From: Candidatus Micrarchaeota archaeon
Lineage (GTDB): Archaea > Micrarchaeota > Micrarchaeia > Norongarragalinales > UBA8480
Direction: 5' to 3'
DNA length: 33,870 nucleotides
NCBI GenBank assembly: GCA_043805855.1
Contig: JAZDHP010000031.1
Span: forward strand, 1 to 33,870
A model generated the notes under the pieces. It was not told where the DNA came from. It ran no database searches and worked only from the letters and a program-made list of their open reading frames with translations. Shown piece after piece: positions 1 through 33,870 of this stretch (positions are counted from its first letter, which is position 1; every line of letters begins with the position of its first letter). The position numbers were made by a program, and so were the translations under genes.

Positions 1-36
1 ATGTTCGGTTGAAATTAACTAATTAAAAAAGAGAAG

Positions 37-251
37 TGCCGCGGGGGAGAAGTATCCAACTTTTTCTTTTTCCAAGGTTTTTCTTTTCTAAAGAAAAAGC
101 TTTTGAACACCCGACCTCTAGATGGCTCGAGCAAACCTTGAGTTTAGATTTACTTTATGAGTTTCACAAACGGGAATTTTCTTTTCCCTCGGTCTTTTCT
201 TTTTCTAAAAGAAAAGCCGTCTAGCGCTCTAACCAACTGAGCTACCGCGGC
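37..251 (-). tRNA. tRNA-Met(CAU), probably elongator, with three introns (about 163-220 at 30/31, 124-155 at 37/38, about 51-101 in the T-loop near 59/60)
   Basis: Joined minus-strand exons give GCCGCGG TA GCTC AGTTGGTTA GAGC G CTAGA CTCATAA TCTAG AGGTC GGGTG TTCAAAT CTCCC CCGCGGC A, a full cloverleaf with one U.U mismatch in the T-stem. Anticodon CAT at 157-159. The 37/38 intron forms a BHB with outer helix AGTAAATC/GGTTTGCT. A GCC 5' end suits elongator Met better than Ile2 or initiator. Confidence 0.85.
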
Positions 252-418
252 ATCTGCAAAATCGCTAAGCGATTTTGTCTGCGATCACAAACGAAGTTTG
301 TGTCGCGTCTTCGGGCAGCTGCCCGAAGCCAGAGTCATAATGCTTCAAGCATTATGCTCATCTGTATTGTTTGTTGTGTTTGCCAATTTATAAAAGACTG
401 TGCGTGCTTAACGTTTGT

Positions 419-889
419 ATGTCTTATATTGAAGATTCGTTGCATTCGTTTGCTGGCAATGATTTGTTTAAAGTGTTTAACTTTTTCATGCAGGACGCTG
501 TGTTTGCGGTTGTAGTGCTTTTGCTTGCGGTTTTCCTAGTTTGGCGCATGCGTAAAAGTCCAGTTGTAGTTGTCGGGTCGCTTGTTGTTGTTTTTATAGC
601 GGTGCAACTTGCGAAGTTGCTATACCAAGATCCAAGGCCTTGCGTTGGGCTAGATGGTTGTGAAACTGGTTTTGGCTTTCCTTCACTCCACTCAGCTATG
701 TCATTTGCACTTGCTGGAACTGTTTTTGGAACAAAGGCGTTTTACACGCTTATTGCTTTTGCAGTGTTAGTTGCGTTGTCGCGGGTTATTTCGCTGCAGC
801 ATTCTTTTCCGCAAATTGTTGCCGGCGCGGTTCTTGGGTTCCTCGCTCCGTTGCTATTGCAAAAGCTTCTTTCAATGGTGAAACTCTGA
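419..889 (+). CDS. PAP2-family membrane phosphatase
   Basis: KxxxxxxRP, FPSxH and SRxxxxxH motifs with TM helices. ATG at 419 preferred over the ORF-track start at 371. Confidence 0.85.
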   Translation: MSYIEDSLHSFAGNDLFKVFNFFMQDAVFAVVVLLLAVFLVWRMRKSPVVVVGSLVVVFIAVQLAKLLYQDPRPCVGLDGCETGFGFPSLHSAMSFALAGTVFGTKAFYTLIAFAVLVALSRVISLQHSFPQIVAGAVLGFLAPLLLQKLLSMVKL

Positions 890-1467
890 TGCGCGGTAAT
901 GCAAAGCGCGAGGATTTGCGCAAAGTAGTTCACTTGCTAGTTGGAGTAGCTGCGGTTTCAATTGTGCAGTTTGTTGGATTTAACTCAGGGCTATTATTTC
1001 TAGTGGCTATTTTCCTTGTTGGTTTACTGCTAGCTAACTTCAAGATGCTTGGTGGCGAAGTTAAAGCCGTTGACCAAATTTTATCTGTGCTTGACCGTGG
1101 CGATTCAGTTCCGGCAAAAGGAGCAATGGTGTTCGCAGCTGGAATAATTATTTTACTTACTTACGCGAGGCCACTAGAGTTTGCGCTGGGGATTGTTTTG
1201 CTCCACGCTGCTGGTGACGCGTTTGCAACTATTGTCGGCCGGAGGTTTTCAAAACACTCGCTGCCGTGGAATCGAGAAAAGACAATTGCGGGAATTGCGT
1301 CGTATTTTATTTTCGGAACGTTGGCCGCCTTGGTTTTCATTCCGTTTCCCAGCGTGATTTTATATGCGTTGGTTCTAGCTATTGTAGAATCGCTGCCGTT
1401 GAAAGTGGATGACAACTTGACAGTTCCACTTACAGCGCTGTTGTTAATATTGGGTGGTTTTGCGTGA
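889..1467 (+). CDS. dolichol/phytol kinase-like membrane protein (CTP-dependent polyprenol kinase family)
   Basis: RKxxH, GDAFATIVG, EKTIAG and DDNLTVP motifs; overlaps the upstream stop. Confidence 0.85.
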   Translation: MRGNAKREDLRKVVHLLVGVAAVSIVQFVGFNSGLLFLVAIFLVGLLLANFKMLGGEVKAVDQILSVLDRGDSVPAKGAMVFAAGIIILLTYARPLEFALGIVLLHAAGDAFATIVGRRFSKHSLPWNREKTIAGIASYFIFGTLAALVFIPFPSVILYALVLAIVESLPLKVDDNLTVPLTALLLILGGFA

Positions 1468-2093
1468 AGGGAATTTTTATTGTAGTTGAAGGAATTGACG
1501 GTTCAGGCAAAGGGTACATGATGATGCGCTTGCAAGAGTACATAACTGGCCGTAGTAAAAAGTACGACCACGTTTTACTAACGCGAGAGCCGACTAATTC
1601 AAACATTGGCCAAAAAATGCGCGAAATCCTTGTAAAAGAAAGCGACCCTACAACCGGCGCGCGCAAGTGTCTAGACTTGTACGTTTCTGACCGCAAGCAA
1701 CATTTGGAAAATCATATTCTTCCAGCTTTGGAAAAAGGTTACGTTGTGCTATGCGATCGCTATAAGTATTCAACAATGGCTTTCCAAGCGGCGCAGGGAC
1801 TTCCACTCGAAGAGTTAATCGAACTACAAAAAGACTTTCGCACGCCAGATTTAACCCTAATTCTCGATTTGCCAACGCGCCAGGCAATTGCGCGCATACG
1901 CTACCGTGACTGGCAGGGCAGCAACGAAAAATTTGAAGATCCAACTTTCATGGAAAAAGTAAGAATGAACTACCTAACAATTGCGCATCAACTAAAAGAC
2001 CCAATTGAAATCATAAACGCGGGGGTTGAAAAAGTGGAAATGTTCAACCAAGTCAAAGCCGCAATTGAAAAACGCGGAATACTGCCGTACTAA
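1464..2093 (+). CDS. tmk: thymidylate kinase
   Basis: FIVVEGIDGSGK P-loop, TREP, CDRY, PDLTLILD. Confidence 0.93.
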   Translation: MKGIFIVVEGIDGSGKGYMMMRLQEYITGRSKKYDHVLLTREPTNSNIGQKMREILVKESDPTTGARKCLDLYVSDRKQHLENHILPALEKGYVVLCDRYKYSTMAFQAAQGLPLEELIELQKDFRTPDLTLILDLPTRQAIARIRYRDWQGSNEKFEDPTFMEKVRMNYLTIAHQLKDPIEIINAGVEKVEMFNQVKAAIEKRGILPY

Positions 2094-2132
2094 AACAATT
2101 AAAAACAAAAACCGCGCTAAAAATTTCACGTT

Positions 2133-2360
2133 GCTTCGATCGTCTAGTCCGGTCACGATCCTTTTCTTTTTGGAAAAAAGAAAAGCAATCGATGGAAAAG
2201 AAAAAATTTAATCTTTCTTTTCCATGAAGCTTTTCTTTCTTTAGAAAGAAAAGGTTCGTCGGTCAAGGACACTGGCCTTTCAAAACAAGGGCCGCTCATT
2301 GGCTAAAGCGGGCTTTCTCAAAGAAAGCCGGTAACTCGGGTTCAAATCCCGATCGGAGCA
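2133..2360 (+). tRNA. tRNA-Glu(UUC) with two introns (2155-2264 in the D-loop; 2283-2325 at 37/38)
   Basis: Exons give GCTTCGA TC GTCT AGTCCGGTCA AGGAC A CTGGC CTTTCAA GCCGG TAAC TCGGG TTCAAAT CCCGA TCGGAGC A. D-loop intron: CCGG/TCGG central helix with TCA bulges. Canonical intron: CTTT/AAAG central helix with CA|A and AA|A bulges. Confidence 0.92.
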
Positions 2361-2391
2361 TTTTATTTTTTAATTATTGTAGTGATTATTT

Positions 2392-2676
2392 ATGGTTGAA
2401 GTTGTGCCTTTGGTAAAAATTGCGCCTGTTGTAAAAGTTACGCCGGCTGCAAAAGCAAAATTTAAGGAAGAACTGCGACTCAAGGCGATGCTTGCCTTGG
2501 CTGACGAAGTTTACGCGGGTTTACCTGCTGAGCATTGGGTTGACGTTGAAACGTACGGCACTAAATTGAACAAAAAGTCAACGCCAATGAAACTAGCTTT
2601 TGGAATGCTCCTTGCAACTAATCGCTTAAAAATCACTGAAGATAAAAACGGCGCGCGTGTTGTAAAGAAAATCTAA
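2392..2676 (+). CDS. small basic hypothetical protein
   Basis: 94-aa Lys-rich ORF with ATG start filling the gap after the tRNA; no family recognised. Confidence 0.6.
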   Translation: MVEVVPLVKIAPVVKVTPAAKAKFKEELRLKAMLALADEVYAGLPAEHWVDVETYGTKLNKKSTPMKLAFGMLLATNRLKITEDKNGARVVKKI

Positions 2677-2812
2677 TTGTTAGGCTCCCGCCTTATTGTT
2701 TCCGTCGGTTAAAATACTTCTTTTGGGTACATTACTTAACGAAGTAGATACTTCGTTATAGGCATCGAGCTTCGCTCGATGACTCAGTTACAAGCTGTGG
2801 CTTGTGCTGAAG

Positions 2813-2844
2813 GCCTTACGCTTCGTTCGACGAAGTGTAAGTTA
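2813..2844. repeat. 32-bp hairpin repeat, copy 1
   Basis: gccttacgcttcgttcgacgaagtgtaagtta; 28/32 identical to 13169-13200. Confidence 0.8.
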
Positions 2845-2867
2845 ACTTTAGTTGTTGGTGGTTTATT

Positions 2868-5129
2868 ATGTCTAGAAATAAATTGATTGTTGTTCTTGTT
2901 GGGTTACTGCTAGTGGTTGTACTTGCAGGGGTTATCTACTCTGATTCTACTCAACCTATTTCAATTCACCCTTCTCAACCTGGTTCAATTCACCTTTCCA
3001 ACTTTACTTATAACTCCAGTTCAAATTTGAAAAATTTTGAATCTTGGCAAGATGTTTCTCTATTTCTAGAATCAGCTCAGTCGACCAATCAGTATTCTGG
3101 TTTACGGCGAGACATGATGGTGACGACTTCGCTTCCAATTAATGCAATTGCTGAAACTACTGCCGCTGCGCCAGCTGCTGGTTCAGCTAAAGATTTTTCA
3201 ACAACCAATGTTCAAGTTCAGGGAGTTGACGAGGCCGACGAGTTCAAAAACGACGGTACTTACCTTTACACTATTACTAATGGAAGGCTTGCAATTGTGC
3301 GCGCCTATCCTGCGGAAAACGCTGCACTAGTTTCAATTATAAACGCAAGCAATGGAACCGACGGTTCTTCTTTTACTAATTTGTTCGTTAACGGCGATAA
3401 GCTAGTTGTATTTGGTTCTGGTTCGTACCGGTGGAAGCCACTAATAGAGCCGCTTGCAAAGCAATTCAATCAAACACTCGAAAGCACCGCTACTGGCCCA
3501 GGGGTTCCAAATAGGATGGCAGTTGCAATGATTGCACCGTCAATTTATCCCTATCCGTATTACCAAGATTATTCTTCTTTTGCGCGCGTGTATGACCTTT
3601 CCGACCGCGCGAAGCCAGTTTTGATAAAAGAATTTAATTTCAAGGGAGACTACGTTGCGTCGAGAATGATTGGAAACAAAGTTTTCCTAGTTTTTCAAGA
3701 GTCAGCTTATCGTAATTTACCGATGCCAATTTATGCGGTTGACGGTCAACTGCGCGACGTCCAACCAAATGAAATTAGTTACTTTGACTCGCCGTTTGAC
3801 TCCTATTCCTTCACAACTGTTTTAGGAATGGATTTGAATGACTTGAACAAAAACGAATCGCGCAAAGTAATACTAATGGGCAACGGGCAAAACGTGTACG
3901 TCTCTCCAGAGAACCTTTACATAAGCTACGCGCGTTACGCTGATTACGTTCCCCGCTGGCCAATTTATGAACAAGTTTTAAACCAATCATTTACGAGCGA
4001 ACAAATTGACAAATTCGCAGCTGTTGAAGCGCTAAACTTAACCCAGTGGCGGGAAGACAACTTGAAAATGCAAGTTGCTCAAAATTGCCTAGATTCAATG
4101 CCAGTAGATCAACGCAATGTTTTGTACCAAGAGATTTACGGGGCAATGAACCGCATTCGCGACGAAGGCGAAGCAACTGTAATTCATAAGTTTTCACTTA
4201 CAAATGAAATTCAATACCTTGGCAAGGGAGAAGTTCACGGCCACGTGTTGAACCAATTTTCAATGGATGAGTATAACGGCAACTTCCGCATCGCAACGAC
4301 AATTGGGCAAGTGACCCGCGAAGGCAGCAATTCAACGAACAACGTTTACGTGCTTAACTCAACACTGGGCGTAATCGGCCGCTTGGAAGGGTTAGCGCCT
4401 GGAGAAAAGATTTACTCTAGCCGCTTCATGGGTGAACGGGCGTATCTAGTTACGTTTAGAAAAGTTGATCCGTTGTTTGTAATTAGTTTGAAAGAGCCAA
4501 CTAACCCGCAAGTGCTAGGTAAATTGAAAATTCCAGGTTACTCAGATTACTTACATCCATATGATGAAACGCATTTGATTGGAATTGGAAAAGACGCTGT
4601 GCCGTCAGAAGAAGGTGACTTCGCGTGGTACCAGGGGGTAAAGCTAACTTTATTCGATGTGACCAACGTTTCTACTCCAGTTGAACTCGCGACTTACAAG
4701 ATTGGAGATAGAGGGACTGAGTCACTTGCGCTTAATGACCATAAAGCGTTTCTATTTGACAAAACCCGCGGGTTACTAGTTGTGCCAATAACCCTCGCGG
4801 AGATTGACAAGAAAAAGTACCCTCAGGGAGTTGAGCCAAACCAATACGGTGATTATACTTTCCAAGGTGCGTATGTGTTCAACGTTTCGCTAACAAGCGG
4901 CTTTAAGTTACGGGACAGAATTTCCCACGCTAACCAAAAAGAATTGGACAATAGTGGAGAGTTTTACTACGGTGGGTTTACAAACGTCAAGAGAAGCGCT
5001 TACATTGGCAACGTGTTGTATACTGTTTCAGACACATACGTAAAAGCCAATAGCCTCAGCAACTTAGCTTCAATAGCAAGCGTGACGCTTCCGCTTGCGC
5101 CGCAAGTTTATCCAATAATGATAGAATAG
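2868..5129 (+). CDS. membrane-anchored/secreted beta-propeller domain protein (COG4880-like)
   Basis: N-terminal TM/signal; STTNVQVQGVDEAD, LNQFSMDEY, GEKIYSSRF, TFRKVDPLFVI, LKIPGYSDYLHP. Confidence 0.88.
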   Translation: MSRNKLIVVLVGLLLVVVLAGVIYSDSTQPISIHPSQPGSIHLSNFTYNSSSNLKNFESWQDVSLFLESAQSTNQYSGLRRDMMVTTSLPINAIAETTAAAPAAGSAKDFSTTNVQVQGVDEADEFKNDGTYLYTITNGRLAIVRAYPAENAALVSIINASNGTDGSSFTNLFVNGDKLVVFGSGSYRWKPLIEPLAKQFNQTLESTATGPGVPNRMAVAMIAPSIYPYPYYQDYSSFARVYDLSDRAKPVLIKEFNFKGDYVASRMIGNKVFLVFQESAYRNLPMPIYAVDGQLRDVQPNEISYFDSPFDSYSFTTVLGMDLNDLNKNESRKVILMGNGQNVYVSPENLYISYARYADYVPRWPIYEQVLNQSFTSEQIDKFAAVEALNLTQWREDNLKMQVAQNCLDSMPVDQRNVLYQEIYGAMNRIRDEGEATVIHKFSLTNEIQYLGKGEVHGHVLNQFSMDEYNGNFRIATTIGQVTREGSNSTNNVYVLNSTLGVIGRLEGLAPGEKIYSSRFMGERAYLVTFRKVDPLFVISLKEPTNPQVLGKLKIPGYSDYLHPYDETHLIGIGKDAVPSEEGDFAWYQGVKLTLFDVTNVSTPVELATYKIGDRGTESLALNDHKAFLFDKTRGLLVVPITLAEIDKKKYPQGVEPNQYGDYTFQGAYVFNVSLTSGFKLRDRISHANQKELDNSGEFYYGGFTNVKRSAYIGNVLYTVSDTYVKANSLSNLASIASVTLPLAPQVYPIMIE

Positions 5130-5144
5130 ACGGCCAAATGGAAT

Positions 5145-5744
5145 ATGGTACAAATATCAGGTAGCGTTGCAATGGACAAGATAACAATTGACCGGGAAAC
5201 CCTGAAAGCGTTGGGAGCAGATACGCGCATTGCTATTTTAAAATCGCTGTTAGAACGCAGGAAAACCCAAGCTGAACTAGCGGGCGAATTGAACTTATCG
5301 CCTCCTGCGGTTAACGAACACTTGCAACGCCTTGAAGCCGCTCATTTAATTCACAAAAACGAAGAGGGAAAAAAGTGGAAGTACTATTCCATAACGGAAA
5401 AGGGAAGTGCAATTGTACAGCAGTCCAACGCGCCAGTTTGGTTTCTCTTATCAATAAGTGCCTTGTCTTTAATTATTTTTTCAACGCAAATTTACAATAA
5501 ACTATTTTCAAACGCGCCGCTTACCTTTTCTGAAAGCGGAGCAACTATGGCTCAAGCTGGTTTGCCACTTGCTGACAAGGCAATAATAGCAGCTGCTCCT
5601 TTACCGTCCGGCGCTGCGCCAGTTCAAGCAACTGTTTCAACTTTTATTCCTTTAATTCCATTAAACGAAATTGCAGTTGTACTTATCTCGCTGCTAATCC
5701 TCGGCATTTCAATCGGCATGCTAGTAAAAAGAGACTCGCTTTAG
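5145..5744 (+). CDS. ArsR-type wHTH regulator with two C-terminal TM helices
   Basis: LKALGADTRIAILKSL...AELAGELNLSPPAVNEHLQRL...WKYYSITEKG followed by two hydrophobic segments; start may be ATG 5172. Confidence 0.85.
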   Translation: MVQISGSVAMDKITIDRETLKALGADTRIAILKSLLERRKTQAELAGELNLSPPAVNEHLQRLEAAHLIHKNEEGKKWKYYSITEKGSAIVQQSNAPVWFLLSISALSLIIFSTQIYNKLFSNAPLTFSESGATMAQAGLPLADKAIIAAAPLPSGAAPVQATVSTFIPLIPLNEIAVVLISLLILGISIGMLVKRDSL

Positions 5745-5782
5745 TTGCTAAATAATTTAAACACTCATTTGCTATAATCTCC

Positions 5783-6200
5783 ATGATAAAAATATATTTT
5801 GCGGGTTCAATTCGCGGCGGGAGAAACGATAGCGAAATACAATCGCAGTTAATCCAACACCTTGCTAAATTTGGACAAGTTTTAACTGAACATGTTGGCG
5901 ATAAATATTTAGGTAATTTAGGCGAGGTCAAAACTTCTGATAATTTCATTTACTCTCGTGATGTAGCATGGATTAAAGAATCAAACGTTGTCGTCGCTGA
6001 AGTTTCCACTCCTTCGCTTGGAGTTGGCTATGAAATTGGCAACGCAGAACGCCTCGGCAAAAATATTATGTTTATACCGAAACCAGCCAGACAAGCGCTT
6101 GTCGGCCATGATTGCGGGAAACCCAAATGTAAAAGTCGCCAAGTACGAAAAGCTAGAAGATGCAACAAAGCACATTGACGTCTTTTTCAAATCTCTTTAA
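5783..6200 (+). pseudogene. frameshifted nucleoside 2-deoxyribosyltransferase / DNPH1(Rcl)-type N-glycosidase
   Basis: KIYFAGSIRGG and AEVSTPSLGVGYEIG in one frame; ILCLYR...LSAMIAG in another frame. Shift near the A5 run at 6059-6063. Confidence 0.82.
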
Positions 6201-6246
6201 CGGCCAGGCGATATCTTTTTAGCGCTTGGCTGTGTAAGGTTTTTCG

Positions 6247-7755
6247 ATGAAATTTTCTTTTACGATTGCGGTTGTGGTTTTACTCTGCGTTGCTTTTGCA
6301 GGGTGTATTTTCTCCCCGTTTGACGATGGGGGACTTAGCGACGAAGAAATGGACCGCATCCTTAACCTAACAGTTAATCAAACTAACCGTACGGTTCACG
6401 TTCAAGTAAATAATTCTATCCCTCCGGTGAAAAACAACACGCCAGCCAACGTTACTCCTTCTTTGAATAATTCTCTCAATACTAGTGAAACTCCACCTTT
6501 ACCTGAATTAAACCAAACTAAAGCGCCTTTTGAATGGCAGCAACCGCCAGCACTAGAACGACGCATTAGAGCCCCGCAACAGTTTGTCCAAGTTCCAGTT
6601 TCAAATTATGAACAATTTTTGCAAAACCCAAGAGTTACAATGGCTATTGGCACTTTAGACGCGGCTGACAAGGCAACGTTACTCAACGCAATTACTCAAC
6701 TGGAAAACCACGACACTGCTTCATGGTCAGAGTTCGACGGCAAAGATTACTGGGATAGTCAAGAATACTGGACGCTTCCGTTAGCTGATACTCGTAAAAT
6801 TTGGCTACGCCGCGTGGCGTTTTCCCTATTTCAAGAATTGCACAAAAACGTTCCATGGAGTATATTAGACTACTCAGACGCTGAACTCAAGTACTTGCTT
6901 TCTTACTGCGTTGATACTCTAGATGCTAGGCCGGGGTTCATCAGCGCCGCACCGTACGCGCATTACGGTTGCCAGTCTTACTTGTACAAAGACTACGCAA
7001 AGAAAGTTGCGCCTGAATTAATTTTCGAACCAAACCCCTTGCGTACAAATGAAATTAGCCTAGAGATAATGAACAGCTATGACTTTGCCAACCAACGCGA
7101 GTTAATAGACTTGCTAGTTTCCCGCTTGCGCGAAATGAACTGGGGGCACATTCAAAGCGACGCTGATTATAGTTATTTAGTAAACGGCCAGCAGCATAAC
7201 ATGGCAACTACAATTGATCGCCTGTATAGCTTAAAGCGAGGCGGGTCAGGGTGGAATTCCATTTTCCTCGGTGCGCTCCTCCGCGGGTGGAACATTCCAG
7301 TCCACGTCGGTGCAATTAATGGCCATGGATCAGTGCAGTTCCCAACTGAAGACATCGGCATGTTTTCAGGAGACTGGATTCACGGCTGGCCAAACGGTTT
7401 GCCAATGGAAAATAGTTACATTTCAAACGCGCAGTTCAGCCAAATTTACTCACTTCCAGTGTGCAACGCTCAAGTCACAATAGACAAAGTTGTCATTGAA
7501 CGCCAATTGCAATACTATAGCGACTCAGTTTACGGCAAGCGAGTTTACCGCTATTTTGGCAACGACTACTGCGCTCTAGGCGACAGCTACGTTAGCTATC
7601 TAGTGAACAACGCTACTAAAACAGTTGACAGCGAGTGCCTCGACGGCTCAGATCCAAACAAGGGTCAATGGTACTCCGCGTTCGACCAGAGCGAAATGGA
7701 TGAATGGACGGCTAAGCTAGCGGCCCACGCTGAAGAACGTAAAATATGTGGTTAA
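6247..7755 (+). CDS. putative lipoprotein with possible transglutaminase-like domain
   Basis: Lipobox-like FAGC, an N/P/T-rich linker, and GGSGWNSIFLGALLRGWNIPV...GHGSVQF resembling a transglutaminase core. Confidence 0.6.
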   Translation: MKFSFTIAVVVLLCVAFAGCIFSPFDDGGLSDEEMDRILNLTVNQTNRTVHVQVNNSIPPVKNNTPANVTPSLNNSLNTSETPPLPELNQTKAPFEWQQPPALERRIRAPQQFVQVPVSNYEQFLQNPRVTMAIGTLDAADKATLLNAITQLENHDTASWSEFDGKDYWDSQEYWTLPLADTRKIWLRRVAFSLFQELHKNVPWSILDYSDAELKYLLSYCVDTLDARPGFISAAPYAHYGCQSYLYKDYAKKVAPELIFEPNPLRTNEISLEIMNSYDFANQRELIDLLVSRLREMNWGHIQSDADYSYLVNGQQHNMATTIDRLYSLKRGGSGWNSIFLGALLRGWNIPVHVGAINGHGSVQFPTEDIGMFSGDWIHGWPNGLPMENSYISNAQFSQIYSLPVCNAQVTIDKVVIERQLQYYSDSVYGKRVYRYFGNDYCALGDSYVSYLVNNATKTVDSECLDGSDPNKGQWYSAFDQSEMDEWTAKLAAHAEERKICG

Positions 7756-7948
7756 AGTGGTGGTTTTAAAAACTGCCTTTGTTCCAATTATTTTAAGCTT
7801 AACACCTAATTCTGATATTTGATTATTAGAGTGAAAACGTTGAGCTAAACAAAGAGAAAAGCGCGATGACAAACAGCAAGAGTTAAAGTTTTTTAACAAC
7901 TAGCTACTGTATTCGCCGCTTAGAAAAAAAATAGGTGAAAGAATAGAA

Positions 7949-8335
7949 ATGAGCTTTAGAGACAATAGATCAGGTGGAGACCGAGGCGGTCACCGTTCAT
8001 TCCATGGTGGAAGCGGCGGAGGCGGCGGACGAGGAAGAAGCGGAGGCGGCGGCGGCGGCTTTAGAAGCAGCGGCCCTCGAGAAATGCATGACGCTACTTG
8101 CAGCGACTGCGGTGCAGCGTGTAAAGTGCCATTTACTCCAACTCCCGGCAGACCAGTTTACTGCAACGACTGCTTTTCAAAGCACAGGGACGAAAGCCCG
8201 TCAAGAGGCGACTATCCGCCACGGGGACAACGCGAAAGACGCGAACCAGCAGGCGATAATCAGCAAACTGAAGAGCCAAAAGAAGAAACAGAAGAAAGCG
8301 AAGAAACAAGCGACGACGACACTCAAAAAGAGTAA
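7949..8335 (+). CDS. CxxC-x17-CxxC zinc-finger protein with Gly/Arg-rich N-terminus and acidic tail
   Basis: REMHDATCSDCGAACKVPFTPTPGRPVYCNDC; GGTGA RBS upstream. Confidence 0.9.
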   Translation: MSFRDNRSGGDRGGHRSFHGGSGGGGGRGRSGGGGGGFRSSGPREMHDATCSDCGAACKVPFTPTPGRPVYCNDCFSKHRDESPSRGDYPPRGQRERREPAGDNQQTEEPKEETEESEETSDDDTQKE

Positions 8336-8344
8336 AGTCTGAAA

Positions 8345-8415
8345 CTTTTTCCAAACTCCTTTTTTCTCTTTTTTTCTTTTTTATTTTTCTTTTTTATTTT
8401 TTCCTTTATTTTCAT
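8345..8415 (+). terminator. oligo-T terminator tract
   Basis: Long T-rich run immediately after the stop at 8335. Confidence 0.6.
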
Positions 8416-8506
8416 AACCTTTCTACTTGTTTCGCCAGCTTTTTCAACTAATTAACTTCAAAGTTCGGTTTTTAAATAATTAAGTAATTAAGTAATAAGC
8501 TTACTA

Positions 8507-9286
8507 ATGGTTGAAACGCTTTCTATTCATCATTTTACAACTGCTGCAGATATGTACAGCCGTGCTAAGTTGCCGTATTTTGCTGGCCCGCTCTATGCAG
8601 TTATTGGCAAAAAACAAGAAGCGGCGCGTGAAGCAAATTCTCTAATATCATTAAAAGAACACGCGGCCGCTGCAACTATAAAGGCTCTTGCTGGCGATAA
8701 ATTAGGTGCCTTTGAAGCTGCGAGAAAGATTGGTGCTCCAAAAAGTAGATTAGCTACTTTGGCTATAGTTGCTACACTATGCGATGACAAACCCAATGCT
8801 GCTAAATTTGCCGTTCAACTTGAAAAACGCCATGGCTTAATTGTCGATGCAGGTATCGTTCATGCGGTTATTGGGGATGTGCCTAGCGCATTGCGAAATG
8901 CAGTTCAACTAGAAAAGCAAGGTAAACTAGTAGATGCTGGTTTAGTATATGCGTTTGCTGGTCACAAAAGAAAGGCGCTTCAGATTTCGCTTGAATTAGC
9001 TAAGCACGGAGATAGTCTCGCTGGCGCTGCGCGTATTAGAATTATTGCGGGATATCCGGCTGAAGCGCTGGCAATTGTTAATCACATAAGCAAAGCCGGA
9101 GCTCATCATACCGCGGGGTTACTTTTTGCTCGAGCGCATGATACTAGAGGCGTTCAACATTCGATGAATAAACTCATAGCTGCCGGTATGTTGGATGAAG
9201 CAAATCAAATAGGTACATACGAACTATTGAGAGACCTTGTATATCTTGGTAAATTAAACGAGAAAAAGTTTCATTTACTTGGCTAA
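8507..9286 (+). CDS. hypothetical Ala-rich alpha-helical repeat protein
   Basis: About 28-29-aa repeats, e.g. AVQLEKRHGLIVDAGIVHAVIG / AVQLEKQGKLVDAGLVYAFAG. Confidence 0.7.
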   Translation: MVETLSIHHFTTAADMYSRAKLPYFAGPLYAVIGKKQEAAREANSLISLKEHAAAATIKALAGDKLGAFEAARKIGAPKSRLATLAIVATLCDDKPNAAKFAVQLEKRHGLIVDAGIVHAVIGDVPSALRNAVQLEKQGKLVDAGLVYAFAGHKRKALQISLELAKHGDSLAGAARIRIIAGYPAEALAIVNHISKAGAHHTAGLLFARAHDTRGVQHSMNKLIAAGMLDEANQIGTYELLRDLVYLGKLNEKKFHLLG

Positions 9287-9389
9287 TTGCTGCTGTCCTT
9301 CTATTTATTCCGCCAGCTTTTTCTCTTTTTTTTAAATATCCTTATTTTTAGAGCTATTTTTACTTCCCTTTATTTCATTTTATAATTAG

Positions 9390-11066
9390 TTAATACTTTT
9401 TTCCAAAAAGTAGCGCTCCCTGTTCTGGTTTTCCGCTTGTGAAGAAATGACCAACAATGACAATTAGTCCAATCACAATAAACGCGTCGATTAAGTTAAT
9501 GTTTGAGTGAAAAACCGCAAGCGCTGCAGTAATTGCTACAATCAGCCAAATTAACGCCGACGTTGTAACTAGTTTGCTAATGTTGTTAAGCACTAACTTG
9601 AGATCTACATACTTTAGATTTTCTCTCAATTTGTTAACCGTTCTAGCAGTTATCAGCGCAACTGCAATTAACGCAACGCAAATTCCAATAGCGGAGTAGG
9701 TTATAGTAGCGCCGTTTACTTCCAGTGCTCCGCCGCTGTAAAAAGTTGCTCCAATGACTCCTACGCCAATTAAAAGTACTAAAAAGTTATCACTTAAAAA
9801 TGAAAAGCTGCGTTTCACGAAATCTTGGAAATTATAGTTAAATTGAAAGAAGTCAAAAATTTGCCGGTTTTGCATTGCAATTGACTTGCCAATCTCAACT
9901 ATTTGCGACGGAACTAGGTTACGCGTTTTGCGCCAAATCAATTCGTTTTTACTTATACTTAGTGTTGTTGCAATTGAAGTTACGAACACTAGAACTGAAG
10001 TTATACTAACTAAGTCAATTTCTTTTACAACTCCGTGCGATGCCCCTGCTAGTAAAAGTGAAAATTCTCCAATTGACAAGAGAGCTAAACCTGTAAACAC
10101 GGCGCTTTTCGAATCGCCTTCAACAAAGTAATGCGATACATTACTTGCGATGAATTTAACCGCAATTGCAACTACAGTTATTACAAAAACAAGCAGTAGA
10201 TTTGAAGTAATTGCGCCTAAATTAACACCCAGTCCAATTGAAAGGAAAAATAGGGCAGAAAATGCAAAGATCAAAGGATAAACTGCTTGTTTAAACGAAT
10301 CAGATTGTCGTACTGATGCAATTAAGTTGCCAGCAAGAAACGCGCCAACTGCTGCGGGGATTCCAAGCATTTGCGCAACGTAGCTTAACCCTAGTCCAAC
10401 GCTAAGCGAAGCAAAAGCGAGGGTTTCGTTAGCCTGGTTTTCAGCAAGCCACTCGAGTGCCGCTTTTATAACGCGCGATACGATTAAGTAAAAAATTCCA
10501 AACAAAAGGAACGAATTTGCAACTGAACTTATTAAGCTAAAAGACAGTCCGCCTTGTCCGCTGCCAATTCCAGAGAAAATGGCAAGTAGAAAAACCGCAA
10601 GTATATCTTCTACAATTAAAACTGAAATTAGCAAGGGAACTTCTTTGCGGTTGGCTAAGTCGCTTTCTTCTATAATTTTAACAAAAATAGCCGTGCTTGT
10701 AATTGACAAAATCGCGCCGAGGAACAAGCTCGTTATTGACGTTAGCCCAACCGCGCGGCCGGCTATATATCCAATTAATATTATTAGCCCAATTTTAGTC
10801 GTTGCTATTAGTACTGCCTTTGCGCCGTACTCTCTTAACTTTTCTATATTGAACTCCAACCCAATTGCGAACAAGAGCAAAACAGAACCAACTTCTGCCA
10901 AGACTCTTATAAAGTCAGTCTCTCCCACGAGTCCAAACTGGTGTGGTCCAATTATCATCCCTGCGACTAGAAGTCCAATTACTGAAGGTTGTCTTAATTT
11001 AATGGCAATTGCGCCTGCTAGAGTGGCTACAACTAGTATGATTCCAAAATCTGCGAAGGCGTCCAT
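9390..11066 (-). CDS. CPA2-family cation:proton antiporter (Kef-like, no KTN domain seen)
   Basis: LLLFAIGLEF, SITSTAI, LIVEDI, GAFLAG, GEFS; many TM helices. Confidence 0.9.
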   Translation of the reverse strand: MDAFADFGIILVVATLAGAIAIKLRQPSVIGLLVAGMIIGPHQFGLVGETDFIRVLAEVGSVLLLFAIGLEFNIEKLREYGAKAVLIATTKIGLIILIGYIAGRAVGLTSITSLFLGAILSITSTAIFVKIIEESDLANRKEVPLLISVLIVEDILAVFLLAIFSGIGSGQGGLSFSLISSVANSFLLFGIFYLIVSRVIKAALEWLAENQANETLAFASLSVGLGLSYVAQMLGIPAAVGAFLAGNLIASVRQSDSFKQAVYPLIFAFSALFFLSIGLGVNLGAITSNLLLVFVITVVAIAVKFIASNVSHYFVEGDSKSAVFTGLALLSIGEFSLLLAGASHGVVKEIDLVSITSVLVFVTSIATTLSISKNELIWRKTRNLVPSQIVEIGKSIAMQNRQIFDFFQFNYNFQDFVKRSFSFLSDNFLVLLIGVGVIGATFYSGGALEVNGATITYSAIGICVALIAVALITARTVNKLRENLKYVDLKLVLNNISKLVTTSALIWLIVAITAALAVFHSNINLIDAFIVIGLIVIVGHFFTSGKPEQGALLFGKKY

Positions 11067-11171
11067 TTTTAAGAACTATTTAGTTCGACAAAGTATAAAT
11101 ATAACGGGCTTCCTGTTAATTGCAATGAGCTTTTGCTTGTTAGCTAATTATACAAAATAGAGAGTGGTAAA

Positions 11172-11573
11172 ATGGGTTTAAATAAGAGTCAACTTGAATT
11201 GTACTTCGCGTTTACAGGAAGGCACAAACGCTTCCTAAAGTTAAGAGAAACTAGTTTCAACATTAAGCAACTTGAAGACGGCGTTTCAATAACTGAAAAA
11301 GCAGTAAAAGCAGTGCAAGCCGCTTGCAAAAACTTCGAGTTACCAATAGCCGAATGCCTTGCTAAACCTGCAAAACGCTCTGCATTAATAAGAGAAATGC
11401 GCAAAAAAGCGCCACGCATAACTCCAAAAGAAGCCGCGTTTATACTAGAGCACTTTGAATCTTTTCAACTCGCCGTTTCAACCGCACAAGCGCCAGTAAG
11501 CGTCAAAATTTCAAAGAAACCCTCAGAATACGGCGACAAATACTACCAACCAACACAACACAAGTATCGGTAA
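11172..11573 (+). CDS. basic hypothetical protein
   Basis: 133-aa ORF with ATG start, divergent from the antiporter. Confidence 0.6.
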   Translation: MGLNKSQLELYFAFTGRHKRFLKLRETSFNIKQLEDGVSITEKAVKAVQAACKNFELPIAECLAKPAKRSALIREMRKKAPRITPKEAAFILEHFESFQLAVSTAQAPVSVKISKKPSEYGDKYYQPTQHKYR

Positions 11574-11575
11574 GC

Positions 11576-11621
11576 CCTTTTTCTTTGCGAAAGAAAAAGG
11601 TCTTCCAACCCCAAAAAGAAA
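11576..11621. repeat. free-standing copy of the pyrimidine-tract/hairpin element found in the tRNA introns
   Basis: CCTTTTTCTTT-GCG-AAAGAAAAAGG hairpin followed by AAAAAGAAA. Confidence 0.6.
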
Positions 11622-11677
11622 TTGAAAATTCTTTTTGTTCTTTTAAGCTAGATTAGCCCTAGCTGGCCAAAAACATA

Positions 11678-11720
11678 AAGTATTAATACTAGTAATACTT
11701 ATTATTACTCTGGGTAATAA
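11678..11720 (+). promoter_or_regulatory. inverted repeats upstream of vapBC-like pair (likely autoregulatory operator)
   Basis: AAGTATTA-N7-TAATACTT (11678-11700) and TTATTAC-N5-GTAATAA just before the antitoxin start. Confidence 0.55.
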
Positions 11721-11722
11721 TT

Positions 11723-11965
11723 ATGGTTTTTGTGAATGTAATGGTGAATGAAAAGGGGCAGATTGTCATTCCAAAAGTTTTTCGAGACGCTTATGGAATT
11801 GAACCTGGAAGCGAAATACTAGTTGGCGAGAAGAACAACGCGTTAGTTATTGAGAGAAAAATGACTAAAACAGAATGGGTAGCTTTTCTTCACTCTTTTC
11901 CAAAAAGTAACATTGGTAAGATAAACAGCAACGCTGATTATGCTGAGGAACTGGACAATAGATGA
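11723..11965 (+). CDS. vapB: AbrB/MazE-type antitoxin
   Basis: VNEKGQIVIPKVFRDAYGIEPG; overlaps the PIN gene by 4 nt. Confidence 0.88.
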   Translation: MVFVNVMVNEKGQIVIPKVFRDAYGIEPGSEILVGEKNNALVIERKMTKTEWVAFLHSFPKSNIGKINSNADYAEELDNR

Positions 11966-12342
11966 ACTACGTAGACGCTAATATTTTGATCTATTCTATT
12001 CGTGACGCTACGATTAAGGGTATAAAATCGCGAGAGTTACTTGAAAAACAGCGAGTTGTAACTAGTGTATTGTCTTTAGATGAAGTAGCTTACAAGCTTT
12101 TGAAAGAGTCGCGCGAAACTGCGGTTAAAGTAATTTCAGGGATTTCAACTTCTCCAAATATTGTTTTAGTTCCATTTTTGCCAGAGGATGTAGATTTATT
12201 TAAAGAACTTCTCGAAAAGGGATTGGGTCCACGCGATGCAATTCACGCGTTAACCGCGAAAAAAATGAAGTGTGCTATAATGTACTCTGAAGATCAAGAT
12301 TTTGACAAAATCACAGATTTCGTTAGAAAAACACCTTGGTGA
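11962..12342 (+). CDS. vapC: PIN-domain VapC toxin
   Basis: YVDANILI, E in SLDEV, DAIHA, SEDQDFD. Confidence 0.9.
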   Translation: MNYVDANILIYSIRDATIKGIKSRELLEKQRVVTSVLSLDEVAYKLLKESRETAVKVISGISTSPNIVLVPFLPEDVDLFKELLEKGLGPRDAIHALTAKKMKCAIMYSEDQDFDKITDFVRKTPW

Positions 12343-12371
12343 GAAAACACAAGCGCCGCAAGTTCATAAAA

Positions 12372-13102
12372 TTAAAAATCGTAAAACGGCTGTCTCTCGT
12401 ATTGCTGGTTTGTTATTTTTCTATGAATAGCGGCTGCGATTTTTTCCGAAATGGCCGCATCTTTAAACTTCGCTTGTTCTGGATGGTGCAATGGTGTTCT
12501 GCACTCGTGATAAACTGCACGCAAGCTGTGCACCAGACGGCGAAATGAAAATTCTCCACGCGCTAATAATTTAGCATCGTTTCTTGCTAGTCGTTCGGCG
12601 GCTATTGCTTTTTCACGTTGAAGCTTCGCAGTTTTTGTTTGCAATTCTTCATAATAAGCAGGAATTTCCACTGCATAGCTTTGCCTCTTTTTATCCTGCA
12701 GTAATATTATCTCGTTTTTTCCACGTCTTTTACTGCGTTTGGGTCTTCAAGCGGGTCCCACTTGTGTTCAATCAATCTAAATTTACTAGCGGGGATGCTT
12801 TTTGCCCTACCGAAAACATGAAATGGTGTTGAGTGAAAGTTAAACGCAAAAGCGCCGTGCCTTCTTCCTATTCTACGCGCGTGTTCATTACTATCAAAAA
12901 TTAAATGGCTATCCAAAGCGTCAATTATTTTTTCAAGCGGCAACCGCTTTACAATTCCATAAGCAGTTTCAGCTGCTGGTATTTTTTCCATTACAACTTC
13001 GTGTCCGTACTTTTTGCGCAGAATCGCGGCAACTTTCCTCGCGTGGAAACCAGCAACAACTTCAGTCGGGTGTTCGTTCCACACGAGTACAACTTTTGCC
13101 AT
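12372..13102 (-). pseudogene. frameshifted orphan with M14/AstE-like zinc hydrolase motifs
   Basis: WNEHPTE and FNFHS in the 5' ORF. One extra A in the A6 run (plus-strand T 12715-12720) joins it via NEIILLQDKKRQSYAVEIP to ORF 12372-12671. Confidence 0.55.
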
Positions 13103-13168
13103 GATATTTGTAGTGCCTACTTATTTAACAAAGCAGCATTTACATTATAGGTTTTCTGCTTTGTTAAA

Positions 13169-13200
13169 GCCTTACACTTCGTCTGGCGAAGTGTAAGTTA
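13169..13200. repeat. 32-bp hairpin repeat, copy 2
   Basis: gccttacacttcgtctggcgaagtgtaagtta; stem preserved relative to 2813-2844. Confidence 0.8.
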
Positions 13201-13277
13201 TATCTAAGTTTTCCGGAAAAGCGTAGGCACTACCTTTTCTTGTTTTTAACCTATTTTCTCACTTGGAAACGATTATT

Positions 13278-13318
13278 CAATCGATGGTGTTTATAGAAAA
13301 CCTTTTATTCATCGATTG
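13278..13318 (+). promoter_or_regulatory. inverted repeat upstream of second vapBC-like pair
   Basis: CAATCGATG (13278-13286) and CATCGATTG (13310-13318) flank an AT-rich TATA-like stretch. Confidence 0.5.
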
Positions 13319-13341
13319 TTAAAAAGTATTGTGGTGGTTTT

Positions 13342-13560
13342 ATGTCAATGCTTGTAACGGTTTCGCCAAAGTTTCAGGTTGTTATTCCCCGAGTGCTTAG
13401 AAATGATTTGGGGTTACATGCTGGCCAGAAACTTCAAGTTGTTCGCCTTGGAAACGAGCTTATTTTTGTTCCAGTAGAAAAGGACATTAAGAAACTACGT
13501 GGCTTCCTGGGAAAAATGGACTTAAGCGACCTAAGGGATAATAACGAAAGATTTGGTTAA
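13342..13560 (+). CDS. vapB: AbrB/MazE-type antitoxin
   Basis: TVSPKFQVVIPRVLRNDLGLHAGQ. Confidence 0.88.
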   Translation: MSMLVTVSPKFQVVIPRVLRNDLGLHAGQKLQVVRLGNELIFVPVEKDIKKLRGFLGKMDLSDLRDNNERFG

Positions 13561-13573
13561 AGGTGTTTTTACG

Positions 13574-13954
13574 TTGAAAACTATAATTGATTCCAGTGCA
13601 TGGCTTGAATACTTTACCAACGGGCAACTAGCTAGCAAATGCGCTTCTTTTATTGAAAACGCTAATGAAACGGATTTTTTAACGCCCACCATTGTACTTT
13701 TTGAAGTTTACAAAAAAGTAAAACGCGAAAAAGGAAGAGAAGCAGCTGTTCAAGTAGCAGCGCAAATTTCAGGCAGGACAACTTTGATCCAGTTAACTGA
13801 TGTAATTGCAATTCAAGCAGCTGAAACGTCACTTACGCATAATTTAAAAATCGCTGACGCGATAATAAAAGCAACTGCGGATGAATTAAATGCTATTCTT
13901 GTTACATGTGACTCTGACTTCAAAGGCCTAGAAAATGTAAGGTTGATTCAATAG
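13574..13954 (+). CDS. vapC: PIN-domain VapC toxin
   Basis: IIDSSAWLEYF, VLFEV, ADAIIKATA, TCDSDF; TTG start at 13574 follows an AGGTG RBS. Confidence 0.9.
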   Translation: MKTIIDSSAWLEYFTNGQLASKCASFIENANETDFLTPTIVLFEVYKKVKREKGREAAVQVAAQISGRTTLIQLTDVIAIQAAETSLTHNLKIADAIIKATADELNAILVTCDSDFKGLENVRLIQ

Positions 13955-13978
13955 GTTTTCAATCTTTTAGTAATTTTT

Positions 13979-15496
13979 TCACTTCTTAGCTTCTACTTTC
14001 GGAAACAGCACAAGCGTTTGCGCAACTGCAGTGCCTTCTTTTGACTTACCGTAAACACAATCCTTCAACTTTGCCTTTTCGATGTTTTTCAGCCCAAGCG
14101 CAGCGTATAATTCGCTGGATTTACGCGGCGTAAAGGGAAATAGTAAAATCGCCGCAACGCGAAGTGCTTCACATAGTTCGTACATAACTGCGTCGACGTC
14201 CTTCTGTTTGCCTTCCTTTGCCAACTTCCACGGTTCAGTATCGTTCACGAGCTTGTTCGCCTCGCGGACAATGTCCCACGTTGCTTCCAACGCGCGGTTA
14301 AACGAATATTCATCCATTTTCTCCTCATAAAGGTTTACCTTTTCTTCAATTACCTTTTTTAGCTTACCTTCCTTTGGCTTCGCTGGGATTTTTCCATTAC
14401 AGTAGCGGTTTACCATCACTAGTGTTCGATTTGCCAAATTGCCGAACTCATCTGCCAACTCTCCGTTGTAACGGCCGTCAAACGCTTTTTGCGAATAGTC
14501 TCCATCTTCTCCAAAAGTATTCTCTCTCAATAGGAAATAGCGAAACGCATCTGCGCCGTACTTTGCAATAACCGCGTGTGGCTCAACGTAATTGCCTTTA
14601 CTTTTGCTCATTTTGTCGCCTTCGATTGTCCACCAACCGTGCGCGTATATTTTCTTTGGCAATTCAACGCCAGCTGCCATTAGCATCGCTGGCCAGTAAA
14701 CCGCATGGAAACGGGCAATTTCTTTTCCAACTAAGTGAACATCAGCAGGCCAAAACTCGTCAATTGTTTTCTTGTTTTTTCCATCGTAACCAAGTGCAGT
14801 TAAGTAATTGAAAAGCGCATCTAGCCAAACGTAAATAACGTGTTCTTTGTCAAACGGAACTGGAATTCCCCATTTTACGTTTCTGCGGCTCACACTTAAA
14901 TCGCGTAAATCATCTTTGAAAAAATTATATGCTTCGTGCCAGCGGCTTTGTGGTTCGACAAATTGTTTGTTCTCTTCAAATAATTTCAACAACTGTGGCT
15001 TGAATTTAGATAAAGCAAAGAAGTAACTCTCTTCTTTTTCCTTTTTTACATCGCGGCCGCAATCTGGACACTTTGCATTTAGCAGTTGAGAATCGGTTAG
15101 AAAAGTTTCACACGGAACGCAATACCATCCCTCGTAGTTTCCCTTGTAAATGAAACCCTTGTCATAAAGTTGCTGGAAAACATTCTGAACTGCCTTCTCG
15201 TGATAATTGTCTGTAGTACGGATGAACTTATCGTATTCAATATCAAGCGCCGTCCATAGGGTTTTGTACTGTTCAACGATTTCGTCGACAAACTGCTTTG
15301 GCGTCTTTCCAATATCTTTAGCTGCCTTTTCAACTTTCTGCCCGTGTTCATCTGTTCCAGTAAGGAAGAAAACTTTATACCCTTGCATTTTCTTGTAACG
15401 TGCTAGCGTGTCGGCGGCGATTGTGGTGTAAGCGTGGCCCAAGTGCGGCGCGCCGTTAGTGTAGTAAATCGGAGTAGTAACGTAAAACGTTTTCAT
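13979..15496 (-). CDS. metG: methionyl-tRNA synthetase, short one-knuckle (MetRS1-like) type
   Basis: YVTTPIYY...HLGH, GTDEHG, YVWLDAL, KMSKS; single CxxC...CxxC knuckle. Confidence 0.96.
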   Translation of the reverse strand: MKTFYVTTPIYYTNGAPHLGHAYTTIAADTLARYKKMQGYKVFFLTGTDEHGQKVEKAAKDIGKTPKQFVDEIVEQYKTLWTALDIEYDKFIRTTDNYHEKAVQNVFQQLYDKGFIYKGNYEGWYCVPCETFLTDSQLLNAKCPDCGRDVKKEKEESYFFALSKFKPQLLKLFEENKQFVEPQSRWHEAYNFFKDDLRDLSVSRRNVKWGIPVPFDKEHVIYVWLDALFNYLTALGYDGKNKKTIDEFWPADVHLVGKEIARFHAVYWPAMLMAAGVELPKKIYAHGWWTIEGDKMSKSKGNYVEPHAVIAKYGADAFRYFLLRENTFGEDGDYSQKAFDGRYNGELADEFGNLANRTLVMVNRYCNGKIPAKPKEGKLKKVIEEKVNLYEEKMDEYSFNRALEATWDIVREANKLVNDTEPWKLAKEGKQKDVDAVMYELCEALRVAAILLFPFTPRKSSELYAALGLKNIEKAKLKDCVYGKSKEGTAVAQTLVLFPKVEAKK

Positions 15497-15545
15497 AGTA
15501 TTTCACAGTTTAAAATAAGCGCGGCAAGTAAGTTAAATATTCTTC

Positions 15546-16445
15546 TTACTCAATTCCCCTCGCGCGTTTAACTCTTCTTATTATTTCCTCTGCTTTTGAA
15601 TTGGTTGATTGAACTGCTTGGCGTTTAGTTCCAAAGTGTCTCGCTATTTCAGCATAATCATGTCCATAAATATGTTTCAACGCATATACACCGATGTAGT
15701 GTGGTTTAGCCCTCTTGCTGGATAACAGTAATTCTAAGTCGCTGGTTTCAAACGCGGTTGGGTCAACTGTAGTTGTTCCAATGACTTCGTGAAGAGTTCG
15801 TTTTTCATCACGTATTGGCTTGTCAAGTGAAATTTCTCTTCTTTTTCTCGCAGCTGCTTTTGCTATTTCTGCGCTAATCTTAGTAAAGGCATGTGTTGAA
15901 AACGCACATGTTTTCGGATCGTGACTTTCTATTGCTTTGCGAAGTCCTTCTTTTCCAATTTCAACTGCAGTTTGATAACTTAAATGCCGTCGCCAGTTAG
16001 AAGATAAAAATCTATGCCCTTTTTTTAATACAGCGTGAATTAACCCAACGTGCCTTTCTATTTCTGCGGGCGTTGCATCTCTAAGTTTCTTAGCGCTTTG
16101 CGGTCGATACCATCGAATTGGTTCAATTAACCCTTTAGCTTGTAAAATAGCAATTGCGGCGGAAACCTTTACTTTCACTTTCTGCAATTCTTCTTTTTTA
16201 ATATCTTTTCTTTTTAGGCCTAAGATTGCACAAGCAATTCCGAAATTAGAATAATAACCGCCATTAAAGTGCCGTGGTGCAAGTTCGAGAACCCGAGAAT
16301 TAAAAGGAGAAAGTGACCTGGTCTTTTTTACTAGTTTTGGCTCTGTCCTTATAGCTCTTGAAATTTCATCAACATGAGTTAAAACTGCAGTTACGTTTTC
16401 ATAATTTCTATTTGCAAAAGCAGCTTTTAAAGGTCTTTTTAGCAT
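15546..16445 (-). CDS. sigma-70-like protein (regions 2, 3-linker, 4) with one N-terminal wHTH-like repeat
   Basis: HVGLIHAV...GKEGLRKAIESHDPKTCAFSTHAFTKI (region 2-like), ISLDKPIRDEKRTLHEVI, YAEIARHFGTKRQAVQSTNSKA (region 4 HTH). Confidence 0.75.
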   Translation of the reverse strand: MLKRPLKAAFANRNYENVTAVLTHVDEISRAIRTEPKLVKKTRSLSPFNSRVLELAPRHFNGGYYSNFGIACAILGLKRKDIKKEELQKVKVKVSAAIAILQAKGLIEPIRWYRPQSAKKLRDATPAEIERHVGLIHAVLKKGHRFLSSNWRRHLSYQTAVEIGKEGLRKAIESHDPKTCAFSTHAFTKISAEIAKAAARKRREISLDKPIRDEKRTLHEVIGTTTVDPTAFETSDLELLLSSKRAKPHYIGVYALKHIYGHDYAEIARHFGTKRQAVQSTNSKAEEIIRRVKRARGIE

Positions 16446-16614
16446 ATTATCTGTTTCTGTTTGTTGGTTATTATAGCAACATGCTAAAGTTTTCCGGCAA
16501 TTTAAACGCAGGTTGCAACTAGCAATACACTTAACTTGTCAGATTACTTTTGTGCATTGCTATATCCTTTTGCAACCAATTGCTTCTTTAACTTTTTTCT
16601 CCTTTATTTTAAAC

Positions 16615-17019
16615 ATGGAAAAAGTTGCCAAGGCACTTGCCAATGCGTTTAATGGATATTCGGTTGATGTAGAAGAAACGGTTCGCGAGCACAGCGCGCA
16701 TTTTCATATTAACAAACAACCAGAAACACTCCACGGCGCAGTTGGTTTAGAAGCGACAAAGCGTACGCACGATCCATTTGCAATTGCGCTATTAGTTAAG
16801 CCAACTGACTTTTTCCACGAAACGCGCCAAGAACAACTTAAAGAGCGATTAGCGCGGCTTTCCGATTTATTGCGAAAGAATAAACTAACTTTGGTTTACC
16901 AAATTCCCCAAGGCGATAACAAAACAGCTGCAATTTCAATTCACCGCTATGGAGTGTTAGGCTGGCTAGGTAGACGCGCTAAATTTGTAAATAAATTAAG
17001 AGAGCTAACGCGCCGCTAA
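16615..17019 (+). CDS. basic hypothetical protein
   Basis: ATG at 16615 within ORF 16513-17019; convergent with and overlapping the decarboxylase stop. Confidence 0.55.
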   Translation: MEKVAKALANAFNGYSVDVEETVREHSAHFHINKQPETLHGAVGLEATKRTHDPFAIALLVKPTDFFHETRQEQLKERLARLSDLLRKNKLTLVYQIPQGDNKTAAISIHRYGVLGWLGRRAKFVNKLRELTRR

Positions 17020-18137
17020 ACGTTGCCGTTGATGTAAACAATTTCAGCTGGTTTGAATCCATTGTAATGAGATGCTAGCCCGTTTGTGTATGCTCCAACT
17101 TGCGGTACGAGGATTAAATCGCCAACTTCCATTTCCGGTAACCATTCCTCGCGCGAAATAACATCGAAAGAATCGCAGGTTGGCCCTGCTAAAACGCATA
17201 GTTTCTTTCTGCCGCGCCTACTTGTAACGTAGTCGAACTTCCAGCCGGAGAATTTAATATCAGTTAACGAATTACTGGTGCCGTCGTCTAAATAGTACCA
17301 CATGACGTCTCCGCGCTTTGCTTTGCCAATAACTTTTGTTACCAGTGTGCCTGCATCTTTAACTAAAAACCTTCCAGGTTCGGCAATTAGTTCAATTCCA
17401 CTTTCTTTTGGAAAGTGTTCTTCAAGCGCCTCGTAAACTTCTTGTAATATTTTTGCACTGTCTACATTTTCATCTCCGAGAGGCGGAAAGCCACCGCCAA
17501 TGTCAAGAGTGTCAAGGCTAATTCCTTCTTTCTTAGCTTCTTTGAACAACTTTTTAGATAATTTAATCGCTTCAATGTAATCAGTTGCGCCTAGATTGTG
17601 AGAGCCGGCGTTGAAAGTTAAGCCAGTTGGGTTCAAGCCCATTTTCTTTGCCTTTAACAACAAGCGAATAGCGTGTTTTGGGTCAGCGCCGAATTTACTT
17701 GAAAGTTTGTACATTGAATTTGCATTTGAAACAGCTATGCGTAGGGTAACTTCGCTTTCAGGAGCGTAACGCGCGAGTTTCTTCAATTCGGCGTCGCTAT
17801 CGTAAACAAACCACTCGACTCCAACGTTGTAAGCGCGTACAATGTCTTCTTCCATTTTAACTGGGTTAGAATAAACCATGCGTGTTGCGTCTACGCCGAT
17901 TGATAAAAGGTATTCAATTTCTGCAAAAGACGCAACGTCGAAATTACTCCCGCAGTTGCGCAAAATGTTTAGAACTCCGCGGTGGCCATTTGCCTTTACA
18001 GCGTAGTGTACCTCTACTCGCGGCATGTACTTCTTGAAAGTATTGTAATTGTACTTAATGCGGTTCTCGCTGATTACAATCGTAGGAGTGCCGTGTTTAG
18101 CAGCTATTTTCTTAGCAGTCCTAAAGTCAATAATCAT
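17016..18137 (-). CDS. fold-type III PLP-dependent basic amino acid decarboxylase (ornithine/lysine/arginine)
   Basis: HYAVKAN, FDVAS, KFGA, DIGGGF, AEPGRF, GPTCDSFD, GAYT. Confidence 0.92.
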   Translation of the reverse strand: MIIDFRTAKKIAAKHGTPTIVISENRIKYNYNTFKKYMPRVEVHYAVKANGHRGVLNILRNCGSNFDVASFAEIEYLLSIGVDATRMVYSNPVKMEEDIVRAYNVGVEWFVYDSDAELKKLARYAPESEVTLRIAVSNANSMYKLSSKFGADPKHAIRLLLKAKKMGLNPTGLTFNAGSHNLGATDYIEAIKLSKKLFKEAKKEGISLDTLDIGGGFPPLGDENVDSAKILQEVYEALEEHFPKESGIELIAEPGRFLVKDAGTLVTKVIGKAKRGDVMWYYLDDGTSNSLTDIKFSGWKFDYVTSRRGRKKLCVLAGPTCDSFDVISREEWLPEMEVGDLILVPQVGAYTNGLASHYNGFKPAEIVYINGNV

Positions 18138-18263
18138 TTTGTTTTTTTACAAACGTTTTAAGCACAACTCGCTTAAAAACATAACGGAAAAAGCCGGTGA
18201 AAAGTTTTTCAGAAAATTCTTTTTCTCTATGTTTTAAAAGCAAAGCAAGTCCAATCTATATTT

Positions 18264-19148
18264 ATGAAATTTAACTCGCTTGGCCCGCATAATTTTTGCG
18301 GTGTTAAAAGTAATTTTGAAAAATCAAAGGCAATTGTAATCCCGGTGCCCTACGATTCAACTGCATCTTACCGCGCAGGAACGCGTGAGGGGCCAAATGC
18401 AATTATTTCCTCTTCTCGGCAACTTGAATTGTTTGATTTGGAACTCGACAAAAATATTTTCGACGAAGTTGGAATTTACACTCTAGATGAACTTGAACCA
18501 AACGTAGATTCGCCGCGTAAAAATTGCGACAACGTTCGCAACGCAGTTGAATACGTCGTTGAAAATAACAAGTTACCCATTGTACTTGGCGGCGACCACT
18601 CAATTACATTCGGCAGTGTTGAAGCGGTTAAAAAGAAGTTTCAAAACGTTTCCATATTGCACTTCGACGCGCATTCTGACTTGCGAGATGAGTTTGATGG
18701 TTCAAAATATAGTCACGCTTGTGTAATGCGCCGTGTGAGTGAACTGGGGGTAAAAATAGTGCAAGTTGGCATTCGCAGTACTGAAGAAGAGTGCCAGGAT
18801 TATATTGCAAAAAATAAGGATAAGTTCAAAGTTTTTCCAGCGCACGAAAAAGCAAAATGGAAAACTAAAGATATTTTAGCGGGTTTAACTGATGAAGTTT
18901 ACATTTCTTTTGACGTTGACTGTCTTGACCCTTCAATAATGCCAGCAACTGGAACGCCCGTTCCAGGCGGGTTGCTTTGGGCTGACGTTGTGGAAATTCT
19001 ACGCGAAGTTAGCGCAAAGAAAAAAATCATTGCATGTGATTTCGTTGAGTTAATGCCATTGCCTGGTTTCCATGCGCCTGACTTTCTCGTTGCTAATCTG
19101 GTGTACAAAACCATTGGTTACGCGCTTTTAACTGGTCAAAAAACTTAA
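18264..19148 (+). CDS. speB: agmatinase (ureohydrolase)
   Basis: GTREGP, GGDHSIT, HFDAHSD, SHAC, DVDCLDP, TGTPVPGG. Confidence 0.92.
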   Translation: MKFNSLGPHNFCGVKSNFEKSKAIVIPVPYDSTASYRAGTREGPNAIISSSRQLELFDLELDKNIFDEVGIYTLDELEPNVDSPRKNCDNVRNAVEYVVENNKLPIVLGGDHSITFGSVEAVKKKFQNVSILHFDAHSDLRDEFDGSKYSHACVMRRVSELGVKIVQVGIRSTEEECQDYIAKNKDKFKVFPAHEKAKWKTKDILAGLTDEVYISFDVDCLDPSIMPATGTPVPGGLLWADVVEILREVSAKKKIIACDFVELMPLPGFHAPDFLVANLVYKTIGYALLTGQKT

Positions 19149-19284
19149 TTGGTCCAACGTTACTTTTTTATTCTCTTGTTTGGCTATTACTTTTACGAAT
19201 TTTTGAAAACAGTTTAACCTCTAATTATGGCTTTTAACTTTTAATTAGCGGGCTAATTTGTTACATAAGGGTGAATTATAAAAT

Positions 19285-20922
19285 ATGGCACAGATTTCAA
19301 GTGGACAGGTTTTACCTGAGGGGAGCAATCGCGTTCTCGGTAGAGATGCGCAGCGTACTAACATTGCAGTTGGATACGCAGTTGCACAAATGATCAAGAC
19401 TACGCTTGGCCCTCGTGGGATGGACAAGATGCTTGTAAGCGAACTAGGCGATATTATAATTACAAACGACGGCGCGACGATTTTGAAAGAGATGAACATC
19501 GAGCACCCAGCTGGCAAAATGATGGTTGAAATTGCAAAAACGCAGGACAGCGAAGTCGGCGATGGTACAACCACGGCAGTCGTAATTGCAGGTGAGTTGC
19601 TCAAGCAGTCAATTGAACTTCTTGACAAAGACGTCCACGCTTCTACAATTATCAATGGTTATAAAATGGCAACCAAGCGCGCAATGGAAGAGTTGCAGGT
19701 TATAGGTGAACCAATTAAGCTAGGCGATAAAACTAATCTGGAAAAAATCGCAAGCATTGCAATGGGCTCTAAAACAGTTGGCGTCGGTACTGGAAAAGAC
19801 GTGCTAGCTGAATTAGTTGTAAGGGCAATTTCGCAAGTTGCAGAGCAATGTAATGGCGCAATTACAATTGACAAAGATTACATTAAGCTAGAGAAAAAGA
19901 AAGGCGGCGACGTGTTGCAAACGCAACTCATCAACGGCGTGCTAGTTGATAAAGAAGTTGTACACCCCGGAATGCCTAAGAAATTAGCCAATGCAAAAAT
20001 CGCACTTCTTGATTTAGCGCTTGAAATTGAAAAAACCGAAGTTGATGCGAGGATAAACATTTCTTCACCCGAACAAATGACTGCTTTCCTCGAGCAAGAA
20101 GAGAAAATGCTTAAGACTATGGTTGACAAAGTTGTCAAAAGCGGCGCCAATGTTTTATTCTGTCAAAAGGGCATTGACGACGTTGCACAGCACTACCTTT
20201 CAAAAGCAGGTATACTAACTTGCCGTCGGGTAAAGAAAAGCGACATGGAGAAACTAAGCCGTGCAACTGGCGGACGCGTTGTTACAACGTTAGACGACTT
20301 GAGTTTGAAAGATTTAGGCAACGCTGGTTCAGTTGAAGAGAAAAAAGTCGCAGGGGAGCAAATGACCTTTGTAGAAAACTGCAAAGATCCCAAAGCAGTA
20401 ACGTTGCTCGTAAGAGGCAGTACTGATCACATAGTTGACGAAGCCGAGAGGGCAATTGTCGACGCAATTGGCGCAACGTCAAGCGCAATTGAAGAAGGTA
20501 AATATGTAACTGGCGGCGGAAGCACTGAAATGGAACTCGCTGCTCGACTACGTAAATACGCAGTTGAAGTTGGTGGGCGCGAACAACTTGCAATTCAAGC
20601 ATACGCGGATGCATTGGAAATAATTCCCAAAACTTTAACCGAGTCAACTGGCATGGATGCGATTGACACACTTGTTGAACTACGCTCTAAACATGACAAG
20701 AAAGATGGCAAAGCGTATGGTGTTGACATTTACAGTGCAAAAGTTTCAGACATGAAAGCACTCAATGTAATTGAACCGCTTAAAGTCAAGAAACAAGCGT
20801 TGCAAAGTGCAAGTGAAGTTACGGAAATGATCCTACGAATCGACGACATAATCGCATCTCGCGGCAGGCCACAAATGCCACAAGGCGGCATGGGCGGCGG
20901 AATGCCGGGAATGGATATGTAG
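19285..20922 (+). CDS. ths: thermosome subunit (group II chaperonin)
   Basis: [31 protein letters not shown], Gly/Met tail. Confidence 0.97.
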
Positions 20923-20939
20923 TTGCCGTAAATAAGTTT

Positions 20940-21020
20940 CTACTTTTCTTTTTTCTTTTTATTTTCTTTTTTTTTATCTAATTCTCTGTTTCGCTTTTTT
21001 CTGTTCGTCCACTTTTTTCA
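20940..21020 (+). terminator. oligo-T terminator tract
   Basis: T-rich run after the thermosome stop. Confidence 0.55.
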
Positions 21021-21060
21021 TAGCAAACATTAAATATATATACGATTAAACTCATTATAA

Positions 21061-21276
21061 GTGATTATAGTGAAGGTTAGATTTACTTGGCATGCAGAAT
21101 ATGAATCAATGCCAGATGACAATATAAGTCATGAAGAAGTTAAGGAAACTCTTCGTAAATCGGAACGCACTATTAAGCTAAATGACAAGAAGTTTAAGTT
21201 CCTCTATAAGGATATTGAAGTTGTAGCGCAACGTGAAAGTGGGTATTGGCTTGTGATAACCTGTTATCGAGTATAG
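21061..21276 (+). CDS. DUF4258-like (RelE/BrnT-fold) putative toxin
   Basis: RFTWHA...ISHEEVKETL...LVITCY; upstream of a Zn-ribbon partner. Confidence 0.65.
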   Translation: MIIVKVRFTWHAEYESMPDDNISHEEVKETLRKSERTIKLNDKKFKFLYKDIEVVAQRESGYWLVITCYRV

Positions 21277-21284
21277 TGATTGTT

Positions 21285-21614
21285 ATGAAATGTCCAATAT
21301 GTGAAAAAGGTTCTTTGAGCAAGAAAACAGTTGACGGCCTTAGGCACGGCTTGTTTATTGGACACTTTAAAGCGCTAGTTTGTGGTTCCTGTGGAGAACA
21401 GATTTTTGACGAGGCTGAAGGTCGTAAAATAGAGAAGAAAATAAAAGAAATGGGACTGTGGGGTCGGCAAGAGTCTACAATTTACAAAGTCGGCGGTAAC
21501 CTGGCGCTTGGTATTAAAAAAGCGTTGGCTGATTCATTAGGGTTAACTAAAGGCAAAAAGGTTAGAGTAATTCCACAGATAAGCCAAAAGCGATTCATCG
21601 TGGAAGTATCTTAA
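21285..21614 (+). CDS. YgiT/MqsA-type Zn-ribbon fused to AbrB-like domain (putative antitoxin)
   Basis: MKCPIC...CGSCGE followed by IYKVGGNLALGIKKALADSLGLTKG. Confidence 0.78.
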   Translation: MKCPICEKGSLSKKTVDGLRHGLFIGHFKALVCGSCGEQIFDEAEGRKIEKKIKEMGLWGRQESTIYKVGGNLALGIKKALADSLGLTKGKKVRVIPQISQKRFIVEVS

Positions 21615-21649
21615 GAAATTATCTATAGTTTCTATTCTTATTCTTTTTC

Positions 21650-22534
21650 TTAAATTCGTTTTGCAGTTCGTTTCTCTTCCATTTGGCTTAATTTAGCCTC
21701 AATGCTAGGCGCTAAACTTTTTATCCACATTTTGCCCTTTTCGGTAAAGCCACGCTGTGTTAGAAATCCTCTTTTTTCAAGGGAGTGCAGAATAGCGCCT
21801 GCAAATAACGGGTCATACGGTCCTTGGGCATGCAGTGCAATCCATCCATCTGCGCCGTATTTTTTAACTGCTTTTCTGACAACAAGCATCCGGCTATGGT
21901 CAAGTAAGTTCAAGGCAGCTACGCTGCCACCTATTACGGCAGCCACTCCGTAATGTTCAGAGCCTATCTCGCCAATAAATGCGGGGGTAGCCATAGTGGT
22001 TGGGATAATAGAGCTGCCGGTTAATTTTCTAGAAGGCGTTGCCACTGCAACTGCAGTTGGTTCATATTGTCGGTAATATCCTAGGTGTGTTGCTGTGTTT
22101 AATAGTATTTGAGTTGCGTGCAGCAATTCATGTGTTTCAATATCTTTTCTTTTCGTTAATGCGGAAGGGTTCGCTATGGATGTTAAGAAACCTCCGTTAC
22201 TTTTAGCTAAATATACTAGGTGCGTATCTGAAGTGTAAAAATTGCTATCGTCAACAGAATGTTCGTGAATTTCGGGAATTAGCCGCTCTCGGTTTATTTT
22301 AGTTAATTCAGATAGCCTATGAAATACTTGCATTGGCAAAGAATCATTAGGTATAGAAACGCCGCTTGATCTAACTTGGGCTTCTTTTTTAACTCTTTTC
22401 CTATAATCGTGTGAAGCTGCAAAATTTATTGGATTAACTATTGCTAAAGTGGCTAAGTCAAATGGAGCCATTAAATGGGTGGTTAGCCGCAACGGGCTCC
22501 AGCGCAGTGGACTCTTTTGTTCCAATTTTTTCAT
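21650..22534 (-). CDS. hypothetical protein with HExxH zincin motif
   Basis: ETHELLHATQ with downstream E (YEP); basic termini. Confidence 0.6.
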   Translation of the reverse strand: MKKLEQKSPLRWSPLRLTTHLMAPFDLATLAIVNPINFAASHDYRKRVKKEAQVRSSGVSIPNDSLPMQVFHRLSELTKINRERLIPEIHEHSVDDSNFYTSDTHLVYLAKSNGGFLTSIANPSALTKRKDIETHELLHATQILLNTATHLGYYRQYEPTAVAVATPSRKLTGSSIIPTTMATPAFIGEIGSEHYGVAAVIGGSVAALNLLDHSRMLVVRKAVKKYGADGWIALHAQGPYDPLFAGAILHSLEKRGFLTQRGFTEKGKMWIKSLAPSIEAKLSQMEEKRTAKRI

Positions 22535-22741
22535 AAGTTTAAAGAATCAATTTGTAATTTTAACTGTTTAGTTTAAAGCATCCTTTATTTTTTCTTATTT
22601 TTCTCTTTATTTTATTTCTTTTCGTCTACTTTACGCGCCGTTAAAATTAACTACGTTGCATCGGTTAGATTATTTGTATTAAAACAAGTTATACGCGTTA
22701 AACTTATATATATGAATTAAACTAATTGTGGTGTACTGGAT

Positions 22742-22993
22742 TTGGGTAAGATTGAATTTGTTTTTTCAAAGCATTTTAAGTATGATAAAAAAATAGATCC
22801 AGAACTGGCGGTAGATTGTGTATAAACGGACAGCAAAGAAGCTGAAGATAATTTAGGTAAGTTTATTGCTTGTAAAAAATATCGCGCAGGGGAATTGAAA
22901 GTAGTTTACAGAGATTGCAGTGATGTGATTTTTGTGATAACAGCATTTTGGAATGAACGAGGTAAAAGAAATGACTTTAAATTTAGATGGTAG
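22742..22993 (+). pseudogene. DUF4258-like toxin interrupted by a single in-frame TAA
   Basis: Manual translation: MGKIEFVFSKHFKYDKKIDPELAVDCV*TDSKEAEDNLGKFIACKKYRAGELKVVYRDCSDVIFVITAFWNERGKRNDFKFRW; stop at 22823-22825. Not in the ORF track. Confidence 0.7.
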
Positions 22994-23297
22994 GGAATGC
23001 GGGTTTTGTCTAAAAGGTAAACTGCATTTTTTCAAAGACGAAGCCTTTCCCGGTATATTTGTAGATTCGTACAAGTGCGATGTTTGTAAAGAGATTGCTT
23101 ACACTCAAGAAGTAATGGGCAAAGTTGAAGCGATGCGACGCGGCGACTCCGAGACGCGTAGTTTAATCAAAATCGGGGCTTCTCTTGCCATTTCTATTCC
23201 AGTTGAAATAGTAAAAAGGCTTAAATTAAAGCCAAAGGGAAAAGTTTACATAAGTGCAAAGGGAAACGAAATAATTGCGAGAGTAGCACGAGGTTAA
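22953..23297 (+). CDS. Zn-ribbon plus AbrB-like putative antitoxin
   Basis: CGFC...CDVC then LIKIGASLAISIPVEIVKRLKLK; same architecture as 21285-21614. Confidence 0.78.
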   Translation: MNEVKEMTLNLDGRECGFCLKGKLHFFKDEAFPGIFVDSYKCDVCKEIAYTQEVMGKVEAMRRGDSETRSLIKIGASLAISIPVEIVKRLKLKPKGKVYISAKGNEIIARVARG

Positions 23298-23387
23298 TTA
23301 TTTTTTGCAAATCATTTTATACTTTGCCTGTTTATTTTTTTCTAATTAAGTGCATTTAGAATTAATTGCAATCAAGAGGGGATTTTT

Positions 23388-24356
23388 ATGGCTCAAATTA
23401 AGGAATTTATGAAAAAACATTACAAGCACTTCAATGCAGCTTCGCTTGTCGACGCTAGCCAAGCTTATTGTGACTTACTTGACAACGGCGGAAAAATGTT
23501 CTTCACGATGGCCGGCGCAATGAGCACAGCTGAAATTGGAATTAGTCTTGCTGAAATGATTCGCAAGGATAAAATCCACGCGATTACGTGCACAGGCGCT
23601 AACTTAGAAGAAGATGTGTTTAACCTCGTTGCAAATTCACAGTATACTCGTGTTCCACATTATCGTCAGTTATCTCCCAAGGATGAAACTGACCTTTACA
23701 ATAAAGGGTTAAACCGGGTTACTGATACTTGCATTCCAGAAGAAGAGGCAATGCGCAAAATTGAAAGAGAAATCCTCGCGCTGTGGATGAAAGCGGACAA
23801 AGCAGGTCAGTCGAAATTGCCACACGAGTTTTTCTACGAGTTGCTCAAAAGCGGCGTGTTGAAAAAACACTATGATATTGACCAGAAGAATAGTTGGCTA
23901 CTCGCGGCAATGGAAAAGAACTTGCCCATTTTTGTCCCTGGTTGGGAGGATTCAACGCTAGGTAACATGTTCGTTTCCAACGTAATCAAGGGCAACATCA
24001 AGAACCTCAACACCGTGAAAGGCGGACTTCATTATATGCATGAATTAATTGCGTGGTACAAGAAGGAATCTGCAAAGCAAAAAATTGGGTTCTTCCAAAT
24101 CGGCGGCGGAATTGCAGGAGACTTTCCAATTTGTGTTGTGCCATTGTTAACTCAAGATTTAAAGCAAAAAGTTCCGCGCTGGAGTTACTTCTGTCAAATA
24201 AGCGACTCAACAACAAGCTATGGCTCTTACTCCGGTGCTGTGCCCAACGAGAAAATCACTTGGGGTAAGCTTGAAGAAGAAACGCCTAAGTTCATAATTG
24301 AAAGCGACGCTTCAATCGTAGCGCCGTTGGTATTTGCATATGTGTTGAACTGGTAA
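23388..24356 (+). CDS. deoxyhypusine synthase-like protein (DHS / DHS-like homospermidine synthase family)
   Basis: TGANLEED, NRVTD, GGGIAGD, GSYSGAVPNEKITWGK (catalytic Lys), SDASIV. Confidence 0.9.
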   Translation: MAQIKEFMKKHYKHFNAASLVDASQAYCDLLDNGGKMFFTMAGAMSTAEIGISLAEMIRKDKIHAITCTGANLEEDVFNLVANSQYTRVPHYRQLSPKDETDLYNKGLNRVTDTCIPEEEAMRKIEREILALWMKADKAGQSKLPHEFFYELLKSGVLKKHYDIDQKNSWLLAAMEKNLPIFVPGWEDSTLGNMFVSNVIKGNIKNLNTVKGGLHYMHELIAWYKKESAKQKIGFFQIGGGIAGDFPICVVPLLTQDLKQKVPRWSYFCQISDSTTSYGSYSGAVPNEKITWGKLEEETPKFIIESDASIVAPLVFAYVLNW

Positions 24357-24371
24357 ATTGTATTTGTTGAT

Positions 24372-25487
24372 TTAACGCATTTTAAAACGTAAACGTAAGT
24401 TTGTTTCATCTTCTATTTGTTTTATCCTTTGCCTTTTAACTTTAAAATGGTCTCCAATTTCTTGCAATGTGTGCCCAAACACGTGACGGAGCGTCCAAAT
24501 CGCAGCGTGGGATGGTTTAATTTTTCTACGCTGGTATAATCTAAACATATGTTCTAGCGCTTCTTTAGGCATATTATCTTCTTTTGCCGGAGTACCTAGC
24601 TTATCGTACAAGGTTCTCTCGTCATCCGGACGTTGCGGTTGGTCAAGTGAAACGGGTAGCCCATGTCGCCTTCTTTTTCTAACTTCAGCACCTATTTTAC
24701 CCGCAATAGCGCAAAAAGCATAATTACTTAATGTGCCCTTAGTTGGGTCATGTGCTTCTATGGCACGAACTAGTGCAATTTGGCCTAATTCAGCTGCTTC
24801 TTCTCTTGAAATATATGCTCGCCAGTCTTTCGGTAAGTATCGATGTCCACGGTTAAGCGTTGCATGAATTAAACCAGCGTTGCCTTCAATATCTTCCTCT
24901 CTTGCGACCCTCTGTTTAATTGCAATATTTTTAACTCCTTTTTTAATTAATCCTTGTTCTCTCAGATGGTTAAATGCGCTTTGTACTTTTCTATGCGCTT
25001 TATTCACAATCTCCCAATCTATTTCATTGCTAGTTTGTCCCGCAATTGCCTTTGCAATTTCCAATATTTTGTATTTACCTTTAGGAGTTATAAATCTAGG
25101 GGCTAAATCAAGCACTTGTTGTTGAAAAGTACTTAATGGCGTTGGTTCTTCAGGGAGGTTTGTTAATTTTCCATGCGCTTTCAAAGCCATTATTGAGAGA
25201 CTTACTTGATGTGTAAGTCTTTTCATTTCCTCGAGTGAAGGTTTTCTGGATTGTGGAAGCGTTTTTGCTATTTCTTTAGTTTTAAACTTTTCCCCCCATC
25301 TGAAACTAGGCGCAAGTTCACAAACTTGCAAGTCAAATTCAGTTAACTCCCTTGGCGGTTTGTATGGTTCACGGGGCCGTTTTGGCTGTTTATTTATCGC
25401 TTCGGATATTTCTTTTGTGTGTAAAGCTAAAGCGCGTAAATCTTGGTAAGTACGGCCTTTGAAATATTCTTTAATTGGGTGGTGCAT
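24372..25487 (-). CDS. sigma-70-like protein (regions 2, 3-linker, 4) with two N-terminal wHTH-like repeats
   Basis: IEGNAGLIHAT...GQIALVRAIEAHDPTKGTLSNYAFCAI, VSLDQPQRPDDERTLYDKL, TLQEIGDHFKVKRQRIKQIE. ATG 25487 used; ORF extends to TTG 25508. Confidence 0.8.
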   Translation of the reverse strand: MHHPIKEYFKGRTYQDLRALALHTKEISEAINKQPKRPREPYKPPRELTEFDLQVCELAPSFRWGEKFKTKEIAKTLPQSRKPSLEEMKRLTHQVSLSIMALKAHGKLTNLPEEPTPLSTFQQQVLDLAPRFITPKGKYKILEIAKAIAGQTSNEIDWEIVNKAHRKVQSAFNHLREQGLIKKGVKNIAIKQRVAREEDIEGNAGLIHATLNRGHRYLPKDWRAYISREEAAELGQIALVRAIEAHDPTKGTLSNYAFCAIAGKIGAEVRKRRRHGLPVSLDQPQRPDDERTLYDKLGTPAKEDNMPKEALEHMFRLYQRRKIKPSHAAIWTLRHVFGHTLQEIGDHFKVKRQRIKQIEDETNLRLRFKMR

Positions 25488-25540
25488 ACTTAGATTACAT
25501 TTTTGCAATTTATCTAAGTTGCGTTACTTTCGTATATAGA

Positions 25541-26977
25541 TTAAATCACGTCAACGTCGTGCGAGTGGCTTTCTCGTAACCCCGCGTTTGTGATTCTCAC
25601 AAATTGCGCGTTTTGCCACAATTCTTTAATCGTGTGTGCGTTTGAGTAGCTCATTCCACTACGTAGCCCGCCGATTAAATGTGCGATTATTTCTTTTGCA
25701 GAGCCGCGGTAGGGAACCATTGACTCAACTCCCTCTGGAATGCGGTCGCTATCCTTTAGCCCCTGCAGCGCAGTCCACGATGCCATGCCGTGGTACATTT
25801 TGTAACGTTTACCATTGCGCGAAACTATTCTTCCAGGTGACTCGTCTGTACCTCCGAACATTTGGCCAAACATACCGCAACTCGCACCAGCTGCCAACGC
25901 TTTTACCAAATCTCCAGACGTGCGCATACCGCCATCCGCAATTACCGGCACCTCGCTCTTGTGCGCCTCACTAGCGCAGTTCAACACTGCAGTTAACTGC
26001 GGTACTCCTGTTCCTGCAACTAAGCGAGTCGTGCAAATACTACCCGGTCCAACGCCAACTTTTATACAATCCGCGCCAGCTGCGATTAAATCCCGCGCAC
26101 CGCCGGCAGTAGCTACGTTGCCTGCAATTACCTCGCAACCGTATTCTTTTTTCAACCATGTGACTATCTCAGCAACGTGTTCCATGTGTCCATGTGCAAC
26201 GTCAACTGCAATTACGTCAGGCTCAGCTGCCATTATGGCCTCTGTGCGTTCCTTGTAATCTCCCCTAATGCCAATTGAAGCACCGCAACGTAGCCTGCCT
26301 TTCTTGTCGCGATTTGCATTTGGATAATGCTGCTTACGCAAAACGTCACGCGCGGTAACTAAACCGCGTAATACGCCTTGTGTGTCTATAAGGGGTAATT
26401 TTTCAACTTTGTTTTTTCTCATTATTTCAATTTGCTCTTCGCTTGTCGAGCCATAAGGTGCGCTGACAAAATCTCGTGTCATTACGTCGCTTACCATTTT
26501 CCCGCCGGTTTCAAAAGTTAAATCGCGGTTAGTAAGCATGCCAACAACTTTTCTCTTTTCATCTACAACAACTAGCCCAGAAACTTTGTGTTCTTCGCGA
26601 ATTGCCATTGCGCGTTCAATAGTGTCATCTGGCCGCACGGTAAACGGCCGTTCAATTATTGTATTTTCACTGCGTTTTACTTTTTCAATTTCCTGCACTT
26701 CGCGTTGTATTGTCAAATTACGGTGTATAATTCCAAAACCGCCTTCCTGTGCAAGCGCAATTGCCATTGCGCTTTCAGTAACTGAATCCATGTTGGCAGA
26801 TACAAGTGGAACTTCGAGTTCAATTGTTTTAGTTAAATGAGTTGACGTATCAACGTCCATTCTCGATGCAATTGTTGAACGCTGGGGAACAAGTAACACG
26901 TCGTCAAAAGTAAAAGCTTCGCCGATAATTTTGCCCGCAATAGCACTAGTTTGTATTTGCAACTCCACGAATTTCAA
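25541..26977 (-). CDS. guaB: IMP dehydrogenase with CBS pair
   Basis: [41 protein letters not shown]. Confidence 0.95.
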
Positions 26978-27030
26978 CCCCCAGATAGCGTTACTGCTGG
27001 AAATTTTTTAAACCCTTCGCTAATATGCTG

Positions 27031-27729
27031 TTACTCTTTTAAGTCTTCCCAGGACATTTTCTCCTTCGCGTCTACAGTTAAACCATTGTCGCTGAATTTA
27101 AGTGGATGTACGTTGGAATCATGGTTAGTGCCACGCATCTTTATTACTGTTAAATAGTGCCTTGGCGGAATGAAATTTAGAGAAATTATCCCGTCAACTA
27201 GAAACTCTTCAACTCCAAAACTAGAAAAGTCGTTCTTCCTACCAGTTGTCTCGCAGGCAAGTAGAGAAGTGCATCTTAATTTGCGTAACTCTTCGATTAA
27301 AACATAAATCGCGTAGCGAATCTTCGCTTTGTCGTTAGTCCAATAGGCAAACGCAGTTAGAGAGTCAATTACCAGCCGCCGTGCGCCCATTTGCTTTGCT
27401 TTGTCAACAATCCGTTTCGCCTGGTCTTCTAAATCCATTGACTCGCCGCTTGGCTCAAACTTGTAAATTTTCATCTTATCTTCCTTTTCCAGTTCTTGTA
27501 CGTTCCATTTGAAACGCTGGACATTCCACCACAAGTTATGCGCTCCTTCTTCCAACGTAACGTACATTCCAGGTTCTTTGAACTTCTTCGCTCCGTTGTA
27601 CAAGTACTCCATGCACAAAATAGTCTTTCCAGTGCCCGGGCCGCCCGAAACTAAAACGCTTGCGCCCTCGGGGAACCCGCCCTCTATCAATTCATCCAAA
27701 CCAGGAACTCCACTAGAAACACGATTCAT
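27031..27729 (-). CDS. single-domain KaiC/GvpD/RAD55-family RecA-like ATPase
   Basis: SGVPGLDELIEGG, GGPGTGKT, YVTLEE, LVIDS, KMRGT. Confidence 0.9.
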   Translation of the reverse strand: MNRVSSGVPGLDELIEGGFPEGASVLVSGGPGTGKTILCMEYLYNGAKKFKEPGMYVTLEEGAHNLWWNVQRFKWNVQELEKEDKMKIYKFEPSGESMDLEDQAKRIVDKAKQMGARRLVIDSLTAFAYWTNDKAKIRYAIYVLIEELRKLRCTSLLACETTGRKNDFSSFGVEEFLVDGIISLNFIPPRHYLTVIKMRGTNHDSNVHPLKFSDNGLTVDAKEKMSWEDLKE

Positions 27730-27840
27730 TTTCTCAACCTAATAAAACAAAAACAGCTGGGCAATAAATACCTTATAGGGACGAAATGTAAGTTATTTTT
27801 AACTCCAAGCGTCCAAGTTCATTCACTGTTTTTAGATCCC

Positions 27841-27912
27841 GCCTCTGTAGCTCAGTGGTAGAGCGCTTGTCTTGTAAACAAGAGGTCGCGAGTTCAATTC
27901 TCGCCGGGGGCT
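27841..27912 (+). tRNA. tRNA-Thr(UGU), intronless
   Basis: GCCTCTG TA GCTC AGTGGTA GAGC G CTTGT CT TGT AA ACAAG AGGTC GCGAG TTCAATT CTCGC CGGGGGC T. Confidence 0.96.
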
Positions 27913-27961
27913 CTCATACTTGTTATGTAAGTTTAAATTAGCGGTTTTTTACAATAAAGGT

Positions 27962-28807
27962 ATGACAATAGAAGTTACTATTTTAGGTTCGGGAGATGCG
28001 TTTGGGACGCCAAAACCTGGTTGCAAGGTTAATGCGTGCGTGGCTAAAACTCAATTCAATAAACGCAGTCGTTTCAGCGTGTTGATTCGCGCCAACGGGC
28101 GCACAATTCTTGTAGGTACTGCGCCTGAAATTAGTCAACAGTTCTTACGTGAAGGACTCGCTTTAAGCGAAGTAGACAATATCCTCTTAACGCATATTCA
28201 TTATGATCAAACGGGTGGTTTAGGCGAATTTGACGGTATTGGAAACAGACCGCCAGTTAAATTATTTTGCGATCAAGGCGTATTAGCCGAAATAAACACT
28301 TATTTCAAGTTTTTATTCGAGAAAAACAGGCTAAACGTTAATTTGCTTGAAGCTAACCAAAAACTCGTTTCAGATGATTTTGTGGTTACTCCGTTTCAAG
28401 TTAATCACTTCAAATGTCCTTGTCTTGGTTTTAGGCTAGAAATTGACGGCAAAGTTATTGTAATTGCCGCGGATACAAATGCTGATCTTAGCCCGTCTTC
28501 GTTGGAGTTAATGAAAGATGCAGATCTTTTGGTTTTAGATGGAATGGCTGAATCAAACCGGGAAATTTTGTTAACTAAGCGCGATTTAAGCGGGCGAAGT
28601 GAAGCTGAATTTAATGCGACGGTTAATCCAAATAAGCGGGGGCATATGCTTATTCCTGAAGCGGTTGAACTAAGCAAAAAGTTATCGCCCAAAAAGACGA
28701 TTTTATCTCATATTTCTCATTACAATGCCTCGCACGAAGAAATGCAAGCTAAATACGAAACTAAAAACCTGCTAATCAGCTTCGACGGAATGAAAATAAA
28801 GCTATAG
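27962..28807 (+). CDS. MBL-fold metallo-hydrolase, PhnP-like
   Basis: ILGSGDAFGTP, THIHYDQ (HxHxDH variant), VNH, ADT, GHM, SHISH; ATG 27962. Confidence 0.85.
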   Translation: MTIEVTILGSGDAFGTPKPGCKVNACVAKTQFNKRSRFSVLIRANGRTILVGTAPEISQQFLREGLALSEVDNILLTHIHYDQTGGLGEFDGIGNRPPVKLFCDQGVLAEINTYFKFLFEKNRLNVNLLEANQKLVSDDFVVTPFQVNHFKCPCLGFRLEIDGKVIVIAADTNADLSPSSLELMKDADLLVLDGMAESNREILLTKRDLSGRSEAEFNATVNPNKRGHMLIPEAVELSKKLSPKKTILSHISHYNASHEEMQAKYETKNLLISFDGMKIKL

Positions 28808-28823
28808 TTGCATCAGTCGACAA

Positions 28824-29726
28824 TTGAGAGTTGTGAGTTTAATGTATTCGAATATCATTGGAGACAAAGCTATTTCTATTTTTGAAAAAGTTTTGAAAAA
28901 AAGGCAGGAACTAACTTCTAATTTTACTAAAAATAATTGTACTCTCGTTGCGAAAGTTAATTCTTATGCAAAAAGAAAAAAAGGAGTGTCTTCGGATAAA
29001 CTGAAGCAAATTCTGCGGAACAAAGTTTCAGCTCTTTCTTTGAAAAATATCTTAATTACAAACGAATTAAAAGAACTGCTAATTAGCGCTGGAATTCAAA
29101 TGCGTTGTTTTATTCTCCATGGTTCATCCGTAACTGGTACGGCAAATGTTTCAGTAAAGACTGGCGAAATAAAGTATTTTAAAAAAAGTCAATATGCATT
29201 TAGCGAATTCTTTGTAACCGCACCTGAAGCTAGCGATATGGATATTGTGCTCATAGTTGAGAATACAAAACAAAGTCAAGAGATAGCGTCCATTGCTACA
29301 GAATTATCAGTAAAATACCAGTGTCAATTTACGATTAATCTTATTTCAAGCAAAGTAATTAGACGAGAAATAACCGCAAGTGCAATTGCTTCGCCGGCAA
29401 TTAAACGAATTTTTGGGTTACACGCGTCAATGTGTTTTTATGGCTATGATGAGTTTGATAAGTTTCAACTTTTGGCATTAAGAAAATTGCGCCAGTTGGA
29501 CATAGCGGTAGATATAGATTTGAAACTGCTAAAACAGTTTGGAAGTATCATGTCCAAAAGTGGCATTAAACAACTCCGTTTGAATAAAAATTATTTGGCC
29601 AGTCTCTTTCCTTTTTTGTTTTTATCTCGTGTAACCGATTTTAACTTAGACTTTCCAAAAGAACGGCTTAAACTTGTAATCCCACTGCGTAAACAACCAT
29701 TAACGAGCGAAGTAAAAATTACATAG
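28824..29726 (+). CDS. Pol-beta superfamily nucleotidyltransferase-like protein
   Basis: FILHGSSVTGT followed, after an insertion, by SDMDIVLIV. Confidence 0.6.
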   Translation: MRVVSLMYSNIIGDKAISIFEKVLKKRQELTSNFTKNNCTLVAKVNSYAKRKKGVSSDKLKQILRNKVSALSLKNILITNELKELLISAGIQMRCFILHGSSVTGTANVSVKTGEIKYFKKSQYAFSEFFVTAPEASDMDIVLIVENTKQSQEIASIATELSVKYQCQFTINLISSKVIRREITASAIASPAIKRIFGLHASMCFYGYDEFDKFQLLALRKLRQLDIAVDIDLKLLKQFGSIMSKSGIKQLRLNKNYLASLFPFLFLSRVTDFNLDFPKERLKLVIPLRKQPLTSEVKIT

Positions 29727-29731
29727 CTAAA

Positions 29732-29797
29732 GCAGTGTTTTTAAATGTCAAGTGCTTGAGTTTGACTCGAGGCGAAGAGGAATAATTGAAAAGCTTT
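29732..29797. repeat. ~66-bp direct repeat, copy 1
   Basis: gcagtgtttttaaatgtcaagtgcttgagtttgactcgaggcgaaga...ttgaaaagcttt; nearly identical to 31319-31387. Confidence 0.88.
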
Positions 29798-29825
29798 ACT
29801 TTAAGTTATCTTAAGTTACTTTAAT

Positions 29826-31211
29826 TTAAAGTTGTTTTGGGTTTTCTAGTTCGTAGTATGCCCCGCGGTATTTGCCTATTTTTTTTACTTTGCCTTGTTT
29901 TACTAGTTCGTTTAAGTCCTTGACGGCTGTTGGCAGTGAAATGCCTATCACTTTTGCGTAGTATTGTGTTTTTATTGACTTGTTTTTTTGAAGGTAGCTC
30001 AGTGCTTGTTTTTGCCGCGAGTTTTCAAAATCTACAAGGTACTTTTTTTTCTTACTAGTGCGGTTGTAGATTATTGCTTGAAATGCGTTTCCAATTTCGT
30101 AAAATTCCGGGTCAGGAAGTTTTGCTTCTCGACATTGTTGTCTAATCAAGCGAATTCCGAGTCCAAGTCCTTCTCCCAAACCTAAGTCACCTAGTAAACG
30201 GTACGTTATTGGATTGCGATGCTGCGGTGTTTTTTCAAAGTTATTTATGCTTTGACCTGAAAGCAAACCTCCCGGGCTGGTTATTTGCAAACGGTCTTCA
30301 AAGATTTCAATTAAAACTTCTTTCTGTGTAAAGTAATCTCTATGGCCCAAGGCGTTGGTAATGAGCTCTCGCAGTGATTCTTGGGGATAATCTGGAATTT
30401 CTTTTCGTTCTGTTCCGGTTATGGCAAAGGTCTTTCCAGTGTTTTCTAAAACCATATTGAAAGTTTCATTTATTAGTTCAGGAATAGTCCCGTAAGATCG
30501 CTTATCAACTCTAATTAGGCCAAGTTCCGGCTCCGTGCCGGCGTATTTCACTATTCTTACTTCTAAGTTTGTAAAGAATTTTTGAGGCGCTTTAGCGAAA
30601 AAGAACAAGGCTACGTTTTTCAAGAAGAATTCTCCATTGTAATTCGCCACGTTCAAACCAGCTAAAATTCTCTTGTAATCCTCTTCATTCAAGTTTTTTG
30701 GGTTTATTTTCCTTTTTCGCAAAAAACTTTTAACTTTTTCAAGGTCCAAATCGTTTAAATGTGCCTTGCTTCGTGACTCTTCGCAGTTGAGTAAAGTACG
30801 TTTCTTCAAAAATTCAATTAAGTCTTCTCCTGATAGCTTCAAATTTGTAGTTCCTTGTCTTACAAAACAAAAATCGTTATAAAAACAAGGATTGTGTGAA
30901 TGTGGAATCGGTTCAATTTTGAGTATAATGAACGTCCTATTTTCATACCTCAAAAATTCTTGTTCTGGTTTAGGATTAGGTTTACATTGATCTAAAACTT
31001 GGCGCAGGCGTCTAGATTCTTCATCGGGATTTGTTACGCCTTTCATTTCCTTCTTTTTTGAATCTACGCCAAAAACTATTATTCCGCCGTAAGTATTGGC
31101 AAAAGCTGAAATAGTTGGTCCAACTTCTTTTTGAATACTAGACTTAAATTCCAATGTCGGTCCTTCCCATTCTAAAACCCATTTTTGTAAATCAGAAAAA
31201 GAATAAGCCAT
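29826..31211 (-). CDS. Schlafen/AlbA_2 domain + HATPase_c_4-like + wHTH protein (COG2865-like)
   Basis: EGPTLEFKS, SAFANTYGGIIVFGV, LRELITNALGHRDY, ITSPGGL, RNP, C-terminal HTH. Confidence 0.88.
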   Translation of the reverse strand: MAYSFSDLQKWVLEWEGPTLEFKSSIQKEVGPTISAFANTYGGIIVFGVDSKKKEMKGVTNPDEESRRLRQVLDQCKPNPKPEQEFLRYENRTFIILKIEPIPHSHNPCFYNDFCFVRQGTTNLKLSGEDLIEFLKKRTLLNCEESRSKAHLNDLDLEKVKSFLRKRKINPKNLNEEDYKRILAGLNVANYNGEFFLKNVALFFFAKAPQKFFTNLEVRIVKYAGTEPELGLIRVDKRSYGTIPELINETFNMVLENTGKTFAITGTERKEIPDYPQESLRELITNALGHRDYFTQKEVLIEIFEDRLQITSPGGLLSGQSINNFEKTPQHRNPITYRLLGDLGLGEGLGLGIRLIRQQCREAKLPDPEFYEIGNAFQAIIYNRTSKKKKYLVDFENSRQKQALSYLQKNKSIKTQYYAKVIGISLPTAVKDLNELVKQGKVKKIGKYRGAYYELENPKQL

Positions 31212-31318
31212 TTGTCATCAACTCATTATAATAGGTTAAACGCCGCGCTAAATTTACTATAAATTACTTTAAGTAACTTTAAATATCTTTCTCTTAAAGT
31301 TTAATTTATCAAAAAGAG

Positions 31319-31387
31319 GCAGTGTTTTTAAATGTCAAGTGCTTGAGTTTGACTCAAGGCGAAGATGGGATTAATTTGAAAAGCTTT
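31319..31387. repeat. ~66-bp direct repeat, copy 2
   Basis: First 47 nt differ from copy 1 at one position; contains the hairpin CTTGAGT-TTG-ACTCAAG. Confidence 0.88.
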
Positions 31388-31473
31388 GAGTTCAAGTCTG
31401 GGCTTGCGCCGGGGGCTTTTAATATTTTGGTAGTTTGTTTAATTTAATAAAATAATGGAGCTTTTTGGTTTAT

Positions 31474-32454
31474 ATGTCTCGTGAAAGAGTAGTTATTTTT
31501 GATTTATTAAGAATTATTGGAATTGCATTGGTAGTGTTTACCCACATTGCTTTTACTGTTGGTTGGGGGGAATGGACTAACGAATTTTGGATAGGTAACT
31601 TATTTTACTGGGGGGTCGGCAGCATTGGGGTTTTGCTCTTCTTATTTGCAAGTGGTGCTGTGTTGGAACTCACTCAATCTGAAGTGAGTAACGCGCGGTC
31701 TTATTTAGAATTTGTTTATCGCCGTTTAGTGAGGTTATATCCGGCAGTATGGCTGAGTGTTGCTTTTGCAATAGTATTGTGGTTGAATAGTTTGATGTTA
31801 CTAGTAACTACCGGGTTTTCTGCACCAATTAATATGATGATATTAAATGCGGGGTTTTCTGCGCCAATTGATATGACGGTATTGCTTTGGTCTTTGTCTG
31901 GGTTTAGCGCTTTTGTAGGGCTGTGGGGCGGCCCCTTTAATGTGGTTGTTTGGTGCATTGGACTTTTTGTAGTACTTTATCTAGTTTTTCCTTTGTTGCA
32001 CTATGGGTTTAAACATAAACCCTATTTGACGCTCGGGGTATTGTTTATAATTTCACTTTTAAGCACTTATTTTATAAATGTGTGGCAGTCAGGATTGCCT
32101 GACTTGCCGTTTGGGAAAAACGTTGCCCGTTGGATGCCGCTTTGTAATATTTTTTATTTTGGCCTAGGAATTTTTATGGCTAGAAAAGGTTGGTATCCTA
32201 AATGGACGCAAAGCAAAGGCGTTATGCCTTGGCTGGGCGAACTATCTTTTTACGTTTTTCTCTTTCATTTTCCGCTAGAAAGTTTAAGTAAAATATCAAT
32301 TTTGTTATTTGCCGTTTCGACAATATTTACCGCGTATTTGTTCATGGAATTGGATAAAAAAATTCAAGTTCAACTTAAGTTGGAAAACGTTAAGCATACA
32401 CTAAGCGAAGCGCATAAATGGGTAAACGCTTACTTGTCCAAAACAACAAATTAG
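31474..32454 (+). CDS. acyltransferase family 3 membrane protein
   Basis: FDLLRIIGIALVVFTH, GVLLFLFASG, RRLVRLYP, GELSFYVFLFH. Confidence 0.88.
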   Translation: MSRERVVIFDLLRIIGIALVVFTHIAFTVGWGEWTNEFWIGNLFYWGVGSIGVLLFLFASGAVLELTQSEVSNARSYLEFVYRRLVRLYPAVWLSVAFAIVLWLNSLMLLVTTGFSAPINMMILNAGFSAPIDMTVLLWSLSGFSAFVGLWGGPFNVVVWCIGLFVVLYLVFPLLHYGFKHKPYLTLGVLFIISLLSTYFINVWQSGLPDLPFGKNVARWMPLCNIFYFGLGIFMARKGWYPKWTQSKGVMPWLGELSFYVFLFHFPLESLSKISILLFAVSTIFTAYLFMELDKKIQVQLKLENVKHTLSEAHKWVNAYLSKTTN

Positions 32455-32475
32455 CAACGTTATTTTTTGGGCTCT

Positions 32476-33177
32476 TTATTTTTTTGTTCGTTCTTCAATA
32501 GCTTTTATACGTTCTAATAATTCAGCCTGCATAGCTTCGCGGGTGTATTGTGGCGCTTGGCCTATGGTTAATACTTGCCCGCCTATTGCCGTTAATATGT
32601 GGGATAAACTGTCAACTGGCGGTTTCCTAGGCTTAATTTTTTCAACATGACTAAGTAAAAATTGCAAGTGAGCCTTGACTTGATCTCCGTAACCGCGATC
32701 GCAGGCAATTTTGTCAACTTCTTTTTCAGGTAGCCTGTGGTGGGTCATTCTATCGTGAAAGGTGGGGTTTCTAGCTGCCAGTTCACACTCTGCAAGCTCA
32801 TGGGCAATTAATCCAGTAAGTGCTTTATTTGGAATTGTTTTAAACGGTTCTTCTAGGCCAGGTGCTGGGCTAATTAAAATGTTAAATGCATTTACTTCGC
32901 TTCTATTTGTTCGAGGCAATACTAGCTTTTCTGTAAGTTCAGCTGCACGATATTCGTCGACCCGTAGCCCACTAGTTATGATATAAGGTGTTTCCCACAC
33001 TAATCTACCTTTAGTCATTTTGCTCCTCATGGGAAGTATCGTTCCAGAAGACACCCCTTGATGCCAGTGGCCAAAAGTGCCTAGCCCAACTTTATCCTCT
33101 AGCCCAAAGTCGCGTCTGACGCGTTTGAATATACCAGGCGCGCGTGTTTTCCAATCCATCTCTCTTCTTTCTTGCAT
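32476..33177 (-). CDS. hypothetical protein with zincin-like HExxE variant
   Basis: GLIAHELAECE followed by EKEVDKIACDRGYG. Confidence 0.55.
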   Translation of the reverse strand: MQERREMDWKTRAPGIFKRVRRDFGLEDKVGLGTFGHWHQGVSSGTILPMRSKMTKGRLVWETPYIITSGLRVDEYRAAELTEKLVLPRTNRSEVNAFNILISPAPGLEEPFKTIPNKALTGLIAHELAECELAARNPTFHDRMTHHRLPEKEVDKIACDRGYGDQVKAHLQFLLSHVEKIKPRKPPVDSLSHILTAIGGQVLTIGQAPQYTREAMQAELLERIKAIEERTKK

Positions 33178-33211
33178 AGTAGCATTTATTTGCTAATTCT
33201 ATTTATATTGC

Positions 33212-33870
33212 ATGCAAAAAGTACAAAGCGCGCTAAAGGCGCTAGCGAATCCTGCCAAAGCAATTATTCTCCAGCGTTTTTTCAAAACTGGAAAAGGCGA
33301 GTACGGTGAAGGTGATATTTTCCTCGGGATACAAGTGCCGCAGCTGCGGTTAGTTGCCAAGCAATTTGCAGGCATTTCGCTAAAAGAAATAGAACAACTT
33401 CTTAATTCCAAAATTCACGAGGAGCGAATGGTTGCGCTGTTCATTCTAGTAATACAGTTTCAAAAAGCTGAAAAAACAAAAGATGCAAAGTTGCGGGAAA
33501 TAATATTTCATTTTTACCTCACGAACGCGCGGCTAATTAACAATTGGGATTTGGTTGACCTCAGCGCGCCGAACATCGTTGGCAACTATTTACTTAACAA
33601 AAATCATGACGTGCTTTTCAAAATGGCGCGTTCTGAAAATTTGTGGGAAAAGCGAATTGCAATTATTTCCACTTTTTCTTTCATCCGCGCCGGTCAATTT
33701 GAAGACACTTTTAAAATAGTTGAAATGCTGCTCAACGACAAGCATGATTTAATTCACAAAGCGTGTGGTTGGATGCTGCGCGAAGTCGGTAAAAGAAACC
33801 AAGCTGCGTTAGAAGAATTCCTCGAACTGCATTACTCGCAGATGCCGCGTACGATGTTGCGTTACGCGAT
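33212..33870 (+). CDS. alkD: AlkD-like DNA alkylation repair glycosylase (3' end outside the window)
   Basis: Manual translation: MQKVQSALKALANPAKAIILQRFFKTGKGEYGEGDIFLGIQVPQLR...INNWDLVD...LIHKACGWMLREVGK...MPRTMLRYA. Not in the ORF track because it lacks a stop. Confidence 0.9.
   Translation, partial: MQKVQSALKALANPAKAIILQRFFKTGKGEYGEGDIFLGIQVPQLRLVAKQFAGISLKEIEQLLNSKIHEERMVALFILVIQFQKAEKTKDAKLREIIFHFYLTNARLINNWDLVDLSAPNIVGNYLLNKNHDVLFKMARSENLWEKRIAIISTFSFIRAGQFEDTFKIVEMLLNDKHDLIHKACGWMLREVGKRNQAALEEFLELHYSQMPRTMLRYA

Follow-up and report, generated by a model that had tools for sequence, protein, structure and literature searches.

Small structured cassettes, each combining a perfect hairpin with a tract close by that exactly mirrors the adjacent hairpin arm, lie mostly within bulge-helix-bulge (BHB) introns of tRNA genes in a micrarchaeal genome, where they form one abundant, order-wide, dispersed family. 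The source is Candidatus Micrarchaeota archaeon (GCA_043805855.1, 92% complete; G000 in our genome set), and the window, meaning the whole stretch of DNA that was analysed, is positions 1-33,870 (33,870 nt) of contig JAZDHP010000031.1. A cassette comprises a pyrimidine (Y) arm, a triloop and a purine (R) arm, the arms pairing over 9-12 bp, with the tract set off from the hairpin by a spacer of 4-16 nt; stems in the hairpin scan measure 8-13 bp, and the A/T-rich arms include one to three G-C pairs. Three sequencing runs share small word fractions with this DNA, all of DNA type and from groundwater or drinking water.

For the genome-wide count, a hairpin was a Y-arm/R-arm pair with a stem of at least 8 and at most one mismatch, and a mirror tract had to match the inner arm exactly within 32 nt. 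An exact mirror tract accompanies 67 of the 87 such hairpins in the genome, while five dinucleotide-preserving shuffles yielded 9-21 hairpins each, with 0-1 mirror tract. In this genome the pattern CTTTTCTTT-N(2-7)-AAAGAAAAG matches 32 times on each strand, against 0 for the same pattern written backwards; the cassette pattern was found in 21 of 41 related genomes, again with 0 for the reversed control. Shuffles and reversed-pattern control together rule out a chance origin in a low-complexity genome. The original prediction had described four copies of one dispersed element as the content of the non-canonical introns of two tRNAs, and had proposed a search against shuffled controls. All four copies lie where it placed them, with tract/arm pairs that read exactly as quoted, the element does fill the non-canonical introns of tRNA-Met and tRNA-Glu, and the counts above extend the family well beyond these. 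In the literature searched (main texts outside subscription journals), we met with no account of archaeal tRNA introns that carry mirror or triplex cassettes.

Tract and arm run lengths change together, as first seen in the four copies, and the rule holds with more of them. Among 49 arms whose pattern is not self-symmetric, the tract is an exact mirror in 46 and a direct copy in 4, which rules out reading the tract as a direct repeat; permuting arm/tract partners (2000 trials) gave a mean of 17.5 and a maximum of 26 of 49. This genome has 16 distinct asymmetric run patterns, each mirrored, and further mirrored patterns are seen in other families: six genomes from these have an exact mirror in 45 of 58 hairpins, with 29 mirror versus 5 direct for asymmetric arms. 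Strongly asymmetric examples in this genome are the 1-3-5 and 2-3-4 patterns on C29 and C53. Tract length equals stem length exactly. The outermost positions break the mirror rule, since stems closed by CC/GG have tracts that begin CC, UC or CU and not the mirror GG. Taken alone, copies 1 and 2, with their near-symmetric run lengths, do not separate a mirror from a direct repeat; that distinction comes from copies 3 and 4 and from the genome-wide set. The features of the window are these, with BHB motifs assigned by inspection:

37 to 251, minus strand: tRNA-Met(CAT)-type gene, read by eye, with exons 251-220, 161-156, 123-102 and 50-37 (74 nt joined)
51 to 101, minus strand: T-loop intron (59/60) of tRNA-Met, holding copy 1, relaxed BHB
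61 to 73 (tract) and 78 to 98 (hairpin, 9 bp, triloop), minus strand: copy 1, which in the tRNA sense reads hairpin, then purine tract
124 to 155, minus strand: element-free canonical 37/38 intron of tRNA-Met (32 nt)
162 to 219, minus strand: 31/32 intron of tRNA-Met (58 nt), holding copy 2
172 to 216, minus strand: copy 2, hairpin 194-216 (10 bp) and tract 177-186, mirror 10/10
2133 to 2360, plus strand: tRNA-Glu(TTC) gene with two introns
2155 to 2264, plus strand: D-loop intron of tRNA-Glu (110 nt), a palindromic double module, strict BHB
2161 to 2185 (hairpin, 11 bp) and 2194 to 2206 (purine tract), plus strand: copy 4 (reverse), mirror 11/11, direct 9/11
2213 to 2223 (pyrimidine tract) and 2230 to 2253 (hairpin), plus strand: copy 3, orientation opposite to copy 4, mirror 11/11, direct 8/11
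2283 to 2325, plus strand: element-free canonical 37/38 intron of tRNA-Glu (43 nt)
11576 to 11621, plus strand: fifth copy, hairpin 11576-11600 and tract 11611-11621

Neither ARAGORN nor Rfam detected the tRNA-Met(CAT) gene in the raw window. Cutting out two segments in 36960 trial removals produced 10149 ARAGORN calls, of which 321 were tRNA-Met(cat), with boundaries that differ from our exon map; the top reading was tRNA-Leu(caa). Because ARAGORN is permissive on trial-spliced sequence and accepts many boundaries, the exon borders were taken from orthologues without the introns, namely G015 (no intron 1) and G002, G003 and others (no T-loop intron). The relaxed BHB of the T-loop intron has a 5-bp helix (UUCAA/UUGGA), a 3-nt 5' bulge (AAA) and a longer 3' bulge. 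Its copy 1 fits mirror and direct repeat equally (9/9 each); in the minimum-energy fold the Y arm has the tract and not the R arm as its partner, and a 3-nt bulge flanked by two helices contains the 5' splice site. Copy 2, whose predicted fold has -18.1 kcal/mol (z -2.2), adds a second hairpin (172-176/184-188), whose loop contains most of the tract. The canonical 37/38 intron, with an H helix of CUC/GAG and bulges, is kept in all orthologues compared.

The tRNA-Glu(TTC) gene, supported by intronless or one-intron orthologues, is likewise overlooked by standard finders; once its first intron is removed, ARAGORN recognises it as tRNA-Glu(ttc) containing a canonical intron of 43 nt. For both genes the exons, joined after intron removal, equal the uninterrupted orthologues. 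At the D-loop intron, the H helix pairs 2149-2152 with 2259-2262 (CCGG/UCGG) between UCA bulges at 2153-2155 and 2263-2265, and an outer helix pairs 2156-2161 with 2253-2258. This intron folds at -52.7 kcal/mol (z -8.5; as good in 0 of 200 shuffles), the tracts of copies 3 and 4 pair with each other by Watson-Crick rules, and 82% identity over about 100 nt links the intron to an insert of the 23S rRNA gene. The earlier claim that copies occur in both orientations is true of flips elsewhere, such as one subfamily that is sense at C22:4558 and antisense at C59:16122, but the opposed pair in tRNA-Glu consists of the two halves of one palindromic double module, a single long hairpin. A CGGTCA repeat at this intron was considered as a target-site duplication and rejected: the palindromic central helix and identical bulges account for it, and since BHB symmetry itself produces the repeat, it was not counted as a transposon mark.

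Genome-wide, a GTTCRA T-loop motif precedes 27 of 68 copies by no more than 20 nt, and by inspection the hairpin of T-loop introns directly adjoins the 5' bulge, where it could supply the BHB with its outer helix. Read in the tRNA sense, most copies in this genome have the purine-tract orientation (27 T-loop-adjacent and 23 same-strand copies versus 11 opposite-only). By eye, most copies appeared to have a second small hairpin with the tract in its loop; this impression did not survive a strict count, which gave only 27 of 68 versus 23% in flank-shuffled controls, a modest enrichment. Other cassettes lie inside the 23S rRNA gene or on the 3' side of three ORFs. The fifth copy, absent from the original list and with no tRNA nearby, begins 3 nt past the stop codon of ORF 11172-11573 and folds at -22.2 kcal/mol (z -3.5). 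The three ORFs directly before a cassette end in K-Y-E/R-stop and encode unrelated proteins. Reading the fifth copy as an mRNA intron was rejected, given that the three ORFs are unrelated and have no common downstream sequence resembling a splice site.

Comparison with orthologous tRNAs identifies the tRNA-Glu D-loop and tRNA-Met T-loop introns as lineage-specific gains, not found in same-genus orthologues: the former did not turn up in five of them (G005, G009, G012 and, in synteny, G002 and G003), nor the latter in six (G002, G003, G004, G006, G008 and G015). Near-identical introns sit at different positions and in different tRNAs of this genome. Window positions 220-177, at the 31/32 intron of tRNA-Met, are 100% identical over 44 nt to a T-loop intron at G000:C58:2506-2549, and the T-loop intron of tRNA-Met has 91% identity over 55 nt with another at G000:C8:30515-30569. 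The 31/32 site of tRNA-Met contains three different cassettes in G000, G003 and G002, the one in G002 inverted, and a plain hairpin with no tract in G004 and G008. Cassettes often replace one another inside pre-existing introns rather than entering intact genes. The idea of a dispersed mobile element as a route of intron gain draws support from the two lineage-specific introns and is qualified by the frequent swapping inside existing introns and by the failure to find mobility machinery or a target-site duplication. Searches of the 92%-complete assembly for a Y1 transposase (the transposase family covered) and for a reverse transcriptase found neither; with no target-site duplication and no Y1 transposase found, the cassette does not classify as a DNA transposon or MITE.

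We favour, at slightly better than even confidence, an account in which a cassette family fills and sometimes creates BHB introns, spreads by recombination and has its mirror tract selected for triplex formation. The host would tolerate cassettes because the flanking bulge-helix-bulge allows an endonuclease to remove them. Spread and exchange between introns would take place by DNA-level recombination or gene conversion, perhaps aided by the conserved flanks of the T-loop and by the self-complementary hairpin that cassettes have in common. Selection may maintain the mirror tract as a third strand on the hairpin, in an intrastrand or H-type triplex, and it is the covariation that suggests such pairing. 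Triplex formation in DNA, as something that a cassette needs for its own propagation or turnover, seems to us somewhat more likely than a working role in the pre-tRNA, because both orientations occur and same-site introns of relatives do without it. The Y.R-Y triplex geometry of the original prediction fits this covariation but holds only for the opposite strand or for copies in the minority orientation: read along the tRNA, the majority have a hairpin and then a purine tract, and therefore pairing in RNA would be R.R-Y, not Y.R-Y. To our knowledge, a purine third strand (A.A-U, G.G-C) is weak or excluded in all-RNA helices. Several points count against a triplex. A fully closed second hairpin and a full-length triplex are probably sterically incompatible, the tracts of double modules pair mutually and leave no strand free, and the minimum-energy fold of 11 of 68 copies joins Y arm and tract by Watson-Crick pairing. 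Also counting against the favoured account, we can name no benefit that a DNA triplex would bring to cassette spread.

A bolder possibility, which we regard as doubtful, is a self-propagating element whose heritable 'code' is the triple helix; its own BHB ends would turn intact tRNA genes into intron-bearing ones, and copying or keeping the element would require the tract to act as its third strand, whether in intron RNA or in DNA that is single-stranded or supercoiled. It is unlikely, in our judgement, that the cassette is instead a working part of the pre-tRNA, in which a tract displayed by the second hairpin's loop would dock onto the long one through base triples or groove contacts, either stiffening a three-way junction by the splice-site bulges or preventing mispairing between AU-rich introns and exons. 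The hairpin abutting the 5' bulge of T-loop introns, the excess of looped tracts, the exact match of tract and stem lengths and the predominant purine-tract orientation would all suit such a role. Counting against it are same-site introns with no tract or cassette (G004, G008 and the tRNA-Glu(CTC) intron of this genome), an RNA-sense orientation that varies even at one orthologous site (G002) and copies outside introns, 3' of ORFs; a closed loop of 9-10 nt also seems too short to run along 9-12 base pairs.

The Y arm-tract pairing of copy 1, with its 5' splice site in a 3-nt bulge, and the 11 of 68 copies that prefer such pairing raise another reading, that the Y arm has in the tract a second possible Watson-Crick partner (a two-state switch or BHB inner helix), the mirror being a low-complexity A/G by-product; patterns of the G-A(n)-G type indeed fit mirror and direct copies alike. 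This reading predicts direct copies, yet asymmetric arms have 4 of 49 direct versus 46 of 49 mirror, and the hairpin is on average about 4 kcal/mol better than the best alternative (-9.2 versus -4.9), so we consider it improbable. We give very little credence to the idea that nothing beyond the hairpin matters, with the mirror inherited from a few master copies and altered by homopolymer slippage, and the cassette neutral junk. Identical cores common to many copies, very simple composition and fast turnover are in keeping with it, but 16 distinct asymmetric patterns are each mirrored, with more in other families, and shuffles yield only 0-1. Each new pattern needs two matched changes, because no copying process makes a mirror (non-complemented, reversed) sequence.

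Among known structures, H-DNA has a homopurine-homopyrimidine mirror repeat as its defining sequence requirement. The purine arm and purine tract of the cassette likewise form a mirror repeat, with a spacer of 4-16 nt, but here one mirror half doubles as an inverted-repeat arm, and the whole is a dispersed cassette inside stable-RNA genes. RNA triple helices of the ENE/MALAT1 type use U.A-U major-groove triples to clamp a 3' A-tail; they resemble the cassette in combining a U-rich/A-rich helix with an extra strand, and in a possible stabilising role, whereas the commonest RNA-sense arrangement here needs A.A-U and G.G-C triples and involves no 3' end. In Thermoproteales, Fujishima et al. in 2010 reportedly found near-identical introns across tRNA positions and read them as recent gain by transposition. 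The near-identical introns at different positions of different tRNAs here are similar, in a different phylum and with a different endonuclease type; we know of no report of a mirror or triplex pattern, orientation flips or palindromic double modules in the Thermoproteales introns.

The closest bacterial counterparts are the intrastrand triplex repeats of the BoxC/PIT/TMECO and ITxF classes (Holder et al. 2015, PMC4666352; Hoyne and Maher 2000/2002, cited there). According to the part of that source available to us, these too have a hairpin and a third segment on one strand able to pair as a third strand, and the ITxF-type repeats share many dispersed copies, an excess over scrambled genomes, a link to genomic variability and paired triplex classes on complementary strands (PMC4666352). 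Cassettes show the ITxF geometry, a hairpin with a same-strand third segment and stems of 8-15 nt (67 of 87 hairpins; 8-13 bp), and by composition fall outside the G/C-rich TMECO/BoxC group, so that they work like an ITxF-type motif, not like BoxC. TMECO is G/C-rich, bacterial and intergenic, with tRNA mentioned 0 times in the available text (PMC4666352), whereas cassettes are A/T-rich, archaeal and in spliced introns.

The nearest biological setting is that of Candidatus Micrarchaeum (ARMAN-2), whose tRNAs have non-canonical, multiple BHB introns cut by a three-unit epsilon2 endonuclease (PMC3239211, PMC3488258), which the accessible portion of the account describes as broad in specificity (PMC3239211). 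Our genome encodes this broad-specificity epsilon2 type of splicing endonuclease, as a 388-aa ORF (EndA) with a PF01974 match that aligns end to end with the ARMAN-2 epsilon2 structure 4fz2 (E 9e-131). The BHB endonuclease invoked in the original prediction is thus encoded, and would be expected to carry out the removal. The two systems are alike in lineage type, enzyme architecture, heavily disrupted tRNAs, 59/60 T-loop introns and relaxed BHB motifs; unlike the present analysis, the ARMAN-2 account, in the portion accessible to us, treats intron positions and motifs, with no shared hairpin-plus-mirror-tract cassette, covariation or turnover (PMC3239211). The words hairpin, purine and triplex are absent from the available part of a 2025 structure paper (PMC12397907).

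Standard tRNA finders overlook nearly all tRNA genes of such genomes (on this 92%-complete one, 5 Rfam matches over the cut-off and 11 ARAGORN genes), a gap that a cassette-aware finder would repair. The gain of BHB introns becomes testable, with two introns in one species that were not found in its congeners and candidate donors in the same genome, as does natural selection on three-stranded pairing, for which there are dozens of independent arm/tract pattern pairs, with covariation of the sort that normally serves as proof of RNA helices. If the self-propagating view is true, the cassette would be a directly observable mechanism of intron gain, and if the pairing is in RNA, it would also be the first natural family of purine-motif RNA triplexes. 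The reason why the tRNA genes of DPANN archaea are so heavily interrupted can be tested on this small system, and in the cassette nature provides a setting for studying the origin of introns and the possible use of three-stranded pairing in cells.

tRNA-Thr at 27841 is the sole tRNA called by ARAGORN and Rfam in the 33.9-kb window. Read by eye, the two regions to which the original prediction had assigned four copies of a small element are intron-split tRNA genes, and the window sequence and a hairpin scan place all four copies (1 and 2 in a tRNA-Met gene, 3 and 4 in a tRNA-Glu gene) exactly where it had put them. As it had proposed, they constitute non-canonical introns of two different tRNAs, filling the Met 31/32, Met T-loop and Glu D-loop introns.

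Cassettes and intron-split tRNA genes of the window; a cassette is a hairpin (pyrimidine arm, loop, purine arm) plus a nearby tract mirroring the adjacent arm.
251-220, 161-156, 123-102 and 50-37, minus strand: four exons of a CAT-anticodon tRNA (tRNA-Met) gene, by eye
219-162, minus strand: tRNA-Met intron between positions 31 and 32, filled by copy 2
155-124, minus strand: tRNA-Met canonical 37/38 intron, without the element
101-51, minus strand: tRNA-Met T-loop 59/60 intron, filled by copy 1
2133-2360, plus strand: tRNA-Glu(TTC) gene with two introns, by eye
2155-2264, plus strand: tRNA-Glu D-loop intron, 110 nt, composed of copies 4 and 3
2283-2325, plus strand: tRNA-Glu canonical intron, 43 nt, without the element
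11576-11621: fifth copy, from the hairpin scan

Automatic tRNA counts are unreliable for genomes of this sort; across the window's whole genome (G000, 92% complete), only five tRNA matches pass the Rfam cut-off, and ARAGORN, run with introns permitted, returns 11 genes, some clearly wrong (e.g. one with a 1100-nt 'intron'). The T arm of the CAT tRNA (window 102-115 and 37-50) has a U52-U62 mismatch in its stem, seen also at orthologous loci L056, L057, L061 and L062; it is common to the orthologues shown from G000 and its same-order relatives G002, G003, G004, G008 and G015, and is not found in that of G006. This recurrence suggests a real identity feature of the CAT-anticodon tRNA, which would perhaps be of the Ile2 type. 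The window start overlaps the end of another contig of the assembly (C20:14404-14515 is 100% identical to window 30-141), apparently an overlap left by assembly at a repeat; because of it, raw scans of the genome count the tRNA-Met T-loop intron twice.

The assembly (1.03 Mb, 67 contigs, 41% G+C, 92% complete) was scanned for hairpins whose 5' arm is all pyrimidine and whose 3' arm is all purine (stem at least 8, loop 2-9, no more than one mismatch). It contains 87 of these, forming 60 clusters, and 67 of the 87 have an exact mirror image of the inner arm within 32 nt to one side; an exact direct copy accompanies 25 of the 87, mostly arms that mirror themselves. Five dinucleotide-preserving genome shuffles yielded 9-21 hairpins, with a mirror tract in 0-1 and a direct copy in none. 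The pattern is genuine and goes well beyond what chance would give.

A mirror-based filter kept 71 copies; being circular, it was used for the comparison of mirror with direct repeats only. Dropping two likely chance hits (C2:11946 and C9:2182) and the assembly duplicate of copy 1 (C20:14452) left 68, with exact mirror tracts in 65/68 and exact direct tracts in 23/68. Among arms with a non-symmetric pattern the tract is an exact mirror in 46 of 49 and an exact direct copy in 4 of 49, and on this comparison a direct-repeat reading of the tract is rejected. The run lengths of arm and tract had been said to change together, and with more copies the covariation holds: every copy is an exact mirror in 14 of the 16 distinct asymmetric patterns (6/8 and 5/6 in the other two), so that, for example, purine-arm runs of 1-3-5, 2-2-4 and 2-3-4 accompany tracts of 5-3-1, 4-2-2 and 4-3-2. 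With each arm paired to another copy's flank, matches averaged 17.5 of 49 and never exceeded 26 (2000 permutations); with the copy's own flank shuffled instead, the mean was 0.13. In CC/GG-closed stems the tract starts with CC, UC or CU, not GG; thus the outermost one or two positions escape the mirror rule.

One exact hairpin pattern is present in 21 of 41 genomes of the order, G000 included, with 32 matches per strand in G000 and 6, 13 and 8 in its three congeners, while the backwards-pattern control gave 0 in all 41. In 40 loci around pattern matches from six genomes of five other families, a choice biased to that hairpin type, all hairpins were counted: exact mirror tracts occur in 45/58, asymmetric arms show 29 mirror versus 5 direct, and new patterns appear (e.g. 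2-3-5 with 5-3-2) that obey the mirror rule.

On the purine-tract strand the hairpin comes first, then a 4-16-nt spacer, then the tract. In predicted folds this first hairpin is the minimum-energy pairing in 52/68 copies, and in 11/68, copy 1 included, the pyrimidine arm favours pairing with the tract. The tract lies within the loop of a second hairpin (at least 4 bp closing; 172-176 with 184-188 in copy 2) in 27/68 copies versus 23% of flank-shuffled controls, and this second hairpin is real, though less general than the by-eye impression. In some introns two modules are joined into a long palindrome that runs hairpin, purine tract, pyrimidine tract, hairpin. One such double module is the tRNA-Glu D-loop intron; both its tracts pair together, and it is predicted to fold as a single long hairpin (-52.7 kcal/mol, z -8.5). 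An insert in the 23S rRNA gene (C5:60364-60460) is another, 82% identical to it.

That 23S gene (C5:57583-61835) has a 4253-nt Rfam LSU match against a 2987-position model, implying ~1.3 kb of inserts, one with the double cassette. At C63:10373-10556, one hairpin is followed by six or more spaced AAAAAGAAAA-type purine tracts, an arrangement that resembles an array more than an intron. Another repeated hairpin family, GCAAAAACC...GGTTTTTG beside TGACTCAG-like words, recurs elsewhere in the genome and takes the mirror tract's place after some hairpins (regions of C8:9688, C56:2241, C2:11946 and C8:3282).

On the purine-tract strand, a GTTCRA T-loop motif precedes the start of 27/68 copies by no more than 20 nt; of the remainder, 23 have GTTCRA within 250 nt on the same strand, 11 have it on the opposite strand alone, and 7 have none. 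By inspection, exon UUCA/UUCG in the T-loop introns pairs with UGAA/CGGA near the intron 3' end, with 3-nt bulges on both sides and the long hairpin adjoining the 5' bulge. The tRNA-Glu D-loop intron has a textbook bulge-helix-bulge (BHB) splice motif, with central helix CCGG 2149-2152 paired to UCGG 2259-2262, bulges of UCA on both strands (predicted cut after the second base) and an outer intron helix of 2156-2161 with 2253-2258. A 388-aa endonuclease encoded in the genome matches over its full length the three-unit epsilon2 splicing endonuclease of ARMAN-2 (PDB 4fz2, E 9e-131); according to PMC3239211, that enzyme cleaves relaxed as well as canonical motifs, and the tRNAs of ARMAN-2 are heavily interrupted, 59/60 included.

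Three cassettes of one subfamily (window 11576-11621, C64:12360 and C9:36505) start 3-11 nt after ORF stop codons. The ORFs are unrelated: one encodes a 133-aa protein without Pfam match, one a pilin-like protein, and one what looks from its sequence like a permease of the FtsX type. All three end in K-Y-E or K-Y-R before the stop codon and resemble one another over their last 13 nt. The arrangement may reflect a preference in insertion, a role at the 3' end or as a terminator, or mere chance.

Synteny of the neighbouring genes extends to two congeners, with both tRNA genes on one contig, ~1.9 kb apart. The tRNA-Glu(TTC) D-loop is uninterrupted in G002 and G003, its sequence being exactly that of the joined exons, and the intron is absent also from the G005, G009 and G012 orthologues. 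In the tRNA-Glu(CTC) paralogue of G000 the corresponding position carries a short intron that begins and ends with the same bases but has no tract, so gene conversion from the paralogue is a possible origin of the tRNA-Glu(TTC) intron. The tRNA-Met T-loop intron was not found in the orthologues of G002, G003, G004, G006, G008 and G015; G013 has one, with a cassette of its own. The nearest relative of the window's intron is a T-loop intron of another tRNA on C8 (91% identity, 55 nt). The Met 31/32 site holds a 4-4 cassette in G000, a CC-closed 3-5 cassette in G003, a cassette of a further subfamily in opposite orientation in G002, plain hairpins without tract in G004 and G008, and no intron in G015. 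The window's cassette at this 31/32 site and a C58 T-loop intron share 44 identical nt. The occurrence of copies in both orientations is seen again in a single subfamily in T-loop introns of different tRNAs (C22:4558 and C59:16122). Taken together, these orthologue and copy comparisons indicate that the cassette is exchangeable and invertible, that it is not required for an intron at a site, and that at least two of the window's introns are recent.

At C9:30705-30900 and C32:6100-6250, a pyrimidine-first cassette lies between two copies of a tRNA's last 14-25 nt (T-stem 3' strand plus acceptor 3' strand), a duplication that may mark a recombination or insertion event.

We propose that cassettes are tolerated as the flanking BHB gets cut, and that they would spread and be swapped by recombination between copies, with the T-loop supplying shared flanks and the hairpin, its own reverse complement, allowing alignment in either orientation. 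The original reading of a dispersed, possibly mobile element of intron gain is right in outline, with qualifications: the family, its turnover and the recent introns speak for it, but a search of the 92%-complete assembly for a Y1 transposase and a reverse transcriptase found neither.

The mirror rule would reflect third-strand pairing with the hairpin, since no copying process reverses a sequence without complementing it, and a protein with two-fold symmetry would recognise direct or inverted repeats rather than mirror ones. Where such a triplex would form is a separate matter. Purine-type triplexes are weak in RNA, and in the commonest orientation an RNA third strand would be of the purine type; moreover, a full-length triplex would sterically exclude the second hairpin. 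Since the cassette is found in both orientations and introns can do without it, we lean to a putative triplex at the DNA level, an intrastrand or H-type structure that would be tied to the cassette's own persistence.

Among the closest published kinds to this family are ARMAN-2's disrupted tRNAs with their epsilon2 enzyme (PMC3239211) and the intron transposition reportedly found in Thermoproteales, which that paper cites. The bacterial intrastrand triplex repeats BoxC/PIT/TMECO (PMC4666352) belong here too and have a similar geometry, whereas the cassettes are A/T-rich, archaeal and intronic. Literature and in-paper word searches found no description of a hairpin/mirror-tract family of tRNA-intron cassettes. 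The family combines known kinds, BHB introns and intrastrand-triplex repeats, and is of high value for testing how introns are gained and whether natural selection acts on triple-strand pairing.
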